Source: Flavobacteriales bacterium (GTDB lineage Bacteria > Bacteroidota > Bacteroidia > Flavobacteriales_D > CAJJDF01). From it: DNA of 64,000 nt. The stretch spans positions 25,457 through 89,456 of the forward strand of contig JABAYJ010000003.1 of NCBI GenBank assembly GCA_018609055.1. Reading direction: 5' to 3'. The position numbers were made by a program, and so were the translations under genes. The notes beneath the pieces are model-generated. The model saw only the letters and a program-made list of their open reading frames with translations, was not told the origin of the DNA and did not search any database. Position 1 is the first letter of the stretch, and every line of letters starts with the position of its first letter. Positions 1-64,000 of this stretch are shown one piece after another.

Positions 1-287
1 GTGATGGTGAAAAACCATCTGCAGAAGACAAAGTGAATACTCACTACCATGGAACTTTAATTGATGGAACAGTATTCGATAGTTCTGTTGAAAGAGGTGA
101 ACCAATCTCATTTCCATTAAATGGAGTTATTGCAGGATGGACTGAAGCTTTACAATTAATGCCTGTTGGAAGTAAATGGAGATTATTTGTACCTTCGCAT
201 TTAGCATACGGAGAAAGAGGACAAGGAGCAATCCAACCTCACTCAACATTAATATTTGAAGTAGAATTATTAGCAATAGAAAAATAA
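1..287 (+). CDS. FKBP-type peptidyl-prolyl cis-trans isomerase, C-terminal part (5' end lies upstream of the window)
   Basis: Frame 3 is open from base 3 ([29 protein letters not shown]...). FKBP_C signatures are present: [36 protein letters not shown]. Stop codon at 285-287. Confidence 0.9.
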
Positions 288-299
288 ACACAAACAAAC

Positions 300-1247
300 A
301 TGAAAAAATTAATAGGATTTGGAGCTATAGCAGCACTAATGTTATCAACCTCTTGTGGAGGAGATAAAGATGTAACTGCTGTAACAGGGTTTAATGGATT
401 GGATAGCTTTAACGATAGTTTAAGTTACTGTATTGGAGCTAACATTGCTGGAAACTTCCAACAAAATAGCTTAGATAAATCATTCTCTACAAAAGCTTTT
501 GACAAAGGGATGAAAGATGGTTTAGAAGAAGGAACAGAATTGTTACTTGCTATGGAATCAATGGATGCTGTGATGAGACAACAAGTAATGATGTTAAGAA
601 TGGATACTACTCCAGTAAAATATACTCCAGAAGCTATTGGAGGTTTTACTTCATTAGGTTCTCTTAAAGATTCTATGAGTTACTTTTTAGGAGTAAACGT
701 ATCTGGAAGTATGAAAAGTGGAGGGATAATTGATTATTATTCTGAGCCTTCTTTCTACAAAGGAATGGAAGATGTGTTAATGGGGAAAGATGCTAAATTA
801 TCTGACTCTTTAGGAAAGATTTTATTTGAAAAAATTAGCGCAATAGAAACTGCTAAAATTCAGGTAGAAGGAGAGGAATTTCTTAACGCTAAATCTGCTG
901 AAGCTGATGTAGTAACTTTACCAAGTGGATTAAGATACAAAATCTTAAAAGAAGGAAAAGGAGCTAAACCAACTGCAGTTGATACTGTATTGGCACATTA
1001 CCATGGTACTTTTATTGATGGAACTGTATTTGATAGTTCAGTTGAAAGAGGTGAACCAAGTAAATTTGGTGTAACTCAAGTAATTCCAGGATGGATTGAA
1101 GCTTTACAATTAATGCCATTAGGAAGTAAGTGGGAATTATTTATTCCTTTCGATTTAGCTTATGGTGCTGGAGGAAGACCAGGAATACCTCCTTATTCTC
1201 CTTTAGTATTTGAAGTAGAATTAATCGAAATTATGAAAGCAAAATAA
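300..1247 (+). CDS. FKBP-type peptidyl-prolyl isomerase lipoprotein (Mip/FkpA-like) with duplicated N-terminal domain
   Basis: Signal peptide with lipobox (LMLSTSCGG). Two similar N-terminal segments (DSLSYCIGANIAGN...FDKGMKDGL and DSMSYFLGVNVSGS...FYKGMEDVL). C-terminal FKBP core ([14 protein letters not shown]...GWIEALQLMPLGSKW...LAYGAGG). Confidence 0.9.
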   Translation: MKKLIGFGAIAALMLSTSCGGDKDVTAVTGFNGLDSFNDSLSYCIGANIAGNFQQNSLDKSFSTKAFDKGMKDGLEEGTELLLAMESMDAVMRQQVMMLRMDTTPVKYTPEAIGGFTSLGSLKDSMSYFLGVNVSGSMKSGGIIDYYSEPSFYKGMEDVLMGKDAKLSDSLGKILFEKISAIETAKIQVEGEEFLNAKSAEADVVTLPSGLRYKILKEGKGAKPTAVDTVLAHYHGTFIDGTVFDSSVERGEPSKFGVTQVIPGWIEALQLMPLGSKWELFIPFDLAYGAGGRPGIPPYSPLVFEVELIEIMKAK

Positions 1248-1273
1248 TTCAGTTAAAAAACTGTATTTTTAAA

Positions 1274-1306
1274 GCATCAATTCAAATTTTGGATTGATGC
1301 TTTTTT
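1274..1306 (+). terminator. Rho-independent terminator
   Basis: Perfect 8-bp stem GCATCAAT (1274-1281) / ATTGATGC (1293-1300) followed by TTTTTT (1301-1306). Confidence 0.7.
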
Positions 1307-1320
1307 ATTTTAACACCTTT

Positions 1321-1782
1321 ATGATGAAATATATATCCATAATAATACTGAGTTGTTTAATCTTCTTTTCATGTTCATCAAAGAAGAAAACTGTAAACTC
1401 CAAAACTCCTACTGAACTAAGTAAAGCAGACACTGGACCAAAAATTGGTGAAATCGTAGCATTGAAAAGTGGATTAAAATACAAAATCATTAAAAGAGGA
1501 ACTGGAAAATCTCCAAAAATGAACAGTAAAGTGAGAGCTCATTATCATGGAACTCTTGAAGACGGAAAAGTATTCGATAGCTCTATTGACAAGGGAAAGC
1601 CATTAGTTTTTACATTGAACCAAGTAATAAAAGGATGGCAAGAAGGATTGCAATTAATGAAAGAAGGTGGAGTTTGGGAATTATATATTCCAACAAACTT
1701 AGGTTATGGTGCTTCAGGAAGACCAGGAATACCTCCCTTTTCAAATCTTACATTTAGAGTTGAGCTTTTAGAAGTTCTTTAA
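1321..1782 (+). CDS. FKBP-type peptidyl-prolyl isomerase lipoprotein
   Basis: The track ORF starts at 1294, inside the upstream terminator hairpin. ATG at 1321 gives MMKYISIIILSCLIFFSCSS (lipobox). FKBP core YHGTLEDGKVFDSS...GWQEGLQLMKEGGVW...LGYGASG. Confidence 0.85.
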   Translation: MMKYISIIILSCLIFFSCSSKKKTVNSKTPTELSKADTGPKIGEIVALKSGLKYKIIKRGTGKSPKMNSKVRAHYHGTLEDGKVFDSSIDKGKPLVFTLNQVIKGWQEGLQLMKEGGVWELYIPTNLGYGASGRPGIPPFSNLTFRVELLEVL

Positions 1783-3134
1783 AAGTAAAATAAGTATCCT
1801 ATATATAGATAAAGGAACAACCCAATAACATCATTAGATGTGGTAATAAATGGCCCTGTAGCAAGTGCAGGATCAATATTTCGTTTGTGTAGTAAAAGTG
1901 GAACAAGAGTTCCAAAAATACCAGCAAAAATAATTACTGCTAATAAAGAAAGCCCAACAGTAAGTCCTAATTTTAAATCGGAGTCTACCAAAAAGATAAA
2001 TAGGAATATTAGAATAGCACATACAATGCCATTAAGTAATGCTACTCTAAATTCTTTAAATAGCTTTCCAACTATTCCGCTTAAATCAATGTTGTTACTC
2101 GCAATACCTTGTACTACGATAGCTGAGGATTGAACTCCTACATTTCCTGCCATTGCAGCAATTAATGGGATGAATAAAGCCATTTCAGGAAACTGACCTA
2201 GCTGCACTTCAAACAAACCTATTACTTTAGCACCTAAAACTCCTCCTACTAATCCAACAATTAGCCAAGGTAATCTTGCTCTTGTAAGTGCAAAAACACT
2301 ATCACTAGATTCTACATTTTCGGATATACCACTTGCCATTTGGTAATCTTTTTCAGCCTCTTCTTGAATAATATCTACTACATCATCAATTGTAATTCTT
2401 CCTATTAATATCCTATCAGGATTAAGAACTGGAAGAGCTACAAAATCATATTTTTGCATCATAGATGCTACCTCTTCAGTACTCTCATCCGAATTTACCG
2501 AACGAACATTCTCGATATAAATGTCTTTTACCAATGTTCCTCTTTTGGCAAATAACAAACTTTTTAAAGACAACATTCCTGTTAGTCTTTTATCATTATC
2601 TACCACATAAACCGTGTAGATGTATTGAACATCTTCTGCTTGTATACGCATTTCTTCAATACATTGATCCGTAGTCCAATTCTCATTTACACAAATAAGC
2701 TCGGTACCCATTATGGCACCAGCTGTATTTTCTTCGTATTGCATTAACGAAGCAATATCTATTGCTTGTTGTGGATCTTCAATCTGTTGTATTACTGCTT
2801 CCTGCTTTTCTTCGGGCATTTCTGCCATAATATCTGCAGCATCATCAGAGTCCATGTTATCCATTTGCTCTGCAATTTCCTTAGCAGATAAAGCCTTCAG
2901 AAATTTAAGACGGATGTCCTCTTCTAATTCAACTAGTACATCAGAAGCTCTTTCATCTTCCAGTAACCGGAAAATGTATTTAGCTTCCTCCATAGAAACC
3001 ACATCCAATATCTCAGCAATATCAGCTTCATGGAGCTTGTTCAATGAATTAACCACAGCTTCTCTATTATCAGAAGCTATTAGCTCCTGAATTTCTTCAA
3101 TAAAGTCTTTGGTTAATTTAAATTGCAAATCCAT
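1779..3134 (-). CDS. mgtE: Magnesium transporter MgtE
   Basis: 451 aa. N-terminal MgtE_N acidic helical region, tandem CBS-like region and a C-terminal 5-TM domain with PFITTSNDVIGL-type motif. Confidence 0.9.
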   Translation of the reverse strand: MDLQFKLTKDFIEEIQELIASDNREAVVNSLNKLHEADIAEILDVVSMEEAKYIFRLLEDERASDVLVELEEDIRLKFLKALSAKEIAEQMDNMDSDDAADIMAEMPEEKQEAVIQQIEDPQQAIDIASLMQYEENTAGAIMGTELICVNENWTTDQCIEEMRIQAEDVQYIYTVYVVDNDKRLTGMLSLKSLLFAKRGTLVKDIYIENVRSVNSDESTEEVASMMQKYDFVALPVLNPDRILIGRITIDDVVDIIQEEAEKDYQMASGISENVESSDSVFALTRARLPWLIVGLVGGVLGAKVIGLFEVQLGQFPEMALFIPLIAAMAGNVGVQSSAIVVQGIASNNIDLSGIVGKLFKEFRVALLNGIVCAILIFLFIFLVDSDLKLGLTVGLSLLAVIIFAGIFGTLVPLLLHKRNIDPALATGPFITTSNDVIGLFLYLYIGYLFYF

Positions 3135-3205
3135 CTTATGGTGTTTTGGAAAAGTAAATATATTGTTTTTGAGCTATAATAGCTAATAAAATAGGCTGTT
3201 TAAGA

Positions 3206-4153
3206 CTATTGTTCTCTTTCCAATAAGTTCTTTGCAAACAACTTAATTGGTGATAAATCTACTCCTTCGATACTGGACAGACTTTGGTCAGAGAGTTCAA
3301 AATATTCCGAAATCATTGCTTCGGTTTTTTCTTTCACTTCAATATCTTCAAAAATAACAGTTAGTTTCTCCACTCTGTTTTCATCTTGCGAGTTAATCAA
3401 AGTTTCTATTTGAGATTTTTGCGACTCGTTAGCCTCATTTAATGCTATTAAATAAGGAATTGCCTTTTTCCTGTTTAGTAAATCTCCTCCAACAGTTTTA
3501 CCCATTTTTATGCTTTTAGGATATAAATCCAAATAGTCGTCTTGTAACTGAAAAGCTAAACCAAGGTTAATTCCAAATCGGTATATTTTTTCTTGAATCT
3601 CACTAGAAGCTTTTCCAAAAATAGCTCCAGCTTCAAAACAAAACCCAATAAGTACAGAGGTTTTATTCTTTATCATTTCCATGTATTCTGGAATAGAAAC
3701 TTGGTCTCTTTCCTCAAAATCCATGTCATCTTGCTGACCTTCGCATAACCACAAAGCCATTTTGTTAAACGCTCTATAAATTGCTGGCTGAAACTCAACA
3801 GGAATTTTTTCGATAAGCTGGTAGGCCTGAATCATCATGGCATCTCCAGATAAAATGGCATTGTTCACATTCCATTTTTCATGAACAGTTTGGTTTCCTC
3901 TTCTTAGCGAAGAATTATCCATAATATCATCATGCATTAAAGTGAAATTATGAAAAACCTCAACTGCCAATGCAAGTGGCAAAGCTTCTTGCTTATTTCC
4001 TCCAAAGATAGAAACCGCATCCAACAAAACTATTGGGCGAATTCTCTTTCCTCCAATATTCAGCAAATATTTAACCGGCTCATATAAAGCATGGTGTTCA
4101 AATTGAGTTAAATACTGTTCTAACTCAGATTCAATTAATTCTTTTCCCTTCAT
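3206..4153 (-). CDS. Polyprenyl (geranylgeranyl/octaprenyl-type) diphosphate synthase
   Basis: The two aspartate-rich motifs of trans-prenyltransferases are present: LMHDDIMD and QLQDDYLD. The start overlaps the rfbA stop by 1 nt (TAATG on the minus strand). Confidence 0.85.
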   Translation of the reverse strand: MKGKELIESELEQYLTQFEHHALYEPVKYLLNIGGKRIRPIVLLDAVSIFGGNKQEALPLALAVEVFHNFTLMHDDIMDNSSLRRGNQTVHEKWNVNNAILSGDAMMIQAYQLIEKIPVEFQPAIYRAFNKMALWLCEGQQDDMDFEERDQVSIPEYMEMIKNKTSVLIGFCFEAGAIFGKASSEIQEKIYRFGINLGLAFQLQDDYLDLYPKSIKMGKTVGGDLLNRKKAIPYLIALNEANESQKSQIETLINSQDENRVEKLTVIFEDIEVKEKTEAMISEYFELSDQSLSSIEGVDLSPIKLFAKNLLEREQ

Positions 4154-5025
4154 TAAATTTCTTCTTCTTGAATCAATGTCATTAAATAATCTCCATATCC
4201 ACTTTTAAGTAATGGAGTAGCTATGGTTCTTAATTGTTCTTTATTAATAAATCCTCTAGAGTAAGCTACAGCTTCAATACAACCTATTTTAAGCCCTTGT
4301 CTTTCTTCTACAACCTGAACAAACTGACTTGCTTGAATAAGCGAATGAAATGTTCCTGTATCTAACCAGGCTGTTCCTCTATCAAGAATAGAAACACTTA
4401 GTCTACCTTGCTTCAGGTATTCGTTATTCACATCAGTAATTTCGTATTCTCCTCTTGGACTTGGTTTGATGTTTTTAGCAATTTCTACAACCGAGTTATC
4501 ATAAAAATACAATCCTGGAACTGCATAATTTGATTTGGGCTTTGTAGGTTTTTCTTCAATAGAAATAGCGTTCATTTCTGAATCAAATTCCACAACCCCA
4601 TATCTTTCTGGATCCGAAACGTGATAAGCAAATACTACTCCTCCATCAGGATTTACTTGTTCCTGAAGGTTTTTAGATAAGTCACCTCCATAAAAAATAT
4701 TATCTCCCAAAATAAGTGCTACGCTATCGTTTCCTATAAACTCTTCTCCTAGTACAAAAGCCTGAGCCAATCCATTAGGGATTTCTTGAACTTTGTATGT
4801 GAATTCGCATCCTATTTGACTACCGTCTCCCAATAGTTTTTCAAAATTTGGTAAATCCTGTGGAGTAGAAATAATAAGAATTTCTCTTATTCCCGAACTC
4901 ATGAGAGTTGCCAATGGATAATAAATCATTGGTTTGTTGTAAACTGGCATTAATTGCTTGCTTACTGCTAAAGTAAGCGGGTGAAGTCTTGTGCCAGAAC
5001 CTCCAGCTAAAATTATTCCTTTCAT
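4153..5025 (-). CDS. rfbA: Glucose-1-phosphate thymidylyltransferase
   Basis: [18 protein letters not shown]...[18 protein letters not shown]-terminus and overall 290-aa RmlA architecture. Confidence 0.92.
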
Positions 5026-5136
5026 ATTATGGGAATTAAATAAATTATTGGTTATAAATCGGCACTAAAATAAGGTTTCTTTCAAGGATTTACAAACTAA
5101 AAGCATTTTCCCTATCTTAGAAAACAATTTTATAAC

Positions 5137-5868
5137 ATGGCAAAAAAATACCAAGTAGATTACTATTCGTTTTTAGGATTTATTCTGTTTTCAATAATCA
5201 TTGTTTTTATCTGGAGAACCTACTATGGATATTACATTCTGTACCCTTTTACCATAATGGGAACTTGGTTTCACGAAATGGGACACGGAATTATGTCCAT
5301 TATTGTTGGTGGTAAATTTCAGTATCTCGAAATATTCGAAAATGGTTCTGGATTGGCTCATAGTAGTTATTACGATTCAGATTTTTATTTCAATAAAAAT
5401 CTAGCGTTAGCAATGGTTACTACTGCAGGTTTATTTGGCCCACCAGTGGTTGGTTCTATTCTTATTTTGATGAGCAAGAATTTTAAGAAATCAAAAATCA
5501 TACTTTACATTCTTTCTGTTTCTATGCTTATTTCGGTAGCCATTTGGGTGCGAACTACAGTAGGAGTTGTAGTAATACTTTCGTTAGGTGCGCTTTTACT
5601 TTTTATTTCCGTAAAAGCAAAGCCAATGATACATCAGTTTGTAGTACAAATAATTGGAGTAATAGCCGTAGTAAATACTTTTAGACAAATTGGTTATTTG
5701 TACATAGAAAAAGTAACTGTTGGCGGACTAGAAGAAAGTTTTTCTGATACAGGTTCTATTGCAAATAGGTTGGGAATGACTTATTACTTTTGGGGAACTC
5801 TTATTTTAATATTGAGTTTTGTGATGTTGGTTTACAGTTTGTATTTAAGGAATAAAACCAGAGTTTAA
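5137..5868 (+). CDS. Polytopic membrane protein with HExxH motif (M50-like metallopeptidase family)
   Basis: Six or more hydrophobic segments. HEMGHG motif at the end of TM2 (WFHEMGHGIMSIIVGG). Confidence 0.6.
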   Translation: MAKKYQVDYYSFLGFILFSIIIVFIWRTYYGYYILYPFTIMGTWFHEMGHGIMSIIVGGKFQYLEIFENGSGLAHSSYYDSDFYFNKNLALAMVTTAGLFGPPVVGSILILMSKNFKKSKIILYILSVSMLISVAIWVRTTVGVVVILSLGALLLFISVKAKPMIHQFVVQIIGVIAVVNTFRQIGYLYIEKVTVGGLEESFSDTGSIANRLGMTYYFWGTLILILSFVMLVYSLYLRNKTRV

Positions 5869-6545
5869 TCCTCAACATCAACAAATTTATACCCAACACC
5901 TTTCACTGTTTTGATATAATCGTCTCCTATTTTTTCTCTTAACTTTCTTATGTGAACGTCAATTGTTCTGTCACCAACAACAATGTCGTCTCCCCAAACA
6001 GAAGCGAAAATTTTCTCACGAGTAAACACATTGTCTGGTTTTGACATTAACAAAGCCAACAATTCAAATTCTTTTTTAGGTAAGGATATCTCAGTATCTC
6101 TTTGGACGACAATATACTTTTCCCTATCAATTCTCATTGTAGCAGTTTCCTCTATAAGTTGATCCTCAACAGTTCCCCTCCTAAGCAATCCTTTAATCTT
6201 ACTAAAAAGAACTTTTGGTTTAATAGGCTTAGTAATGTAGTCGTCTGCACCAGCATCAAATCCTGCAATTTGCGAATAATCTTCACTTCTGGCAGTTAAA
6301 AAAGCAATGATTGTATTGGCAAGTAATTTATTTTTTCTGATTTCACCACATGCTTCAATTCCATCCATTTCTGGCATCATAACATCCATAATAATAAGTT
6401 CGGGCAAAAACTCATTGGCTACTTCAATAGCTTTTTCCCCATTGAGAGCAGTTTTTACTTCATACCCTTCTTTAGTAAGGTTATATTCTAGTAAATCTAG
6501 AATATCCTCATCATCATCTACTAATAAAATCTTGCTTGACTTCAT
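5865..6545 (-). CDS. OmpR/PhoB-family response regulator (receiver + winged-helix DNA-binding domain)
   Basis: Receiver motifs (LLVDDDEDIL, IMDVMMPEMDG, DDYITKPIKPK). C-terminal trans_reg_C (LPKKEFELLALL...DRTIDVHIRKLREKI...GVGYKF). No histidine kinase gene is adjacent. Confidence 0.9.
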   Translation of the reverse strand: MKSSKILLVDDDEDILDLLEYNLTKEGYEVKTALNGEKAIEVANEFLPELIIMDVMMPEMDGIEACGEIRKNKLLANTIIAFLTARSEDYSQIAGFDAGADDYITKPIKPKVLFSKIKGLLRRGTVEDQLIEETATMRIDREKYIVVQRDTEISLPKKEFELLALLMSKPDNVFTREKIFASVWGDDIVVGDRTIDVHIRKLREKIGDDYIKTVKGVGYKFVDVED

Positions 6546-6633
6546 ATTAATTTAATAATTGTTTAACAAATAAAAGGCTTTTTTTTGTTCTCTACTCACT
6601 TAAAATTAAAAGCTACATAAACATAATGGTGGC

Positions 6634-6656
6634 TTAACATTGAGTTAATATTAAAC
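6634..6656 (+). promoter_or_regulatory. Candidate response-regulator box: TTAACATT-gag-TTAATATT-aAAC (8-3-8 direct repeat, 11-bp period)
   Basis: It lies in the divergent region between the response regulator and the TonB receptor. A near-identical copy is at 12299-12321. It overlaps the expected -33 position of a TTCCTTTG -7-like box at 6660-6667. Confidence 0.45.
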
Positions 6657-6686
6657 CAATTCCTTTGTTACAAATAAAAAAAGAAA

Positions 6687-9452
6687 ATGAAAAAATTTAT
6701 ATTCTTAGCATTATTACTAGTTTCCTCTTATGGGAATGGACAGTTTAAAATTAACGGAACCGTAACAGGTAACACAGATGATTTAATTGAGCCAGTAGCC
6801 TTTGCAAATATATTAATAAAAGGAACTTCTATTGGTGCTTCTACTGATTTTGACGGAAAATTCACATTAAATATAGACAAAGGAACATATGTGTTAGTAA
6901 TCTCTTCAATAGGGCTTGATAAGCAAGAAATAACAGTACAAATAGTAGATTCTAACGTTACTGTAGCAGTAGAACTTACTTCCTCATCCACTTATATTGG
7001 AGTAGTAAATATAGTAGGTAGAGAAGTTGGAGGAACTAAAACTATGGATATCTCCGAAGTAAAAAACTCTGATGGTGTTGATGCTGTAATAGGTGAAGAA
7101 AAAATGAAAGAAACAGGAGTTTCTGATGCTGGTGGAGCTGCAAAAAAGGTAGTAGGTTTATCAGTAGTAGGTTCAGGAAATGTATATGTAAGAGGTTTAG
7201 GAGACCGATACAATTCGGCATATTTAAATGGGCTACCAATTGCATCTCCAGACCCAGACAAAAAAGTAATTCCATTGGATTTATTCCCTACAAATGTCAT
7301 AAAATCTATGACAGTGAAAAAGGCTTACATGCCAAATTTAGAAGGAGATTTTTCTGGAGGGGCAATGGATATTTCTACCAAAGTATACCCGGACGAAAAA
7401 GTGCTTAAAATTTCATTGGGAACAGGGTTAAACTCTCAATCTATTGGAAGACAAAGAATGACTTATGAAGGAGGAGGATTAGATTACCTAGGTTTTGATG
7501 ATGGAATAAGAGCTATTCCAGATGCAATTACTAATGAAGATGCTTATCGTTCTACCGAAGGGAGTAAATCCTTATTTGCTAATAATTTAAATCCAGTACA
7601 TAAGTCTACTTTACCAAATACAAGTTTTGGTTTATTTGCGGGTAATGTATTTGAATTAGATAACGATAAAAACTCTAAAGTTGGTTTTTTGGTTTCATTA
7701 AACCACTCTAACAGCAATGAATATGCATTTGGAAAATATAGAGTAATCAATACACAAGAAGATATACAAATTGATTATGACTTTGAAGATTACACTACTT
7801 CTACTTCTACTTCTGCATTAGCAAACATTGGTTTTGATATTGATGAAAACAACCTTATTTCTTATAATTTTTTGTATGTAAATACCTCTAGCGATCAAGT
7901 AAAAGAAGTATACGGATCACACTGGGATTATGCTAGAAACGTATACGCTAGAAGATTCACTTTTAAGCAAAACAACTTAATGAATAACCAAATTACTGGT
8001 TCTCATTTCTTAATGGATAAAAACAAATTAAGAATAAACTGGTCGGCAGCACTTAACAATGCAAACAGTACTGAACCAGACAGAAGACAATTAGTCTATT
8101 TCTTTGATGATAAAGAAGATCCCGAAAACTATACGATAAATGCTACCGATAGAATTGAAAACCACCGTTTTTTCTCTTTCTTATCTGAAAGACAATTCAC
8201 TGCCAAAGCTGAAGCAACATACGTATTCAAATACAATACAGATAATGTAGAGGATGGAGCAAAATTAGCTTTTACAACAGGAGGTATGATTAAGAGAAAA
8301 ACAAGAGATTTTGATTTTACTCAATTTGTATATGACATGAATTTGTCAGATAATTCATTAGATTTTCTTAATCCAGACTCATACATTAATCCTACAACTC
8401 ACGAAGCAGGAGAGTTTAGTATACAAGAGGCCCTGAACCCTGCAAGTGCATATTTGGCAACACAAAGCATTAATTCTGTATACGGAATGTTAGATTATAA
8501 CATTACTCCTAAAATAGAAATGATTGCAGGAGCAAGAGTAGAAATGAGTGACCAAAAAATAACTTGTTTGGATCAAACTCAACCAGATTTTAAACGAATT
8601 AATCGAATTGTATCTACAGACATTTTACCGTCTTTAATATTAAAGTACCAACCTAATGACACTAATATTGTAAGATTTTCGGCAAGTAAAACAATTACAA
8701 GACCTGGATTTAAAGAAGTAGCGCCATTTCAATATACCGAAGTATTTGCAGGTGCAACTACAGTAGGAAATCCAGAATTAATAAATGGAGAAAACTACAA
8801 CTTTGATGTTAGGTACGAAAGATACCCAAGATTTGGTGAGTTTATGGCGGTAGGAGTATTCTACAAAAAACTAGTAAATCCTATTGAAAAAACAATGGAA
8901 GTTGCTACCAACCAATTACAATCTTTCCGTAATGCTGGAAATGCAACTGTAGCAGGAATAGAATTTGAATACACTAGTTCACTTTCTTTCTTAACTAAAT
9001 CAGATTCTTCGTTTCTTAGGTTTGTTTCTTTAGGAGTTAACGGAACCTATTTATACTCTAAAGTAACTTTTGACCCAGAAGCTAACTTAGCTCAAACAAA
9101 TAGCGAAAGAGCTTTACAAGGAGCTTCTCCATACTTAATTAATCTTGATTTAGCTTACTCTAGAACATTGAAAGAAAACTTAAAAGTAAACTTTAGTATC
9201 TCTTATAATGTATTTGGAAGAAGGATTTATAACGTAGGAATTTATGGCCTTGGTGATGTTTACGAATTACCTGTAAACTCACTTAATTTAGTTGCTGGTG
9301 TAGAACTAGAACACTTTAATTTTGGATTTAGAGTAAACAACTTACTAAATCAAGACATCCGATTTGAGCAAGAAACTCCAAATGAGCCAATCATCATTAA
9401 CTCTGCAAGAAGAGGGGTATTTACATCATTAAGTGTTGGATACAAATTTTAA
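6687..9452 (+). CDS. TonB-dependent outer-membrane receptor with N-terminal carboxypeptidase-regulatory-like domain
   Basis: Signal peptide. CarboxypepD_reg-like start (FKINGTVTG...ANILIKGTSIGASTDFDGKFTL). Plug region (VYVRGLGDRYNSAYLNGLPIASPDP). C-terminal beta-barrel ending in aromatic F (SVGYKF). Confidence 0.9.
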   Translation: MKKFIFLALLLVSSYGNGQFKINGTVTGNTDDLIEPVAFANILIKGTSIGASTDFDGKFTLNIDKGTYVLVISSIGLDKQEITVQIVDSNVTVAVELTSSSTYIGVVNIVGREVGGTKTMDISEVKNSDGVDAVIGEEKMKETGVSDAGGAAKKVVGLSVVGSGNVYVRGLGDRYNSAYLNGLPIASPDPDKKVIPLDLFPTNVIKSMTVKKAYMPNLEGDFSGGAMDISTKVYPDEKVLKISLGTGLNSQSIGRQRMTYEGGGLDYLGFDDGIRAIPDAITNEDAYRSTEGSKSLFANNLNPVHKSTLPNTSFGLFAGNVFELDNDKNSKVGFLVSLNHSNSNEYAFGKYRVINTQEDIQIDYDFEDYTTSTSTSALANIGFDIDENNLISYNFLYVNTSSDQVKEVYGSHWDYARNVYARRFTFKQNNLMNNQITGSHFLMDKNKLRINWSAALNNANSTEPDRRQLVYFFDDKEDPENYTINATDRIENHRFFSFLSERQFTAKAEATYVFKYNTDNVEDGAKLAFTTGGMIKRKTRDFDFTQFVYDMNLSDNSLDFLNPDSYINPTTHEAGEFSIQEALNPASAYLATQSINSVYGMLDYNITPKIEMIAGARVEMSDQKITCLDQTQPDFKRINRIVSTDILPSLILKYQPNDTNIVRFSASKTITRPGFKEVAPFQYTEVFAGATTVGNPELINGENYNFDVRYERYPRFGEFMAVGVFYKKLVNPIEKTMEVATNQLQSFRNAGNATVAGIEFEYTSSLSFLTKSDSSFLRFVSLGVNGTYLYSKVTFDPEANLAQTNSERALQGASPYLINLDLAYSRTLKENLKVNFSISYNVFGRRIYNVGIYGLGDVYELPVNSLNLVAGVELEHFNFGFRVNNLLNQDIRFEQETPNEPIIINSARRGVFTSLSVGYKF

Positions 9453-9477
9453 TTAAAACTTAAACCATTTATATAAA

Positions 9478-9509
9478 GGCATTCTTACTTTGGTAAGGAT
9501 GCCTTTTTT
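9478..9509 (+). terminator. Rho-independent terminator
   Basis: GGCATTCTTAC / GTAAGGATGCC stem (one G-U pair) with a 4-nt loop, then TTTTTT. Confidence 0.7.
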
Positions 9510-9618
9510 AATTTAATGTTAACTCCTAAGGTCATATTCTTAAAATATCCTTAACGCAGTAAATATATTCAAGTAAGATTCATTGTTGATTTTTGTATCA
9601 AATAAAAAAACAAAAAAA

Positions 9619-10923
9619 ATGAACACAACAATCAAAAATTTTGGAATGCTGATTTTAACAGCAGGTCTGCTAACAACAACTGCCTGTAAAAAAGAAACTG
9701 GCTGTACTGATCCTAATGCAAGAAACTATAACCCTGATGCGGTTGAAGATGATAACAGTTGTGAAACTGTTCCTTACACAGTTACTACAACTGATATTAA
9801 TGGAGTTTCTTACGAAAGAGTTTCTGGAACATTTGATGAAAACTATACATTTACTAGCAGTAAAAAATGGTTATTGAGTGGAGGTATTTTTGTTGATGCA
9901 AACGCTACATTAACAATACAAGCTGGAACAGAAATATATGCAGCTGATGATCAAACTACTCCGTTTTTATCCATATTAAGAGGAGGAAAAATTAATGCAG
10001 TAGGAACAGCAACTAGCCCTATTGTAATGACTACAATTAAATCTGTTACTGGAACACCAGCTGCAGGTGATTGGGGAGGAATTATAATCAATGGGAATGC
10101 ACAAATAAATAACGGAACTGAAGCTGAAGGAGAAGGAGGAACTGGAAAATATGGTGGTTCTAATGATAACGATAACTCAGGTACTATAAAATATGTGAGA
10201 GTTGAATACGCAGGAAAGTTATTAGGAACAGACAATGAGCTAAACGGATTTTCTTTTAATGGAGTAGGAAGCGGAACAACTGTCGAATATATTCAGGCAT
10301 ACAGAGGTGCAGATGACGGAATCGAATTTTTTGGAGGAACAGTATCGGTAAAATATGCAGTGTCTACAGGAAATAAAGATGACTCATTTGATTGGACATA
10401 CGGATGGAGAGGAAACGGACAGTTTTGGGTTGTAAACCAAGAAGTTGGAGGTGGAGACAGAGGAATTGAAGCAGATAACAATGGAAACGATAATACGTTA
10501 TCTCCTTATTCTAACCCTACTATTACTAACGTAACTTTAATAGGAATTGACGATGGAGATGCTTCAAACACTGGAATGAGATTAAGAGAAGGAACAAAAG
10601 GAACAATCCATAATGCAATTGTTACAGGTTTTCCAAGTTCAGGAGTAAGAGTTTCTGATGCACAAACTACGACTAACATGACAAACGGTGAGTTGGCACT
10701 AAAAAACTCAAATGTGTTCACAAACGGAACTAACTTTAGAGATTGTGCAACTTTCTCTGGAGATATGACTAATTCAACTACAATTTTAACCTTAACGGGG
10801 TATGTTGGAACATCAACTACAAATGCAGCTGACCCAACTACTTTAGGTTCTTGGTTTTCTCCTGGAACATTTGTTGGGGCGGTAGAATCAACTAATGATT
10901 GGACTGCAGGATGGACTAAATAA
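9619..10923 (+). CDS. Surface lipoprotein of unknown function (Gly/Asn/Thr-rich, beta-helix-like repeats)
   Basis: ATG at 9619 gives MNTTIKNFGMLILTAGLLTTTACKK (lipobox). Short Cys-bounded motif CTDPNARNYNPDAVEDDNSC. Repetitive G-x-G/N-rich strands (DDGIEFFGGTVSV, DDSFDWTYGW, GIEADNNGNDN). Confidence 0.7.
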   Translation: MNTTIKNFGMLILTAGLLTTTACKKETGCTDPNARNYNPDAVEDDNSCETVPYTVTTTDINGVSYERVSGTFDENYTFTSSKKWLLSGGIFVDANATLTIQAGTEIYAADDQTTPFLSILRGGKINAVGTATSPIVMTTIKSVTGTPAAGDWGGIIINGNAQINNGTEAEGEGGTGKYGGSNDNDNSGTIKYVRVEYAGKLLGTDNELNGFSFNGVGSGTTVEYIQAYRGADDGIEFFGGTVSVKYAVSTGNKDDSFDWTYGWRGNGQFWVVNQEVGGGDRGIEADNNGNDNTLSPYSNPTITNVTLIGIDDGDASNTGMRLREGTKGTIHNAIVTGFPSSGVRVSDAQTTTNMTNGELALKNSNVFTNGTNFRDCATFSGDMTNSTTILTLTGYVGTSTTNAADPTTLGSWFSPGTFVGAVESTNDWTAGWTK

Positions 10924-10947
10924 ACCCAACCTAATTAAACCTAAAAA

Positions 10948-10981
10948 GGGTAGCGAAAATTAATTTCGCTACCCTTTTTTA
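10948..10981. terminator. Bidirectional rho-independent terminator
   Basis: GGGTAGCGAAA / TTTCGCTACCC perfect 11-bp stem, flanked by an A-run upstream and a T-run downstream. It sits between convergent genes. Confidence 0.8.
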
Positions 10982-10997
10982 ATTGTTAAAAATCCGT

Positions 10998-12206
10998 TTA
11001 GAAATGCAAATCTACTTGCATTCTATAAAATAATTTATCGTCTTTATTAAGTACATCTCTATAGCTTAAGTCAGCTTGAAATTTAAGCTTATGTCCTACC
11101 ACATATTTAGATAATCCAATAGTATACTCGTTTTCTTTGTTAGATGAAGTTGGCGACATGTAAGTAAATCGTGCAGAAGGTTCCCAGTTATTTTTTAGTA
11201 AATAACCAGCCTGTAAATTTACTGCTTGGCCTGTATAGTAAGCGCCAACCTGATTGTTATTTACATCAAAAACTCTGTTGTTTCCACCTCCTACTTCTCT
11301 AAGTGCATACTCGCCCATTAATGAGAAACTTCTGTATTTAAACATGAAGTCAGCAAAAAAGGTGTTTAATGTTTTAAGTTGAGTTGGAGCCACTTCAAGG
11401 AAATTTCCTAACTGCCCTCTATCTCTACCTGCTCTGTCGTTTATATCGTAAGCAAATCCAAATCCAAGTTTTGGTTTCTTCTCTCTTTTTAAGTCTCCTC
11501 CTTTGTAATCTCCTCCAGATTTAAACTTACCAAACGGCAACATTTCTAATCTAAAAGTATAGTCGTATCCACCAATGTTTCCACTAGTAATGTTTCTTCC
11601 TTCTCCTTGCGAAAAAGAAAAGATCTGCTCCATATAAAATTGTTTTCCAAACTTAGATTTATGTCTTAATTGGATTCCCATATCACGGTCAATGTTAAAC
11701 CTGCTATTCAATCTGCTTCGGTCTACCATTTGCATATTTGCAGACGAAACTACACGCTCTCTATTACCAGGAAGTTTAGTCTGTCCAGCCCACAACCAAA
11801 AATTTTTGGAGAAATTCCATTTAACTACAGCATCCAACATCAATCGAGATGCATTGCTATATTGTGGTAAATCACCACCACTCATATCTCTATTTGTGAG
11901 AGCTAGCTCTATTTTATATTGAACTTTAGGATTAAAAGCATATCCTTTAAATTTTAAACGAGATCTTCTCAATAAAAAATTAGAAGTGTGGTTGGATACA
12001 TTTCCAAAGTCATCTCCTACAACATCCCAGTTGTTGGTATATAAAGCTTGGAATCTCATTCCTACATTCATAGTAAATGAAGAATCTTTTGCAATAAAAT
12101 CAATTCCTTTTCCAAAACTATTAGTTTTAATCTGTGCTTGAGTCGGGTTAAATGCTGTGCATAAATAACATATAACTATAATCCCTGTCGTTTTCTTAAA
12201 ATTCAT
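10998..12206 (-). CDS. Outer-membrane porin, phosphate-selective porin O/P-like family
   Basis: Signal peptide ending AQ. MRFQALY...LLRRSRLKFKGYAF motif typical of Porin_O_P-like Bacteroidota porins. Alternating beta-strand pattern and terminal aromatic (VDLHF). Confidence 0.7.
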   Translation of the reverse strand: MNFKKTTGIIVICYLCTAFNPTQAQIKTNSFGKGIDFIAKDSSFTMNVGMRFQALYTNNWDVVGDDFGNVSNHTSNFLLRRSRLKFKGYAFNPKVQYKIELALTNRDMSGGDLPQYSNASRLMLDAVVKWNFSKNFWLWAGQTKLPGNRERVVSSANMQMVDRSRLNSRFNIDRDMGIQLRHKSKFGKQFYMEQIFSFSQGEGRNITSGNIGGYDYTFRLEMLPFGKFKSGGDYKGGDLKREKKPKLGFGFAYDINDRAGRDRGQLGNFLEVAPTQLKTLNTFFADFMFKYRSFSLMGEYALREVGGGNNRVFDVNNNQVGAYYTGQAVNLQAGYLLKNNWEPSARFTYMSPTSSNKENEYTIGLSKYVVGHKLKFQADLSYRDVLNKDDKLFYRMQVDLHF

Positions 12207-12298
12207 ATTAATAAATGGTTAATAAAAGTGTCCAAAACTAATTAAAATTAACATAGATTTTACGTTCCTTTGAGAAATGACACTTTGTTAATCTACAT

Positions 12299-12321
12299 TT
12301 AACATTAATTTAATATTGAAC
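12299..12321 (+). promoter_or_regulatory. Candidate response-regulator box: TTAACATT-aat-TTAATATT-gAAC
   Basis: Both 8-mers and the trailing AAC are identical to the box at 6634-6656. A weaker 8-3-8 copy (TTAACATA-gat-TTTACGTT) is at 12248-12266, followed by the same TTCCTTTG as at 6660. Confidence 0.45.
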
Positions 12322-12346
12322 TCCTGAAGGTTCGAAACATTACAAT

Positions 12347-12354
12347 TACTTTTG
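12347..12354 (+). promoter_or_regulatory. Bacteroidota-type -7 promoter box (TAnnTTTG)
   Basis: TACTTTTG lies 24 nt upstream of the ATG at 12378. Confidence 0.4.
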
Positions 12355-12377
12355 AAAAAAAGTATAATAAACTACTT

Positions 12378-14540
12378 ATGAAAAATCTAACTTTATTATT
12401 TTCATTCCTATTCACATTTGGTTTCTCGCTATTAGCGCAATCATCTGACAGTATTTTTAATGATTCTTTAGTGCAAGAGTCTGCCGAAGAGTTTGTTCCG
12501 GCTGCTGATATTTTACATAATATTTTTGCTAAGGAAAAAGAAGGTTCTGCTGATATTAGCTGGCTTATTGATTATGATGCAATGCCTAAATTAGAAAGTG
12601 CAGGGTACACAATCATCATTAAGTACAACACCAAAATTGGTGCAAAAAGAGATAAGGCAGGATTCAAAAATTCTGAATGGACAAAGGTTCATGACATTCC
12701 TCTTTCTTCTACTCATTTTAAATTGAAAAACTTAGCTGGTGGAGAAAAGTATGTATATAAAGTTGGAATTGAAAAGGGGGAAGAGCAGGTTTTTTCAGGT
12801 AAAATGAAATTTGAAACTGAGCGTCCTTGGGGATTGTTTAGAGTTTTAGTTCTTATTGGTGCTTTAGGAATGTTTATCTATGGAATGAAAGTGATGAGTG
12901 AAGGTTTGCAACAAGCTGCTGGATCTAGATTAAGAAAAATGCTTTCTTCTATTACTTCTAACAGAGTGAAAGGAGTATTAACTGGATTTGGTATCACTTC
13001 AATTGTACAGTCTTCTTCTGTAACTACTGTAATGACTGTAAGTTTTGTAAATGCAGGATTATTAACTCTTATGCAATCAGCAGGAGTAATGATGGGAGCA
13101 AACATTGGAACAACAATTACTGCTTGGTTAATTAACTTATTTGGATTTAAGGTAAGTATGGCAAATTATGCCTTAGTTATTATCGCAATTGGAGCACCAT
13201 TCTTGTTTTTTGGAAAGTCAAAGTTAAAAGCTTGGGCTGCAGCAATCATTGGATTTGCCTTATTATTTATGGGGTTAGGTGAATTAAAAGGTGCAGTACC
13301 TGGACTAGATGCTGATTCTCCTTTAGTTCAGTTCTTTGCCGAATACAACACTGGAAGTTTCTTAAGTATATTAATGTTTGTAGGATTAGGAACAATTGTA
13401 ACTGTGGTGATTCAATCATCATCAGCAGCAATGGCGTTAACAATGACACTAGTAGCAGCAGGAGTTATTCCTTTTGAGGTTGCAGCAGCAATGGTATTAG
13501 GTGAAAACATAGGAACAACTATAACAGCAGAGTTAGCTTCTTTAATTGGAAACGTACACGCGAAACGTTCTGCAAGAATTCACTCCATGTTTAATTTAAT
13601 TGGAGTGTTCTGGGCAATTTTATTAATGCCTTTTTTAATTGATGGTATTGTTTGGTTCATGGAATATATTGGCGCAGGAAACCCTATTCCAGAATATGCA
13701 GCAGATGGAAGTATCATAAAGAAAGATTCTTACAATACAGGAATTGCTATCTTCCACACAACATTTAACTTAGTGAACGTATTATTATTAATTGGTTTTG
13801 TACCTCAATTGGTAAGATTAGCTGAAAGAACAGTAAAATCTAAAGGAGAAGAAGACGAAGAATTCCACTTAGAGTTTATTAGTGCAGGAATGATGTCTAC
13901 TCCAGATTTATCTATTTCTGAAGCGAAAAAAGAAATGTTGAAATTTGGTAACATAGCTCAAAAAATGAACGGATACGTTTCAAGTTTGTTAGTTGAAAAA
14001 GACAATAAAAAAATCGCTAAACTTCTTAAAAAAGTAAAAAAATATGAGGAGATAACTGATAGAATAGAATTAGAAATTGCAGATTATTTAGCAAAAGTTT
14101 CTCAAGGAGAAATGAGTAATGAGACTTCGGTTAGAATTAGAGGAATGCTAAGTATGATTGGTGATTTAGAAAGAATTGGTGACATCTATTACCAAATTTC
14201 TAAAACTATCGAATCTAAACACGAAAAGAAAGTTTGGTTCAATCCTCAGTTTAGAGATTTATTAGTTGAAATGGTAAATACCGTAGACGAAGCAATGGTA
14301 ATTATGAACGAAAACTTAGCTGCAAACTACAGTACAGTAAAAATTGATGCTGCATTGTCTAAAGAAAAAGACATTAATGATTTAAGAGATAAAATTAGAA
14401 AGAAGCACTTAACTGAAATAGGTTCTTCTGAGTACGATACGGTAACGGCAACTTTCTACAGCAACATTTTCCACTCTTTCGAAAAAGTAGGAGATCATAT
14501 AATAAATGTAACTGAAGGTCTTGTTGGAAACATGGACTAA
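12378..14540 (+). CDS. Na+/phosphate cotransporter family protein (NptA/YjbB-like, PhoU-like C-terminal repeats) with extra N-terminal secreted domain
   Basis: Core motifs are present: GMKVMSEGLQ, QSSSVTTVM, GANIGTTITAW, second repeat QSSSAAMALT and GENIGTTITA. The C-terminus is helical and PhoU-like. Residues 1-149 are a signal peptide plus a beta-rich extension. Confidence 0.88.
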   Translation: MKNLTLLFSFLFTFGFSLLAQSSDSIFNDSLVQESAEEFVPAADILHNIFAKEKEGSADISWLIDYDAMPKLESAGYTIIIKYNTKIGAKRDKAGFKNSEWTKVHDIPLSSTHFKLKNLAGGEKYVYKVGIEKGEEQVFSGKMKFETERPWGLFRVLVLIGALGMFIYGMKVMSEGLQQAAGSRLRKMLSSITSNRVKGVLTGFGITSIVQSSSVTTVMTVSFVNAGLLTLMQSAGVMMGANIGTTITAWLINLFGFKVSMANYALVIIAIGAPFLFFGKSKLKAWAAAIIGFALLFMGLGELKGAVPGLDADSPLVQFFAEYNTGSFLSILMFVGLGTIVTVVIQSSSAAMALTMTLVAAGVIPFEVAAAMVLGENIGTTITAELASLIGNVHAKRSARIHSMFNLIGVFWAILLMPFLIDGIVWFMEYIGAGNPIPEYAADGSIIKKDSYNTGIAIFHTTFNLVNVLLLIGFVPQLVRLAERTVKSKGEEDEEFHLEFISAGMMSTPDLSISEAKKEMLKFGNIAQKMNGYVSSLLVEKDNKKIAKLLKKVKKYEEITDRIELEIADYLAKVSQGEMSNETSVRIRGMLSMIGDLERIGDIYYQISKTIESKHEKKVWFNPQFRDLLVEMVNTVDEAMVIMNENLAANYSTVKIDAALSKEKDINDLRDKIRKKHLTEIGSSEYDTVTATFYSNIFHSFEKVGDHIINVTEGLVGNMD

Positions 14541-14563
14541 CGAATAAAAAAACTAAAATCAAA

Positions 14564-14595
14564 ACCTCTTTTCTTAATTGAAGGGAGGTTTTTTT
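14564..14595 (+). terminator. Rho-independent terminator
   Basis: CCTCTTTTC / GAAGGGAGG stem (with G-U pairs) followed by a T-run. It overlaps the ruvC stop codon. Confidence 0.55.
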
Positions 14596-15145
14596 ATTTT
14601 ATCCTTTTTGGATTCTTGGCTGCAAAAGCTTTCCAACCAGTATAGCTTTCACCTTTCTCTCCTAAATCACCCTGAAAATAATGGCAAACTGCTGCTGCAA
14701 GTCCATCAGTTGCATCTAATCTTTTTGGTAAAGTTTTAATTTTAAGTAAAGTTTGTAGCATAGCTGCCACTTGTTCTTTACTTGCGTTTCCACTTCCTGT
14801 AACAGCTTGTTTTATCTTTTTGGGTAAATACTCCGTAATAGGAATATCACGATACAAACCTGCTGCCATTGCAACTCCTTGTGCTCGACCAAGTTTAAGC
14901 ATTGATTGTACATTTTTCCCAAAAAATGGAGCTTCAATCGCCAACTCATCTGGATGGTATTCATCAATGATACCGAGAGTTCGCTCAAAAATCTTTTTAA
15001 GCTTCATTGCGTGAGTTTCGTATTTGGTTAATACAATTTCACCAAAAGAAAGTAGAGTCATCTTATTCCCTTCTATTTTGATAATCCCATAACCCATTAT
15101 GGTTGTTCCTGGGTCAATTCCTAATATGATTCTTTCTTTAGCCAA
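14594..15145 (-). CDS. ruvC: Crossover junction endodeoxyribonuclease RuvC
   Basis: [17 protein letters not shown]-terminus, [15 protein letters not shown], and C-terminal [12 protein letters not shown] motif. Confidence 0.93.
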
Positions 15146-15273
15146 AAAATGATTCTTGTTTGTTCAAAGATAAGATAAAATCAGTTTGTTGAATTATTCT
15201 TTTATTCCCCTTTATTGTGGAATCCTCCCCAAAAACTGCTAATTTTACTCTTCAATTAAAAAAACAAACCCAC

Positions 15274-16803
15274 ATGTCTGACGATTTACTGAAAAAAGTA
15301 ATTTCTCACGCCAAGGAATATGGCTTTATCTTCCCTTCTTCTGAAATTTATGATGGCCTAAGTGCTACCTACGATTACGGTCAAAATGGTTCGGAACTTA
15401 AAAACAATATCAAAAAATATTGGTGGAAATCAATGGTGCAAATGCACGAAAACATTGTGGGAATTGATGCTTCTATTTTTATGCATCCAACCACTTGGAA
15501 AGCTTCGGGTCACGTAGATGCATTTAACGACCCTTTGATTGATAATAAAGATTCGAAGAAAAGGTATCGTGCAGATGTATTAATTGAAGAGCACGTAGAA
15601 AAAATTAGAGGTAAAATAAATAAAGAAGTTGCCAAGGGATTTAAGAGATTTGGTGATGATTTTGACGAAACAGAATTTCGCAAAACAAACCCAAATGTGT
15701 TAAGAAATGTTGCAAAAATTGAAGAAATTGAGCAAAAATTCAAAGATTCTTTAGGAAAAGACGATTTACCGGCTGTAAAAGAATTGATAGAAGAGTTAGG
15801 AATTGCTTGTCCTGTATCTGGTTCAAAAAACTGGACAGATGTAAGGCAATTTAACTTGATGTTTAGTACCGAAATGGGTTCTGTGGCCGAAGGAGCAAAC
15901 ACTATTTATTTACGTCCAGAAACTGCTCAAGGTATTTTTGTAAACTTCCTTAATGTTCAGAAAACTGGACGAATGAAAATTCCTTTTGGAATTGCCCAAA
16001 TAGGAAAAGCTTTCCGTAACGAGATTATTGCTCGTCAGTTTATCTTTCGTATGAGAGAATTTGAGCAAATGGAAATGCAATTTTTCATCAAACCAGGAAC
16101 ACAAAAAGAATGGTTTGAGTATTGGAAAAAAACGAGAATTAACTGGCATAATGCTTTGGGATTAGGAGAAGAAAACTATCGTTTTCACGATCACTTAAAA
16201 CTAGCTCATTACGCAGATGCTGCCACTGATATCGAATTTAATTTCCCAATGGGATTCAAGGAATTGGAAGGAGTTCATTCTCGTACCGATTTTGATTTAA
16301 AAGCACACGAAGAGCATTCAGGAAAAAAACTACAATATTTTGATCCTCAAGATAATAAAAGCTATGTTCCTTATGTAATTGAAACATCTATTGGATTGGA
16401 CAGAATGTTCCTTGCAATACTTTCTAATTCATTGAAAGAGGAAACTCTGGAAGATGGAAGTTCAAGAACTGTTCTTACTTTACCAGCTGCACTTGCTCCA
16501 ACAAAAGCAGTGATAATGCCATTGACTAAGAAAGATGGCTTGCCAGAAAAAGCAATGGAAGTAATGAACGAATTGAAATACGATTTCAATTGCCAGTATG
16601 ACGAAAAAGATTCTCCAGGGAAGCGTTATAGAAGACAAGATGCACTTGGAACTCCTTATTGCATAATGATTGATCACCAAACTTTGGAAGACAATACGGT
16701 AACAATCCGTGATCGTGATACCATGAAGCAGGATAGAGTTTCAATTACTGAATTGAATGCAATTATTGCTGAAAAAGTGAGTTTTAAAACTTTGTTGAAG
16801 TAA
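15274..16803 (+). CDS. glyQS: Glycine--tRNA ligase (homodimeric class II type)
   Basis: The track ORF starts at a GTG (15217). ATG at 15274 gives a family-typical N-terminus, MSDDLLKKVISHAKEYGFIFPSSEIYDGL. Class II motifs are present (FRNEIIARQFIFRMREFEQMEMQFF; GLDRM). Confidence 0.92.
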   Translation: MSDDLLKKVISHAKEYGFIFPSSEIYDGLSATYDYGQNGSELKNNIKKYWWKSMVQMHENIVGIDASIFMHPTTWKASGHVDAFNDPLIDNKDSKKRYRADVLIEEHVEKIRGKINKEVAKGFKRFGDDFDETEFRKTNPNVLRNVAKIEEIEQKFKDSLGKDDLPAVKELIEELGIACPVSGSKNWTDVRQFNLMFSTEMGSVAEGANTIYLRPETAQGIFVNFLNVQKTGRMKIPFGIAQIGKAFRNEIIARQFIFRMREFEQMEMQFFIKPGTQKEWFEYWKKTRINWHNALGLGEENYRFHDHLKLAHYADAATDIEFNFPMGFKELEGVHSRTDFDLKAHEEHSGKKLQYFDPQDNKSYVPYVIETSIGLDRMFLAILSNSLKEETLEDGSSRTVLTLPAALAPTKAVIMPLTKKDGLPEKAMEVMNELKYDFNCQYDEKDSPGKRYRRQDALGTPYCIMIDHQTLEDNTVTIRDRDTMKQDRVSITELNAIIAEKVSFKTLLK

Positions 16804-16823
16804 GATTTTCGATACTTATTAAA

Positions 16824-16857
16824 AGCTGTCATTCTGAACTTGATTCAGAATCTGAGG
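16824..16857 (+). repeat. Short intergenic hairpin repeat, GCTGTCAT family (copy A)
   Basis: AGCTGTCATTCTGAACTTGATTCAGAATCTGAGG, with internal stem TTCTGAA / TTCAGAA. Confidence 0.6.
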
Positions 16858-16882
16858 TTTTACGTTTGCTAATTTTAAATAC

Positions 16883-16914
16883 TAGATCCCAAGTCGAGCT
16901 TGGGATGACAAATG
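16883..16914 (-). repeat. Short intergenic hairpin repeat, TGTCAT family (copy B, inverted relative to A)
   Basis: The reverse complement reads CATTTGTCATCCCAAGCTCGACTTGGGATCTA, with internal stem TCCCAAG / CTTGGGA. Confidence 0.6.
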
Positions 16915-16951
16915 AGAAGAAAATCAATACTTTATTATAAATAGAAAACTA

Positions 16952-17695
16952 ATGAAAATAGCCTTAATCACAGGAGCAACATCAGGAATAGGAATGGCCA
17001 CTGCCAAGCTATTTGCTGCCAAAGGATACAAACTAATCCTCTGCGGAAGAAGAACCGAAAGATTGAACGAATTGAAAAATGAACTCAATACCGAAGTTCA
17101 TACTTTAACGTTTGATGTACGAAACAGAGAAGATGTTTTTAAGGCATTGGAGTCTATTCCTACTGAATTCAAAGACATTGATATCTTATTAAATAATGCT
17201 GGAAACGCCCATGGATTAAGCTCTATCCAAAACGGAAACTTAGACGATTGGGATGCCATGATGGATGGAAACGTAAAAGGATTGTTGTACGTTACCAAAG
17301 CAATCTTACCTAATATGATAGCCCGTAACTCTGGGTTTATTGTAAATATTGGCTCTGTAGCTGCCAAAGAAGTGTATCCTAATGGAAATGTATATTGTGC
17401 ATCTAAACATGCTGTGGATGCTTTAAGCAAATCTATGCGAGTAGATTTAGCGGGACACAACATTAGAGTTGCAGCCATTCACCCAGGAGCTGTAGAAACA
17501 GAGTTTAGTGAAGTAAGATTTAAAGGAGATACAGAAAAAGCTGCTGGAGTGTATCAAGGCTTTGATGCACTGCAAGCTCAAGACATTGCCGAAATTATTG
17601 AATTTATTACTTCGCGTCCAGGCCATGTAAATATTGAAGACTTGGTTGTTTATCCAACTGCTCAAGCAAATACAACTACCTTAACCAGAAAATAG
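16952..17695 (+). CDS. Short-chain dehydrogenase/reductase (YdfG-like NADP-dependent 3-hydroxy acid dehydrogenase type)
   Basis: TGATSGIG cofactor motif, NNAG, and catalytic Y-x3-K (YCASKHAV). Confidence 0.88.
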   Translation: MKIALITGATSGIGMATAKLFAAKGYKLILCGRRTERLNELKNELNTEVHTLTFDVRNREDVFKALESIPTEFKDIDILLNNAGNAHGLSSIQNGNLDDWDAMMDGNVKGLLYVTKAILPNMIARNSGFIVNIGSVAAKEVYPNGNVYCASKHAVDALSKSMRVDLAGHNIRVAAIHPGAVETEFSEVRFKGDTEKAAGVYQGFDALQAQDIAEIIEFITSRPGHVNIEDLVVYPTAQANTTTLTRK

Positions 17696-17701
17696 ATAAT
17701 T

Positions 17702-18622
17702 ATGGCTAAAAAGGATTTAGGCTTAGGAGATGATTTTCAAGAAAACGAAAAACGCCTTTTTAATAAGGATGGTTCTTTTAATGTTCGCAAAATTGGATTG
17801 CTAACTGGTGTAAGAGATATTTACGTTTACCTTACAGAAATTTCTTGGTCGCGATTTATCCCCATTCTCTTTTTAAGTTACTTTGCCTTGAATCTAATTT
17901 TTGCTTTAATTTATTACTTTGTTGGTGTAGAAAATTTAAGCGGAGCACGAACAGGAAGCGAACTTCAAAACTTTATGAGTTGTCTCTATTTTAGCTCACA
18001 AACCTTTACGACTGTAGGTTACGGAACTATTTCGCCAACAGGTGTTCCTGTCAATTTAATTGCATCTATCGAAGCTATGGTAGGACTTTTAAGTTTTTCT
18101 TTAGCAACTGGTTTATTATTCGGACGATTTGCAAGACCCAATCTAAAAATGAAATTCAGTGAAAACATTTTGATTTCTCCTTATGGAAAATCAACCGAAA
18201 AAGGATTGATGTTTAGAATTACAAATAGAAGAGATACTACTTTATTAGAAACATCTGCTCAGCTTATAGCAACTACTTCTTACCAAGATAAAAATGGGAA
18301 GATGAAACGTGATTTTGCCAGATTGAACCTAGAAATAAGTGAGATCAAAATGTTCCCATCACTTTGGACTGTAGTTCATCCAATTGATGAAGAAAGTATA
18401 TTTGCTAAGCATTCGTTAGAAGAGCTAATCAAACGAAATATTGAAGTTTTGGTAATGATAAAATCTCATGACGAAAGCTACGGAAGAGCAGTTTATGCGC
18501 GTACTTCTTACAAAGGAAATGAAATTATAGGGGATGCTAAATTCAAGACTTCTAGCCTGTTAAATGCTGAAGGTGAACTGACTTTAGATATTGATACAAT
18601 TGGAGAGTATTTAGAGCTTTAA
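17702..18622 (+). CDS. Inward-rectifier-type potassium channel (KirBac-like)
   Basis: Two TM helices flank a pore helix with the selectivity filter TTVGYG. The cytoplasmic C-terminal beta-rich domain is of IRK size. Confidence 0.8.
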   Translation: MAKKDLGLGDDFQENEKRLFNKDGSFNVRKIGLLTGVRDIYVYLTEISWSRFIPILFLSYFALNLIFALIYYFVGVENLSGARTGSELQNFMSCLYFSSQTFTTVGYGTISPTGVPVNLIASIEAMVGLLSFSLATGLLFGRFARPNLKMKFSENILISPYGKSTEKGLMFRITNRRDTTLLETSAQLIATTSYQDKNGKMKRDFARLNLEISEIKMFPSLWTVVHPIDEESIFAKHSLEELIKRNIEVLVMIKSHDESYGRAVYARTSYKGNEIIGDAKFKTSSLLNAEGELTLDIDTIGEYLEL

Positions 18623-18628
18623 GAAGGC

Positions 18629-19057
18629 TTATTCAAACTTAATTACGAACTTTTCTCTTTGTAATTCTTTAGAAAGTTTAGTCTTCTTATTTTGTTCTTC
18701 ACAAGCAAACACAAAGTAAATATCTCTGTCTATTTCAGAAATGTTTGATTCTCTATCATCTCGATTCTCAACTAGTCTATCCCAAGTGTTTTCTACCGTA
18801 AATGCGGCTTTTATCCAGCCATTTTCTACAACAACTCCTTTGTCAAATCTGTATCTAGGATCTTCTTTATCATAGTACCAGTATTGTTGAGCTTCTCTAT
18901 CACCAACAATTATAGATTTATCTGAATTGTATAAATCAGTTGCCATTGTCATCCCATCTACAAATCCGCAACCATCCTCATACTTATTGTTTACGCAATA
19001 AAAGATATTTTTGTTCGAAGGAAAATTAAACATAAAATCATCCCAAGTAGCTGTCAT
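18629..19057 (-). CDS. Hypothetical protein (142 aa, acidic, W/Y-rich)
   Basis: The ORF has coding-like composition and I recognise no motif. It sits directly downstream of a small lipoprotein ORF. Confidence 0.5.
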   Translation of the reverse strand: MTATWDDFMFNFPSNKNIFYCVNNKYEDGCGFVDGMTMATDLYNSDKSIIVGDREAQQYWYYDKEDPRYRFDKGVVVENGWIKAAFTVENTWDRLVENRDDRESNISEIDRDIYFVFACEEQNKKTKLSKELQREKFVIKFE

Positions 19058-19083
19058 AAAAACTCCCTCAGTTTTCTCTTTTA

Positions 19084-19275
19084 TTAAACTTTAAACTTAA
19101 ATGGTTTCTTTTTTAATGTTACAACATTATTTTTTGGAGAAACAATTGCTCCATCTTGCTTAACAGTAATAATAAAATAAGGTTCTTTTTCAGAAGTTGC
19201 CTTTTTGGATGTAGTACATCCAAACATCAATAAAGTAGCTAAACAAGCTACTAATAGTGCCTTTGTTTTGATCAT
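19084..19275 (-). CDS. Small lipoprotein (63 aa)
   Basis: An internal ATG gives MIKTKALLVACLATLLMFGCTTSKK (lipobox). The longer track start (19329) overlaps the pepD 3' end. Confidence 0.5.
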   Translation of the reverse strand: MIKTKALLVACLATLLMFGCTTSKKATSEKEPYFIITVKQDGAIVSPKNNVVTLKKKPFKFKV

Positions 19276-19280
19276 AAAAC

Positions 19281-20726
19281 TTAGTTTTTCATTGGAATAC
19301 TCTTCAATACCTCTTTGGTAAATTTCCAATATTTTTGAGCAGAAGAAATACTTGCTCTTTCATCAGGTGAGTGAGCTCCTTTAATTGTTGGCCCAAAAGA
19401 AATCATATCCATTTCTGGGTAGTTAGTTCCTAAAATACCACACTCTAATCCTGCATGGCAAGCCATTACGTGTGGCTTTTCATTAAATAATTCTTCATAT
19501 TTATTTTCCAATACAACCAATATTTCCGAATCTCTATTTGGTTTCCAACCTGGGTACGAACCTCCTGTTGAAACAGAAAATCCTGCCATCTCAAAAGTAG
19601 CTGTTAACGTATTTGCCATGTCCCATTTTCCTGATTCTACAGAAGAACGAGTTAAACACAACACTTCCATTTTCCCATCTTTAGCTTCTACTCTCGCTAC
19701 GTTATTAGATGTTTCTACCAAGTTTTCAATATCTGGCGACATTCTAAACACTCCATTATGAGCAGAATAAACTGCGTTAATTAGTGCTTTTTGATCAGAG
19801 GTAGACATTACACTTTCTGCATCATCAGTTGCTTGTAATAAAATTACTAAGTCTGGCTCTATTGTTTTGAACTCAGCAATAATTTCATTTTTAGCTGTTT
19901 CAAAAGCTGTATTAAAGTTCTCGATATCTTCCGTTACAATAACCGAATTACTTTCTCTTGGAATAGCATTTCTTAATCCTCCACCCATCACAGTTGCAAT
20001 TTGCATGTAGTTTTGAGTAGCATAAAAAATTCTATTCATCAATTTGTTTGCGTTTCCAAGTCCTTCGTGAATTTGCATTCCCGAGTGTCCTCCTTGCAAT
20101 CCTTTTACCGTTATTTTTAGAGCAGTTCCGTTTGCTTCCTCTTTTGTGTAAGCTCTAGAAACTGTTAAATCTACTCCTCCAGCACAACCAATGCTAAACT
20201 CGTCATCATCTTCTGTATCTAAGTTCAATAATATTTCTCCTGTTAAATAACCAGCTTGTAATCCAAGTGCTCCAGTCATTCCAGTTTCTTCATCAATAGT
20301 AAATAAAGCTTCAATTGTTGGGTGAGGAATATCTGTAGATTCCAAAATTGCCATAATTGTTGCAACTCCCAATCCGTTATCAGCTCCCAAAGTAGTTCCT
20401 TCAGCTTTTACCCAGTCTCCTTCAATTTTCATTTTAATTCCTTCCGAATCAAAATCAAAAACAGTCTCGTTATTTTTTTGATGAACCATGTCCAAGTGCG
20501 ATTGCATTACAATGGTCTTTCTATTTTCCATTCCAGCAGTAGCCGGTTTAGTTATAATCACGTTCTGAACAGGATCAATTACCACATCCAATCCTAAGTT
20601 TTTCCCAAAGTCAACCATAAACTGGATAACCCTTTCTTCTTTTTTAGAAGGCCTTGGTACAGCATTTAAATCTGCAAACTTGTTCCACAATTGTTTTGGC
20701 TCTAAATTTCTTACTTCTTGACTCAT
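19281..20726 (-). CDS. pepD: Aminoacyl-histidine (Xaa-His) dipeptidase, M20 family
   Basis: 481 aa. HLDMV, GADNG and IDEETGMTGA metal-ligand motifs typical of PepD, with C-terminal GPTIKGAHSPDE. Confidence 0.9.
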   Translation of the reverse strand: MSQEVRNLEPKQLWNKFADLNAVPRPSKKEERVIQFMVDFGKNLGLDVVIDPVQNVIITKPATAGMENRKTIVMQSHLDMVHQKNNETVFDFDSEGIKMKIEGDWVKAEGTTLGADNGLGVATIMAILESTDIPHPTIEALFTIDEETGMTGALGLQAGYLTGEILLNLDTEDDDEFSIGCAGGVDLTVSRAYTKEEANGTALKITVKGLQGGHSGMQIHEGLGNANKLMNRIFYATQNYMQIATVMGGGLRNAIPRESNSVIVTEDIENFNTAFETAKNEIIAEFKTIEPDLVILLQATDDAESVMSTSDQKALINAVYSAHNGVFRMSPDIENLVETSNNVARVEAKDGKMEVLCLTRSSVESGKWDMANTLTATFEMAGFSVSTGGSYPGWKPNRDSEILVVLENKYEELFNEKPHVMACHAGLECGILGTNYPEMDMISFGPTIKGAHSPDERASISSAQKYWKFTKEVLKSIPMKN

Positions 20727-20836
20727 TTTTGGTGTTTTATTTTTGAAGTATAAAGCTAAAGTTAATTAGCCGATATGCCAATTATTGAATCCTGCATTTG
20801 TACTCTATAGTTATGCTGACTATTATATAAAAAATG

Positions 20837-20903
20837 AAGCTGTCATTTCGAGTGGTATTTATTGGAGCGTTAGCGGAAAATAAAAATTGTATCGAGAAGT
20901 GAC
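20837..20903 (+). repeat. Intergenic repeat, GCTGTCAT family (copy C)
   Basis: AAGCTGTCATTTCGAGTGG...GTATCGAGAAGTGAC. The termini GTCATTTCGAG / TCGAGAAGTGAC form an imperfect inverted repeat. Confidence 0.5.
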
Positions 20904-20930
20904 TTTAAATAACAATTTCAACAAATTACC

Positions 20931-20938
20931 TTAACTTT
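20931..20938 (+). promoter_or_regulatory. Bacteroidota-type -7 promoter box (TAnnTTTG)
   Basis: TAACTTTG ends 5 nt before the ATG at 20944. That would imply a nearly leaderless mRNA, or another start or promoter. Confidence 0.3.
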
Positions 20939-20943
20939 GTACC

Positions 20944-21855
20944 ATGAAAAAGAGAACAACTAATAATCCTAGAGGCAGAAACAAAAATGTGGACGAGGAT
21001 AGATCGAAGAAGAGTGGGTTTAAAACAGCAGGAAGTTTTCACAAAGGAAGTGGTAAACCAGGAGCTAAAAGAGGAGAAAGCAAACCTTTTGGTGATAAAC
21101 CAAAAAGAAGTGGAAAATCAGCTCCAAAACGTTCTATGGATGGGAAAATTAGATTGAATAGATTTTTGGCTCAAGCCGGAATTTGCTCAAGAAGAGAAGC
21201 TGATGTTCTTATTGAAACTGGTGTTGTTGAAGTAAACAAAAAGATTGTAACTGAATTAGGTATTCGTATCGATCCACAAGTTGATGTTGTTCATTATGGT
21301 GGTGAAAAAATAAAAGTAGAGGGATATCAATACGTGCTATTGAATAAGCCTAAAGATTTTATTACAACTTCCAAAGATCCTCAAAACCGTAAAACGGTTA
21401 TGGAATTGATAAGTAATGCTTGTATTGAGCGTATTTATCCTGTAGGAAGATTAGATAGAAACACACTTGGGTTGTTATTATTTACAAATGATGGAATGTT
21501 GGCCGAAAAACTAACTCACCCTAGAAATGAAATAAACAAAACTTACCAAATTGAAGTAGACCAAACGATACAAGGTGGTCACATGAAGTTGATGCAAGAA
21601 GGTGTAGAATTAGATGATGGTTTTGCCAAAGTAGATTCTATTGATTATGCCGATAACGGAACAAACAAAAGTGGTGCAGTAATTACTTTGCACTCTGGTA
21701 GAAACAGAATTGTACGTAGAATTTTCGAACACTTTGATTACAAAGTAAAAAAACTTGATAGAATTCAGTTTGCTTCATTGACAAAAAAAGGATTACAAAG
21801 AGGAACTTGGAGGCACTTAACTGCTGAGGAAGTTGCGTTTTTGAAATCAATGTAA
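20944..21855 (+). CDS. rluB: Pseudouridine synthase, RsuA/RluB family, with basic N-terminal tail and S4 domain
   Basis: The first 65 aa are Lys/Arg/Gly-rich. S4 motif (IRLNRFLAQAGICSRREAD). Catalytic motif YPVGRLDRNTLGLLLFTNDG. Confidence 0.85.
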   Translation: MKKRTTNNPRGRNKNVDEDRSKKSGFKTAGSFHKGSGKPGAKRGESKPFGDKPKRSGKSAPKRSMDGKIRLNRFLAQAGICSRREADVLIETGVVEVNKKIVTELGIRIDPQVDVVHYGGEKIKVEGYQYVLLNKPKDFITTSKDPQNRKTVMELISNACIERIYPVGRLDRNTLGLLLFTNDGMLAEKLTHPRNEINKTYQIEVDQTIQGGHMKLMQEGVELDDGFAKVDSIDYADNGTNKSGAVITLHSGRNRIVRRIFEHFDYKVKKLDRIQFASLTKKGLQRGTWRHLTAEEVAFLKSM

Positions 21856-21857
21856 TC

Positions 21858-22370
21858 ATGGAAAAAGAAATCATAAATAAAGTAGCTAATAGTGGTTTAA
21901 TCAATCTGGATTTAGCAGATTATTACCCAAAAGGCGAACGTGTTGTTTATGACATAAAGCAAAATTTGTGGCAGGAATTTGTGCTGAAAGAAAAAGACTT
22001 TAGACTTTTTGTAAAAGAAAATGATTGGTCGGTTTATCAAGATAAATATGTGGCGTTAATTAATTCTGCTGATGCTATTGTACCTTCTTGGGCGTTTATG
22101 ATTTTGACAGATGCTCTGGAGCCATTTGCCAAAGAAGTAGTAAATGGAGATTTAGAAACTATGGAAACAGTTATCTTTTTAAACTCCATGGAAAAGAACC
22201 TAAACCCAAGTGACTACAAAGACCAAAGAGTAATTATTAAAGGATGCGGAGAAATTCCAATCCCAGATTCTGCATACGTAAAAGCCGTAAATTTACTTAA
22301 GCCAGTTGTTAAAAGCTTAATGTACGGAGAGGCTTGTTCGGCTGTGCCAGTTTTTAAGAAGAGGAAGTGA
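21858..22370 (+). CDS. Conserved hypothetical protein (DUF2480-like)
   Basis: 170 aa, starting 3 nt after rluB. The family assignment is from memory of Flavobacteriia annotations and was not verified. Confidence 0.5.
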   Translation: MEKEIINKVANSGLINLDLADYYPKGERVVYDIKQNLWQEFVLKEKDFRLFVKENDWSVYQDKYVALINSADAIVPSWAFMILTDALEPFAKEVVNGDLETMETVIFLNSMEKNLNPSDYKDQRVIIKGCGEIPIPDSAYVKAVNLLKPVVKSLMYGEACSAVPVFKKRK

Positions 22371-22409
22371 GTTAGGAGTTATAACTGATAATTATTAGTA
22401 TCTTTGATA

Positions 22410-23075
22410 ATGTATAAAGCACTAATAATTATATTGTTATTTCCTTTTTTTTCTTTTTCACAAGATTTTAAATTTGGAATAGAATTAGGCCCAAGTGTTA
22501 ATTTTCTTAGAGGTAGTTATCAGCCATATTACACTTATAAACCTGAGCCAACAATAAAATACTTTGCAGGTTTAAATTTCGAGTATCAATTTACTGAAAA
22601 TTTTTCTCTTAAAACAAGACTCATATTTGAAAATAAAGGTGGACTAATAAGTTATAAAAGCATTGATGGTTTCGATTCAAGTCAAGGAAATGTGACAAGA
22701 AACTTTACCTATGAATATATATCAATACCAATTCTAATAAAATACAAATTAGGAAAACAAAAACGATTCTACTTAACCTCCGGATTTAGTTTAGGGTATC
22801 TTCTACAAAGAAGATTAAGAATTAATTATTTCGACCAATATCAGTCTGAATTAATTTACTCAACTAGTAACACAAAAAAAATAGACTTTGGGTTTTTGAT
22901 GGGCTTTGGATGGGATATTCAAATAAGTGAAAAAATAAATTTCACTTTGGAATTGAATAATAACCTTGGTCTTATTGACACTAGTAATCTAGAGACATAC
23001 GGAGAAGGAGACATAAAGTCTAATTCGTCACAATTACTTTTTGGCTTCTCTTACCAATTTGGTAAATCAAAATAA
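22410..23075 (+). CDS. Outer-membrane beta-barrel protein (porin family / OmpA-beta-barrel-like)
   Basis: ATG at 22410 gives MYKALIIILLFPFFSFSQ (signal peptide). Alternating aromatic beta-strand pattern with a terminal F-containing strand (LLFGFSYQFG). Confidence 0.7.
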   Translation: MYKALIIILLFPFFSFSQDFKFGIELGPSVNFLRGSYQPYYTYKPEPTIKYFAGLNFEYQFTENFSLKTRLIFENKGGLISYKSIDGFDSSQGNVTRNFTYEYISIPILIKYKLGKQKRFYLTSGFSLGYLLQRRLRINYFDQYQSELIYSTSNTKKIDFGFLMGFGWDIQISEKINFTLELNNNLGLIDTSNLETYGEGDIKSNSSQLLFGFSYQFGKSK

Positions 23076-23219
23076 TAACGTCAAATATTCTCTGTAATAC
23101 TTCGACTCTACTCAATCTGATAACATAGTTAAAATCGTCCTTTTAAAATTGACTTTTTTTGCGTCAAGGCAAAAAGAAGAAAAGATTGTCTGATGAAAAA
23201 CAAATCACTATTTTTACTC

Positions 23220-24659
23220 ATGATTACAATCGAAAACTACATAAACGGAGAATTAGTGGCTCCTGTTGAAGGAAAATATTTGGATAATTACAATCCATCA
23301 AAAGGAGAAGTGTACAGCCAAATACCTAATTCGCAAGCAAATGATGTAGAGAAAGCGGTAAAAGCTGCCTCTGAAGCATTTCCTGAATGGAGTAAAAAAC
23401 CAAAAAATGAACGCTCCAAAATTTTAGTTCGTTTAGCTAATTTGATTGATGAAAATCTGGAAGAATTAGCCAAAGCAGAAGCTATGGATAATGGGAAACC
23501 TTATTCGCTAGCTACAAGAGTAGATATCCCAAGAGCAAGTGCCAACATTCGATTTTTTGCTACAGCAATTTTACACAATGCTTCGGAATCGCACCACATG
23601 GAAGAAGGGTTTACAAATTTTACATTAAACCATCCTCTTGGAGTTGTAGGTTGTATTTCGCCATGGAATTTGCCTTTGTATTTATTCACCTGGAAAATTG
23701 CTCCAGCAATTGCTTCGGGTTGTACCGTAGTTGCAAAACCGTCAGAAGTTACTCCAATGACTGCCTATTTGTTTTCTAAATTATGTATTGAAGCAGGAAT
23801 CCCAAAAGGAGTTCTAAATATAGTTCACGGACTTGGTGCTCATGCAGGTGATGCTATCGTTTCGCATCCAAAAGTAAAAGCAATATCCTTTACTGGAGGA
23901 ACTGCCACAGGAAAAATCATTGGAAGAAAAGCAGCAGATTCATTCAAAAAAACATCACTTGAACTAGGAGGTAAAAACCCAAATATCATCTTTGCAGATT
24001 GTGATTTTGATAAAATGCTGAGTACTACTTTGCATTCATCTTTTGCCAATCAAGGGCAGATTTGTTTGTGTGGATCCCGAATATTTATCGAAAAACCTAT
24101 TTACGAAAAATTTAAAAACGCTTTAGTTGAAAAACTAAAAACACACACTGTAGGCGATCCATTTAACAAAGAGACTAGAATGGGAGCTTTGGTATCCGAA
24201 GATCATTTAAATAAGGTTTTAGGATACGTAAGTCTTGCCGAAGAAGAAGGCGGAACTGTATTGTTTGGCGGAAATAGATTAACGATTGCTGGTAGCGAAA
24301 ACGGGTATTACATGGAACCAACAGTAATCGAAGGATTGGATTATAATTGTAGAACAAACCAAGAAGAAATTTTTGGCCCTGTGGTAACTCTTACTCCTTT
24401 CGAAACGGAAGAAGAAGTGCTTGAATATGCAAACTCCACTCAATATGGATTGGCTGCAACAGTTTGGACAGAAAACTTATCGAGAGCACACAGGGTTTCT
24501 CAAGAATTAGAATCGGGAATTGTGTGGGTAAACTGCTGGTTAGTGCGTGATTTACGAACTCCATTTGGTGGTGTGAAAAACTCAGGTCTTGGCCGTGAAG
24601 GTGGTTTTAGAGCTTTGGAATTTTTTACGGAACCTAAAAATGTTTGTATAAAGTATTAA
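23220..24659 (+). CDS. NAD(P)-dependent aldehyde dehydrogenase (2-hydroxy/aminomuconate-semialdehyde dehydrogenase-like)
   Basis: ATG at 23220 gives MITIENYINGELV, typical of ALDH N-termini. Motifs are present: ELGGKNP (catalytic Glu region), FANQGQICLCGSR (catalytic Cys) and EEIFGPV. Confidence 0.88.
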   Translation: MITIENYINGELVAPVEGKYLDNYNPSKGEVYSQIPNSQANDVEKAVKAASEAFPEWSKKPKNERSKILVRLANLIDENLEELAKAEAMDNGKPYSLATRVDIPRASANIRFFATAILHNASESHHMEEGFTNFTLNHPLGVVGCISPWNLPLYLFTWKIAPAIASGCTVVAKPSEVTPMTAYLFSKLCIEAGIPKGVLNIVHGLGAHAGDAIVSHPKVKAISFTGGTATGKIIGRKAADSFKKTSLELGGKNPNIIFADCDFDKMLSTTLHSSFANQGQICLCGSRIFIEKPIYEKFKNALVEKLKTHTVGDPFNKETRMGALVSEDHLNKVLGYVSLAEEEGGTVLFGGNRLTIAGSENGYYMEPTVIEGLDYNCRTNQEEIFGPVVTLTPFETEEEVLEYANSTQYGLAATVWTENLSRAHRVSQELESGIVWVNCWLVRDLRTPFGGVKNSGLGREGGFRALEFFTEPKNVCIKY

Positions 24660-24967
24660 CTTTTAGAAACCACATACTCAAGAGCCTCTTTAGCAAACTC
24701 TTCCCACTTTTCTTTATATTCATAAGGAACTTGAACCCATTCTTTCATAGCTCTTCCTTTTTTGGAAGGATCAAATAATTGTGAGCCATCTAGACTTAAT
24801 GCATCTGAATGAGATTCTCCTGAAAGTTTAAAAACCATTTCATTTTCAAAAAAACAAACAAATGCTTTTTTGTTAATCTTGAAGCAGGGTTTTCCAAACA
24901 TCTGGCTTTCTTCGGCATCTGAAATTACATTGCTAATAAAAAGATAATATTTGTTTTCTTCAGTCAA
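24656..24967 (-). CDS. Hypothetical protein (103 aa; TfoX-N / YjbR-like pattern, weak)
   Basis: MFGKPCFKINKKAFVCFFENEMVFKL resembles the core strand pattern of those small alpha/beta families. The assignment is tentative. Confidence 0.4.
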   Translation of the reverse strand: MTEENKYYLFISNVISDAEESQMFGKPCFKINKKAFVCFFENEMVFKLSGESHSDALSLDGSQLFDPSKKGRAMKEWVQVPYEYKEKWEEFAKEALEYVVSKS

Positions 24968-24969
24968 AA

Positions 24970-25427
24970 CTATACTCCAAATTGTGTTAAATGATGATCA
25001 GCATGTTTGTAAAACATATTGTTCCATTCCGTTTTATTTAATGGGCCAAAAGAATGAGATTCTTTTCCGTCAAAAGCAGATTCTCCTTCTTGTTGAACAT
25101 ATTCATGAACTCAATTAAACGTGCTTTTTCATCAGCAAATACTTTCTCTTCAGTAATAATAAACTCGGGAGCTGTTCTACCGTTTTTAGGATAAGACTTT
25201 TCATCACACACCATGTTTTTTGCAAATAATTTAATCATAAATTTCTTAAAGCCAGTGGCTTTAGTTGCTTTATGTTTATCGGTATATACAAATTCATAGG
25301 CAACACTCAAATGTGCAAACATTTGTGCAACTCCCATTTTACCCCATTGAGGTTGAGTTTCTGGACTTAGTTTTTCAATTCGTGCGATTACTTCGTCTGT
25401 AACCGATTTTTCAAAAATATTTTTCAT
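24970..25427 (-). pseudogene. DUF1569 (DinB-like) family gene interrupted by a 1-nt frameshift
   Basis: The ORF 25038-25427 ends artificially (…LIEFMNMFNKKEN…AH*). The adjacent frame continues VHEYVQQEGESAFDGKESHSFGPLNKTEWNNMFYKHADHHLTQFGV*, stopping at 24970-24972. That is the recognisable family C-terminus. The shift maps to about 25107-25112 (GAGTTCATGAA, consistent with loss of one T). Confidence 0.7.
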
Positions 25428-25485
25428 GGCTTTTTATTTTATAACGATTCTAAAAATTGAAAAAGGGACACAAATTCATCTTTAT

Positions 25486-25971
25486 TTATAGGTTGAAACT
25501 ACTCAATAATTCTGAAATATTTACTTCCTTCGATTCATTAATATCAAATTTCTTTCCTAAAACACCCCATACTTTTGCTTGAGCTTGCCCTTTAATTCTG
25601 AAAGTAATTGTTTTTTTGAACAAGGCTCTTTTAATCAAAGGAACGAGTTTGTCTTTTAATGCGTTTTCTTCCAATAACAATCCTAAAGTATACACTTTTT
25701 CTGTTTTCTTGTCTATTTTCAAATCATCAACCATTGTAGCTAAACCAAGTTCATCTTCACCCAAAAAAACTTTAAAATCAGATTTTTTTAACTTGATAGA
25801 ATAGAAATTTGGATTGTTTATTTTGAATTCAATATTCGCTAAAATACTAGAATCACTTTTTTCAAAACTATAGTTTTCTACTCCAAGCATTTCTACTTCT
25901 TCGTATAACGAACAAGATGAAACAGTTAGCATCAATATCAATGCAGGAAATAAATAAAGTTTCTTTAACAT
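25486..25971 (-). CDS. LEA type 2 / NDR1-HIN1-like lipoprotein
   Basis: Lipobox (LMLTVSSCS). Beta-sandwich-like sequence (FKINNPNFYSIKLKKSDFKVFLGEDELG) typical of LEA_2/WHy domains. Confidence 0.6.
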   Translation of the reverse strand: MLKKLYLFPALILMLTVSSCSLYEEVEMLGVENYSFEKSDSSILANIEFKINNPNFYSIKLKKSDFKVFLGEDELGLATMVDDLKIDKKTEKVYTLGLLLEENALKDKLVPLIKRALFKKTITFRIKGQAQAKVWGVLGKKFDINESKEVNISELLSSFNL

Positions 25972-25972
25972 A

Positions 25973-26989
25973 CTATATAGTGGATTTAAACTGGTTCAAA
26001 AATCGAACGTCATTCTCAAAAAACATTCTTAAGTCATTTATCTGGTACTTCAACATGGCTATTCGCTCTACTCCCATTCCAAATGCAAATCCTGTGTAAA
26101 CTTTAGAATCTATACCACAGTTTTCTAGTACATTAGGATCAACCATCCCACATCCTAATATTTCAAGGAATCCAGTATGTTTACATACGTTACATCCTTT
26201 TCCTGAGCAAATAATACAACTTACATCTACCTCAGCACTTGGTTCAGTAAATGGGAAATATGAAGGTCTTAATCTAATTTCTGTTTTGTCTCCAAACATC
26301 TCTTTGGCAAAATAAAGTAGTGTTTGTTTTAAATCGGCAAACGATACATTTTTATCAATATACAATCCTTCTACTTGATGAAAGATACAATGCGCACGAG
26401 CAGAAATCGCTTCATTTCTAAATACTCTCCCTGGTGAAATCGTTCTTATTGGTGGAGTAGAGTTTTCCATTACTCTAACCTGAACACTTGATGTATGAGT
26501 TCTTAAAGCATTTTCTTTATCAATAAAAAAAGTGTCTTGCATGTCTCTTGCAGGATGTTCTTTCGGGAAATTTAAAGCAGAAAAATTATGCCAATCGTCC
26601 TCAATTTCTGGTCCTTCTGATATAGAATATCCTATTCGAGAAAATATTTCTATAATCTCATTTTTTACAATAGATAATGGGTGTCTAGATCCTAGGTTAT
26701 CATCTGAAATTGGTAAGGATAAATCTAAAAAACTATCTCCTTCATCTTCTTTCTGAGCAAAGCTAGATGATAATTCAATTATCTTTTCTTCCGTTTTATT
26801 ACGGAGTTTGTTTAGCAATAATCCTACTTCTTTCTTCTGGTCGTTAGCTACAGTTTTAAAAGAATTAAACAACTCCTTTAACTCTCCTTTTTTACCTAAA
26901 ATCTTAATCCTAAGTTGCTCTACTTCATCAAGCTTAGAAGCTTTAAAAGCACTAACTTCTTCCAGTAATTGTTCTATTCTATCTTTCAT
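25973..26989 (-). CDS. pheS: Phenylalanine--tRNA ligase alpha subunit
   Basis: N-terminal coiled-coil. Class II motifs are present (HPARDMQDTFF, GRVFRNE, FGMGVERIAML). Confidence 0.93.
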   Translation of the reverse strand: MKDRIEQLLEEVSAFKASKLDEVEQLRIKILGKKGELKELFNSFKTVANDQKKEVGLLLNKLRNKTEEKIIELSSSFAQKEDEGDSFLDLSLPISDDNLGSRHPLSIVKNEIIEIFSRIGYSISEGPEIEDDWHNFSALNFPKEHPARDMQDTFFIDKENALRTHTSSVQVRVMENSTPPIRTISPGRVFRNEAISARAHCIFHQVEGLYIDKNVSFADLKQTLLYFAKEMFGDKTEIRLRPSYFPFTEPSAEVDVSCIICSGKGCNVCKHTGFLEILGCGMVDPNVLENCGIDSKVYTGFAFGMGVERIAMLKYQINDLRMFFENDVRFLNQFKSTI

Positions 26990-27756
26990 TAGTTCTCCTC
27001 TTTATTCAGTAATTCTTCTTTTTCTTTAGTAGATAAATACAGTAATTCCATACTCATCATAACATCCGCAACTGGCCTGTTTCCATTTTGTCTGTTTACT
27101 TTTACCTTGGCAATTTCATCAATAACATCTATCCCTTTTATTACTTGACCAAATACTGTGTAACCTGCATCCAGAGAAGGAATCCCTCCAGTGGTTGTAT
27201 AGGTATCAATTTGTTCTTGGGTAAATTTGAATCCAGGAATGGCAGCCGTTTTTGACCTAGCATTATACTTTTGTTTACTTGCTTCAATTTGTTTTAATTG
27301 AGCTAAAGTATAAACTCTCCCTTGGGCTAAATAAAATTGCGAACCGGATGATTCCATTTTTGGATTTTGTCCATCTCCTAATCTGGCTGTTGCCAAAGCA
27401 CCTTTTCTATGAAATAATGTTGAATCAAATTCAGCTGGAATAGTGTATCCAGGACCTCCATTTCCTAGTCCTGCACTTGACTTTGCATTTTTAGAATCTG
27501 GATCACCTCCTTGTATCATAAAGCTATTAATCACTCTATGAAATAGTAAACTATCGTAAAAACCTTCTTTCACCAATTTGATGAAATTAGCTTTATGCTT
27601 AGGAGTTTTATTCGATAATTCCACATACATATCGCCCATTGAGGTGGTTATTTTAACGATAGGATCAATGTTCTTTTTCGAGTTTTTTCGCAACCCTGAG
27701 CATGCAACTAACGTACTAAGAGCACAAAACAGAGCTATATATCTAACAATTGTCAT
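26989..27756 (-). CDS. Cyclophilin-type peptidyl-prolyl isomerase, lipoprotein
   Basis: An internal ATG (27756) gives MTIVRYIALFCALSTLVACSG. The longer track start would overlap the divergent gene at 27834. Cyclophilin motifs are present (FHRVINSFMIQGGDP, SGSQFY). Confidence 0.85.
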   Translation of the reverse strand: MTIVRYIALFCALSTLVACSGLRKNSKKNIDPIVKITTSMGDMYVELSNKTPKHKANFIKLVKEGFYDSLLFHRVINSFMIQGGDPDSKNAKSSAGLGNGGPGYTIPAEFDSTLFHRKGALATARLGDGQNPKMESSGSQFYLAQGRVYTLAQLKQIEASKQKYNARSKTAAIPGFKFTQEQIDTYTTTGGIPSLDAGYTVFGQVIKGIDVIDEIAKVKVNRQNGNRPVADVMMSMELLYLSTKEKEELLNKEEN

Positions 27757-27765
27757 TTTTATTCT

Positions 27766-27773
27766 TATTTTTG
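27766..27773 (+). promoter_or_regulatory. Bacteroidota-type -7 promoter box (TAnnTTTG)
   Basis: TATTTTTG lies 61 nt upstream of the ATG at 27834. Confidence 0.35.
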
Positions 27774-27833
27774 AGAGTATAAAACTACTAAAATTAGATG
27801 TTATTCTTAAGATAGCAGTAAAAAACACATAAA

Positions 27834-28256
27834 ATGAGAAATCTATTAATTGCCTCTTTTTTAATCCTATTAACAATTTCTGTTCCTGGATGTAGAAAAG
27901 AAAAAGAAACTACAGCAACTATTATAGTTGTAAATGCAGCTGGCGAAGCAGTTCCTAATGTATTTGTAAGAGTATATTGTCCTGATGCTACTTGTGGTAC
28001 TGGAACATTAGAAGAGTCAATGGATAGGAATGATGAAACTGGATCTAACGGAAAAGCTAAGTTTAATTATACTGAAGCTTATAAACTAGGTCAAGCAGGT
28101 TTTGCTGTACTAGATGTAGAAGTGTTTTTGACAGAGGCAGCTTTAGATGCAAGGATTTTAAATCCTTCAGGAGCTACACCAGAAGCAAGTGGAGTTGTAA
28201 AAATTGAAGAAGAAGTTGAAAACGAACAAACAATTGTTTGTCAAACTTGTCCTTAA
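27834..28256 (+). CDS. Small lipoprotein with transthyretin/carboxypeptidase-regulatory-like strand pattern
   Basis: Lipobox (ISVPGCRK). TATIIVVNAAGEAVPNVFVRVY pattern. Cys pairs CPDATCG and CQTCP. Confidence 0.55.
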   Translation: MRNLLIASFLILLTISVPGCRKEKETTATIIVVNAAGEAVPNVFVRVYCPDATCGTGTLEESMDRNDETGSNGKAKFNYTEAYKLGQAGFAVLDVEVFLTEAALDARILNPSGATPEASGVVKIEEEVENEQTIVCQTCP

Positions 28257-28277
28257 AATTAATTGAAAATTTAGTTA

Positions 28278-28309
28278 AATCCTGAGTCGCTTGATTCGGG
28301 ATTTTTTTT
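28278..28309. terminator. Bidirectional rho-independent terminator
   Basis: AAATCCTGA ... TCGGGATTT stem (one G-U pair) followed by T8. It sits between convergent genes. Confidence 0.6.
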
Positions 28310-28313
28310 GCTC

Positions 28314-28649
28314 TTATTTTTCCTTTTCAAAATACTCTAGAATCGCTTTTTTCATAAACGTTTCTTGTTCTGTTGGCTTAAGAACTGGTAGTTCTTTTAC
28401 CAATTTAAAATGTGGCCAAGCATCATCATCATGCCCTGTGTATTCATAAAATCCATAAGGTTCCATTAGCGTGCAAATCGCAATATGCATCACGTCAAGC
28501 TTTTGATCTTTAGATAATTTTACAAATCCTTGGTTCAATTCCTGAACTCCAATCATAAAAAGAAGTGATTGCATGTCCAAAGGTTCATCCATATTTTTGG
28601 AAACCTCTACGAGTAAATCACGCCATTTTTTTTCAAATTCAAAATCCAT
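28314..28649 (-). CDS. Hypothetical protein (111 aa)
   Basis: Coding-like ORF and the last gene of a minus-strand cluster. I recognise no motif. Confidence 0.5.
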   Translation of the reverse strand: MDFEFEKKWRDLLVEVSKNMDEPLDMQSLLFMIGVQELNQGFVKLSKDQKLDVMHIAICTLMEPYGFYEYTGHDDDAWPHFKLVKELPVLKPTEQETFMKKAILEYFEKEK

Positions 28650-28687
28650 GTGGCAAAAGTAAGTTTTTCTTTATTAAAAAGAGACTT

Positions 28688-29062
28688 CTAATTATGGATT
28701 TCGCAATTTTCTCTATTCTTAAAAAACTTACTCCTGTTCTTTGCTAGAAAATCGTAGAACCAATTTCTTATTGGCCTTGGGATTAACCATAAAATTAAAG
28801 TTAAGTTCCACAAGCCCCCTAGAGTTCTTGCGATTTTAAATCCAGCCCCTGTTTTAGAAAAAACTTTATCATTCGCTATTACAATAATAGAATCTATTGA
28901 GCTGTCAACTTTATAACTCTTAAGTAATTCCTTTCCCTCTGGTGAATTTAAAGGATAATAATTAAACTTATGCTGTGCCTTTTGCTTTTGAATTAACCCC
29001 ACCCAAAAATTACAGAACTTACATTCTCCGTCAAATAATAATGTTGGCTTTTCGGTTTTCAT
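28688..29062 (-). CDS. Thiol-disulfide oxidoreductase DCC family (DUF393)
   Basis: N-terminal FDGECKFCNFWV (DxxCxxC motif of the DCC family). Size is about 124 aa. Confidence 0.8.
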   Translation of the reverse strand: MKTEKPTLLFDGECKFCNFWVGLIQKQKAQHKFNYYPLNSPEGKELLKSYKVDSSIDSIIVIANDKVFSKTGAGFKIARTLGGLWNLTLILWLIPRPIRNWFYDFLAKNRSKFFKNRENCEIHN

Positions 29063-29952
29063 TTTAAGTTTTCTAAAGCAGAATTAAAAGTTGGGAATTG
29101 AAATTTATATCCAAAGCTATCTAATTTTTTCGAAACAACCCATCTGCTTTTAAGTATCAGTTCTGTTTCAGTTCCAATCATTTTTGCTCCAGTTTTCAAT
29201 AACCAAGCTGGAGTTGGAATAGCAATTGGTTGCTTTATTAAAGTCCTTAGTTGTTTCATAAAACTCATATTAGAAACTGGTTCTGGACCAGCACAATTTA
29301 TTACTCCATTTACCCATTGATTGTGAATTGCCAAATCTATAATTTTAATTAAATCGGCAATATGAATCCAGCTTATCATCTGGTTTCCTTTTCCTTGTTT
29401 GCCGCCTAAGCCAAACTTAGCCATTCGCCTTAATACAGGAAAAGCTCCTCCAGAACTACCTAAAACAATAGCCATCCTCAAAGTAACCTTCTTAGTAATG
29501 AGCTCTACTTTTTCGAAAGTATCTTCCCATTTTGTGGCAACTTGCACTGAGAAGCCCTCCCCAACTATACCGTTTTCTTCATCATTAGGCGATTCATATT
29601 CATCTCTATAAATAGTTGCTGTTGAGGCTTGAATCCATGACTTTGGAGTTTCGTTTATTTCGTTAAACGCCTTCTCCAACACTTCAATAGAATTAGTTCT
29701 TGAATCAAAAATTTCTTTTTTATTTTTTTCTGTATATCTACAATCTACAGATTTACCTGTGAGATTAATTAATACATCTGTCCCTTTCAATTCATATTTC
29801 CATTCACCTAAGGTCTTCCCATCCCATTGATGATAGTTGGGTTTGTCAATTTTGGTTCTTCCCAAAACTAGTACTTCATGATTTAGTTTTTCGAAATGAG
29901 GAACTAGTTCATTTCCTATAAAACCAGTACCTCCAGCTATTACAATTTTCAT
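29059..29952 (-). CDS. TIGR01777/YfcH-type NAD-dependent epimerase-like protein (SDR with DUF1731 C-terminus)
   Basis: MKIVIAGGTGFIGNEL Rossmann start and 297-aa architecture. 4-nt overlaps with both neighbouring genes. Confidence 0.8.
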   Translation of the reverse strand: MKIVIAGGTGFIGNELVPHFEKLNHEVLVLGRTKIDKPNYHQWDGKTLGEWKYELKGTDVLINLTGKSVDCRYTEKNKKEIFDSRTNSIEVLEKAFNEINETPKSWIQASTATIYRDEYESPNDEENGIVGEGFSVQVATKWEDTFEKVELITKKVTLRMAIVLGSSGGAFPVLRRMAKFGLGGKQGKGNQMISWIHIADLIKIIDLAIHNQWVNGVINCAGPEPVSNMSFMKQLRTLIKQPIAIPTPAWLLKTGAKMIGTETELILKSRWVVSKKLDSFGYKFQFPTFNSALENLK

Positions 29953-30329
29953 AATGAGTGTTTTTTAATTCCTAATAATCCAAAAATTCCAATTGGCAAA
30001 AGTAAAATCCATTGTGGAGCAAAAGTCATTGTATAAATGCTTACAATAATAAATATTAATCCAAACGCTAAGTATAAATTACTCAACAGACAAATAGTTA
30101 TTGATGTTGGAAAATTCTTAATCCCGAAGAAAATAAAGACTACAGAAGTTGCTAGCAATAGTAGAGAAATCATATGCCAAACGGCCAATAGCTCCGTTTT
30201 AACTTGGGTAGTTAATCCGCTTTCTATAAGCGGATTAATTAAATCAATTTGTCCAATAATAAGATGAACAAAAAATGTAATTACTGAAATCCCTCCTGCA
30301 ATTATCCAATATGTGTTTTTGTTTTTCAT
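29949..30329 (-). CDS. Membrane protein (4 predicted TM helices)
   Basis: Hydrophobic segments throughout. It overlaps the downstream gene by 4 nt. Confidence 0.6.
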   Translation of the reverse strand: MKNKNTYWIIAGGISVITFFVHLIIGQIDLINPLIESGLTTQVKTELLAVWHMISLLLLATSVVFIFFGIKNFPTSITICLLSNLYLAFGLIFIIVSIYTMTFAPQWILLLPIGIFGLLGIKKHSL

Positions 30330-30340
30330 AATTCAAGTTG

Positions 30341-30655
30341 TTAAATCACGTAAGTATCTTGAGTCTCTTTTCTTCTCATTTCTTTGTCTCTTGTTATTCT
30401 TCCAATTAAATAAAGAATGTACATGTTAAAGAAATGCATTGCTCCAAAAATCAATACAATTGTTCCAATTTTAACCGCTAAGGCTTCAATTAATTGAGCA
30501 TTGCTTTGTAAATTATAGTTATACCTAATAGAAATAAGTGCGTAGCCAATATTAACTAGATAAAATCCCATCTTGAGAAGGTTATTGATTGAGTTTGCCA
30601 CACTTTCATTCCCCTTAAAAGCTGACAGAAGGAAAGATTTTCCATTCTTGAACAA
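30341..30655 (-). CDS. Membrane protein (start uncertain; frame stays open upstream apart from one TAA)
   Basis: The track start is a TTG. The same frame upstream reads ATG-DYLTIFYSI-TAA-IVLTTLLIIYVANY. This is a hydrophobic helix split by an in-frame stop at 30698-30700. Confidence 0.55.
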   Translation of the reverse strand: MFKNGKSFLLSAFKGNESVANSINNLLKMGFYLVNIGYALISIRYNYNLQSNAQLIEALAVKIGTIVLIFGAMHFFNMYILYLIGRITRDKEMRRKETQDTYVI

Positions 30656-30759
30656 ATAATTTGCAACATAAATAATTAGTAGTGTTGTTAGTACAATTTA
30701 GATTGAGTAAAAAATTGTTAAGTAGTCCATGTTATTTTGTTTTTAATTTATATTAGTTT

Positions 30760-30785
30760 TTATATTTTCAATAATTTGTGAAACT
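30760..30785. promoter_or_regulatory. Degenerate copy of the GbsR-region palindrome (candidate operator 2)
   Basis: TTATATTTTCAATAATTTGTGAAACT matches TTATATTTTCAAAACTTTTTGAAAAT (31343-31368) at 21 of 26 positions. It lies between the regulator stop and the downstream membrane-protein genes. Confidence 0.4.
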
Positions 30786-30802
30786 TAAAAAGCAAAAAAA
30801 TA

Positions 30803-31306
30803 TTATTTAACCAGTTTGCTTAAAATTTTCAAGAACCAATTCTTATCCGATTTAGAAGCCATTTCAATCAATCCATCAAATTTGCTAATGATAGAATCAA
30901 TGTCTTTTGTTACTTTTTTAAATTCTTTACCTTCAGCAGAGTCACCCACCTGAGCTGTTGAAACTTCAGCTAAAACATCTCTTATTGGTATAATTTCTCT
31001 CTTTCTTCTTTCTTTTGCAATTTGCTTCATTACTGTCCACAAATCTTTTTCGGCATAAAAATATTCTTTTCTTTCACCAGGTTTAAATTCTTTAAATACC
31101 AATCCCCAATCAATTAATGCTCTCATATTCATGTTTGCATTCCCTCTAGAGATCTTAAGTTCCTCCATTACTTCGTCAGTTGTTTTACTATCTGGCGAAA
31201 GTAATAAACATGCATGAATTTGAGCCATAGCACGGTTTATTCCCCATGAGCTTCCTAGGACTCCCCATTCTTGAATAAACTTATATTTTGCTTCGTCTAA
31301 ATCCAA
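30803..31306 (-). CDS. GbsR/MarR-family winged-helix transcriptional regulator
   Basis: FIQEWGVLGSSWGINRAMAQIHACLLLSP...TTDEVMEELKISRGNANMNMRALIDWGLV is the characteristic GbsR-type N-terminal wHTH. Confidence 0.8.
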   Translation of the reverse strand: MDLDEAKYKFIQEWGVLGSSWGINRAMAQIHACLLLSPDSKTTDEVMEELKISRGNANMNMRALIDWGLVFKEFKPGERKEYFYAEKDLWTVMKQIAKERRKREIIPIRDVLAEVSTAQVGDSAEGKEFKKVTKDIDSIISKFDGLIEMASKSDKNWFLKILSKLVK

Positions 31307-31342
31307 TTTGTCTTAATTTCTATACTAAAGTAATTCTATTTT

Positions 31343-31368
31343 TTATATTTTCAAAACTTTTTGAAAAT
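31343..31368. promoter_or_regulatory. Perfect palindrome, candidate operator of the GbsR-like regulator
   Basis: ATTTTCAAAA-CT-TTTTGAAAAT (31347-31368) has perfect 10-bp arms. It lies about 40 nt upstream of the regulator start, in the divergent region shared with the HMA lipoprotein gene. Confidence 0.5.
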
Positions 31369-31500
31369 AAAATAACTGTAACATTTTGCCAACCTCAATC
31401 ATTATAATGATAAAGAAAGTTAAAATCAAGTGGTATTTTGTTCAAAACCCTTAATTATATTATAAATAGTTGTATTTTTACTCTTGAAATTTTCTTCAAC

Positions 31501-31935
31501 ATGAAAAAAATAATTTTAATCATATTAACTCTTACATCCATAATGGGATGTGGGAATATTACAGATTCTGAAAATGTAATGGCCAATACCTCTACATCCA
31601 TGAAAATTAGTGGGATGACTTGTGAAGAAATGTGTGCTGGTAGAATTGAAGATAAAATTAGTCGAATGAGTGGTGTTAAATCTTGTGAAGTTGATTTTGA
31701 AAATGAAATAGCTACTGTTTTTTATGATAAAAAGAAAGTAGACATTGATGAAGTGATATTAAAAGTAGGTGATATGAATGATGGCCAATATGGTGTGTCT
31801 GAAGTAAAAACTGAAAACATAGAGAATACAAATTCTGATATAAACTCCGGTGGGGGAAGCGAAACAGGACAGATAATAACTGCTCCAAGTTTTGAACTTC
31901 CTAATTTGGCAGACTATTTCAGAAACATATTATAG
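31501..31935 (+). CDS. Heavy-metal-associated (HMA) domain lipoprotein
   Basis: ATG at 31501 gives MKKIILIILTLTSIMGCGN (lipobox). HMA fold motif ISGMTCEEMCAGRIEDKI (Cx3C variant) ...ATVFYD. Confidence 0.75.
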   Translation: MKKIILIILTLTSIMGCGNITDSENVMANTSTSMKISGMTCEEMCAGRIEDKISRMSGVKSCEVDFENEIATVFYDKKKVDIDEVILKVGDMNDGQYGVSEVKTENIENTNSDINSGGGSETGQIITAPSFELPNLADYFRNIL

Positions 31936-31959
31936 TTCATACAAGCTTAGAAATAAGCT

Positions 31960-32070
31960 AAACTTATAAAGAAAGGTGGAGGGAAAAGGCCCTTTGAAAC
32001 CTTAGCAACCGTTCCAATTTATTGGAGAAAGGTGCTAAATCCTTCTCTAGAAATAGGGAAATATAAGTTG
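31960..32070 (+). promoter_or_regulatory. SAM-I (S-box) riboswitch
   Basis: CTTATAAAGAAAGGTGGAGGGAAAAGGCCCTTTGAAACCTTAGCAACC...AAGGTGCTAAATCCTTC...GAAATATAAG matches the conserved SAM-I core (GGUGGAGGGA, GGCCC, UGAAACC, GCAACC, GGUGCUAA-UCC). P1 pairs ACTTATA with TATAAGT. Confidence 0.85.
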
Positions 32071-32087
32071 CATAAAAGGAATTTAAA

Positions 32088-32122
32088 CCCCCTTTCTGCA
32101 ACATGCAGAAAGGGGGTTTTTT
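32088..32122 (+). terminator. Riboswitch expression-platform terminator
   Basis: CCCCCTTTCTGCA / TGCAGAAAGGGGG perfect 13-bp stem followed by TTTTTT. It ends 19 nt before the GTG start at 32141. Confidence 0.85.
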
Positions 32123-32140
32123 GATTTAAAAAAGTAAAGC

Positions 32141-33139
32141 GTGAGTAAGTTAAAAGAAGAATTAAAGAAAAGAATACTAGTGCTTGATGGAGCCATGGGA
32201 ACCATGATTCAGCAATATAAGTTAGGTGAAGAAGATTTTAGAAAAGGATGGTTTGAAGGTCACGATTTCCCATTAAAAGGAAATAATGATTTGCTATCTC
32301 TAACTCGCCCTGACATTATAAAAGCAATACACGCTAAGTATTTTGAAGCGGGAGCAGATATAGTTGAAACCAATACGTTTAGTGGAACAACCATAGCTCA
32401 AGAAGATTATAACGCACAAGACAAGGTTTACGAAATCAATTATCATTCTGCTAAAATAGCAAAAGAAGTAGCTGATGAATTCACAGCAAAAGAGCCTAAT
32501 AAACCTAGGTTTGTTGCTGGCTCAATAGGGCCAACAAATAAAACTGCTTCTATTTCCCCAGTGATAAATGATCCTGGATTCAGAGCAATATCATTTGATG
32601 AATTAGTAGTCGCATTTTCTCAACAAGTGGAAGCGCTTATTGATGGCGGGGTTGATATGCTATTAGTAGAAACAATTATTGATACTTTAAATGCAAAAGC
32701 AGCTTTATTCGCAATCGAACAAGTATTCGAAAAGAAAGGAGTTGAAATTCCTATTATGGTTTCGGGAACTATTACCGACCAAAGTGGAAGAACACTTTCC
32801 GGTCAAACAACCGAAGCATTTCTTATTTCTACAGAGCATGCGCCAATTACTAGTATTGGATTAAACTGTGCTTTGGGAGCAAAAGAATTGAAACCTTATT
32901 TACAGGTTATGTCTAAAAAATCTCCTTTTTTAGTTAGTGCACACCCTAATGCAGGATTACCTAACGAATTTGGAGAATATGACGAAACACCAGAAATGAT
33001 GGCGGATCAAATAAAAGTATTCCTTGAAGAAGGACTATTAAATATTGTAGGTGGATGTTGCGGAACATCACCAGCTCACATAAAAGCTATAGCTGATTTA
33101 GCGAAAAACTACGAACCAAGAAAAATTAACCAGAACTAA
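32141..33139 (+). CDS. Homocysteine S-methyltransferase domain protein (N-terminal module of a split methionine synthase)
   Basis: [13 protein letters not shown] start. Zn-ligand cysteines are present in GLNCALG and GGCCGTSP. It corresponds to the MetH Hcy-binding module only. Confidence 0.9.
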
Positions 33140-33150
33140 AAAACCATAAA

Positions 33151-33591
33151 ATGGCTGCACCTAAATTATACAAAGAAATAGACAAAACTATTTTGGAAGC
33201 GATTCCAAATCCTTCGAAAGAAGCGTATGAGGTTAAAATTAAAATTCCTGAATTCACATTTTTGGGAGTTAAAGAACAACCAGATTTTGCTACAATATTT
33301 TTAACAATGTATCCTAACAAAAAAATTATTGAGCTTAAATCATTGAAGCATTACTCTTTTCACTTGCGTGATATTGTAGTTTCTTACGAAAGACTAATCA
33401 ACATTTTTTACGATCACTTGATGGAAGTTTATGAGCCAGACAGAATGAGAATTGAAATGATTTGTAACCCTAGAGGAGGAATATCAGCAAAATTAGCTAT
33501 CGATTCTGATTGGGCAGCAAGAGGCGGAAAAGAAAAATACAAAGATTGGATGAGTAATCCAGGAACTGATAACTGGAGCGTAGTGATGTAA
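33151..33591 (+). CDS. QueF-like T-fold protein lacking the catalytic cysteine
   Basis: It aligns with unimodular QueF. PEFTFLGVKEQPDFAT compares with the canonical PEFTSLCPxTGQPDFAT. ELKSLKHY (QueF motif) and NPRGGIS are retained. The Cys nucleophile is Gly, and FHE is SYE. Confidence 0.7.
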   Translation: MAAPKLYKEIDKTILEAIPNPSKEAYEVKIKIPEFTFLGVKEQPDFATIFLTMYPNKKIIELKSLKHYSFHLRDIVVSYERLINIFYDHLMEVYEPDRMRIEMICNPRGGISAKLAIDSDWAARGGKEKYKDWMSNPGTDNWSVVM

Positions 33592-33623
33592 AACTCTCTT
33601 TTGTGAGATATGATATTAGATAA

Positions 33624-36299
33624 ATGAAAAAAGATTATACCCTAAAATTAAGTGGTCTTGAACCGTTACTTGTAACGCCAGAAACCAACTTTGTAAATAT
33701 TGGTGAAAGAACTAACGTTACTGGTTCTCGAAAATTTCTTCGATTAATAAAAGAAGAAAGATTTGATGAAGCTCTAGATGTTGCTCGTGACCAAGTTGAA
33801 GGTGGCGCGCAAATTCTGGATGTCAATATGGACGAAGGAATGTTAGATGGAAAAGAAGCTATGGTTAAGTTTTTGAACTTAATTGCATCTGAACCAGACA
33901 TTGCAAGAATTCCTGTGATGATTGATTCTAGTAAATGGGAAATCATTGAAGCTGGACTTAAATGTATTCAAGGAAAAGGAGTTGTAAACTCTATTAGTCT
34001 TAAAGAAGGAGAAGAAAAGTTTATTGAGCAAGCCAAAAAAGTTAAAATGTATGGTGCCGCAACTATAGTTATGGCTTTTGATGAAGATGGACAAGCCGAT
34101 AACTACGAACGAAGAATTGAGATTTGTAAACGATCTTATGATATCTTGGTGGATAAGGTGAAATTTCCTCCTCAAGACATTATTTTTGATCCAAATATTT
34201 TTCCTGTAGCAACAGGAATTCCTGAGCACAATAATTATGCGGTAGATTTTTTTAAAGCTACAAAATGGATAAAAGATAACCTTCCTGGAGCAAGAATTAG
34301 TGGAGGTGTGAGTAATGTTTCTTTTTCTTTTAGAGGAAACAATAAAGTGAGAGAAGCTATGCATTCTGCTTTTTTATATCACGCAATAAAAAACGGAATG
34401 GACATGGGAATTGTAAATCCAACTATGTTGGAGATTTACGATCAAATCCCTAAAGAATTATTAGATAAAGTAGAGGATGTTCTATTAAATAGAAATGATA
34501 ATGCAACTGAAGAATTATTAGATTATGCAGAAAGTGTAAAGGGAGATGGGAAGAAGAAGGTAAGAGATTTATCTTGGAGAGAAACGGATGTAAAATCTAG
34601 AATGACTTACGCTTTAGTAAAAGGACTTACAGAATTTATAGAAGAGGATACCGAAGAATGTAGACTGTTATTTCCGGAACCAATTCAAGTAATTGAAGGT
34701 CCTTTGATGGATGGAATGAACGTAGTTGGAGATTTATTTGGATCTGGAAAGATGTTTTTACCTCAGGTAGTAAAGTCTGCTAGAGTTATGAAACAAGCAG
34801 TTGCGTACTTAAATCCATTTATTGAAGAAGCAAAAAACGGAGAAGTACAACCAAATGGAAAAGTATTGATGGCAACCGTAAAAGGTGATGTCCATGATAT
34901 TGGAAAAAACATTGTTGGGGTAGTTTTGGGATGTAATAACTATGATATTGTAGATATGGGGGTAATGGTTCCTACACAAGATATTATTAAAAAAGCGATT
35001 GAAGAAAACGTAGATGTAATTGGATTAAGTGGTTTAATCACTCCTTCTTTGGATGAAATGGTAGGTGTTGCTGAAGAAATGGAGAAAGCAGGGTTAACAA
35101 TTCCTCTTTTAATTGGTGGAGCAACAACTTCTCGAGTTCACACTGCTGTAAAGATTGAAGAAAATTATACCAAAGGACAAACTATTCACGTGTTGGATGC
35201 TTCACGTTCTGTAACTGTAGTAGAAAAATTATTAGGAACAACTTCCAAGGAATTTGTGGCAGATATTAAAACAGAATACGAAAAAGTAAGAGTAAATCAT
35301 GCGAATAAAAAATCTCAAAAGAGATTACTTCCTTATGATGTTGCACTTGAAAACAGATTTAAAATTGAGTGGAAAGCAGAAGACATTTATACGCCTAATT
35401 TTATAGGAAATAAGACTTATGAAAACTTTCCATTGGCAGAGTTAATTCCATTTATTGATTGGACTCCATTTTTTCAAACATGGCAATTGGCAGGACGTTA
35501 CCCAAGAATATTAACGGATGAGGTTGTAGGAGAACAAGCAACTGATTTATTTGCTGATGCACAAGAAATGCTTGCTAAGATTGAAAAAGAAAACTGGTTA
35601 ACTGCAAAAGCAGTAATCGGAATTTGGCCAGCAAACTCCAATGGAAAAGATGATGTATTTACTTATTCGGATGAAAACCGAACAGAAGTTGTCGATACTT
35701 TATATTCATTAAGACAGCAAACACAAAAAGCTAAGCAATTACCAAATTTCTCTTTGGCAGATTTTATTGCTCCAAAAGAAACTGGGTTACAAGATTACAT
35801 TGGTGGTTTTGTAGTTACCTCTGGACTTGGAATAGAAAAATATGTGAAGCAATTCCTAGATGATCTAGATGATTACAGTTCTATTTTATTAAAAGCCTTA
35901 GCTGATAGATTGGCCGAAGCCTTTGCAGAATTAATGCACAAGAAGGTAAGAGAAGAATTATGGGGTTATGCTCCAAATGAAACTTTGGAAAACGAAGAGT
36001 TGATAAACGAAAAATATCAGGGAATTCGACCTGCACCAGGATACCCAGCTTGTCCAGATCACACTGAGAAAACTACTTTGTTCGCAAAACTTAACGCTAC
36101 AGAAGAAATTGGTGTACAATTAACTGAGTCAATGGCAATGTACCCTGCAGCATCAGTAAGTGGGTTTTATTATGCTCATCCACAATCCAAGTATTTTGGA
36201 TTAGGGAAGATAGAAATGGACCAAGTAAAGAGTATTGCTGAAAGAAAAGGAATGGAAATCGATAAAATGAAAAAGTGGTTGAATCCAGTGATTAACTAA
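33624..36299 (+). CDS. metH: Methionine synthase, pterin-binding + cobalamin-binding + AdoMet-activation modules
   Basis: Pterin-binding region ([11 protein letters not shown]). B12 motif [11 protein letters not shown]...SGLITPSL. C-terminal reactivation domain ([12 protein letters not shown]). Confidence 0.93.
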
Positions 36300-36317
36300 A
36301 TTTTTATGCTAAAACGA

Positions 36318-36346
36318 TTGGTATTAATAAAATTTACTTATTTTTG
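36318..36346 (+). promoter_or_regulatory. Bacteroidota-type promoter (-33 TTG / -7 TATTTTTG)
   Basis: TTG at 36318-36320 and TATTTTTG at 36339-36346, with an 18-nt spacer. It lies 50 nt upstream of the rpsP ATG. Confidence 0.45.
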
Positions 36347-36395
36347 CAGTCCAAATTAATAACCAGGGGTTTCGACCCTCTAAAATTTAAACCAG

Positions 36396-37001
36396 ATGCC
36401 AGTTAAAATTAGATTAAGAAGATTAGGAAGAAAAGGAAGACCTTTTTACCACATTGTTGCTGCTGATAGCAGAGCGCCAAGAGATGGAAAATTTCTTGAA
36501 AAAATCGGAACTTACAACCCAATTACTAACCCAGCTTCAATTGACTTAGATGTTGATTTAGCAATGAAATGGTTAGAAAACGGAGCTCAACCAACTGATA
36601 CTGCAAAGAACATTCTTTCACAAACAGGAGTTATGTACAAAAAACACTTAATGAGAGGTGTTAAAAAAGGTGCAATGACTATAGAAGAAGCTGAAGCTAA
36701 ATTTACTGCTTGGGTAGAAGAAAAGAATGCTAAGGTTGCTAAAGTTGCTGACGGAATTAACGCCAAAGCAAGTAAAATAGCTGCTGAAAAAATGAAAGCT
36801 GAAACTGCTGCTAAAGAAGCACAAGCTGCTGCAATTGCTGCTGCTAACACTCCTGAGCCAGTGGCTGAAGAAGTTGTTGCTGAAGAAGCGCCAGTAGAGG
36901 AAGCTGCAACTGAAGAAGTTGTTGCAGAAGCACCAGCTGAGGAGGTTGTTGCTGAAACTGAAGCTCCTGCTGAAGAAGCTCCAAAAACTGAAGAGAACTA
37001 A
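36396..37001 (+). CDS. rpsP: 30S ribosomal protein S16 with long Ala/Glu-rich C-terminal extension
   Basis: [42 protein letters not shown] core (about 85 aa), followed by about 115 aa of low-complexity A/E/V/K sequence. Confidence 0.93.
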
Positions 37002-37013
37002 ACAATTTCTATA

Positions 37014-37526
37014 ATGAAATTTGATGAATATTTTAACCTTGGAGTGATCTCCAAGGTTTTTTCATTTAAGGGCGAAATTGTAGCCCGCCTAGATGTAGAA
37101 GTACCAAATTTATTTGACAACTTACCTGCAATTTTTTTAGAAGAGAAAGGAAATCTCGTTCCTTACTTTGTAGAAAAGCTAGATCCACAAATAAATGGTT
37201 TTGTTCGTATTAAATTCCGAGGAATTGATACCCAAGAACAAGCTAAAAAAATACTGAAATGCCTTCTTTACTTACCCGATAACTTATTACCTAAGTTAAA
37301 GGAAGATGAATTCTATTTTCATGAGATTGTTGGGTTTACAGCTTTTGATGAAGACGACAAAGAAGTAGGAGAAATAGTAGAGGTTTATGATTTACCAAAT
37401 AATCCTGTAGCCGAGATATTAATTAATGGAAAGGAAGTACTTGTTCCTCTTAACTTAATGATTGAGCTCGACAAAAAAAATCAAAAAATTTATATCGAAA
37501 TTCCTGAAGGACTAGTAGATTTATAA
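37014..37526 (+). CDS. rimM: 16S rRNA processing protein RimM
   Basis: It follows rpsP as in most bacteria. GVISKVFSFKGEI start, PRC-barrel C-terminus, 170 aa. Confidence 0.85.
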   Translation: MKFDEYFNLGVISKVFSFKGEIVARLDVEVPNLFDNLPAIFLEEKGNLVPYFVEKLDPQINGFVRIKFRGIDTQEQAKKILKCLLYLPDNLLPKLKEDEFYFHEIVGFTAFDEDDKEVGEIVEVYDLPNNPVAEILINGKEVLVPLNLMIELDKKNQKIYIEIPEGLVDL

Positions 37527-38231
37527 ATGTCTGTATTCCGTTTCAAAAAATTCTCTGTACAAAACGAAAAAAGTGCAATGAAAGTAAATACCGATTCGGT
37601 ATTGCTTGGAGCTTGGGCACCTATTAATTCTAATGCAAAAACTGGATTAGATATTGGTTCAGGAACAGGAATTTTAACTTTGATGTTGGTTCAAAGAAAT
37701 CCTAATTTAACCATTACAGGAATTGAAATTGAACCCAATGCTTTTGAAGAATCAAAAACTAACTTCGAAAATTCTGAATGGAAACAAAGACTTGTAGTCG
37801 TAAATTTACCTTTGCAAAAACATATTCCTGAGTGTAAATTGGATTGTATCATCTCAAATCCTCCATACTTTATTGATGATTTAAAAAATCAAGATGCTAC
37901 TAAATCACAAGCAAGGCATACAGATACTTTATCGTTTAAAGAGCTTATCAATTTTGCTGAAATTCATTTATCTGAAATGGGAACTTTTAGTTTAATCCTC
38001 CCTAAAACGGAGAGTGAAATATTTAGAAATATAGCTTCTGAAAGTGAACTTCATCTTCAACAAATAGCATTTATTCAACCGAATAAAAACAAATCCATAA
38101 ATAGAGTTATGATGTGTTTTGGGAAAGAAGAAAAGGAATTAAACGAAGAAACATTTTGTGTATATCAATCGCACCAAGTATATTCAGAAAGGCATCACGA
38201 ATTGACACGAAATTTTTATTTAGATAAATAA
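37527..38231 (+). CDS. trmN6: tRNA1(Val) (adenine37-N6)-methyltransferase (YfiC/TrmN6-like)
   Basis: FKKFSVQNEKSAMKVNTDSVLLGAW start, SAM motif DIGSGTGIL, and catalytic NPPYF. Confidence 0.75.
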   Translation: MSVFRFKKFSVQNEKSAMKVNTDSVLLGAWAPINSNAKTGLDIGSGTGILTLMLVQRNPNLTITGIEIEPNAFEESKTNFENSEWKQRLVVVNLPLQKHIPECKLDCIISNPPYFIDDLKNQDATKSQARHTDTLSFKELINFAEIHLSEMGTFSLILPKTESEIFRNIASESELHLQQIAFIQPNKNKSINRVMMCFGKEEKELNEETFCVYQSHQVYSERHHELTRNFYLDK

Positions 38232-38348
38232 ATCTTAGGATTGATTGGTAGATAATTTCCTTACTTTTACTTTGTAATTCTATGACAGAATGACACGATA
38301 AATGAATATTTTTAAGGAACAATTTGTTGTTTTTTGTCATTAAAACGG

Positions 38349-38368
38349 TTGGCACAAAAAGTGCATAA
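38349..38368 (+). promoter_or_regulatory. Candidate regulatory element upstream of groES (sigma-54-like -24/-12 spacing; also a GCAC-N5-GTGC palindrome)
   Basis: TTGGCAC-AAAAA-GTGCATAA. The GG and GC dinucleotides are spaced as in TGGCAC-N5-TTGC. It ends 50 nt upstream of the groES ATG. Confidence 0.3.
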
Positions 38369-38417
38369 GTCTTATCAGTATTTTTAATTAAGTATTAACT
38401 AAAAAAATTAAAACATT

Positions 38418-38696
38418 ATGTCAGTAAATATCAAACCTCTTACAGATAGAGTTGTAATAGAACCTACTCCGGTTCAAGAAAAAACGGCTTCTGGAATTAT
38501 TATACCAGATGCATCAAAAGAAAAACCTCTTAAAGGAAAAGTAGTTGCTGCTGGACCTGGTAAAATAGACGAACCAATGACTGTGAAAGCAGGAGATAAT
38601 GTTCTTTACGGACAGTATTCTGGTACGGAAGTAAAATTAGATGGAACTACTTACCTTATAATGAGAGAAGCAGACATCTTTGGAATATTAAGTTAA
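38418..38696 (+). CDS. groES: Co-chaperonin GroES
   Basis: IKPLTDRVVIEP...TASGIIIPD...GKVVAAGPG; 92 aa. Confidence 0.95.
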   Translation: MSVNIKPLTDRVVIEPTPVQEKTASGIIIPDASKEKPLKGKVVAAGPGKIDEPMTVKAGDNVLYGQYSGTEVKLDGTTYLIMREADIFGILS

Positions 38697-38716
38697 ACAT
38701 TCAAAAAAAATTATAA

Positions 38717-40357
<1,641 letters not shown>

Positions 40358-40378
40358 TCGTTTTATATAAAATTACAA

Positions 40379-40412
40379 ACCCGAATTTCAGAAATGAGAT
40401 TCGGGTTTTTTT
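40379..40412 (+). terminator. Rho-independent terminator
   Basis: ACCCGAAT / ATTCGGGT stem followed by a T7 run. Confidence 0.8.
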
Positions 40413-40458
40413 ATGGGTAGAATTTTACTAAATTTAGTTGAAATTATATCCCAACCAA

Positions 40459-42360
40459 ATGAGCCACTACAACCTAACTTCAAAAGAACAATACTTAAAT
40501 GCTTACCAAGATTCTATGGAACACCCAGAGAAATTTTGGGAAGAAATAGCTGAAGAGAATTTTGTTTGGAGAAAAAAATGGGAAAATATTGTGGATTGGG
40601 ATTTTACCAAACCAGAAATAAAATGGTTTGAAGGAGCTAAACTAAACATTACAGAAAACTGTATTGACAGACATTTGGAAACAAGAGGAGATAAAACGGC
40701 TATTTTATTTGAACCCAATAATCCTGAAGATGAAGCTGAACACATAACCTACAACCAATTATCAGAAAGGGTAAATAAGTTTGCAAATGTGCTTAAAGAT
40801 CACGGAATAAAAAAAGGAGATAGAGTATGTATTTATGTTCCTATGATTCCTGAATTGGCAGTGTCTATTTTGGCTTGTGCAAGAATTGGAGCGGTTCATT
40901 CGGTAGTTTTTGCTGGGTTTTCGGCAACAGCTTTGGCTACCAGAATAAATGATTGCGATTGTAAAATGGTAATTACAGCAGATGGTTCTTACCGAGGAGC
41001 AAAAACAATTGACCTAAAAGGAATTGTAGACGAAGCACTAAAATCTTGTCCCGTTACAACTGATGTATTAGTTGTGAAACGAATAAACTCTGAAGTTGAG
41101 ATGAAGGAAGGGAGAGATAAATGGGTACAACCTTTATTAGATTCTGCCTCACCAATCTGCCCTATTGAAATTATGGATGCAGAAGATCCTTTGTTTATTT
41201 TATACACTTCGGGGTCTACTGGTTCTCCAAAAGGAATGGTGCACACCACAGCAGGATATATGGTCTATTCGTCTTACACTTTTAAAAATATATTTCAATA
41301 CCAAGAGGATGATGTGTATTGGTGTACTGCCGATATTGGTTGGATTACAGGCCACAGTTATATCGTTTACGGTCCACTTGCAAATGGTGCAACTTCGGTT
41401 ATGTTCGAAGGCGTTCCTAGCTATCCAGATTGTGGAAGATTTTGGGAAATTGTAGCGAAGCATAAAGTGAATCAGTTTTATACTGCTCCTACAGCAATTC
41501 GTGCTTTAGCAAAAGAAAGTGATGAGTTTGTAAATAAACATGATTTGTCCTCCTTAAAAATGTTGGGTACAGTAGGAGAACCAATTAACGTAGAGGCTTG
41601 GAATTGGTACAATGAAAAAGTCGGAAGAGGAAATTGCCCAATTGCCGATACTTGGTTTCAAACAGAAACAGGTGGAATATTAATTTCGTCCATTCCAGGA
41701 GTAACAGAGAGTATTCCAACTTTTGCTACTTTGCCTTTCCCAGGAATTCAATTGGCCTTGATGAACGAAAACGGGAAAGAAATTGATGAGAATAATACGG
41801 ATGGTAGGTTAGTAATTAAATTTCCTTGGCCATCTATTGCTCGCTCAATTTGGGGTGATCATAAACGATACAAAGAAACTTATTTTACTGCTTTCGCAAA
41901 CAATTATTTTACTGGAGATGGTGCTTTCCGTGATGAGAATGGAAACTATAGAATTACTGGTCGTGTAGATGATGTGATTATCGTTTCGGGTCATAATTTA
42001 GGAACTGCTCCTATCGAAGATGCCATTAACGAACATCCTTTGGTTGCCGAATCTGCCATAGTTGGTTTTCCTCACGACATTAAAGGAAACGCTCTTTACG
42101 GATACATTACTTTAAAAGAAGGAAACTATGAAGCAGATAAGCTAAGAATAGAAATTAACGCCCTTATTGCGGAGAAAATTGGATCTATTGCTAAGCTGAA
42201 CAAAATTCAGTTTACAAATGGTTTACCAAAAACTCGTTCGGGTAAAATTATGCGAAGAATCCTAAGAAAAATTGCCTGTAACGAATCAGATCAGTTAGGA
42301 GATATTTCTACTTTACTTAACCCAGAATGTGTAGATGAAGTTATTGAAGGGGTTTTGTAA
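40459..42360 (+). CDS. acs: Acetyl-CoA synthetase (AMP-forming)
   Basis: ATG at 40459 gives MSHYNLTSKEQY.... YTSGSTGSPKG AMP-binding motif, WCTADIGWITGHSY, and terminal SGKIMRRILRKIA. Confidence 0.93.
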   Translation: MSHYNLTSKEQYLNAYQDSMEHPEKFWEEIAEENFVWRKKWENIVDWDFTKPEIKWFEGAKLNITENCIDRHLETRGDKTAILFEPNNPEDEAEHITYNQLSERVNKFANVLKDHGIKKGDRVCIYVPMIPELAVSILACARIGAVHSVVFAGFSATALATRINDCDCKMVITADGSYRGAKTIDLKGIVDEALKSCPVTTDVLVVKRINSEVEMKEGRDKWVQPLLDSASPICPIEIMDAEDPLFILYTSGSTGSPKGMVHTTAGYMVYSSYTFKNIFQYQEDDVYWCTADIGWITGHSYIVYGPLANGATSVMFEGVPSYPDCGRFWEIVAKHKVNQFYTAPTAIRALAKESDEFVNKHDLSSLKMLGTVGEPINVEAWNWYNEKVGRGNCPIADTWFQTETGGILISSIPGVTESIPTFATLPFPGIQLALMNENGKEIDENNTDGRLVIKFPWPSIARSIWGDHKRYKETYFTAFANNYFTGDGAFRDENGNYRITGRVDDVIIVSGHNLGTAPIEDAINEHPLVAESAIVGFPHDIKGNALYGYITLKEGNYEADKLRIEINALIAEKIGSIAKLNKIQFTNGLPKTRSGKIMRRILRKIACNESDQLGDISTLLNPECVDEVIEGVL

Positions 42361-42376
42361 AAATAAATAAACTAAA

Positions 42377-42889
42377 ATGGATTACTTTAATATAATTATA
42401 GACTTCCTAAAGGCTAATCTAACTCCAACAACTATAATTGCAGCTTTTATTATGAGTGTAATTATAAAAGGAATAAATAAATTATTCTTTTACTTAGCCA
42501 AAGTTTCAGCTAATAGATTTAATTATAATAATAAAACAAATGTTAGATACTTAATTTCATTTTATGAAAATAAATTAATAGAATTAGAAGAGTTAAAAAA
42601 CATGAAAACAGAAAGAGTTTTAAAAATAGCAGATAATATTATGGAAAGTTCTTTGTCATTAATACTTTTAATATCCATCTTATTCATAATTAAAGAATTT
42701 TCTGGTAACATGACATTTTTTGCGTTTTTTGGAGCCGCTTTTACTAAAATAACTTCTGATATATTCAATATAATCTCCGACTATAAATTAATTCGAAACG
42801 CTAAAAAATATAAGGAATCTAAAGTGAAATTAGAAGAAAAGATAACAAAGGTTAGTCTTCTGCTAGACAGTGTCAGAAAGAAAAACTAA
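42377..42889 (+). CDS. Hypothetical membrane protein (170 aa, very AT-rich)
   Basis: Two hydrophobic segments separated by a charged helical region. I recognise no motif. Confidence 0.45.
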   Translation: MDYFNIIIDFLKANLTPTTIIAAFIMSVIIKGINKLFFYLAKVSANRFNYNNKTNVRYLISFYENKLIELEELKNMKTERVLKIADNIMESSLSLILLISILFIIKEFSGNMTFFAFFGAAFTKITSDIFNIISDYKLIRNAKKYKESKVKLEEKITKVSLLLDSVRKKN

Positions 42890-42890
42890 C

Positions 42891-43589
42891 CTACTTCACC
42901 ATGTCAGGGAAATCCTTTTTAAACCTATTTAATCTAGGAACAGAAACTGCTCTGATGTAAGATTGGTTTGGGTGCAATCTTTCGTAATCTTGGTGGTAGT
43001 CTTCTGCAATCCAAAATTTATCAAATTTAGTAACTTCAGCAGCTGGTTTTAATCCAGAAGCTACAAGCTCAGAAACTTTAGCTTCGATTATAGCTTTTTC
43101 AGAAGCATCCGAGTAAAATATAATGCTACGATATTGGCTTCCTCTATCGTTTCCTTGCCCATTAGCTTGTTCAATATTTTGAGTTCCGTAATAAATATTA
43201 ACTAACTCCTTAAAACTAATCACACTAGAATCGTAAATAACCTCAACTGCCTCGGCATGTCCTGTTTTACCTGTGTTAGATGATTCGTAAGTTGGGTTTT
43301 TAGTTGTTCCACCTGAATAACCAGAAATTACTTCTTGAACTCCTTTTGTGTGCTCATAAATTGCCTCCACACACCAAAAACATCCACTTGCAAAATAAGC
43401 TTTCACTAAATTATCTGGATCTACATAAACAACTTCTTTAGGAGCTTCTTCTAACACTACAGCTACTTCGTTTTCGACTAAAGAGGTTGTTTCTTCAGCA
43501 TCAGAAACAGAAGTGTCTGATTGTACTTTGCTAGAATTGCATGATATAAATAATGATATTGATAAGAGTATGGCAAATAAATTTTTCAT
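42891..43589 (-). CDS. msrA: Peptide-methionine (S)-S-oxide reductase MsrA, exported/lipoprotein form
   Basis: Lipobox (LFISCNSS) and a Ser/Glu-rich linker. Catalytic motif ASGCFWCVEA and GHAEAVEV. Confidence 0.9.
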   Translation of the reverse strand: MKNLFAILLSISLFISCNSSKVQSDTSVSDAEETTSLVENEVAVVLEEAPKEVVYVDPDNLVKAYFASGCFWCVEAIYEHTKGVQEVISGYSGGTTKNPTYESSNTGKTGHAEAVEVIYDSSVISFKELVNIYYGTQNIEQANGQGNDRGSQYRSIIFYSDASEKAIIEAKVSELVASGLKPAAEVTKFDKFWIAEDYHQDYERLHPNQSYIRAVSVPRLNRFKKDFPDMVK

Positions 43590-43677
43590 AATAAGTTTTG
43601 TTATTCTTAAGACGAATTTAAACTTAAAATCTTACTATATCCATTTTAACAGACTTGTATTTAGAAAAAATCAGTCT

Positions 43678-43699
43678 ATTAGTTGCATATACAACTAAT
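43678..43699. promoter_or_regulatory. Inverted repeat, candidate MarR operator
   Basis: ATTAGTTG-catata-CAACTAAT (perfect 8-bp arms), 20 nt upstream of the annotated MarR start. Confidence 0.4.
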
Positions 43700-43718
43700 T
43701 TAGTTTTACCTTTGTTTC

Positions 43719-44186
43719 GTGAACGAAAAACTACATATAGAATTCAAAAATTCTCTTGGCCCTTGGATAGGTAGAACAATGAAGTTGATTGATCATAAGA
43801 TTGAAGACATTCTTTCTGAGAATAATATAAGTCTGAGTAAAATGCAGTTTTTAACTCTTAAAACTGTGGTAGAAAATGATGGAATTAGTCAAAATGAATT
43901 GGCATTCTTCGCCAATAGAGATAAATCATCTCTTACCAGAATGATTAACACCTTAATTACTAAAGGATATATTACCAAGTGTTCGTCTAAAGAAGATAAG
44001 AGAAAAAACCACATTCACATTACAAAAGAAGGAACCAATATCCTTGAAAAAGCTATTCCACATTTTAGAAAAATGGCAGGTAAAATTGAACAAAACTTGA
44101 CTATTAAAGAGATAAAAGTAGCAAAAAAGATTTTAAAAAAAATTCAGGAAAACGTAACTAATGAAGAAGGTAAACCCTTTTTCTAA
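43719..44186 (+). CDS. MarR-family transcriptional regulator
   Basis: wHTH pattern (LSKMQFLTLKTVVENDGISQNELAFFANRDKSSLTRMINTLITKGYI...DKRKNHIHITKEG). GTG start. An ATG at 43779 is an alternative start. Confidence 0.8.
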   Translation: MNEKLHIEFKNSLGPWIGRTMKLIDHKIEDILSENNISLSKMQFLTLKTVVENDGISQNELAFFANRDKSSLTRMINTLITKGYITKCSSKEDKRKNHIHITKEGTNILEKAIPHFRKMAGKIEQNLTIKEIKVAKKILKKIQENVTNEEGKPFF

Positions 44187-44196
44187 TAAACTAATT

Positions 44197-45303
44197 ATGA
44201 AAAAAAAACTTCAACTTCCTATTGCAATAGGAATTATAGCCTTAGCTCTTGGTGTTAAAAAAATGATGGAGAGTAGTAAAAAAGCACCCGACAAAAAGAC
44301 AACCAAAACCATTAAATCCATAACTACAACTCTGGTTTCCAACTCCTCATTACCAATACAAATTCAAAGTACTGGTTCTATTATGGCAAAAGATAGAGCA
44401 GTTTTATACTCTGAGGTTCAGGGAATATTTCAGCAGACATCTAAGCCATTTAAAGCTGGGGTAAGATATAGTAATGGTCAAGCGCTTATCAGAATTAATA
44501 ACTCAGAGTATGCAGCTTCAGTAAAGTCACAAAGAATAAATTTTAAGAGTTTAATCATAGGGACTTTGGCTGATATTCAATTTGATTATCCTGCTGAATT
44601 AACAGCTTGGAAAAACTATGCAAATAGTATTTCATCCGATAATTCTCTTCCATCAATGCCTAAAGTTACTAATGAAAATTTCTCTAATTACCTTTCGGGT
44701 AAGTCAATTTTTGGAAACTATTATACCATTAAAAATCTAGAAACTAGATTGGCAAAGTACACAATCACAGCTCCTTTCTCTGGGGTTTTAGTAGAAGCTA
44801 ACATCACTCCAGGAACTTTAATCTCTCCAGGACAAAAATTAGGAGAATTCATCCGAACAGGTATTTATGAATTGGAATTAAATGTAAATGCAAGTTTGAC
44901 TGATTTCTTGAAATTAGGAAAAAAAGTAACGCTATTTAATACTGATAAAACAAGCACTTACGAAGGAACCGTATCTCGAATAAATTCTCAAATTGATAGA
45001 GCTTCACAAACGGTTAAGCTATTTGTTGAAGTCCGTTCCAATGAGCTGAGTGAAGGAGAATATTTAGAGGCAGATATTAATGCTCAAAACATTGATAATG
45101 TTTTAGAAATAAATAGAAACCTAATTGTAGACGAAAGTTATGTTTTCCTTGTAAAGGATAGTTTATTGATAAAGCAACCGATTTCAATTGTGCATTCGTC
45201 ACAAAACTCAATCATTGTAAAAGGATTAACAGATTCATCTGAGCTAGTTGCAACTCCTGTTCCTGGTGGATACGAAGGAATGAAAGTTATTGTAAAAAAC
45301 TAA
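44197..45303 (+). CDS. Efflux RND transporter periplasmic adaptor subunit (HlyD/MFP family)
   Basis: ATG at 44197 gives a signal-anchor (MKKKLQLPIAIGIIALALG). Adaptor barrel-sandwich motifs are present (ITAPFSGVL, LISPGQKLGE). Confidence 0.8.
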   Translation: MKKKLQLPIAIGIIALALGVKKMMESSKKAPDKKTTKTIKSITTTLVSNSSLPIQIQSTGSIMAKDRAVLYSEVQGIFQQTSKPFKAGVRYSNGQALIRINNSEYAASVKSQRINFKSLIIGTLADIQFDYPAELTAWKNYANSISSDNSLPSMPKVTNENFSNYLSGKSIFGNYYTIKNLETRLAKYTITAPFSGVLVEANITPGTLISPGQKLGEFIRTGIYELELNVNASLTDFLKLGKKVTLFNTDKTSTYEGTVSRINSQIDRASQTVKLFVEVRSNELSEGEYLEADINAQNIDNVLEINRNLIVDESYVFLVKDSLLIKQPISIVHSSQNSIIVKGLTDSSELVATPVPGGYEGMKVIVKN

Positions 45304-45323
45304 TCTGACAACTCTAGAACAGA

Positions 45324-48300
45324 ATGAAAAATTTATTAGCATACTTCATAAAATATCCAATTGCTGGATGGATAATCGTCCTCGGTTTTATCCTATTTGG
45401 TTATTTCGGATTCACTAACCTTACCTCCTCTTTTTTCCCACTTTCGGAGTCCAGAGTAATCACAATTAAACTTGCTTACCCGGGAGCTTCTCCCGAAGAG
45501 ATGGAAGAAGGTGTAGTGCTTAAGATCGAGGATAACCTAAAAGGAATTGTAGGAATTGACAGAGTTACCTCCAAATCTTATGAAAACTCAGCAGCAATTA
45601 CTGTAGAGACTTTCAAAGGGCTTGATACGGATGTAATATTAGCCGAAGTGAAAAATGCAGTGGATAAAGTTCCTAGTTTTCCTAGCGGGATGGAACCTCC
45701 TGTTATTGCAAAAAAAGAAGCGACAAGGCAAACTATTGCTTTCTCGGTAAGTGGAGAAGGAGTTCCATTGGCTGTGCTAAAGCAAAAAGCTCAGTTAATA
45801 GAAAAAGAACTACTAAGAAAAGATGGGATTTCACAAGTTACTATTTCTGGTTTTCCTGACGAAGAAATAGAAATTGCAGTTACAGAAGCTGGCTTAAGAG
45901 CTTACAATTTAAGCTTCCAACAAGTGGCAAATGCTGTTGCTAAAAATAGCTTAATAACTACAGGTGGATCTATAAAAACTGATGCAGAAGAATATTTAAT
46001 TCGTGCTAGTAGCAGAGCCTACTATGCGAATGAACTGGAGAATATTGTTGTTAAATCGAGTGAAAACGGAAACGTAGTTTTACTAAAAGAAGTAGCTACT
46101 TTACGCGATAAATTTAACGAAAACCCAAACGGAATATACTTTAATGGAAACACAGCAGTAAACATTACGGTACAAAACACCAATAGCGAAGACTTAATTT
46201 CTACAGCTTATTATGTAAAAAAATACATTGGCGAATACAACCTTACTTCCAGTGATGTAGAGCTAAATGTAACTTCGGATTCTTCTATAACTTTAACCCA
46301 AAGAACAGATCTTTTATTGAATAATGCATTGGTCGGAATGTTTTTAGTTTTAATAATCTTATCTATATTTCTTAAACCAAGAATTGCCATGTGGGTAGCA
46401 TTTGGACTGCCAATTTCCTTCTTAGGAATGTTTGCTATTGCAGGGTTTTTTGATGTAACGATTAATGTACTTTCTCTGTTCGCAATGATAATTGTAATAG
46501 GAATTTTAGTAGATGATGGGATTGTAATTGCCGAGAATATATTTTCTCATCACGAAAGAGGTAAATCTCCAGTACGTGCAGCAATAGATGGGACTCTAGA
46601 AGTAATTCCCCCTATTATTTCTGCTATATTAACCACTATGTTGGCTTTCTCTACTTTCTTATTTTTAGATGGAAGAATAGGAGAGTTTTTTGGAGAAGTC
46701 TCCGTCATTGTGTTGATTACACTATCTGTTTCTTTAATAGAAGCTCTTATCATTTTGCCATCTCACATTGCTCACTCCAAAACGTTACAAAAGGAAACTA
46801 AGCCTTTCAAATTTAACCTTAAAGCGGAGCAGTTTATGAATTATCTACGTGATAATTTATACCAACCTATTCTAAACTTTTTCTTAAGAAATAAAATAGT
46901 AGGATTTGCTATTATGCTGGGGTTATTCCTAATAACAATTGGAGGAATGAAAGGAGGAATAATTCGAATGACTTTCTTTCCGCAAATTGCAAGTGATAGA
47001 GTTCAAATTACTTTGAACATGCCACAAGGAACGAATGAAAACGTAACGGATTCATTAATCACAAACCTAGAAAATAGTGTGTGGAGCGTAAATGAAAAAT
47101 ATCTTGGGACTCAATCTGGAGGAGATTCTGTTGTACTCAATATTGTAAAAACAATTGGCCCTGGTTCTTCTGTTGCTTCGCTTACAGTGAATTTACTTCA
47201 AGGAGAATTTAGAGAAATTTCTTCACCCGAAATTACGAATGCCATTCAAGATACCGCAGATGAAATAATAGGAGCCGAGAGTTTAGTTTTTGGTTCGGGA
47301 GCTGTGTTTGGTGGTTCTCCTATTGCGGTTTCCTTATTGGGAAACAAAATTGATGAACTTAAAGCTGCAAAAAAAGAGCTAAAAGAGGCCCTTGGTGATA
47401 TTGAAGGAATAAAAGACATTACTGACAACGATCCACAGGGAATTAAAGAAATAACAGTAAATCTTAAGCCAAATGCTTACCTTCTTGGTTTTACATTAAA
47501 TGATGTAATGAGCCAAGTGCGAAGTGCATTTTTTGGGGCTCAAGCACAAAGATTCCAAAGAGGAGAAGACGAGATAAAAGTTTGGGTTCGTTATGATGAA
47601 AAAGAAAGAAAATCGATTAATAACTTAACTAACATGAAGCTTGTAGCTCCATCTGGTGCAAGAGTTCCCTTTGCAGAAATTGCCGATTACTCTATTGCTC
47701 GTGGAGAGATCTCCATTAATCATCTTGAGGGACAAAGAGAAATACAAGTAAAAGCTGATTTGGTAGACCCGAAAGCAAGTGCTACAGATTTTATGGCTAA
47801 TGTTAAGGATTCGCTAGTGCCCAATATTTTAGCCAAATACTCTTCTGTTACACCACTTTACGAAGGGCAGAATCGTGAAGCAGTAAAAACTCAAAAATCG
47901 TTAAGCCCAACAGGACCAATAATTCTGATATTTATCTACATAGTAATTGCCTTTACTTTTAGGAGTTACAGCCAGCCTTTTGTACTTATCGCTTTGGTTC
48001 CTTTTAGCTTAATAGGAATAGGATGGGGCCATTGGATTCATGGGTTTTCCATCAATATACTTTCAGGATTAGGAATTATTGCTTTAATAGGAATTATGGT
48101 AAATGATGGATTGGTTTTGATCTCTAAATTTAATTCCAACCTAAAACAAGGGATGACATTTGATGAGGCTTTAGCAGAAGCTTGTAAATCAAGATTTAGA
48201 GCTATTTTTCTTACTACAATCACAACAGTTGCAGGTCTTACCCCTCTTATTTTTGAAAAAAGTTTACAAGCTCAATTTCTTATACCAATGGCAATTTCAA

Positions 48301-48545
48301 TTGTATATGGAATTATTATAGCAACAGTTCTAACGCTTCTTTTACTTCCAATTTTCTTGTCATTTGTAAATGGAGTTAAAGTGTATGCCCTTTGGTTTTG
48401 GAATTCCGATGAATGGGCTTTTTGGAATACCGACAAGCCAACTAAAGAATCGGTTGAAAGAGCAGTTAAAGAGTTGTCAAGCGATTATGAATATGACAAC
48501 TCAAAAGAAATTATACCATCTAAAACGCAATTAGAATTAGAATAA
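45324..48545 (+). CDS. Efflux RND transporter permease (AcrB/AcrD/AcrF family)
   Basis: 1073 aa with 12-TM topology and two large periplasmic loops. Conserved VVIGILVDDGIVIAENI and IGIMVNDGLVLI motifs. Confidence 0.92.
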   Translation: MKNLLAYFIKYPIAGWIIVLGFILFGYFGFTNLTSSFFPLSESRVITIKLAYPGASPEEMEEGVVLKIEDNLKGIVGIDRVTSKSYENSAAITVETFKGLDTDVILAEVKNAVDKVPSFPSGMEPPVIAKKEATRQTIAFSVSGEGVPLAVLKQKAQLIEKELLRKDGISQVTISGFPDEEIEIAVTEAGLRAYNLSFQQVANAVAKNSLITTGGSIKTDAEEYLIRASSRAYYANELENIVVKSSENGNVVLLKEVATLRDKFNENPNGIYFNGNTAVNITVQNTNSEDLISTAYYVKKYIGEYNLTSSDVELNVTSDSSITLTQRTDLLLNNALVGMFLVLIILSIFLKPRIAMWVAFGLPISFLGMFAIAGFFDVTINVLSLFAMIIVIGILVDDGIVIAENIFSHHERGKSPVRAAIDGTLEVIPPIISAILTTMLAFSTFLFLDGRIGEFFGEVSVIVLITLSVSLIEALIILPSHIAHSKTLQKETKPFKFNLKAEQFMNYLRDNLYQPILNFFLRNKIVGFAIMLGLFLITIGGMKGGIIRMTFFPQIASDRVQITLNMPQGTNENVTDSLITNLENSVWSVNEKYLGTQSGGDSVVLNIVKTIGPGSSVASLTVNLLQGEFREISSPEITNAIQDTADEIIGAESLVFGSGAVFGGSPIAVSLLGNKIDELKAAKKELKEALGDIEGIKDITDNDPQGIKEITVNLKPNAYLLGFTLNDVMSQVRSAFFGAQAQRFQRGEDEIKVWVRYDEKERKSINNLTNMKLVAPSGARVPFAEIADYSIARGEISINHLEGQREIQVKADLVDPKASATDFMANVKDSLVPNILAKYSSVTPLYEGQNREAVKTQKSLSPTGPIILIFIYIVIAFTFRSYSQPFVLIALVPFSLIGIGWGHWIHGFSINILSGLGIIALIGIMVNDGLVLISKFNSNLKQGMTFDEALAEACKSRFRAIFLTTITTVAGLTPLIFEKSLQAQFLIPMAISIVYGIIIATVLTLLLLPIFLSFVNGVKVYALWFWNSDEWAFWNTDKPTKESVERAVKELSSDYEYDNSKEIIPSKTQLELE

Positions 48546-48558
48546 AAATTTAGAATCA

Positions 48559-49863
48559 ATGAAATACTTATTACTATTATTATCCTTGTCGATATTCCCA
48601 ATTCTTGGAATATCTCAACAAACACTAACTCTTGAAGATGCAATTTCTATAGCTCTCAAAAATAATTACGACATTCTGCTTGCAGAAAACTCAGTGATGC
48701 AAGCAGATAATAACCAGAGTATTTACAACTCAGGATATCTGCCAACTTTAACTGGAACTGGTAATGCAACTTATGCCAATAACAATGCTAAACTAACAAA
48801 TCAGGCTGGAGCACAAACTGAAATTTCAGGGATAGAGGCGACACAATTAAATGGCTCTGTAGCTTTAAACTATGTGTTATTCAATGGTGGAAGTAGAAAA
48901 TATAATTTCGATAGATTAAAGAATCAATACGAATTATCATCTGCTACAAAGAAAATACAAATAGAAAACACGCTAATTGATGTGTACACTACTTTCTTTA
49001 ATGTAGCCAGAAATCAAGAACAAAAGAACACCTTGATAGAAGCTTATGACATCTCTAAAGAAAGATTGGATAGAGTAATAGCTCAGCAAAAATACGGACA
49101 GAAGACAAGTCTTGATGTGTTAAATGCAAAAGTTGATGCTAATGCAGATAGTATTACTTTATTGAGTTTAACTGTTCAATTAGAAAACAATATTAGAAAT
49201 CTAAATTTCCTTTTGGGAAGAGATATATCTACGCTTTTTGAAGTAAGTAACGAAGTAGTATTAGAAGAAAACTTAACCTATGAGGGTTTACTAGAGCAAC
49301 TGAAATCTGACAATAATCAACTTAAACAAATAGCAATAAATCAAGCTATTTCTGAGCAAACACTCAAAATAAATCAGGCTGGATGGTTGCCTAGTGTAAC
49401 AAGTTCAGTTGGTTACGGAATAAACTATAGCGACAATGGTCCTGCTGGTTTTTTTGCTATTCAACAGAGTAATGGTTTTAATGCTGGGCTTAGCCTAAGC
49501 TGGAATATTTTTGATGGTGGGGCAACTAAAGTAAATGTTCAAAATGCACAAATAGCCATTCAAAATCAAGAGTTGAATGCAAAGAAATTGAGCTTAAATC
49601 TAGAGAATCAATTAGCCAGTTTTTGGGCTGAATACAATACACAAAAAGTAATAATCCAAAACGAAGAAACTAACGTTAAAATAAGCAATCAAAATTTCTT
49701 GAAATCTAAGGAGCTATTCAATTTAGGAAAAATAACATCTTTAGAATATCGCCAAGCTCAATTGAATTTAATAAACAATAAGTTGAACTTATTAAATGCA
49801 ACTTATAATGCCAAACTAGCTGAATTACAATTAAAAAGATTTGCAGGACTCTTGTTAAACTAA
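48559..49863 (+). CDS. TolC-family outer-membrane efflux protein
   Basis: Signal peptide. LTLEDAISIALKNNYDILLAE start and duplicated OEP repeat architecture. Confidence 0.88.
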   Translation: MKYLLLLLSLSIFPILGISQQTLTLEDAISIALKNNYDILLAENSVMQADNNQSIYNSGYLPTLTGTGNATYANNNAKLTNQAGAQTEISGIEATQLNGSVALNYVLFNGGSRKYNFDRLKNQYELSSATKKIQIENTLIDVYTTFFNVARNQEQKNTLIEAYDISKERLDRVIAQQKYGQKTSLDVLNAKVDANADSITLLSLTVQLENNIRNLNFLLGRDISTLFEVSNEVVLEENLTYEGLLEQLKSDNNQLKQIAINQAISEQTLKINQAGWLPSVTSSVGYGINYSDNGPAGFFAIQQSNGFNAGLSLSWNIFDGGATKVNVQNAQIAIQNQELNAKKLSLNLENQLASFWAEYNTQKVIIQNEETNVKISNQNFLKSKELFNLGKITSLEYRQAQLNLINNKLNLLNATYNAKLAELQLKRFAGLLLN

Positions 49864-49928
49864 ACGGTAAAAATTTAACAAGCAATTGATTTTTTGTGTA
49901 AATTACAAGAACAAAAAAAATCAATCTT

Positions 49929-52064
49929 ATGAAAAAAATATACTTTTTAATGTTCTTGCTTAGCATAGGACAGCTTTACGGACAAGTAGTTAACCAAAAT
50001 ATTCCCGCTACCCTTGGTGCTAGTTCTACTTTAAGAGCTCCAAATGGAAATACATCCCATACTACCATAAGGGCTCATTATATGATTTACCCAGCTGACT
50101 TAACTGCTTTACCTCTAGGTGCTCAAATAACGTCAGTAGGATTTGTATATATTAATGGAGTGAATACAACTGCATCTGGAAATTTAAAATTTTATTTGGA
50201 AAACTCTACTGCGACTAGTAATACTAAATCTACTACTTGGGCTACTGCAATTACTGGGATGGATACTCTTTATGATGGTGTCTATTCAATTCCTATTTCA
50301 ACAACCGCTACAACAAGTTCTTTTGTTCTAACTGACACATTTACTTATGCTGGTAGTGGAATTCAAGTAGCTTACGATTATTTAGGAACCACATTTGCTA
50401 CTACTGCTGCAACATACGACTGTAACAATACTGTTGCAGGTGATTTAAAAATGATCGCAACAACAACTAATACACCTGGTGTAATTCTTAATGCTTCATC
50501 TAGCTGGAGACCTGGATTATATATTAGTTATGTTAATCCATTTACCAATGATATGGCTGTTGAATTTATAGTTTTAGACGCAGGTCATCTTAACAAAATT
50601 TACGACACCACTCAAACAATAGTAGGAACAATCAAAAATAACTCTATTGGTACACTTACCTCTGTTCCTGTAACGTTAGAGATTACTGGTGCTAATGCAT
50701 CAACTACAACTCAAACTATTGCTACAATTGCTTCTGGAGCTTCGCAAGTTGTAACTTTCCCTGGTTTATCTGCTGCTAGTGGTGGAATTCAAACCATCAA
50801 GTTATCAGTTCCTAACGATCAATTTACATCTAATGATTCTGTTGTTTTAAAACAATCTATTAATTGTGACACTTTAAGTTATGCTGATAACTCAGCACCA
50901 TATACCTCAATTGGTTTTAATACTGGTGCAGGAATATTAGGTGTGAAGCATACGGGTAGTTCTTCAGTAAATTCTTCAGTAAAGGTAGTATATGCTGATT
51001 TAGATGTGAGTACAAACATTACAGGAAACCAACTTCAAGCGGTATTACTTGACACAGGTGGAGTAATTATTGACTCTTCTGCGGTAGTTACTGTTGCAGC
51101 AACACAATTAGGGACAAGAGTTTCTATGTCGCTTACTGGAAACAATGTTATTACAACTGCCAACCCAGATTATTTTATTGGAATTAGGCAATATGCTAAT
51201 GCTACTACTGGATATTTTCCTGTTTCATCAAATAATCCTAGTACAGCACCAGGAGATAGATATTATGCGTTTAATTTTGCAGGAGGAGGACAGTCTGCAG
51301 CTTTAACTACACTTGGTACTTTAGCAATTGGAGCACTTATAGAAGTTGAAAGAATTACTTTAGCGAGTTCAGATGCAAACGATTCAATCTGTGTTGGAGA
51401 GTCTGTTACATTTACTGCAAGCGGTACTTCATCAGCTACTTATGATTTTCAATCTGGAGGAACAAGCGTTCAAAACTCAGCTGTAACTACTTACACTAAT
51501 TCACCATCAGCAACATCTATAGTGACTGTTGAAGGGGCTTATAATACATGTCCTATCCTATCTAATTCTATTAATTTGGTAATTGTAACTGTAGATAGCT
51601 CAGCATCTAAAACGAATGATTCTACTGGAGCTGCGACAATGACGCTAGCTGGAACAAGCTATCAGTGGATAGATTGTAGTACTGGTTTAGCTGTTTCTGG
51701 AGCAACTTTCCAAGTTTTTACTGCATCTGCATCTGGTAACTATAAAGTAGCGGTTACACTTAACGGCTGTAGCGACACTTCTTCTTGTTATGCTTTTACA
51801 CTTCCAACAGCAAGTATCTCTAGTAACGGTATTAAATCTTTATCGGTTTATCCATCACCTGCAAACAGCTATTTAGTTGTAGAGACTGAAAACATTATAA
51901 TTATAAATCTTAGTATTGTTGACGTAAATGGAAAATTAATCTCTACAAATACACCTCAAAATAGTTCAGTAAAACTAGATGTATCTCAACTTAAAACTGG
52001 AGTATATTTATTAAAGATTGAAACTGCAAATGGAAGCGAAGTAAGAAGATTCATTAAGCAATAA
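49929..52064 (+). CDS. Thr/Ser-rich secreted surface protein with T9SS C-terminal sorting domain
   Basis: Signal peptide (LLSIGQLYGQ). The C-terminal approximately 80 aa (LSVYPSPANSYLVVE...LDVSQLKTGVYLLKIETANGSEVRRFIKQ) match the type-A Por secretion tail. Confidence 0.8.
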   Translation: MKKIYFLMFLLSIGQLYGQVVNQNIPATLGASSTLRAPNGNTSHTTIRAHYMIYPADLTALPLGAQITSVGFVYINGVNTTASGNLKFYLENSTATSNTKSTTWATAITGMDTLYDGVYSIPISTTATTSSFVLTDTFTYAGSGIQVAYDYLGTTFATTAATYDCNNTVAGDLKMIATTTNTPGVILNASSSWRPGLYISYVNPFTNDMAVEFIVLDAGHLNKIYDTTQTIVGTIKNNSIGTLTSVPVTLEITGANASTTTQTIATIASGASQVVTFPGLSAASGGIQTIKLSVPNDQFTSNDSVVLKQSINCDTLSYADNSAPYTSIGFNTGAGILGVKHTGSSSVNSSVKVVYADLDVSTNITGNQLQAVLLDTGGVIIDSSAVVTVAATQLGTRVSMSLTGNNVITTANPDYFIGIRQYANATTGYFPVSSNNPSTAPGDRYYAFNFAGGGQSAALTTLGTLAIGALIEVERITLASSDANDSICVGESVTFTASGTSSATYDFQSGGTSVQNSAVTTYTNSPSATSIVTVEGAYNTCPILSNSINLVIVTVDSSASKTNDSTGAATMTLAGTSYQWIDCSTGLAVSGATFQVFTASASGNYKVAVTLNGCSDTSSCYAFTLPTASISSNGIKSLSVYPSPANSYLVVETENIIIINLSIVDVNGKLISTNTPQNSSVKLDVSQLKTGVYLLKIETANGSEVRRFIKQ

Positions 52065-52087
52065 ATAGTAACATATCCTATTACAAA

Positions 52088-52118
52088 ACTCTTCCATTAA
52101 ATTGGAAGAGTTTTTTTT
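52088..52118 (+). terminator. Rho-independent terminator
   Basis: ACTCTTCCA / TGGAAGAGT stem followed by T8. Confidence 0.8.
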
Positions 52119-52216
52119 ATGCCTTGTTATTCATAAACCATTGTGAATAGAAGTTATGTTTAGAGTAAAAAGTGATGAGCTAATTCCTTAATTTTAAAAG
52201 AACAAAAAATCACTGA

Positions 52217-52576
52217 ATGATATTTCTTGCTATTTTTATTGGAGGAGGGTTAGGAAGTATCGCAAGATATGGAATCTCTCAATTTTCTACTCCCAATTTT
52301 CCTTATGGAACTCTAATTGCAAATGTGCTTAGTTGTGTAATTATGAGCTTAGCTATTTATAGCTTTTCAACTAAAATAGAAGCGTCAAGTTTTCTTAAAT
52401 ACTTAATTGTAATAGGATTTTGCGGAGGATTTAGCACATTTTCTACTTTTAGTTTCGAGACTTTTGAACTTGTGCGCAATGGAAATATCATTATTGCAGG
52501 AATAAATATATTAGTAAATATCTCATTCTGCTTACTGGTCTTTTACATTTTTAGAAACTCCTTTTTCTCTGCTTAA
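52217..52576 (+). CDS. crcB: Fluoride ion channel CrcB/FluC
   Basis: 119 aa with 4 TM helices. GGGLGSIARY and GFCGGFSTFSTF motifs. Confidence 0.9.
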   Translation: MIFLAIFIGGGLGSIARYGISQFSTPNFPYGTLIANVLSCVIMSLAIYSFSTKIEASSFLKYLIVIGFCGGFSTFSTFSFETFELVRNGNIIIAGINILVNISFCLLVFYIFRNSFFSA

Positions 52577-53949
52577 TGAAACAATCTAAAAACATATACT
52601 TTATCGCTATTGGAGGAAGTGCCATGCACAACTTGGCGATAGCTCTACATCTTTCTGGAAACAGTGTTTCTGGGTCGGATGATGAGATATTTAACCCATC
52701 CAAAGGAAGGCTAGAAAAATACGGGTTACTTCCAGATAAAATGGGATGGGATGAATCTAGAATTAGTAATGAAATAGACATTGTAATTCTTGGAATGCAT
52801 GCGAGGGAAAACAATCCAGAGCTTATAAAAGCACAAGAATTAGGTTTGCCTATTTTCTCTTACCCAGAATATATTTACGAAGCAACTAAAGAAAAAACAA
52901 GAGTTGTAATTGGTGGAAGTCATGGTAAAACAACAATTACCTCCATGGTATTACATGTCTTAAATTTTCATAAAAAGGAAAATGATTACATGGTTGGTGC
53001 TCAACTTGAGGGGTTTGAGGTAATGGTTAAACTAACCGATTCGGCAGAAATAGCCGTTTTGGAAGGAGATGAATATTTGTCCTCACCTATTGATCGCAGA
53101 CCTAAGTTTCATTTGTACAATCCAAATGTGGCATTACTGACAGGAATAGCTTGGGATCACATTAATGTATTTCCTACATTTGAAAACTACTGCGAACAGT
53201 TTGAAATTTTTATCAATAAAATTGAAGAAGGTGGAAGTCTTGTTTACTTCTCTGGTGATAAAGAAATTGAAAAGTTAGTTTCTAATTCTAAAAGAAATAT
53301 TGACTTTATCCCGTACTCAACTCCAGAATACACAATCGATAATGGAGTAACAACTTTAATCTCCAATGAAGGAAGTTACCCTCTTGAGATTTTTGGCGAA
53401 CACAACCTTCAAAACCTAAATGGAGCACGATTGGTTTGTGAGCAAATTGGAATTTCTTCCAAAGAGTTTTATTCTGTAATCCAAAAATTTACTGGTGCTT
53501 CTAAAAGATTGGAGACTATTACAAAAAACGATAAAACGCATATTCTTAAAGATTTTGCTCATTCGCCTTCTAAACTGCAAGCAACAACCAAAGCAGTAAA
53601 AAACCAATATCCCGATAGAGAACTTATTGCTTGTATCGAGTTACACACTTTTAGTAGTTTAAATCAGGAGTTTTTGAGTGAGTATAAAAACACTATGTTA
53701 GATGCTGACAAGGCTTTTGTGTATTTTAGTCCAAAAGCTATAGAACACAAAAAACTAGCAATGTTGAGCGAAAATGATGTGAAAAATGCATTTTTTAGCG
53801 AAAATGTAACTGTTTTTACTAATTCTGATGAATTAATGAAAACCGTAAAAAGCATTAATTTTGAGAATAAGAATTTACTATTGATGAGCTCAGGAAACTT
53901 TGATGGAGTAGATTTTGAGGAGTTGGGAAATGAATTGATAAATCGATAA
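52576..53949 (+). CDS. mpl: UDP-N-acetylmuramate:L-alanyl-gamma-D-glutamyl-meso-diaminopimelate ligase (Mur ligase family)
   Basis: IYFIAIGGSAMHNLAIAL start, P-loop GSHGKTTITSM, and a Mur ligase middle and C-terminal domain pattern. The start overlaps the crcB stop (TAATG). Confidence 0.8.
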   Translation: MKQSKNIYFIAIGGSAMHNLAIALHLSGNSVSGSDDEIFNPSKGRLEKYGLLPDKMGWDESRISNEIDIVILGMHARENNPELIKAQELGLPIFSYPEYIYEATKEKTRVVIGGSHGKTTITSMVLHVLNFHKKENDYMVGAQLEGFEVMVKLTDSAEIAVLEGDEYLSSPIDRRPKFHLYNPNVALLTGIAWDHINVFPTFENYCEQFEIFINKIEEGGSLVYFSGDKEIEKLVSNSKRNIDFIPYSTPEYTIDNGVTTLISNEGSYPLEIFGEHNLQNLNGARLVCEQIGISSKEFYSVIQKFTGASKRLETITKNDKTHILKDFAHSPSKLQATTKAVKNQYPDRELIACIELHTFSSLNQEFLSEYKNTMLDADKAFVYFSPKAIEHKKLAMLSENDVKNAFFSENVTVFTNSDELMKTVKSINFENKNLLLMSSGNFDGVDFEELGNELINR

Positions 53950-53952
53950 ACA

Positions 53953-55215
53953 ATGAAAAAAACACTTCTTTTAATAGTAATAACCTTCTTAGCTAGTTTC
54001 TCTTTTTCACAAAAAGAACTTGCCAAAAAACTTATTGATACTCTTGCCTCTGATGCATTTTATGGAAGAGGTTATGTAAACAATGGCGATAAAATTGCTG
54101 CAGATTATATTGCTAAAAAATTCAAAGAATTCGGAGCATTACCTGTAAATGGAGATTCTTACTTCCAGGAGTATTCTTATCCTGTAAATACATTTCCAAC
54201 AAAAGTCGAGGTTTCTTTTGACAACAAAACTCTAACAACTGGGTTAGATTTCATAGTTGCTCCTAACTCTGGTTCGGCAAAAGGTATTTTTAATCTAAAA
54301 GAAATTACCCTCGAAAACTATATAGAAGTAGTTTCAAAAGAAGAGTTTCAGAGCGATAAAAACTTGACGGCTTTTGTGATTAAATTACCTAAAGCAAATG
54401 GAAGAGATGAGTATTTTAAACAACTAAAACTTAAAAACTCTGTAGCTGATGTTGCTCCACTTTTTGTAATTAATGATGAAAAATTTACTTGGTCGGTAGC
54501 TCAAGAAGCACTTAATTATCCTGTTATTGAAATCAAAAGTGAGTTTCTGAAAGACAAAAAATCAGTCACATTAAACATTGTAAACAAACTAATTGCCGAT
54601 TATCAAACTCAAAATGTTTTAGGATACATTCCGGCAAAACGAAAGTGTAAAAGAAAAAAATTCTTTGTGTTTACCGCTCATTACGATCACTTAGGAATGA
54701 TGGGAGAAACTGCAACTTTCAATGGTGCTAATGACAATGCAAGTGGAATTGCCATGATGCTAACTTTAATGAAATATTTCTCTGAAAACAACCCAGAATA
54801 TTCGGTTTTGTTTATTGCATTTGGAGGTGAAGAAGCGGGATTATTAGGCTCTAAATATTACGTAGAAAATCCTATCGTTCCCCTTAATAAAATGAAATTT
54901 TTGTACAATGTGGATATGATGGGGACTGGCTCAGAAGGAATTCAGGTGGTAAACTCAACCGAACACCCAAAAGAGTTTGAAAGACTAAAAGCGATTAATA
55001 AAAAGTATGACTTAGTTAAAGTAATTAAACCTAGAGGGAAAGCTGCAAATAGCGATCATTATTGGTTTGAGGAAGCTGGAGTTCCTTCGTTTTTCTCTTA
55101 TACTTTAGGTGGAGTAACTTACTATCACGATATTCAAGACAGGCCAGAAACTTTGCCTTTAACAGAGTTTGATGATTTACATAAACTCATTGTAGAGTTT
55201 GTGAATTCGTTTTAG
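53953..55215 (+). CDS. M28-family zinc aminopeptidase
   Basis: Signal peptide. AHYDHLG, NGANDNASG, GGEEAGLLGS and DMMG metal-ligand motifs. Confidence 0.85.
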   Translation: MKKTLLLIVITFLASFSFSQKELAKKLIDTLASDAFYGRGYVNNGDKIAADYIAKKFKEFGALPVNGDSYFQEYSYPVNTFPTKVEVSFDNKTLTTGLDFIVAPNSGSAKGIFNLKEITLENYIEVVSKEEFQSDKNLTAFVIKLPKANGRDEYFKQLKLKNSVADVAPLFVINDEKFTWSVAQEALNYPVIEIKSEFLKDKKSVTLNIVNKLIADYQTQNVLGYIPAKRKCKRKKFFVFTAHYDHLGMMGETATFNGANDNASGIAMMLTLMKYFSENNPEYSVLFIAFGGEEAGLLGSKYYVENPIVPLNKMKFLYNVDMMGTGSEGIQVVNSTEHPKEFERLKAINKKYDLVKVIKPRGKAANSDHYWFEEAGVPSFFSYTLGGVTYYHDIQDRPETLPLTEFDDLHKLIVEFVNSF

Positions 55216-55226
55216 GAATAATAAAT

Positions 55227-56663
55227 TCACTTAGGAAACTTCATAAAAAACGAAGTCCCAATATTTACTTTACTCTCAAAGTAAATAGATCCCCCATGAT
55301 TTTTAAGGATATTTTTTACAATAGCTAATCCCAATCCACTTCCTGATGATTTAGTTGTGAAATTAGGTGTAAAGATGTTTTCATATTGTGAAGGGTCGAT
55401 TCCTTTTCCATTGTCTTTTACCTCCACAAAATAATGGCTTTCATCTTCAGTCAGTATCACTTGAATCACTCCTACTCTTCCTTCTGGGATAGATTGCGCA
55501 GAGTTTTTTAATAAATTATTAAACACTCTTATCAATTGACTATCGTCTCCTTTAATTATAGCTGTTTCAATTCCATTCAGCTCCTTAGCTACTTTTATTT
55601 CTTTGTCAAATGTTCCTACAGCATCTCTCAATATTATTCTTAAATCTACTGGAGCCAAAGAGGTTGTGGGCATTTTAGCAAAACTTGCAAACTCATTTGC
55701 AATTTCACTTAAAGCATCAATTTGCGTAATCATTTTTTGCGAAAAACGAGTCATTTTATGTTTAAACTCTGGGTCCTCTGGCTTTAGTGATTGCTCTAAA
55801 TATTGCACATTCAACTTCATAGGTGTTAAAGGATTCTTAATCTCATGAGCAACTTGTTTTGCCATTTCTCTCCAAGCAATTTCTCTTTCTGATTCTGCTA
55901 ATAAATTGGCACTTTGCTCCAATTCATCTACCATAGTATTGTACCTATGTACTAGAACTCCTATTTCATCATTGTTTTTCCAAGAAATTTTTTCATTCTT
56001 TTTATTAAATGAAACATTCTTCATTTTATCACCAATTAAACTCAATGAACGAGTAATGTTTTTAGACAAAAAGAATGCGAAAATTCCTGCTCCAATTAAT
56101 AGGGCTATATATAGCTCTATAAGAGTTTTATAAAATTTATTAGTCTCAATGCTGTTGGTAGAAAAATCATAATCTGGTACATTCAATATCCCAATATTCT
56201 CTCCTTTCCTATTTTTTAAAAAAGAATAAGTCGATAACTTATTTTGATCTTTTTTAAGAATATAAAAGGAATCTAGAGACGCGTATATCTCATTAAAAAT
56301 ATAGCTCGGTATACTGTCATCAGGATTTAATTCTTGATCTAGGCTAAGTAAAATTTCTCCATCAGTATTATAAATCTTCAGCTCCATTTCATTTTCCTTG
56401 GAGAGTTCTTCAATTTTTTCGTAAAACTCTCTAGGTACTGAGTTTAAGTCTTTCTCTATTTCATATTTATCAGTAAAAAACTTGATAGAGTTTGCCACCC
56501 TTTTTTCTTTTCTTTCTAATCTAGAAAGATGGTATTTTTCGTTTTGATTTTTGAAAAAATTTGCTGTAACTAATGCAATCACCAAGGAAGAAATTACAAC
56601 CAATGCAAGCATAGCGATATAAATTCGCTTTGATAATCCTATATTAAAAGAGGGTCTTTTCAT
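55227..56663 (-). CDS. Sensor histidine kinase (2 TM, HAMP, HisKA, HATPase_c); no cognate regulator adjacent
   Basis: H-box AHEIKNPLTPM, N-box NLLKNSAQS, and G-boxes DNGKGI / GSGLGLAI. Confidence 0.9.
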   Translation of the reverse strand: MKRPSFNIGLSKRIYIAMLALVVISSLVIALVTANFFKNQNEKYHLSRLERKEKRVANSIKFFTDKYEIEKDLNSVPREFYEKIEELSKENEMELKIYNTDGEILLSLDQELNPDDSIPSYIFNEIYASLDSFYILKKDQNKLSTYSFLKNRKGENIGILNVPDYDFSTNSIETNKFYKTLIELYIALLIGAGIFAFFLSKNITRSLSLIGDKMKNVSFNKKNEKISWKNNDEIGVLVHRYNTMVDELEQSANLLAESEREIAWREMAKQVAHEIKNPLTPMKLNVQYLEQSLKPEDPEFKHKMTRFSQKMITQIDALSEIANEFASFAKMPTTSLAPVDLRIILRDAVGTFDKEIKVAKELNGIETAIIKGDDSQLIRVFNNLLKNSAQSIPEGRVGVIQVILTEDESHYFVEVKDNGKGIDPSQYENIFTPNFTTKSSGSGLGLAIVKNILKNHGGSIYFESKVNIGTSFFMKFPK

Positions 56664-56756
56664 GGGTTTGTTACCTACAAATATTATTCCTTAAATTTTT
56701 GTGAAATAAATATAGCTATTTGAGTTTCATTCCAAGGGAATAACCTAAAAATGTTT

Positions 56757-56764
56757 TAAATTTG
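56757..56764 (+). promoter_or_regulatory. Bacteroidota-type -7 promoter box (TAnnTTTG)
   Basis: TAAATTTG lies 33 nt upstream of the ATG at 56797. Confidence 0.35.
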
Positions 56765-56796
56765 AGTCGCTATACCTAAAAGCCTTAATACATTTT

Positions 56797-58338
56797 ATGA
56801 AAGAAAAGATTCAACATTTAAAAGACAAACAAGCTGAAGCTAAGCTTGGAGGAGGAAAAGAACGTATTGAAAAACAACATGCAAAAGGGAAGTTAACTGC
56901 CCGTGAGCGTATTCATTTCTTAATGGACGAAGGTTCATTTGAAGAAATAGGGATGTTGGTTACCCACCGTTCTACGAATTTTGGATTGGATAAAACTAAG
57001 TTTTTAGGTGATGGAGTTGTTACTGGTTACGGAACAATTAACGGAAGATTGGTCTACGTGTTTTCTCAGGATTTTACAGTTTTAGGAGGTTCACTTGCCG
57101 AAGCTCACGCTCAAAAAATTTGTAGAATAATGGATTTGGCAATAGAAAACGGAGCTCCAGTTATTGGGCTTAACGATTCGGGTGGTGCAAGAATTCAAGA
57201 AGGAGTTGTTTCTCTTGGAGGATATGCGGATATTTTTTATAAAAACACAATGGCAAGTGGAGTAGTTCCTCAGCTTTCGGCAATAATGGGGCCTTGTGCT
57301 GGTGGAGCGGTATACTCGCCTGCGCTTACAGATTTTATATTCATGGTCGAGAATTCTTCGTACATGTTTGTTACAGGACCTAACGTAGTAAAAACTGTAA
57401 CTCACGAAGAAGTAACTTCGGAAGAATTAGGTGGCGCAAGTACACACTCTACAAAATCTGGTGTGACACATTTTACTAGCGAAAATGAATTAGCTTGTAT
57501 CCAAGGATTGAAAGATTTGATGAAATACATTCCTCAAAACTGCGAAGAAGAATCGCCTCAATACGAATATGAAGCAACAGACGAAACTCGTCCTGCTTTG
57601 AATGACATTATACCTGCAAGCCCAAATCAACCTTACGATATTAAAGAAGTCATCTCTTCGGTAATTGATAAAGATACTTTCTTTGAAGTGCATAAAGATT
57701 ATGCAGAAAACATAGTAGTAGGTTTTGGATTATTAGGTGGAAAAAGTATTGGGATTGTAGCTAACCAACCGGCATTTTTGGCTGGAGTTTTGGACAATAA
57801 GGCATCAGAAAAAGCTGCACGTTTTGTAAGATATTGCGATTGCTTTAATATTCCATTATTAGTATTTGAAGATGTTCCAGGGTTTTTACCAGGAACTGAC
57901 CAGGAGTGGAACGGAATTATAAAAAATGGGGCTAAACTATTGTATGCTTTCTGTGAAGCTACTGTCCCAAGAATTACTGTAATTACTCGTAAAGCATACG
58001 GTGGGGCATATGATGTAATGAACTCTAAGCACATTGGTGCAGATATGAATTACGCATGGCCAAGTGCCGAAATTGCTGTGATGGGAGCAAAAGGAGCTTC
58101 GGAAATTATTTTTAAAAGAGAAATAAAAGGAGCCGATAATCCTGAAGATAAATGGATAGAAAAAGAGGCAGAATATGCTGAGCTTTTTGCGAACCCATAC
58201 AATGCTGCTGCCAGAGGATATGTGGATGAAGTAATAGAACCTCAGTTTACCAGAGAAAAGCTGATTAAAGCCTTTGGAATGCTTAAAAACAAAGTTGTAA
58301 GCTTACCTAAAAAGAAACATGGAAACATTCCTCTATAA
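56797..58338 (+). CDS. Acyl-CoA carboxylase carboxyltransferase (beta) subunit (propionyl-/methylmalonyl-CoA type)
   Basis: [22 protein letters not shown] start, [16 protein letters not shown], and [10 protein letters not shown] motifs. Confidence 0.92.
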
Positions 58339-58341
58339 ACC

Positions 58342-58863
58342 ATGTGGGAGTTTGAAACTAAAATAGAAGATTTTGGTAAGTCCAACAATTTGTGGGGCGG
58401 GCATATTGTGGTAGATGATGATATAGTTCAAGAGGCTAAATCAAAAAACATAAAACGATTCCTTTGTACCATAAATAACCAAGAAACCTTGCATTGCGCT
58501 TTACTTTCAATGGGGAATGGAACCTATTTTGTAATGGTAAATGCTGAGATAAGAAAGAAACTACATTTAACTTTTGGCTCTGTTTTAAAAATAAAGTTAG
58601 AAGAAGACAAAAGCAAATATGGAATTCCAATGCCCGAAGAAATGGAGGAAATAATGGCTCAAGATCCTGAGGTTGATAAAGTTTTTCATTCCTTAACTCC
58701 TGGTAAACAAAGAAGCTTACTCTATCTAATTGGAAAGCCAAAAACCACAGAATCACGCATTAAAAAAGCCGTACTAATTACAAGGTATTTAGCAGAGGTA
58801 AATGGTGAAATTGATTTTAGAGAAATGAACGAATACATAAAAACAAACAATAAATTATTTTAA
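58342..58863 (+). CDS. YdeI/OmpD-associated family protein (DUF1905 + YdeI-like C-terminus)
   Basis: C-terminal LTPGKQRSLLYLIGKPKTTESRIKKA pattern. The family assignment is from memory. Confidence 0.55.
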   Translation: MWEFETKIEDFGKSNNLWGGHIVVDDDIVQEAKSKNIKRFLCTINNQETLHCALLSMGNGTYFVMVNAEIRKKLHLTFGSVLKIKLEEDKSKYGIPMPEEMEEIMAQDPEVDKVFHSLTPGKQRSLLYLIGKPKTTESRIKKAVLITRYLAEVNGEIDFREMNEYIKTNNKLF

Positions 58864-58866
58864 TCT

Positions 58867-59148
58867 ATGACGTTAATATTTAGAATTGTAGCCTTTTTAG
58901 AAGGAATATCTTACCTGCTTTTATTGGGAGTGGGAGTGCCATTAAAGCATTTTGCCGATAACGATTCTTGGGTAAAAGGATTAGGAATGCCTCACGGATT
59001 ACTTTTTGTAGCGTATCTGATATTGGCTTTTTTAATTAAAGACACTCAAAAATGGAGTAACAAAGATTTTGGGATAGTATGCCTAGCATCAATAATTCCT
59101 TTTGGGACATTTTGGGTTGAAAGGAAATATGTTTCTAGGGAGTCTTAA
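58867..59148 (+). CDS. DUF3817-family membrane protein
   Basis: FRIVAFLEGISYLLLLGVGVPLKH...HGLLFVAYL pattern; 93 aa with 3 TM helices. Confidence 0.65.
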   Translation: MTLIFRIVAFLEGISYLLLLGVGVPLKHFADNDSWVKGLGMPHGLLFVAYLILAFLIKDTQKWSNKDFGIVCLASIIPFGTFWVERKYVSRES

Positions 59149-59698
59149 ACTCTTTTTGTCCAAAGGTTGTTACCCAATTATCATCAGAGACTGACATTAA
59201 AGTAAAAGTATAGGTTGAATTTGAATCCAAAGAAGGAACTGGATTCACATCTCTAATGTTAAGAGTAACATTGGATAAATCGTAAAAATTCCAATTTGTA
59301 TCCGCAGTATAAGTCCCGCTTATTAAATTTTTGTTGGAATCAGAAACCACATTGAAATGAATAACATTTTCAAATATTGGATATGGTTGCCATTTAAACT
59401 CTGGAGTTAACCCGATCTCAGTAATAGTTATTCTGTTTGGTGACCATACAGTTTGTTGAAAATCTACTTTTATGTGAACAGGGTCGCAAATTCTTGTTTT
59501 ACCATTTACTTCGTAAGTAACAATTCCCCATCTATTGTTGGCTTTTTTTAAAGGAAATCTTCTGAGGTAGCCATTGAAAACCGGAACAGAAGTTACTATT
59601 ACCTCTTGATATTGAGCATAATCCCATTCGTTAATGTTATTGCCAGCCGACTCGAAATAACGAAAATTAGTTGCTCCTTCTACTGGGTAAAAAAACAT
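59135..59698 (-). CDS. Hypothetical protein (187 aa); N-terminus possibly decayed
   Basis: The beta-rich ORF has no signal peptide at its ATG. The same frame stays open upstream except for TAG (59720-59722) and TAA (59738-59740). Confidence 0.5.
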   Translation of the reverse strand: MFFYPVEGATNFRYFESAGNNINEWDYAQYQEVIVTSVPVFNGYLRRFPLKKANNRWGIVTYEVNGKTRICDPVHIKVDFQQTVWSPNRITITEIGLTPEFKWQPYPIFENVIHFNVVSDSNKNLISGTYTADTNWNFYDLSNVTLNIRDVNPVPSLDSNSTYTFTLMSVSDDNWVTTFGQKEFKTP

Positions 59699-59856
59699 GG
59701 AAACTGGATGGGCTACATCCTAATGATTATGATGTTTTTAGTTATGACTTAATAGAGGTGGTTCAAGAATCTGGTAGTTGGGTATTAAAAATTCGTGTAA
59801 ATTATAGGAGGAATAGTTGTTTGGAAAAAGTAACTGCAGTAAAAAACTTTTAATTT

Positions 59857-59887
59857 AAAAGCATCAGTTAACCCTGATGCTTTTTTT
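59857..59887. terminator. Bidirectional rho-independent terminator
   Basis: AAAA-GCATCAG-ttaacc-CTGATGC-TTTTTTT. It lies immediately downstream of the comM stop on the minus strand. Confidence 0.75.
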
Positions 59888-59890
59888 GTT

Positions 59891-61429
59891 TTATCCTGCC
59901 CAATTCTCCCTATCTAAACTTCTGTATTGAATTGCTTCGGCAATGTGAGCTGCTTGAATATTTTCACTTCCAGATAAATCAGCAATTGTTCTGCTAACTT
60001 TTAAAATTCTATCGTAAGCTCTTGCAGATAATCCTAAACTATCCATTGCTGTTTTAAGTAGTGTAATTGATGCTCCATCAATTTGGCAAACCTCTCTAAG
60101 TTTTTTAGATTCCATGTGAGCATTAGCAAACACGTCTTGCATATTTTCAAATCTGCCTTCCTGAATCTCTCTAGCTTTAATTACTCTTTCTCTTATAGAT
60201 TCAGAGTTTTCTGTGTTTTCAGAACTAGCCAACTCATCAAAATTAACTGGAGTTACCTCAACATGTAAATCTATTCTGTCTAATAACGGTCCTGATATTT
60301 TATTCAGATATTTTTGAACTACTCCTGGTGAGCAAACACAATCCTTTTCTGGGTGGTTGTAATACCCACAAGGACAAGGATTCATTGCGGCAACTAACAT
60401 GAAACTTGCTGGATAATCTACCGTAAATTTTGCTCTAGATATTGTTACTTTTCTATCCTCAAGTGGTTGACGCATTACTTCCAATACTGTTCTTTTATAT
60501 TCAGGTAATTCATCCAAAAATAAAACTCCATTGTGAGCTAATGATATTTCTCCTGGTTGTGGAAATGCTCCTCCTCCAACTAATGCAACATCTGAAATTG
60601 TATGGTGTGGTTTTCTGAAAGGCCTTGATGACATCAATGCTTCATTAGAATCTAAACTTCCCGTTACCGAATGTATTTTAGTTGTCTCTAGAGCTTCTTG
60701 AAGTGTGAATGGTGGCAGAATAGTTGGTAATCTTTTTGCCAACATACTTTTTCCTGCTCCTGGAGGCCCTATTAATATAATATTATGACCACCTGCTGCT
60801 GCAATTTCAAAAGCTCTCTTAATATTCTGTTGTCCTTTTACATCTTTAAAATCAAGGTCGCTACTCATCAATTGATTGTAAAACTCTTCTCTAGTATCTA
60901 CAATCGTTTTTTCTAATTCTATTTCTTCGTTAAAGAAGTCAATTACTTCCTTTATGTTTTCAACTCCGTACACATCCATTCCATCTACAATAGCTGCTTC
61001 TCTTGCATTTTGTTTGGGTAAAATTATTCCTTTCAATCCATGTTTTCGGGCTTCAATTGCAATCGGCAATACTCCTTTTAGTGGTTGTAAACTCCCGTCT
61101 AGCGAAAGCTCTCCCATTATTAAATACTCAGATACTTTTTCAGGGTTTATTTGCTCAGATGCGGCCAATATTCCCATGGCAATTGTCATGTCATAAGCCG
61201 ATCCTTCTTTACGAATATCAGCTGGCGCCATATTCACAGTAATCTCCTTTACAGGGATTTTATATCCATTGTTTTTAAGAGCTGCCTGTATCCTTTGCTG
61301 GCTTTCTTTTACTGCACTATCTGGCAACCCGACCAAGAAAAAATTTACTCCATTGCTAATATTTACCTCAACTGTAACAATAGTTGCTTCTATTCCAAAT
61401 ACTGCACATCCGTAGGTCTTTACTAACAT
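59891..61429 (-). CDS. comM: YifB/ComM-family Mg-chelatase-like AAA+ ATPase
   Basis: N-terminal Lon-protease-like domain (GLPDSAVKESQQRI). Walker A GPPGAGKSMLA, FLDELPEY Walker B, and a C-terminal Mg_chelatase_C region. Confidence 0.92.
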   Translation of the reverse strand: MLVKTYGCAVFGIEATIVTVEVNISNGVNFFLVGLPDSAVKESQQRIQAALKNNGYKIPVKEITVNMAPADIRKEGSAYDMTIAMGILAASEQINPEKVSEYLIMGELSLDGSLQPLKGVLPIAIEARKHGLKGIILPKQNAREAAIVDGMDVYGVENIKEVIDFFNEEIELEKTIVDTREEFYNQLMSSDLDFKDVKGQQNIKRAFEIAAAGGHNIILIGPPGAGKSMLAKRLPTILPPFTLQEALETTKIHSVTGSLDSNEALMSSRPFRKPHHTISDVALVGGGAFPQPGEISLAHNGVLFLDELPEYKRTVLEVMRQPLEDRKVTISRAKFTVDYPASFMLVAAMNPCPCGYYNHPEKDCVCSPGVVQKYLNKISGPLLDRIDLHVEVTPVNFDELASSENTENSESIRERVIKAREIQEGRFENMQDVFANAHMESKKLREVCQIDGASITLLKTAMDSLGLSARAYDRILKVSRTIADLSGSENIQAAHIAEAIQYRSLDRENWAG

Positions 61430-61517
61430 AAATTATTTTTTTTGAATATACAAGATAAGAAAATTTAGATTTGTTCAATATTAACTAAGTAGTTATGCCA
61501 AGATGAGTTGAATAAGA

Positions 61518-62522
61518 CTAATCGTAAATAGCACAATTAGTTAGTTTTGCCCTTAATTTAGCAACTTCTAATTCTGTAATAAATTCGCTTTGATAAAGGT
61601 TTAAAACTTTTAAATTATCTAATTCCATTAATACTGAGAACTCAATTAACATGGGATTTCTTGTAATGTTTAAAACAATTAAACTGTCTAGATTCTTGAG
61701 CTCATTTGGTAATTTTTCTAAATTGCAATTACTCAGTTTTATTACTTTCAGGAATTTTAATTTGCCTAATACTTCTAAATTTTTTAACCCTAGGTTATCA
61801 TTCAAAACGGCATGAGTTAAATTTACTAAAGTCGCAAAACTTTCTGGAAGGGAATCTAATCCGGTCCCGTCAATTCTGATGTATGTTAAGTTATGTAAAT
61901 CCCTAACTGCAGAAATATCAACCAAGTTTTTATTGTCATTTAAGAAAAGTTGTTCTAGGTTTTTTAAACTCGAAACTTCTTCTGGAACTTTTGAAAAATA
62001 AGAAAAGGCTAAAGAAAGTTTTTGCAAGTTGGTCATTTTAAGCAATCCCGAATAATCTTTTATTGGGTTAGAAGATATATTAATTCGGATAAGACTTTTA
62101 AGAGACGCTACTTCTTCAGGGATTTTTCTAATGTTACAGCTTTCTATGTAAATCTCTACTAAACTATCCAATCCTTTAATTCCGGTAAAGTCACTCAGAT
62201 ATATATTATCTGATAAATTGAGATATCTCAAGTTTATTAATGTGTTAAAATTCTTAGGAATAGATCTCAATTTACATCCATCTGCATAGATAGTTTTCAA
62301 GTGTTGTAGATTTTTTAACCCTTTTATTTCTGTTAACTTAGAGCAACCTCTTAACCATAAGGTTTTTAAGTTTTTCAATGAAGAAAACTTTCTTGGGATT
62401 GATGATATACTTGTTCTACTCAAATTAAGGTTTTCTAGGTTCTTCAAGTTTTTTAAAACAGAAATGTCCGAAAGATCCGGATTATCCATCAGGTTTAGGT
62501 TCTTGAGGTTCTTTAATCCCAA
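61518..62522 (-). CDS. Leucine-rich repeat protein (track ORF; the reading frame actually continues upstream to 62837 with one in-frame TAA)
   Basis: About 14 tandem 22-23-aa LRRs (LKNLxxLxLsxxxxLxxIxxLxxL...IPxxF). The upstream in-frame sequence encodes further LRRs and a signal peptide, MRTKSIISLVLALSLYLNCYT-stop-SAQAKTW. Confidence 0.85.
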   Translation of the reverse strand: MGLKNLKNLNLMDNPDLSDISVLKNLKNLENLNLSRTSISSIPRKFSSLKNLKTLWLRGCSKLTEIKGLKNLQHLKTIYADGCKLRSIPKNFNTLINLRYLNLSDNIYLSDFTGIKGLDSLVEIYIESCNIRKIPEEVASLKSLIRINISSNPIKDYSGLLKMTNLQKLSLAFSYFSKVPEEVSSLKNLEQLFLNDNKNLVDISAVRDLHNLTYIRIDGTGLDSLPESFATLVNLTHAVLNDNLGLKNLEVLGKLKFLKVIKLSNCNLEKLPNELKNLDSLIVLNITRNPMLIEFSVLMELDNLKVLNLYQSEFITELEVAKLRAKLTNCAIYD

Positions 62523-62837
62523 TAGTCCTTTTGGAATTGAGGTTAAGTCACAATCTCGTAAAAAAATTGTTTCAAGATTGACCAGTGAAGATGATTCTAA
62601 AAGTGAATTAGAGATATACCTCCCGCTAAAACTTAATGATTTTAAGTTAGTAAATTGGTCTAAATCATTTGGGTCAGAAGATCTATAAGGGCCTAGAGCT
62701 AAAGACTCTATTTTGGACTTATCTGTTGAATCAGTAATTTTGGAATATTTCCAAGTTTTAGCTTGAGCTGATTAAGTATAGCAATTTAAATAAAGCGATA
62801 AAGCCAAGACAAGTGATATAATTGACTTAGTTCTCAA

Positions 62838-64000
62838 TTATTCTTTAATTATTTTCAAAGTTGCTCTCTCGTTTTCGCCAACTACATTCAGTAAATAAAT
62901 CCCTGGAGCTCCATCAAAATTAACTTCGTATTGAGCTGCATTTTGTGGTGTGATTTCTTTTATTAATCGTCCGTTAATGTCTGTGATGAAAATTCGGTTA
63001 AGCTGAGTTTGTTCTCCTAAATCTAGAGTAAAAGTTCCGTTTGTAGGGTTAGGGAAAAGAGTAATGTTTAAAAGTTTTAATTCTGTTTCCCCCACCGAAA
63101 CTGTTGTCAAAGCACTTTGAATTGCTGCCGTAGCAGTCACTTTTCCATGTCCCCAAACTGGACTTCCGTTTGCGGGGAGTACTCCTGTTCTGGTATCTTC
63201 TCTTGCAGTATTTCTTAAAATATCTCTAATCTGTCTTGGTTCAAGAGTTGGACTTGCTTCAAGCAATAAAGCAACAACTCCTGCGGTTGCTGGAGATGAC
63301 ATACTTGTTCCAGAAAAAGCTGAAAAATGATAGGTTCTTCCATTAAAAGTGGTGCTTGCTGCCGAAGTATAACTTCTAGTTGTGTATGAGTTGATAGAAG
63401 AAATTATTCCTACTCCTGGTGCCGAAATATCTGGTTTACTTCGTTCGTCATAAGTTGGTCCTACACTGGAAAAATTAGCAATACTTCCTGGGAATGCAGT
63501 TCCATTTCCTGCTACAACTTCTGGACTGTGTGCAGCAACCGTGATAGCGCTTTCTGTACAAGCTGGTTCTCCTAATCCATATAAATTATCTCCTGCAACT
63601 CCATCATTTCCATAAGCATAAAACTCTAGTCCCCAGTTTCCTACTCCATTACTTAGCTCCACAACATTCCAATAGTGAACAGTTCCAGTTGTTGCATAAG
63701 AATGTAAAACTACTCTCAAACTTGTGTTCGTATTCTTAACTCTCATTCTTTGGTGAGGGCGGTTGTTATTTGGGTGAGCAGAATCAATTGAATAATTATA
63801 AAAAACAGAATCTGTTCCTACTAATAAATAAGTGTCGTGATATCCATTATCCGAATTAGTGTTGTAATATCTTGAACTTGCAACTAATTGGTTAGATGAA
63901 TTGTAAACTTCAACTCTGGAATTAAATGGGTTAGCAACCTCTCCCCACATAGAAATACATTGTCCCCACATTGATGGATTTGCAGAATATGAATAAAATC
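62838..64000 (-). CDS. Subtilisin-like (S8) serine peptidase with T9SS C-terminal sorting domain (5' end beyond window)
   Basis: The frame is open to base 64000. Catalytic Ser motif SGTSMSSPATAGVVALLLE. The C-terminal tail LFPNPTNGTFTLDL...GIYLLNVVGENERATLKIIKE is a type-A Por secretion domain. Confidence 0.88.
   Translation of the reverse strand, partial: FYSYSANPSMWGQCISMWGEVANPFNSRVEVYNSSNQLVASSRYYNTNSDNGYHDTYLLVGTDSVFYNYSIDSAHPNNNRPHQRMRVKNTNTSLRVVLHSYATTGTVHYWNVVELSNGVGNWGLEFYAYGNDGVAGDNLYGLGEPACTESAITVAAHSPEVVAGNGTAFPGSIANFSSVGPTYDERSKPDISAPGVGIISSINSYTTRSYTSAASTTFNGRTYHFSAFSGTSMSSPATAGVVALLLEASPTLEPRQIRDILRNTAREDTRTGVLPANGSPVWGHGKVTATAAIQSALTTVSVGETELKLLNITLFPNPTNGTFTLDLGEQTQLNRIFITDINGRLIKEITPQNAAQYEVNFDGAPGIYLLNVVGENERATLKIIKE

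Follow-up and report, generated by a model that had tools for sequence, protein, structure and literature searches.

A TonB-dependent transporter (TBDT) gene in this flavobacterial genome is preceded by two short direct repeats at an 11-bp period, and a response regulator gene runs away from them on the other strand. What kind of element do these repeats form, and which protein would read it? We analysed the 64-kb stretch as a whole (hereafter the window, whose numbering is used throughout), together with orthologous loci and with exact copies of the repeat core in other species. On these comparisons it is highly likely that the element is a Pho box for the adjoining PhoB-like regulator, through which phosphate-uptake genes would be activated when phosphate (Pi) is limiting. 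The features on which this reading draws are collected in Table 1.

Table 1. Genes, candidate boxes and promoter elements of the 5.8-14.5 kb cluster
Feature	Position	Strand	Evidence and remarks
PhoB-like OmpR-family response regulator	5865..6545	-	Pfam Response_reg + Trans_reg_C; candidate box-binding protein
Candidate Pho box 1	6634..6652	+	TTAACATT-gag-TTAATATT; two direct repeats, 11-bp period
-7-like sigma-A promoter box TTCCTTTG	6660..6667	+	Exactly 11 nt between repeat 2 and TTTG; predicted TSS ~6672
TonB-dependent transporter (TBDT)	6687..9452	+	Pfam CarbopepD_reg_2 + Plug; predicted target of box 1
Probable weak Pho-box array	9540..9580	+	TTAAAATA-tcc-TTAACGCA-gta-AATATATT-caa-GTAAGATT
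Beta-helix outer-membrane lipoprotein gene	9619..10923	+	Translation; signal ...LLTTTAC; counterpart of the Pi-induced 'FII' lipoprotein
Phosphate-selective porin, OprO/P family	10998..12206	-	Pfam PF07396 (Porin_O_P); divergent from the Na/Pi gene
Candidate Pho box 2 with third upstream unit	12288..12317	+	TTAATCTA-cat-TTAACATT-aat-TTAATATT
-7 box TACTTTTG, Na/Pi promoter	12347..12354	+	Perfect TAnnTTTG; conserved spacing; predicted TSS ~12359
Na+/Pi cotransporter fused to PhoU domains	12378..14540	+	Pfam Na_Pi_cotrans + PhoU; predicted target of box 2

The same direct-repeat pair occurs at two sites

The original prediction described an 8-3-8 direct-repeat box at 6634-6656, its 8-mers differing at one position and set at an 11-bp period, 35 nt before the receptor ATG, and it noted a recurrence at 12299. 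The letters bear out each of these points. At site 1, TTAACATT (6634-6641) is followed by gag, by TTAATATT (6645-6652) and by aAAC (6653-6656), with the receptor ATG at 6687, 35 nt past the second 8-mer, which ends at 6652; site 2 reads TTAACATT (12299-12306), aat, TTAATATT (12310-12317) and gAAC. The identical 8-mer pair is common to the two sites, and in each pair the 8-mers have a single mismatch between them. Both sites show the direct-repeat architecture of Pho boxes, with units of ~7-8 bp, a looser linker of 3-4 bp and an 11-bp period; the proposed likeness to the sites of OmpR/PhoB-type dimers also holds, since the geometry equals that published for the boxes of PhoB and SphR, which are direct repeats in an 8+3 layout with an 11-bp period (PMC1906773, PMC4415409). 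One part of the prediction fell away. The trailing AAC had been counted into the box, and the orthologous promoters read aaac, aaac, aaac, aaaa, atta and taaa at this place; because the NAAC tail is unconserved, we dropped it from the motif and take it to lie outside the element.

The two sites lie in front of different kinds of uptake gene: site 1 stands between the regulator and the TBDT, site 2 between the OprO/P porin and the Na/Pi-PhoU fusion, whose protein scores above the cut-off of NCBIfam TIGR00704. The true start of the lipoprotein gene is the ATG at 9619, and its orthologues carry the domain PF28492 (Beta_helix_4).

The regulator beside box 1 most resembles PhoB

The gene at 5865-6545, on the minus strand directly beside box 1, has the Response_reg and Trans_reg_C domains of the OmpR-family regulator that the original prediction had placed there, and it is the sole OmpR-family gene within the window. 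Its two best NCBIfam matches are PhoB models, TIGR02154 (210.7 bits, below the equivalog cut-off of 296.2) and the Bacteroidetes PhoB model NF053854 (201.1 bits, below the cut-off of 270). Over its full length the nearest solved relative is RegX3, and for its DNA-binding domain the nearest named PDB entries are the E. coli PhoB effector domain and RegX3, in keeping with the PhoB type that had been proposed. No histidine kinase gene adjoins the regulator, so that PhoR is not adjacent; the only match in the window to a PhoR-like kinase, at 55230-55871 on the minus strand, is weak (26% identity), and we rejected it as PhoR. At the orthologous locus L007, whose regulator is 65% identical, a HisKA/HATPase kinase gene lies directly downstream of the regulator gene. 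Given the sub-cut-off PhoB scores and the lack of an adjoining PhoR, the role of the regulator as Pho master regulator is one that we infer.

At the regulator's own promoter, as at the divergent porin promoter, no correctly oriented proximal box was found. As a separate observation, the gap between the regulator's -7-like box and box 1 measures 63, 63, 63, 63, 52 and 40 nt across loci, values roughly in helical phase and too few in independent number to weigh.

The box is rare in the window and absent from its coding DNA

Searching the window for the 19-specified-base pattern with up to three mismatches returned two matches, as compared to a mean of 0.26 in shuffled sequence, and TTAACATT-N3-TTAATATT occurs within the window at 6634-6652 and 12299-12317 only. 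The original prediction had named similar frequency inside coding regions or in random AT-rich intergenic DNA as the mark of a chance pattern, and neither kind of DNA shows it: first-order Markov simulations of the 4.65 kb of window intergenic DNA (28% GC) gave no exact match in 300 runs, where the window itself has two, and at up to one mismatch its 59 kb of coding sequence held no match. Moreover, a weight matrix trained solely on the sites of other genomes placed the two sites at ranks 1 and 2 of the 127,964 window positions scored, at 20.5 bits each, with the best unrelated position at 11.8 bits.

Several weaker candidates were considered and set aside. The other weight-matrix matches, at 12 bits or less (61784, 45622, 57845, 4073, 1357 and others), are isolated and mostly within ORFs, and we took them as chance. 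A minus-strand copy of TTAACATT at 9522, just past the TBDT terminator, forms a pair of only 8.0 bits whose second half is the T-run of the terminator; its orientation is inconsistent in relatives (minus in L001, plus in L004 and L006), and we preferred the plus-strand array at 9540-9580. An Rfam search of 5800-12900 yielded no match at E <=1 overlapping either box, and both boxes precede the predicted TSSs, which does not fit a structured cis-regulatory RNA.

Boxes stand at fixed distances from the promoter

In flavobacterial sigma-A promoters TAnnTTTG occupies -12 to -5, and the consensus includes a TTTG near -33 (PMC9723704). At site 1 the -7-like box TTCCTTTG has TT instead of the consensus TA, and its TTTG is kept in all orthologues. 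Read as the -7 element, this conserved TTTG would put the TSS near 6672 and box 1 at ~-38 to -20. Site 1 is without a -33 TTTG because the box occupies that place, and box 1 would accordingly be the stand-in for the -33 element of the TBDT promoter, as originally proposed. Two regularities described below agree with this assignment: the gap of 11 nt between repeat 2 and TTTG in 6/6 orthologous promoters, and the 11/22/33-nt phasing in unrelated Bacteroidota.

At site 2, 33 nt separate the last repeat from the -7 TTTG, which would place the three-unit array at ~-71 to -42. By weight matrix its units score 5.4 (TTAATCTA at 12288), 10.8 and 9.7 bits; the two register positions in the interval between box and promoter, 12321 and 12332, score -14.9 and -8.4 bits, and these values rule them out as repeat units. 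Since the intervening registers are not repeats, activation from ~-50 would need a contact unlike that at site 1. The distance itself is preserved, with a box-to-TTTG gap of 33 nt at the Na/Pi promoters of the window, L003 and L007 and of 34 nt in L004, that is, 11 nt plus two helical turns. The Na/Pi promoter of L003 has four in-register units, the last of which (TTAACACT) lies 11 nt from TTTG. Thus, the boxes hold a fixed position ahead of a downstream promoter element, with extra boxes in helical phase, the TSSs being those predicted from the -7 boxes.

A third candidate precedes the lipoprotein gene. The array at 9540-9580 is the third-best locus of the window by 4-unit in-register score, its last unit ends 11 nt ahead of a TTTG at 9592-9595, and L003 (GTAATATT) and L006 (GTAACACA) also carry a unit near the promoter with this 11-nt spacing. 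It is probably a weak Pho-box array serving the lipoprotein gene, an assignment in which we place less confidence than in boxes 1 and 2. Together, the two boxes and this array suggest that the 5.8-14.5 kb cluster is one compact, co-regulated Pho/phosphate-uptake island.

Orthologous promoters keep the repeats and the gap

We retrieved orthologous TBDT loci of ~16.8 kb, with protein identities from 83 down to 39%. In L001-L007 the response regulator (RR) and TBDT genes are divergent and the beta-helix gene follows, the order being kept throughout. Six TBDT promoters (the window, L001 and L003-L006; identity 83-55%) retain TTAACATT-N3-TTAATAT(T/G), with the spacers gag, ggg, aac, aag, aag and gac and with diverging flanks, and in all six the distance from repeat 2 to TTTG is exactly 11 nt. 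The GC-rich loci L008 and L009 have degenerate TTAAC/TAAC units in the same 11-bp register before a conserved CCTTTG. When the ~16.8-kb loci were scanned at up to two mismatches, the matches were almost only intergenic, upstream of TBDT, beta-helix, Na/Pi and second RR genes.

Exact copies of the core precede Pho-type genes in other species

An exact search for the 16 conserved bases, in one genome per species for 185,579 species, gave at least 120 matches. Among the matches listed, 69 form the FCB set (63 in Bacteroidota and 6 in Ignavibacteria/Chlorobi) and 51 fall in other taxa. The two sets differ in where the core lies: 64/69 FCB matches listed are intergenic (58/63 in Bacteroidota, where one is fully inside an ORF, and 6/6 in Ignavibacteria/Chlorobi), as compared to 33/51 in other taxa, 16/51 of which are inside ORFs. 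They also differ in what follows the core. A TTTG at exactly 11, 22 or 33 nt is found after 20/69 of the FCB matches listed versus 0/51 of the others (Fisher p = 6e-6). The distances from box to next TTTG in the listed FCB matches peak at these values, with counts of 6, 6 and 8 at 11, 22 and 33 nt against 0.42 per out-of-phase offset, and the other flank of the box shows no such phasing among the matches listed.

Among the matches listed, many have 3 to 5 units in tandem, the full range being 2 to 5 at a strict 11-bp period. The extra in-register units, which the search pattern does not fix, have the consensus (G/T)TAA(C/T)AT(T/A), with C/T at position 5 in 26/28 among the matches listed. Downstream of the FCB matches listed are 12 TBDT-cluster proteins, 4 PHO4-family phosphate transporters, 3 PstS-like PBP_like_2 proteins and 2 beta-helix lipoproteins, one each of Porin_O_P, PhoU_div, a Metallophos phosphoesterase, an Exo_endo_phos nuclease/phosphatase and a PAP2 phosphatase, and several T9SS-secreted or unannotated proteins; at the listed F. 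hibernum match a PhoB-like RR comes next, followed by a kinase (HK). By contrast, 1/10 downstream genes in the other-taxa controls among the matches listed is Pi-related, an alkaline phosphatase in the Firmicute Pelosinus with three in-register repeats upstream (L064), which is probably a genuine PhoP box. The association with phosphate-acquisition genes that defines a Pho box is therefore found both in the window and across related genomes among the matches listed. The enrichment beside Pi genes that had been suggested as a check on the box is borne out at both levels, by site 2 at the OprO/P porin-Na/Pi pair and by the exact core upstream of Pho-type genes in the matches listed.

Proposed mechanism and competing explanations

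How might such a box work? We propose that the phosphorylated PhoB-type regulator (5865-6545) would dock head-to-tail as a dimer on successive units, with one winged-helix domain per 8-bp unit of consensus (T/G)TAA(C/T)AT(T/A). Units spaced every 11 bp, one helical turn, would set the regulators on one face of the helix. Bound at ~-38 to -20, the regulator could then make up for the missing -33 element by recruiting sigma-A/RNA polymerase in a class-II-like manner, which would turn the TBDT on under phosphate limitation. At the Na/Pi-PhoU promoter the same box, joined by a weaker third unit, would sit two turns further upstream on the same helix face; boxes from one to three turns further upstream may act via additional weaker units or upstream contacts.

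Might the regulator answer to something other than phosphate? The box could be the operator of a cluster-specific OmpR-family regulator that answers to some other cue, such as a metal or one particular organophosphate, and not that of the global Pi regulator. This would suit PhoB scores below the equivalog cut-offs, a PhoR that does not adjoin, the confinement of all sites visible in the 64-kb window to one 8-kb cluster, and the L007 neighbourhood, where there are two paralogous RRs with a box near each. We nevertheless regard it as improbable, because the identical 16-base core lies upstream of scattered core Pho genes in other Bacteroidota among the matches listed, and because two PhoB models top all NCBIfam RR families in the search with this regulator. 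Proteins of the OmpR/PhoB family can act as repressors at some promoters. With this precedent, and with a box that overlaps the core promoter at ~-38 to -20, one may ask whether the regulator at site 1 instead occludes RNA polymerase, the TBDT being on when the regulator is inactive. Several observations make that quite unlikely, more so than a cluster-specific signal. An unaided polymerase would find no -33 TTTG; the boxes of site 2, at -60 to -42, cannot occlude polymerase; the strict 11-nt gap mirrors PhoB-activated promoters, in which the box replaces the -35 element (PMC1906773); and in F. johnsoniae the TBDT of like architecture, the lipoprotein and phoB are all induced by Pi depletion (PMC8115612).

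Least credible of all, and to our minds barely worth entertaining, is that no dedicated regulator is involved and that the box arose by chance as an AT-rich repeat, or is some generic feature such as a UP-like element, an alternative sigma site or a site of nucleoid-protein binding. The intergenic DNA of the window is 28% GC and A/T-rich 8-mers are consequently common in it, and 51/120 matches listed fall in unrelated taxa, 16 of them within ORFs. Against this stand the two exact copies where 0/300 composition-matched simulations gave them, motif positions that are kept while the spacer varies, tandem arrays of 2-5 units at a strict 11-bp period and a phosphate-specific gene association, compared with 1/10 in controls (both among the matches listed), and the failure of any Rfam family to match at either site. 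A Pho box read by the adjoining PhoB-like regulator thus remains the explanation that we favour.

A broader claim is more tentative. TTAAYATT-N3-TTAAYATT, ahead of the -7 TTTG by 11 nt (or 11 + n x 11), might be an unpublished Pho-box/promoter grammar of all Bacteroidota and Ignavibacteria-Chlorobi; we rate the chances of this at slightly under even.

Implications

Bacteroidota play a large part in recycling organic phosphorus in the ocean, in soil and in the gut. If such a grammar does hold across the lineage, it shows a PhoB-type activator substituting for the -33 element of the unusual sigma-A promoters of this lineage, and it would bring outer-membrane systems of TBDT and beta-helix lipoprotein under direct PhoB control. 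PhoB would further be an orphan regulator in a streamlined marine flavobacterial lineage, its kinase gene having been moved or replaced. A validated box with a strict -7 spacing rule would make Pho regulons predictable directly from genomes and MAGs; it could flag TBDTs, beta-helix lipoproteins and T9SS-secreted proteins of unknown function as phosphate-scavenging components, and could supply phosphate-responsive promoter parts for Bacteroidota genetics. For specialists the result would be useful in predicting Bacteroidota regulons, and unsurprising.

Comparison with known Pho systems

The closest described counterpart of the gene cluster is the 'PhoBR operon'/PUSIV cluster Fjoh_0541-0549 of F. 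johnsoniae, which encodes OprP, PhoR, PhoB, a TBDT and an FII lipoprotein and was followed at the level of transcriptome and proteome (Lidbury et al. 2021, PMC8115612). Upon Pi depletion the TBDT Fjoh_0545 rises with a log2FC of 8 and the FII lipoprotein Fjoh_0546 with a log2FC of 9.9; phoB is induced as well, and the cluster porin Fjoh_0542 is not (PMC8115612). Orthology to the Fjoh genes is presumed from domain architecture and synteny. The two clusters share the OprP porin, PhoB, a divergent TBDT with CarbopepD_reg and Plug domains and the beta-helix FII lipoprotein, and they differ in that F. johnsoniae has PhoR in its cluster, whereas here PhoR is not adjacent and the Na/Pi-PhoU transporter is included. 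The F. johnsoniae Pho-regulon papers (including PMC8115612) describe no cis-element, and a full-text search of freely accessible papers found none that defines a Bacteroidota Pho box. The consensus and spacing rule given here are possibly the first to be made explicit for the phylum.

Judged by its letters, the element groups with the boxes of TTAAC type found in cyanobacteria and Firmicutes. The cyanobacterial SphR box, CTTAACCT, has 8-bp units with a 3-bp linker and forms arrays upstream of pst, sphX, phoA and nucH (PMC1906773). Its TTAAC core and its 8+3 layout are nearly those found here; the 3' half differs, reading CCT in the SphR box and ATT in the present unit. SphR reportedly needs at least three repeats, at variable positions (-23 to -400), whereas here two repeats stand at the TBDT promoter with a fixed gap to the -7 box. 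The PhoP box of Bacillus subtilis consists of TT(A/T/C)ACA repeats ~11 bp apart, and its promoters typically need four. The box described here resembles it in the TTAACA hexamer core and the 11-bp phasing, and differs from it in phylum and promoter type.

In E. coli the -35 element is replaced by the Pho box, which sits 10 bp ahead of the -10 element (PMC1906773). The likeness is one of architecture: both have at least two direct repeats of ~8 bp with a 3-bp linker, a short fixed gap to a promoter element and further boxes upstream in phase, and both go with a regulon of Pi uptake and scavenging. Binding in E. coli is by a winged-helix dimer of the OmpR/PhoB type, and the same is predicted here, although by sequence score the regulator is only roughly PhoB-like. 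The letters differ. The E. coli repeat is CTGTCAT/CTGTACTA and the repeat here TTAAYATT, so that a unit of TTAA(C/T)ATT falls outside the enterobacterial consensus (CTGTCAT-N4-CTGTCAT); and the partner element, a sigma-70 -10 hexamer in E. coli, is here the Bacteroidota -7 box TAnnTTTG. Set beside these systems, the element is a well-supported instance of a classic regulatory element, of modest novelty, with variation of the expected kind and no new mechanism; what appears specific to it is that it is tied, at a fixed 11 nt, to the -7 box of Bacteroidota.

Regulator gene neighborhood and divergent promoter

The PhoB-like regulator of the window is an orphan: its 3′ neighbor is a convergent Peptidase_M50B gene rather than a histidine kinase (5137-6545), an arrangement also kept in three orthologous TBDT loci of relatives (L003, L004 and L006). 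The regulator-kinase operon is retained in the more distant locus L007 and in F. hibernum (L093), and the search for kinase-like sequence in the window returned a single, weak match. Box 1, the predicted Pho box between the regulator and TBDT genes, may also act on the regulator's own, divergent promoter when read in the opposite orientation. Such autoregulation is hinted at by the distance from the regulator's -7-like box to box 1, which shifts in ~11-nt steps among relatives (63, 63, 63, 63, 52 and 40 nt in the window (6546-6634), L001 and L003-L006, comprising few independent values).

Features of the window (bits: score by a weight matrix trained on sites from other genomes)
Feature	Position	Strand	Details
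Peptidase_M50B gene	5137-5868	plus	
-7-like box of regulator promoter	6566-6573		CAAATAAA as written on plus strand
Near-perfect hairpin, then T-run	9476-9509		AAGGCATTCTTAC ... GTAAGGATGCCTT; directly 3′ of TBDT stop codon
Lipoprotein gene, mechanical ORF call	9583-10923		TTG 9583; 446 aa
Lipoprotein gene, true start	9619		ATG
Weaker box-like pair	within 12248-12272		TTAACATA-gat-TTTACGTT; 13.4 bits; upstream of box 2
Further TTCCTTTG	12265-12272		
Kinase-like match	55230-55871	minus	26% identity

Promoters and gene content downstream of the TBDT

From its sequence, the hairpin that follows the TBDT gene looks like an intrinsic terminator, and the lipoprotein gene therefore probably has its own promoter. 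In the window, as in L001 and L003, a lone minus-strand TTAACATT borders the T-run. The mechanical ORF call for the lipoprotein gene is too long at its 5′ end; the true start is followed by a lipoprotein signal peptide, MNTTIKNFGMLILTAGLLTTTAC. A Pfam search of the window ORF gave no match, and PF28492 (Beta_helix_4) is listed in the precomputed annotation of its orthologs.

The weaker pair in the porin/Na-Pi intergenic region, which is also kept in L003, shares two bases with the further TTCCTTTG. Its TTTG lies only 2 nt away, against the rule that the box ends 11 nt (or 11 plus helical turns) before the TTTG of the -7 box; one possible role of the pair may be as part of a second promoter.

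The island is enlarged in L004 (9940-16766), where the first TBDT is followed in succession by three Beta_helix_4 paralogs, the Na/Pi transporter and another TBDT, with box-like sites at 9822 and 12719. In L006, the lipoprotein and porin genes are separated by two inserted genes (11342-12602), one for an LTD-domain protein and the other for a Phytase-like/SdiA-regulated-domain protein. This points to hydrolases of organophosphates (phytate or nucleic acid) as further members of the island.

Boxes in other genomes

Among the exact-core matches listed, a separate promoter class combines the exact box with a -7 box of sequence CCTTTGC at a distance of 22 nt, 5′ of a different TBDT family (L037, L040, L051, L108 (Tenacibaculum) and L125 (Croceitalea)); no third repeat is recognizable between box and -7 box in this class (units such as AAGGTAGA). 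The identical 16-base core also occurs outside Bacteroidota among these matches (L064 (Pelosinus), L013, L043 and L046). In Pelosinus, a three-unit array of the core lies upstream of alkaline phosphatase; TTAAC-type Pho boxes are therefore common to Firmicutes, cyanobacteria and Bacteroidota.

Follow-up and report, generated by a model that had tools for sequence, protein, structure and literature searches.

A tandem TTAAYATT repeat upstream of phosphate-acquisition genes is a probable Pho box of Bacteroidota

A direct repeat that occurs twice in a 64-kb stretch of DNA (the window, by which we mean the whole stretch analysed) from an uncultured Flavobacteriales bacterium near Crocinitomicaceae is almost certainly a functional cis-regulatory site. 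Comparison with related and independent loci indicates that this site is probably a Pho box, bound by phosphorylated PhoB (PhoB~P) in this bacterium and in Bacteroidota generally. The element has an 8-3-8 form, TTAAYATT-n3-TTAAYATT, in which the starts of the two 8-mers lie 11 bp apart, a period of one helical turn. It stands in front of genes for phosphate acquisition, is conserved where its surroundings are not, and keeps a helical phase to the -7 element of the promoter.

Bacteroidota are major phosphorus recyclers of the ocean, of soils and of the rhizosphere, and the definition of their phosphate-starvation regulon to date comes from expression work on a small number of Flavobacterium strains. 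We found no published Pho box or consensus for the phylum in the open literature, and a prior description in subscription journals or in regulon databases such as RegPrecise is possible. If validated, a box with a defined promoter geometry would let the Pho regulon of uncultured lineages be predicted from their genomes or metagenome-assembled genomes, would flag phosphate-controlled TonB-dependent receptors and beta-helix lipoproteins that lack a substrate assignment, and would offer a starting point for studying how OmpR/PhoB-type activators act at the unusual -33/-7 promoters. Elements of this kind are well known, and in sequence the box comes near to the cyanobacterial one and to that of Bacillus; we therefore consider it useful rather than surprising.

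A repeated box in the 64-kb window

The gene cluster that holds both copies encodes an OmpR/PhoB-family response regulator (5865-6545, - strand; Pfam Response_reg and Trans_reg_C), a TonB-dependent receptor that is likely Pho-regulated (6687-9452, +; CarbopepD_reg_2 and Plug), a beta-helix protein (9583-10923, +), a phosphate-selective porin of the Porin_O_P family (10998-12206, -; PF07396, 6.2e-11) and a Na/Pi cotransporter with C-terminal PhoU domains (12378-14540, +; Na_Pi_cotrans 2.4e-58, PhoU 4.7e-15) that also scores above the cutoff of NCBIfam TIGR00704. The window copy of the beta-helix protein has no Pfam match, its orthologues carry PF28492 (Beta_helix_4), and its gene is probably in the same operon as the upstream receptor gene. 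The cotransporter begins with an extension of ~150 aa (12378-12830, +) with a signal-peptide-like start, which is kept in Crocinitomicaceae-like relatives and missing in distant homologues, whose matches begin near residue 150.

One copy, TTAACATT-AAT-TTAATATT-GAAC at 12299-12321 (+), lies between the porin and cotransporter genes, and the other, TTAACATT-GAG-TTAATATT-AAAC at 6634-6656 (+), between the response-regulator and receptor genes. The earlier note on this DNA had claimed a match of 20 in 23 positions that includes the whole of both 8-mers and the final AAC, and the sequence bears this out. We refer to the paired 8-bp direct repeats of the first (TTAACATT-aat-TTAATATT, 12299-12317, +) as the core box of the cotransporter promoter and to those of the second (TTAACATT-gag-TTAATATT, 6634-6652, +) as the reference box. 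Upstream of the core box are two weaker units, ATGACACT (12277-12284, +) and TTAATCTA (12288-12295, +), which are in register with it at 11-bp steps and complete a four-unit array at 12277-12317; the matrix match shifted to 12288 scores 14.8 bits.

The window has a GC content of 34% and the motif is AT-rich, which raises the alternative that the box is a chance likeness of AT-rich intergenic DNA, or else a small dispersed repeat or mobile-element remnant. This alternative gains something from loose matches, since the pattern with up to three mismatches occurs 14 times in the window against 7.6 expected, about twofold, but it fares poorly on exact ones, as the 16 specified bases are found twice on the two strands of the 64 kb where base composition predicts 0.0012 copies. 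With a scoring matrix built from orthologous sites, the 6634 site reaches 22.9 bits and the 12299 site 22.2 bits, and they are the only sites in the window to exceed the null maximum (mean 13.4 bits, highest 21.2, in 30 simulations). Weak box-like matches at 9504-9522 (-; 10.7 bits) and 9540-9558 (+; 8.0 bits), in the 130 bp that separate the receptor gene from the beta-helix gene, both fall below the null maximum.

Other elements near the box were also considered. An inverted repeat, GAAC-n8-GTTC, directly follows the main box (12318-12333, +), and as a candidate operator it was rejected, being kept in no relative and probably fortuitous. A search of the window with Rfam gave no RNA element near either site; its sole match was a SAM riboswitch elsewhere (RF00162, 31961-32069, +; 87.7 bits, E 1.8e-19), upstream of the open reading frame at 32141-33139.

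Conservation of the box across relatives

For conservation we scanned the neighbourhoods of cotransporter homologues in Flavobacteriales, Cytophagales and Saprospiraceae (80 species-level loci), allowing at most two mismatches to TTAAYATT-N3-TTAAYATT. In 55 of the 80 species, the 400 bp upstream of the cotransporter gene contain a box, which is on the coding strand in 51 of them, while 25 loci are without one at this two-mismatch threshold. Over the 1.40 Mb scanned, 71 of 120 coding-strand matches fall within 300 bp upstream of the gene, a region that makes up 1.7% of the sequence, and all 66 matches with at most one mismatch lie outside same-strand open reading frames of 100 aa or more. When 60 composition-matched permuted units were run on the same upstream regions, they gave a mean of 0.95 matches and a maximum of 5, compared to 60 for the real pattern. 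Analyses that presuppose less of the motif agree with it: pattern-free 6-mer enrichment is headed by CTTAAC (10x), TAACAT (7.9x) and TTAACA (7.5x), and an unbiased analysis of TTAAYA spacing gives a sharp peak at 11 bp (36 pairs).

Both intergenic regions were also aligned across close relatives (loci L003 and L081-L085 in our labelling; cotransporter identity 69-86%). In the spacer between porin and cotransporter genes, the core box shows little or no variation in seven relatives while the flanks vary (mean column identity 69%), and the weaker units at 12277-12284 and 12288-12295 are kept as TTGACACT and TTAATnTA. In the spacer between regulator and receptor genes, both 8-mers are kept in four of four relatives, the one exception being a single base in L003, within the first unit. 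The check that the earlier note had proposed, conservation of the box in orthologous intergenic regions, thus comes out in its favour both among the close relatives, where the box is invariant, and across the wider set of species, and its claim that the receptor promoter and the porin/cotransporter spacer have a real cis-regulatory element in common is supported. For the alternative of chance or a dispersed repeat the same data are adverse, as the box holds while its flanks diverge, no flanking repeat structure is seen, and across families and orders the box keeps its place, its strand and its helical phase to the -7 element. The exact-copy expectation, the matrix null simulations and the permuted-unit controls together rule out chance and AT-richness, and we regard that whole alternative, mobile-element remnants included, as extremely improbable.

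Genes that carry the box

Besides the cotransporter gene, strong boxes are found upstream of genes for phosphate-selective porins, TonB-dependent receptors and a PstS-type phosphate-binding protein and upstream of the response-regulator gene or operon. As expected of a Pho box, phosphate-acquisition genes and phoB(R) itself are among the targets, which comprise the Na/Pi cotransporter, Porin_O_P, PstS, phoB(R) and the receptor cluster. The association with pstS was seen in an independent set of 80 metagenome loci around PstS homologues, in which 42 forward boxes occur in 19.9 kb of upstream sequence and 20, counted on both strands, in the ~370 kb elsewhere. These pstS boxes come from 23 of 68 loci, mostly low-GC, Bacteroidota-like ones.

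A similar set of genes is known from Flavobacterium johnsoniae, where the 'PhoBR operon' or PUSIV cluster (Fjoh_0541-0549) encodes OprP, PhoR, PhoB, a TonB-dependent transporter and a pectin-lyase-fold lipoprotein (PMC8115612). Upon Pi depletion the transporter shows a log2FC of 8 and the pectin-lyase-fold 'FII' lipoprotein Fjoh_0546 one of 9.9, with transporter and lipoproteins spanning 7.6-9.9, and the OprP porin of the cluster has a log2FC of -1.3 that is not significant (PMC8115612). That study reports expression and no cis element, the terms 'Pho box', 'motif' and 'promoter' being absent from its text (PMC8115612). The transporter gene is a neighbour of phoB there, and the beta-helix protein of the window is similar to Fjoh_0546. 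Induction of this equivalent cluster upon Pi depletion is indirect support for control of the box by PhoB~P under Pi limitation. The window shares with this cluster its content of PhoB, TonB-dependent transporter, pectin-lyase-fold or beta-helix protein and porin, and differs from it in two respects: PhoR adjoins PhoB in F. johnsoniae and not in the window, and the window adds a Na/Pi cotransporter to the neighbourhood.

Position of the box relative to the promoter

Promoters of Bacteroidota, as known from work on Bacteroides and F. johnsoniae, consist of a -7 box, TAnnTTTG, and a -33 element, TTTG. The -7 box of the cotransporter gene, TACTTTTG (12347-12354, +), begins 29 bp downstream of the box end, and its position is invariant in the alignment of relatives. 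Of 62 cotransporter sites compared under the strict TAnnTTTG pattern, 23 have a gap of 29 bp from the box end and 5 one of 30 bp (28/62), which makes 29 bp the modal geometry across dozens of lineages, with minor classes at 18 and 7 bp, and TTTG is not enriched at these 62 sites where a -33 element would be expected. A gap that equals 7 modulo 11 was found for 41 of 64 pairs of box and TAnnTTTG in the cotransporter loci and for 11 of 18 in the pstS loci, giving a helically phased series of 7, 18, 29 and 40 bp. A further class of reversed -7 boxes at 27 bp was discarded as an artefact of the quasi-palindromic TTAATATTAA, which also reads on the other strand when shifted by 2 nt.

The receptor promoter falls into the same series. 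Its probable -7 box, TTCCTTTG (6660-6667, +), has the non-canonical form TTnnTTTG and follows the reference box after 7 bp, and the TCCTTTG within it is invariant in four of four relatives; in the receptor promoter of one locus (L042), the box is followed after an 18-bp gap by TTTCTTTG, again a TTnnTTTG-like element. The earlier note had taken the differing distances to the -7 box as a sign that the mode of action may differ between the two promoters. This suggestion is weakened by the phasing, since 7 and 29 bp differ by exactly two turns, which places both boxes on the same face of the helix. The box thus occupies a fixed position relative to a core promoter that is without a -33 element, where we infer the transcription starts from the matches to the -7 box, and most likely PhoB~P takes over the recruitment of RNA polymerase from the missing element.

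The weaker box at the porin promoter

A weaker 8-3-8 unit reported in the earlier note, TTAACATA-gat-TTTACGTT (12248-12266, +), lies closer to the porin gene and points away from it. At 5.4 bits it is not significant by sequence alone, and we accept it because conservation and geometry back it. All six relatives that contain the porin also have the weak box, and L085, which is without the porin, is without the box too. The weak box begins exactly 7 nt after the reversed -7 box of the porin gene (TAGTTTTG, 12233-12240, -; CAAAACTA on the plus strand), both in the clade of the window and in three distant loci (L022, L023 and L049). The -7 box itself is kept in porin-containing relatives as CAAAAnTA on the plus strand. 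The earlier note had left it open whether the sites of this divergent spacer serve the porin, the cotransporter or both, and the geometry divides them: the strong array goes with the cotransporter gene, at the modal gap of 29 bp, and the weak box with the porin gene, at 7 nt.

The same note had pointed to an octamer, TTCCTTTG, that follows both the weak box and the reference box. This likeness did not hold up. At 12265-12272 the octamer overlaps the last two bases of the weak unit, at 6660-6667 it sits 7 nt after the box, and the two strands of the window together have nine copies of it; we rejected the idea that it is another -7 element next to the weak box. Since it is not conserved there in L084 or L003 and the spacing is different, the shared octamer is probably a coincidence.

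The weak box would be a PhoB site that acts on the porin promoter, separate from the main array, inverted and placed over the porin -33 region, where it could modulate the porin gene with either sign. One refinement would make the main box an activating site and the inverted porin box a repressor site, at which PhoB~P or unphosphorylated PhoB occludes the -33 region, and would put porin and cotransporter under opposite regulation while leaving the Pho-box explanation in place rather than replacing it. The exact 7-nt distance from the porin -7 box in several distant lineages is consistent with occlusion, as are the orientation, which is the inverse of that at the receptor promoter despite the equal 7-bp gap, and the OprP gene of F. 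johnsoniae, which is not induced upon Pi depletion (PMC8115612). Porins without a shared divergent spacer, however, carry forward boxes at -65 to -127, as activated genes do. Salmonella PhoP, too, can reportedly activate from boxes of either orientation (Zwir and colleagues, 2012). On balance we see repression at the porin promoter as possible but rather unlikely.

In the divergent porin/cotransporter spacers of three other loci (L027:9811-9931, L048:3617-3737 and L053:9804-9924), two boxes are set face to face, and for each gene the nearer box is directed away from it, which bears on how far orientation matters.

Comparison with known Pho boxes

Among known systems, the box is close to the SphR box of Synechocystis sp. 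PCC 6803, which has at least three tandem 8-bp repeats with the consensus CTTAACCT and 3-bp linkers (PMC1906773). Like it, the Bacteroidota box joins 8-bp units by 3-bp linkers with an 11-bp period, has a (C)TTAAC core, forms arrays of at least three units, lies upstream of pst and other phosphate-acquisition genes and goes with a PhoB-family winged-helix regulator. The 3' half of the unit differs, being ATT here and CCT in Synechocystis, which belongs to a different phylum. Unlike the cyanobacterial box, the Bacteroidota box is phased at 7, 18, 29 or 40 bp upstream of a -7 TAnnTTTG, and it has two strong units while the others are weak.

The PhoP box of Bacillus subtilis, established in work from the Hulett lab, consists of direct repeats of TT(A/T/C)ACA with ~5-bp spacers, four of which make up the core, and we take the Bacteroidota unit to be essentially a TTAACA-N5 repeat of this kind. 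Both would then have a TTAACA-type hexamer every 11 bp, and the four-unit array of the cotransporter promoter resembles the core site for two dimers. They differ in that conservation extends over 8 bp (TTAAYATT) in Bacteroidota and in the sigma factor and promoter elements.

The Pho box of Escherichia coli has two direct repeat units of 11 bp, each an 8-bp CTGTCATA-type sequence with an A/T-rich 3-bp linker, and lies 10 bp upstream of the -10 element (PMC1906773, PMC4415409). Direct repeats, the 11-bp period and the replacement of the upstream promoter hexamer are common to both, and the 7-bp gap of the receptor promoter sets its box over the -33 region, whereas most Bacteroidota boxes are more distant than in E. 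coli by one to three helical turns and some are inverted. The enterobacterial consensus CTGTCATA(A/T)A(T/A)CTGTCA is not matched by the Bacteroidota unit. As TTAAYATT is unrelated to CTGTCATA, the box is not of the E. coli type in sequence and is SphR-like instead.

The regulator and a proposed mechanism

The response regulator encoded at 5865-6545 pairs a receiver domain with a winged-helix domain (Trans_reg_C) whose recognition helix is PhoB-like. Its two best NCBIfam families are both PhoB models (TIGR02154 and NF053854), and it misses the equivalog cutoffs of both (210.7 vs 296.2 bits and 201.1 vs 270). Among solved full-length structures, that of the mycobacterial phosphate regulator RegX3 is nearest to it, and the nearest to its DNA-binding domain are the effector domain of E. 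coli PhoB (1gxp, 5.6e-16; 1qqi, about 5e-16) and RegX3. The recognition helix, DRTIDVHIRKLR, is nearly identical to that of PhoB, DRTVDVHIRRLR. One Arg-to-Lys change falls at what is presumably Arg201, a residue that contacts a base in the structure of PhoB on DNA, and a change at this position would fit an altered specificity.

No kinase gene adjoins the regulator gene, and no PhoR-type kinase is present within the 64-kb window; the only kinase-like H-box (HEIKNPLT), in the open reading frame at 55227-56663 (-), is NtrB-like and was dismissed as a PhoR candidate. At 10 other loci an orthologue of the regulator (55-66% identity) is followed by a kinase of ~340 aa whose top matches are PnpS and PhoR, below the cutoffs of these two models. 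In two of the regulator-kinase operons (L040 and L042), TACCTTTG or TACATTTG is preceded at 18 bp by a forward box, which indicates autoregulation.

With scores below the PhoB cutoffs and no PhoR nearby, the regulator may be a paralogue, with the true PhoB encoded elsewhere, and the box could instead belong to a different OmpR-family regulator or another factor that responds to a signal other than phosphate, such as envelope stress or another nutrient. The architecture of the box is not specific to PhoB, as OmpR-family proteins generally bind direct repeats spaced at 11 bp, and the lack of Pi induction of OprP in F. johnsoniae (PMC8115612) is in keeping with a non-phosphate signal. Against this stand the targets, which are canonical phosphate genes (pstS, the Na/Pi symporter with PhoU, phosphate-selective porins), as well as the family matches, the partner kinases at other loci and the relatives of the DNA-binding domain, all of which indicate a Pho system, and the likeness of the unit to the SphR Pho box (PMC1906773). 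The resemblance to the PhoP box of Bacillus points the same way. We therefore judge a regulator of a different signal improbable, and the protein that binds the box is most likely the regulator encoded at 5865-6545.

In the mechanism that we propose, the Pho box would be made up of tandem 8-bp units with the consensus TTAAYATT, often preceded by C and 11 bp apart, and each unit would hold one winged-helix domain of the phosphorylated PhoB-type regulator, the domains being arranged head to tail. Under Pi limitation, PhoB~P would occupy the array along a single helical face, in fixed phase upstream of the -7 element, with the end of the array 7, 18, 29 or 40 bp before TAnnTTTG. This would switch on the Na/Pi cotransporter gene through four units and a 29-bp gap and the receptor/beta-helix operon through two units and a 7-bp gap, and the receptor site may feed back on the divergent regulator gene. 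A simple model of activation by sigma contact meets a counter-point in that box orientation is not uniform, some promoter-proximal boxes facing away from the nearest gene. A more far-reaching version would see in these features a phylum-wide code, in which TTAAYATT units phased strictly at 7, 18, 29 or 40 bp and lacking a -33 element let PhoB work with the unusual primary sigma factor of Bacteroidota from several discrete positions of equal helical phase and in both orientations, the conserved inverted site next to the porin -7 box gives opposite or bidirectional control of the divergent porin and transporter genes, and the regulator is, in this lineage, split from its kinase; as a whole, we put this version forward tentatively and consider it doubtful.

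Further sites

A metagenome contig of 61% GC that is not Bacteroidota-like (L123:2890-2930) carries TTAACCTTTTCTTAACATT 45 bp upstream of pstS, a site whose sequence suggests that TTAAC-type Pho boxes may reach well beyond Bacteroidota. In three loci a strong box lies directly 3' of the cotransporter gene (L040:11743-11761, L042:11738-11756 and L039:11737), where it precedes the gene for a small (~105 aa) secreted protein with a CarbopepD_reg_2 domain, a possible further Pho-regulated gene.

Follow-up and report, generated by a model that had tools for sequence, protein, structure and literature searches.

Unimodular QueF (YkvM), the NADPH-dependent preQ0 reductase of B. subtilis (EC 1.7.1.13), is a single-domain T-fold enzyme. 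QueF is defined by a catalytic Cys that forms a thioimide (Cys55 in B. subtilis, Cys194 in V. cholerae), a general acid/base Asp in the QPDFA loop (Asp62/201), a substrate-anchoring Glu (Glu97/234), as well as the QueF motif, E(S/L)K(S/A)hK(L/Y)(Y/F/W), which includes Glu78 and forms the NADPH-binding site (PMC5372742). Sequences without Cys55 fall outside this definition, which is the one used in the field (PMC5372742). Archaeal QueF-L, an amidinotransferase (archaeosine synthase; Pyrobaculum calidifontis, PDB 5JYX), is also a QueF-derived T-fold paralogue with changed chemistry; it still has the Cys and forms a thioimide, yet works without NADPH (PMC5485725; PMC10516641). GTP cyclohydrolase I (FolE) and other T-fold pterin enzymes have an acidic residue anchoring the 2-amino-4-oxo-pyrimidine ring. 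As for MetF (MTHFR, PF02219), it is an FAD-dependent TIM barrel using NAD(P)H, and SAH-riboswitch and SahR regulons of the methyl cycle typically include its gene.

Here, we describe QFL, our name for a Cys-less QueF-like T-fold protein of 146 aa encoded in a 64,000-nucleotide stretch of a Flavobacteriales genome, hereafter the window. QFL is probably an undescribed enzyme of one-carbon metabolism.

Results

QFL is encoded within a split metH operon preceded by a SAM-I riboswitch

The locus comprises the following features, listed by position in the window.

31961..32069, + strand: SAM-I riboswitch aptamer (S-box leader), a full-length match to Rfam RF00162 at 87.7 bits (gathering score 44.4)
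32085..32129, + strand: predicted expression platform, an intrinsic terminator found by a consensus terminator scan (stem-loop 32085-32119 with a T-run behind it)
32141..33139, + strand: metH part 1, homocysteine-binding (S-methyltransferase) module, 332 aa (PF02574, 337 bits)
33151..33591, + strand: QFL, 146 aa (ATG 33151, stop 33589-33591)
33265-33267, + strand: QFL Gly39 codon (Cys55 position)
33283-33285, + strand: QFL Asp45 codon
33331-33354, + strand: QFL NADPH/QueF motif, E61-Y68, predicted from the motif
33382-33393, + strand: QFL Ser78-Tyr79-Glu80-Arg81
33469-33486, + strand: QFL PRGGIS
33624..36299, + strand: metH part 2, pterin-binding, B12 cap, B12-binding and reactivation modules, 891 aa

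The QFL gene separates the two parts of a split metH, from which it is spaced by 11 nt and 32 nt. The first half covers positions 10-339 of the NF007024 methionine synthase model, and the second, which contains the PF00809 (Pterin_bind), PF02607 (B12-binding_2), PF02310 (B12-binding) and PF02965 (Met_synt_B12) domains, matches positions 341-1230 of the same model with 1537 bits. The terminator is placed between the aptamer and the first start codon, and has a 16-bp stem with eight G-C pairs, a 3-nt loop and TTTTGATTT after the stem. It would be the off-switch of the SAM-I riboswitch operon. The same scan detects no terminator-like site on the + strand between metH part 1, QFL and metH part 2, and QFL would be co-expressed with both MetH halves at low SAM.

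QFL is a QueF homolog that has lost the catalytic cysteine

The sole Pfam match of QFL is QueF (PF14489), with 59.5 bits for a cutoff of 27.3, and its score against the NCBIfam QueF-II equivalog TIGR03139 is 86.7 bits, which is 0.2 under the cutoff of 86.9. When QFL is aligned pairwise with B. subtilis QueF (4F8B/4FGC/5UDG) using HMMER (E ~1e-15), the active-site loop is gap-free. In this alignment, Cys55 is replaced by Gly39, and Asp62 and Glu78 correspond to Asp45 and Glu61. Downstream, Phe95-His96-Glu97 becomes Ser78-Tyr79-Glu80, Asp98 is an Arg, and the protective Cys99 is Leu82, while the QueF motif reads ELKSLKHY (residues 61-68). QFL and YkvM share the QPDFA loop with its general-acid Asp, the Glu anchor, the E-x-K-S-x-K-x-Y motif and the PRGGIS strand. 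QFL differs in having an added, conserved C-terminal tail (DSDW..RGG.E.Y.DW). Judged against the field's definition, QFL lacks the Cys and retains the general acid, the anchoring Glu and the QueF motif.

The loss of the Cys is not a sequencing accident, since FTFLGV is found at the loop in 120/120 nearest homologs and no residue other than Gly occurs at position 39 in an alignment of 26 sequences that are 34-67% identical. In the latter alignment, Asp45, Glu80, Leu62, Ser64 and Lys66 are also invariant, with Glu61 and Tyr68 conserved at 90% or more. The lone Cys in QFL, Cys105, falls in a column that is not conserved. Among 150 representatives of 50%-identity clusters, 98 span both sites; 56 of these combine Gly with SYE, and 26 combine Cys with [F/Y/S/T/G][H/Y/M]E. 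Both classes, Gly and Cys, keep the NADPH motif (E-K-K-Y) and the Asp to the same extent, and the Asp45 position is occupied by Asp in all 73 scorable Gly-class representatives. In QueF, the QueF motif binds NADPH and Glu97 anchors the substrate (PMC5372742). From retention of the motif, we infer that QFL binds NADPH.

As for the fold, the AlphaFold2 (AF2) monomer model of QFL has a pLDDT of 86.7 and a pTM of 0.81, and is composed of strands 28-40, 43-54, 98-105 and 113-118, and helices 62-74 and 79-94. The predicted topology is that of a T-fold, β-β-α-α-β-β, with an acidic anchor for a purine or pterin ring. The best Foldseek match of the model is B. subtilis QueF, with an RMSD of 1.5 Å over 112 columns and 38% identity, followed by GTP cyclohydrolase I (E ~4e-6) and QueF-L (E ~5e-5). 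These two differ from QFL. FolE, which shares the T-fold and the acidic anchor at 11-18% identity, has no NADPH motif and uses zinc-dependent chemistry. QueF-L, at 10-12% identity, does not use NADPH and has a conserved Cys that bonds preQ0-tRNA as a thioimide, a pattern that QFL reverses by keeping the NADPH motif and losing the Cys. MetF has no sequence or fold relationship to QFL, which has no PF02219 homology and no flavin-binding features.

These findings bear on a first-pass annotation of the window made from the sequence alone. The motifs that it quoted (FTFLGVKEQPDFA, ELKSLKHY, SYE and NPRGGIS) are all present in the ORF. Its homology to unimodular QueF is seen along the whole core, as both the Pfam score and the fold match attest. 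The replacement of the catalytic Cys and the change of FHE to SYE stand in the careful alignment, and the riboswitch score together with the terminator before the first gene bears out the proposed SAM control. The established mechanism (PMC5372742) makes it unlikely, as that annotation argued, that QFL reduces a nitrile in the way QueF does.

QFL belongs to a widespread, highly conserved clade

In a phylogenetic tree, QFL falls in a large monophyletic Cys-less clade that is set apart from QueF on a long branch. Members are found in Bacteroidota, Halanaerobiaceae, Parcubacteria and Alphaproteobacteria, as well as on large phage contigs and in giant-virus MAGs. Identity between phyla and viruses is 51-67%, with 16 residues invariant across phyla, and QFL is conserved more than the flanking MetH halves. 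Its dN/dS of 0.03-0.07 indicates strong purifying selection. The cultured phages in INPHARED have only the Cys-containing QueF form, with at most 39% identity to QFL. In the literature that we searched, we found neither a report on QueF relatives forming a Cys-less clade nor one on QueF homologs within met operons, and the first reading of the sequence likewise knew of no described function for such a protein. QFL is a widespread, undescribed and highly conserved paralogous clade of the QueF T-fold family. Domain fusions are uninformative, with one FliM chimera and phage-type Lar/Zn-ribbon N-termini on some members.

Genes of the activated-methyl cycle recur at QFL loci

Our sample of loci on genome contigs consists of Bacteroidota only, and was scanned with a narrower alignment (A3), the broad alignments A1 and A2 being too diverse. 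The order riboswitch, MetH_N, QFL, MetH_C is found in 64 of the 80 Bacteroidota species genomes. QFL stands alone in the remaining 16, as it also does in other phyla and viruses. Searches with nhmmer place a homologous aptamer ahead of 62 of the 64 MetH-linked loci, Rfam detects one in L061, L068 and L192, and neither nhmmer nor Rfam finds a SAM riboswitch in front of stand-alone copies.

QFL has other partners as well. In locus L120, it is followed by a small activation-domain-like ORF and then by an unsplit, short MetH (777 aa), while in L092 it overlaps the start of MetE by 25 nt. In L187, AhcY follows QFL 2 nt away. Viral contigs harbor a QFL, MetK, AhcY cassette in which QFL and MetK are spaced by 1-2 nt, with no methionine synthase nearby; because some of these loci sample the same virus more than once, they count as one or two events, not nine. 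In one of them (L176), a DNA methylase lies ~2 kb upstream. The L120, L092, viral, L187 and Bacteroidota contexts each belong to a different sub-clade in the tree.

A canonical MetF (PF02219) is present in the QFL operon in at least three Cytophagales lineages (L061/L072, L192-197 and L199/200), and operons with both genes occur in Marinoscillum, Reichenbachiella and a Cyclobacteriaceae-like MAG. Ekhidna (L198) has a split metH and metF, with another small ORF in the slot and no QFL. In Crocinitomicaceae-type operons, including that in the window, QFL is found without metF within 10 kb. Copies from a Parcubacterium, an alphaproteobacterium, Halanaerobiaceae and giant-virus MAGs have no methionine-cycle gene within 8-10 kb.

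We also looked for queC, thyA, folA and a second queF-family gene, none of which was found in 197 loci (2.58 Mb with 8-10 kb flanks), 19 of which are IMG/VR loci with 10-kb flanks. In these searches, queC was probed by tblastn, and the thyA/folA-type probes were E. coli sequences used as search queries only. Together, these findings show that the recurrent feature of QFL loci is the whole activated-methyl cycle, not the split MetH. The expectation that Cys-less homologs would always be sandwiched between metH halves thus fails, strong as the linkage is in Bacteroidota. The pterin/folate role that the first-pass annotation had put forward is strengthened by the proximity of QFL to unsplit MetH, MetE, MetK and AhcY.

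Discussion

A candidate NADPH-dependent folate reductase

We are confident, short of certainty, that QFL is not a QueF and is functionally tied to the methyl cycle. That it acts on a folate or pterin with NADPH is a view towards which we lean, and an MTHFR-like reaction in particular is a tentative proposal made by analogy. QFL keeps Glu80 as anchor for the 2-amino-4-oxo-pyrimidine ring, Asp45 as general acid and the QueF motif predicted to bind NADPH, with the nucleophile swapped to Gly and the adjacent wall of the pocket remodeled (Phe-His to Ser-Tyr, and Asp to Arg). Hydride from NADPH could be passed directly to an already electrophilic carbon on the pterin or folate, with no covalent catalysis. 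When the pyrimidine rings are superposed, by our own chemical reasoning rather than with a tool, C7 of 7-deazaguanine would coincide with N5 of the pterin, and the nitrile carbon that accepts hydride in QueF would therefore map onto the one-carbon unit at folate N5. An N5=CH2+ iminium would need no thiol activation. We infer both the folate substrate and the specific reaction, the most likely of which would be conversion of the N5-iminium form of 5,10-methylene-THF to 5-methyl-THF. This would be a flavin-independent, MTHFR-like supply of methyl donor to MetH and MetE. The likeness to MetF would be one of function only, suggested by shared company (metH, metE, metK and ahcY).

In its boldest form, this reading would make QFL a novel flavin-independent T-fold enzyme in folate one-carbon metabolism, most likely a methylene-THF reductase of ~140 residues that uses NADPH and is derived from QueF by dropping the Cys. 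As a compact means of feeding methyl groups to the SAM cycle, it would have moved between bacteria, large phages and giant viruses, and in viruses it would act with virus-encoded MetK, AhcY and DNA methylases. We give this reading a probability of about one in three. Our first idea, that QFL simply replaces MetF, is weakened by the presence of MetF in the same operon, and we keep it in the form of an isozyme or a stepwise displacement. MetF only in Ekhidna, both in Reichenbachiella and Marinoscillum, and QFL only (at the scope of the operon) in the Crocinitomicaceae type is the pattern that stepwise non-orthologous displacement would leave. Nevertheless, co-transcription of MetF with QFL counts against an MTHFR activity, two isofunctional enzymes in one operon being unusual. 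So do the copies without methionine-cycle neighbors, since 5-methyl-THF may be of no use to a CPR bacterium.

Alternative roles

A different reading, which we consider rather unlikely, is that QFL is an NADPH reductase for another folate or pterin step that aids methionine synthase and complements MetF. Candidate steps are repair of 5-methyl-5,6-dihydrofolate to 5-methyl-THF, reduction of 5,10-methenyl-THF to methylene-THF, and DHFR-like or dihydropterin reduction. The evidence from residues, fold and context is the same as for an MTHFR-like enzyme, and co-transcription with MetF in Cytophagales would be accounted for naturally. General folate reduction would also be sensible in phages, giant viruses and CPR bacteria with no methionine synthase nearby. 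However, linkage to MetK and AhcY points to flux through the methyl cycle rather than to general folate reduction, and each candidate step has its own difficulty. A DHFR role predicts thyA/folA neighbors, and we rejected it because none is found in the 197 loci. A methenyl reductase would be redundant with FolD, which is near-universal, and we know of no precedent for a 5-methyl-dihydrofolate repair enzyme.

It is improbable that QFL is not an enzyme but an accessory protein that binds a ligand (folate, NADPH or purine) and stabilizes, regulates or channels for methionine synthase or the methyl cycle. The adaptor between MetH modules suggested in the first-pass annotation is one form of this idea. 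Such a role would suit the exact placement between MetH halves 11 nt and 32 nt away, the absence of the catalytic Cys, and the extreme conservation, which is as expected of proteins with many interfaces. Several contexts speak against it. The split metH of Ekhidna does without QFL and has a different small ORF in the slot, and QFL itself occurs with unsplit MetH, with viral MetK/AhcY where no methionine synthase is nearby, and alone in many taxa (16/80 in Bacteroidota). Its pairing with MetE argues against an adaptor because MetE has no separated modules. Moreover, binding alone does not call for a general acid (Asp45) and a full NADPH motif that are invariant or close to it, as they are here. 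On similar grounds, we rejected QFL as a B12 reactivation partner: Ekhidna lacks it, and it is found with unsplit MetH and with MetE, which uses no B12. NADPH alone cannot give the single electron for cob(II)alamin reduction.

Slightly less probable still is a role in 7-deazaguanine metabolism on a substrate that requires no thioimide, such as a preQ0/preQ1 imine or aldehyde, in salvage, or on a modified phage DNA base. The nearest relatives of QFL by sequence and fold are QueF enzymes, Glu80 and Asp45, which correspond to the residues for preQ0 binding and protonation in QueF, are kept, and some members have phage-type Lar/Zn-ribbon N-termini. Phages are also known to carry queF for DNA modification (PMC10516641). 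We set a queuosine or 7-deazaguanine cluster aside, however, because neither queC nor a second queF-family gene lies within 8-10 kb in the 197 loci and INPHARED phages have only the Cys-containing form. The partners of QFL are MetH, MetE, MetK, AhcY and MetF, none of which is a queuosine gene, and control by a SAM riboswitch would have no obvious logic. Finally, despite its public names and a TIGR03139 score only 0.2 bits short, QFL is most improbable as a genuine preQ0 reductase with another nucleophile, since the invariant Gly at position 55 has no side chain, Cys105 is not conserved and the definition in the field excludes sequences without Cys55 (PMC5372742), or as a decaying, functionless remnant, which the dN/dS and the 16 invariant residues exclude.

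Implications for metabolism and annotation

Very strongly conserved, and linked in unrelated genomes and in viruses to methionine synthase, SAM synthetase and SAH hydrolase, QFL stands out as a missing or alternative component of a central cycle. Should QFL prove to be a flavin-free MTHFR or some other folate reductase, a textbook reaction would have a new enzyme solution. In that case, it would also be a clear case of re-purposing of the T-fold active site, the reverse of archaeal QueF-L, and its viral copies would count as new auxiliary metabolic genes that keep methylation going in infected cells.

Thousands of the clade's database entries bear the name "preQ1 synthase", "7-cyano-7-deazaguanine reductase" or "hypothetical protein", an inconsistency that arises because the TIGR03139 score is marginal. 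The first two names, the former also written "preQ(1) synthase" in public annotation, are almost certainly wrong for the clade, and this misnaming skews how queuosine metabolism is reconstructed for Bacteroidota, candidate-phyla bacteria and viruses. PHROGs places QFL in a generic "GTP cyclohydrolase" family.

QFL is a QueF homologue that has lost the catalytic cysteine

QFL, our name for the Cys-less QueF-like T-fold protein of the window and for its clade, is encoded between the two parts of a split metH: MetH_N (homocysteine-binding module) and MetH_C (pterin, B12-cap, B12 and reactivation modules). These neighbours and the SAM riboswitch preceding them, which the first-pass annotation had claimed, are indeed present (Pfam/NCBIfam and RF00162 matches).

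Features of the QFL operon
31961-32069 (+), SAM-I riboswitch (RF00162, 87.7 bits)
32085-32129 (+), strong terminator hairpin with T-run, 3' of the riboswitch
32141-33139 (+), MetH homocysteine module, upstream neighbour of QFL
33151-33591 (+), QFL ORF, ATG start, 146 aa
33624-36299 (+), MetH pterin, B12-cap, B12 and reactivation modules, downstream neighbour of QFL

QFL is separated by 11 nt from MetH_N and by 32 nt from MetH_C, and a terminator scan of the + strand between the three genes revealed no terminator-like site. The window contains no second copy of the gene. The riboswitch is preceded, at a distance of 26 nt, by the end of a lipoprotein-like ORF (31438-31935, +), in whose translation we read a GMTCxxC heavy-metal-associated motif.

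QFL matches the Pfam QueF family (PF14489) with 59.5 bits and the NCBIfam equivalog for "QueF-II, preQ1 synthase" (TIGR03139) with 86.7 bits. Because the latter score straddles the cutoff of 86.9 bits, near-identical QFL proteins are variously named "hypothetical protein", "preQ(1) synthase" or "7-cyano-7-deazaguanine reductase" in public records, which looks like systematic mis-annotation. Among solved structures, QFL matches only B. subtilis QueF (4F8B, 4FGC, 5UDG; E ~1e-15), a preQ0 nitrile reductase. A gap-free alignment of the two proteins gave the residue equivalences below, the PDB chain index being the literature number plus one, as confirmed at Asp62, Glu78, Glu97 and Cys99. All motifs previously quoted are present in the ORF as written, and the loss of the Cys is confirmed.

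Active-site equivalences (B. subtilis QueF; QFL)
Cys55, thioimide-forming; Gly39
Asp62; Asp45
Glu78, start of the QueF motif; Glu61, motif ELKSLKHY
Phe95-His96-Glu97-Asp98-Cys99; Ser78-Tyr79-Glu80-Arg81-Leu82

The defining features of QueF are Cys55, Asp62, Glu97 and the QueF motif, and its investigators exclude any sequence in which one of these is missing (PMC5372742). QFL fails only at Cys55. Since this residue carries the chemistry and Gly offers no substitute side chain, QFL is, judged by its sequence, not a QueF, and the earlier view that nitrile reduction is unlikely stands.

The AF2 model of QFL is confident (pLDDT 86.7, pTM 0.81), and its best structural match is again B. subtilis QueF (rmsd 1.5 Å over 112 columns), followed by GTP cyclohydrolase I, bimodular QueF and archaeal QueF-L, the archaeal QueF-like paralogue. 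Canonical QueF lacks a conserved C-terminal tail, DSDW-xx-RGG-x-E-x-[YF]-x-DW, that QFL (residues 118-133; 33502-33549) and its homologues share. Model confidence is low at the extreme C-terminus (residues 135-146).

Cys-less proteins form a single conserved clade

FTFLGV...QPDFA and SYE are present in all 120 nearest homologues (79-100% identity). We searched 1.84 billion representatives of 50%-identity clusters and obtained 1118 clusters at E <= 1e-3, the best 150 of which fall into two signatures. When representatives were aligned to the subfamily profile, 98 spanned both sites: 56 have Gly39 with Ser-Tyr-Glu and 26 have Cys with [F/Y/S/T/G]-[H/Y/M]-Glu, while the 10 with Pro at position 39 and F/Y/H-x-E probably represent canonical proteins offset by one residue. 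The Asp and the E-K-K-Y of the NADPH motif are equally retained in the Gly and Cys classes. Across 26 sequences of 34-67% identity, the invariant columns are G39, Q43, P44, D45, L62, S64, K66, R73, S78, Y79, E80, P96, P107, R108, G109 and G110. In a quick neighbour-joining tree (130 columns), Cys-less proteins form one clade, with a long stem separating them from canonical QueF. The dN/dS of QFL against Bacteroidota orthologues is 0.03-0.07, and QFL is more conserved than the adjacent MetH halves (for example, 85% versus 66-67% at locus L017). This conservation, the single clade, the low dN/dS and the confident model together show that QFL is a functional, ancient QueF paralogue rather than a remnant. 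Among longer forms, some carry Lar-type or other zinc-ribbon N-termini, and a database QFL-FliM "fusion" (P0166, 339 aa) looks like a chimeric assembly.

In the literature searched, neither a Cys-less QueF clade nor a QueF homologue in methionine operons was described, and the 2026 GapMind update, which deals with missing genes of amino-acid biosynthesis, does not mention QFL. We class QFL as an uncharacterised subfamily, distinct in function, within the QueF/T-fold family.

QFL recurs beside activated-methyl-cycle genes in bacteria and viruses

A scan with one genome per species yielded 252 relatives, and 20-kb loci of the best 80 were analysed. All 80 are from Bacteroidota, with hosts in Crocinitomicaceae, Cyclobacteriaceae, Flammeovirgaceae, Marinoscillum, and Bacteroidales and Chitinophagales MAGs. 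QFL adjoins a MetH half in 64 of these genomes, in the order MetH_N, QFL, MetH_C with both halves in 59; contig ends interrupt four of the 64, and 62 have an upstream SAM riboswitch. In the remaining 16, QFL is alone, in variable surroundings and with no riboswitch. The idea that Cys-less homologues are always sandwiched between metH halves thus holds for 59-64 of the 80 Bacteroidota genomes but not across the family. In Crocinitomix sp. GLR79 (L068, 9626-13366), the riboswitch lies directly 5' of QFL, which is followed by MetH_C, and MetH_N is absent within 10 kb upstream.

A profile built from distant QFL members matched 2583 proteins. Entries from Halanaerobiaceae, Parcubacteria and Alphaproteobacteria share 56-67% identity with the window protein, and QFL stands alone among housekeeping genes in these genomes. 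Metagenome and IMG/VR scans added ~100 loci, many on phage-like contigs (<=236 kb) with T4-type topoisomerase II, PhoH, DnaK and GroEL, and three on giant-virus MAG contigs. On a giant-virus MAG contig (L188), an indoleamine 2,3-dioxygenase gene (8555-9895, -) is divergent from QFL. Cultured phages in INPHARED yielded only Cys-containing QueF (<=39% identity) and no Cys-less form.

The activated-methyl cycle is the sole repeating functional theme beside QFL. In L120 (GC 54%), QFL is followed by a 185-aa ORF with a weak Met_synt_B12 match, an unsplit 777-aa MetH (S-methyl_trans, Pterin_bind and B12 domains) and, farther along, aspartate kinase. In L092, QFL and the start of MetE (Meth_synt_1/2) share 25 nt; a short-chain dehydrogenase gene (7174-7836, -) lies divergently just 5' of the pair. 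Viral contigs carry a QFL-MetK-AhcY cassette (L096, L119, L173, L175-178) with a QFL-MetK gap of 1-2 nt and AhcY identified by Pfam (450 bits). In L104, the same order ends in an AhcY broken by the contig end, and shorter contigs (L093, L094, L100, L101, L105, L106, L109, L111) show only MetK with QFL. Several of these viral loci are repeated samplings of one virus. On a 148-kb viral contig (L187), AhcY (AdoHcyase, 455 bits) starts 2 nt after a QFL that clusters with giant-virus sequences. A DNA N6/N4 methyltransferase gene (L176, 4417-5196) lies ~2 kb 5' of one cassette.

Candidate folate chemistry and its alternatives

We put the probability that QFL is not a QueF and is tied to the methyl cycle at roughly 0.8. 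Archaeal QueF-L, which makes no use of NADPH, retains the Cys and the thioimide chemistry (PMC5485725, PMC10516641). QFL shows the converse, having lost the Cys while keeping the NADPH motif, the general acid and the ring anchor, a pattern pointing to a reductase that would give hydride directly to an already electrophilic substrate. T-fold proteins anchor 2-amino-4-oxo-pyrimidine rings, and to our knowledge folate is the only such compound within the methyl cycle. When the pyrimidine rings are superposed, pterin N5 would match C7 of 7-deazaguanine, so that the hydride-accepting carbon of QueF would map onto the one-carbon unit on N5. We infer that the N5=CH2+ iminium of 5,10-methylene-THF may be the electrophile, its reduction giving 5-methyl-THF. 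The balance tips slightly towards NADPH-dependent action on folate or pterin, with NADPH binding predicted purely from motif conservation, and the earlier idea of pterin/folate handling is strengthened.

An MTHFR-like reaction is the likeliest specific reading, though more tentative. It would fit the company of QFL (MetH, MetE, MetK, AhcY), with which metF is usually found, and its regulation by a SAM riboswitch, and it would give the viral cassette a role in keeping SAM-dependent methylation going. Should this activity hold, QFL would represent a new class of enzyme catalysing a central reaction. The main objection is that canonical MetF (PF02219) is co-transcribed with QFL in Cytophagales: its gene lies 3' of MetH_C within one operon in Marinoscillum (L061, L072), in Reichenbachiella (L199/200) and in a MAG resembling Cyclobacteriaceae (L192-197); these tblastn matches were later confirmed in Pfam-annotated loci. 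Such co-transcription speaks either for isozymes or for QFL performing another folate step that complements MetF. As isozymes, the two might mark successive stages: "MetF only" in Ekhidna, "both" in Reichenbachiella and "QFL only in operon" in Crocinitomicaceae. Parcubacterium and giant-virus MAG copies with no methionine-cycle gene nearby are left unexplained. Another folate redox or repair step, which would complement MetF, is rather unlikely.

A non-catalytic accessory or adaptor is improbable: the proposal of an adaptor between separated MetH modules is unsupported, as QFL also occurs with MetE, unsplit MetH or viral MetK/AhcY, and Ekhidna (L198) has split metH and metF without QFL. We give marginally less credence to a 7-deazaguanine-related role; no queC, thyA, folA or second QueF-family gene was found in 197 loci (2.58 Mb), the E. 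coli MetF, ThyA, FolA and QueC probes being used as tblastn queries only. That QFL is a true QueF or a remnant is hardly credible, given Gly39 and its conservation.

In Ekhidna, a small PF05635 ("23S rRNA intervening-sequence protein") ORF fills the slot between the metH halves; such ORFs occur within Cytophagales metH-metF operons (L192, 9602-9976; L199, 7598-7966; L198, 4911-5264). MetH of Ekhidna is called as three ORFs (L198, 3892-7934: Hcy module, pterin plus B12, and a separate activation domain); either a genuine three-way split or an assembly frameshift may account for this.
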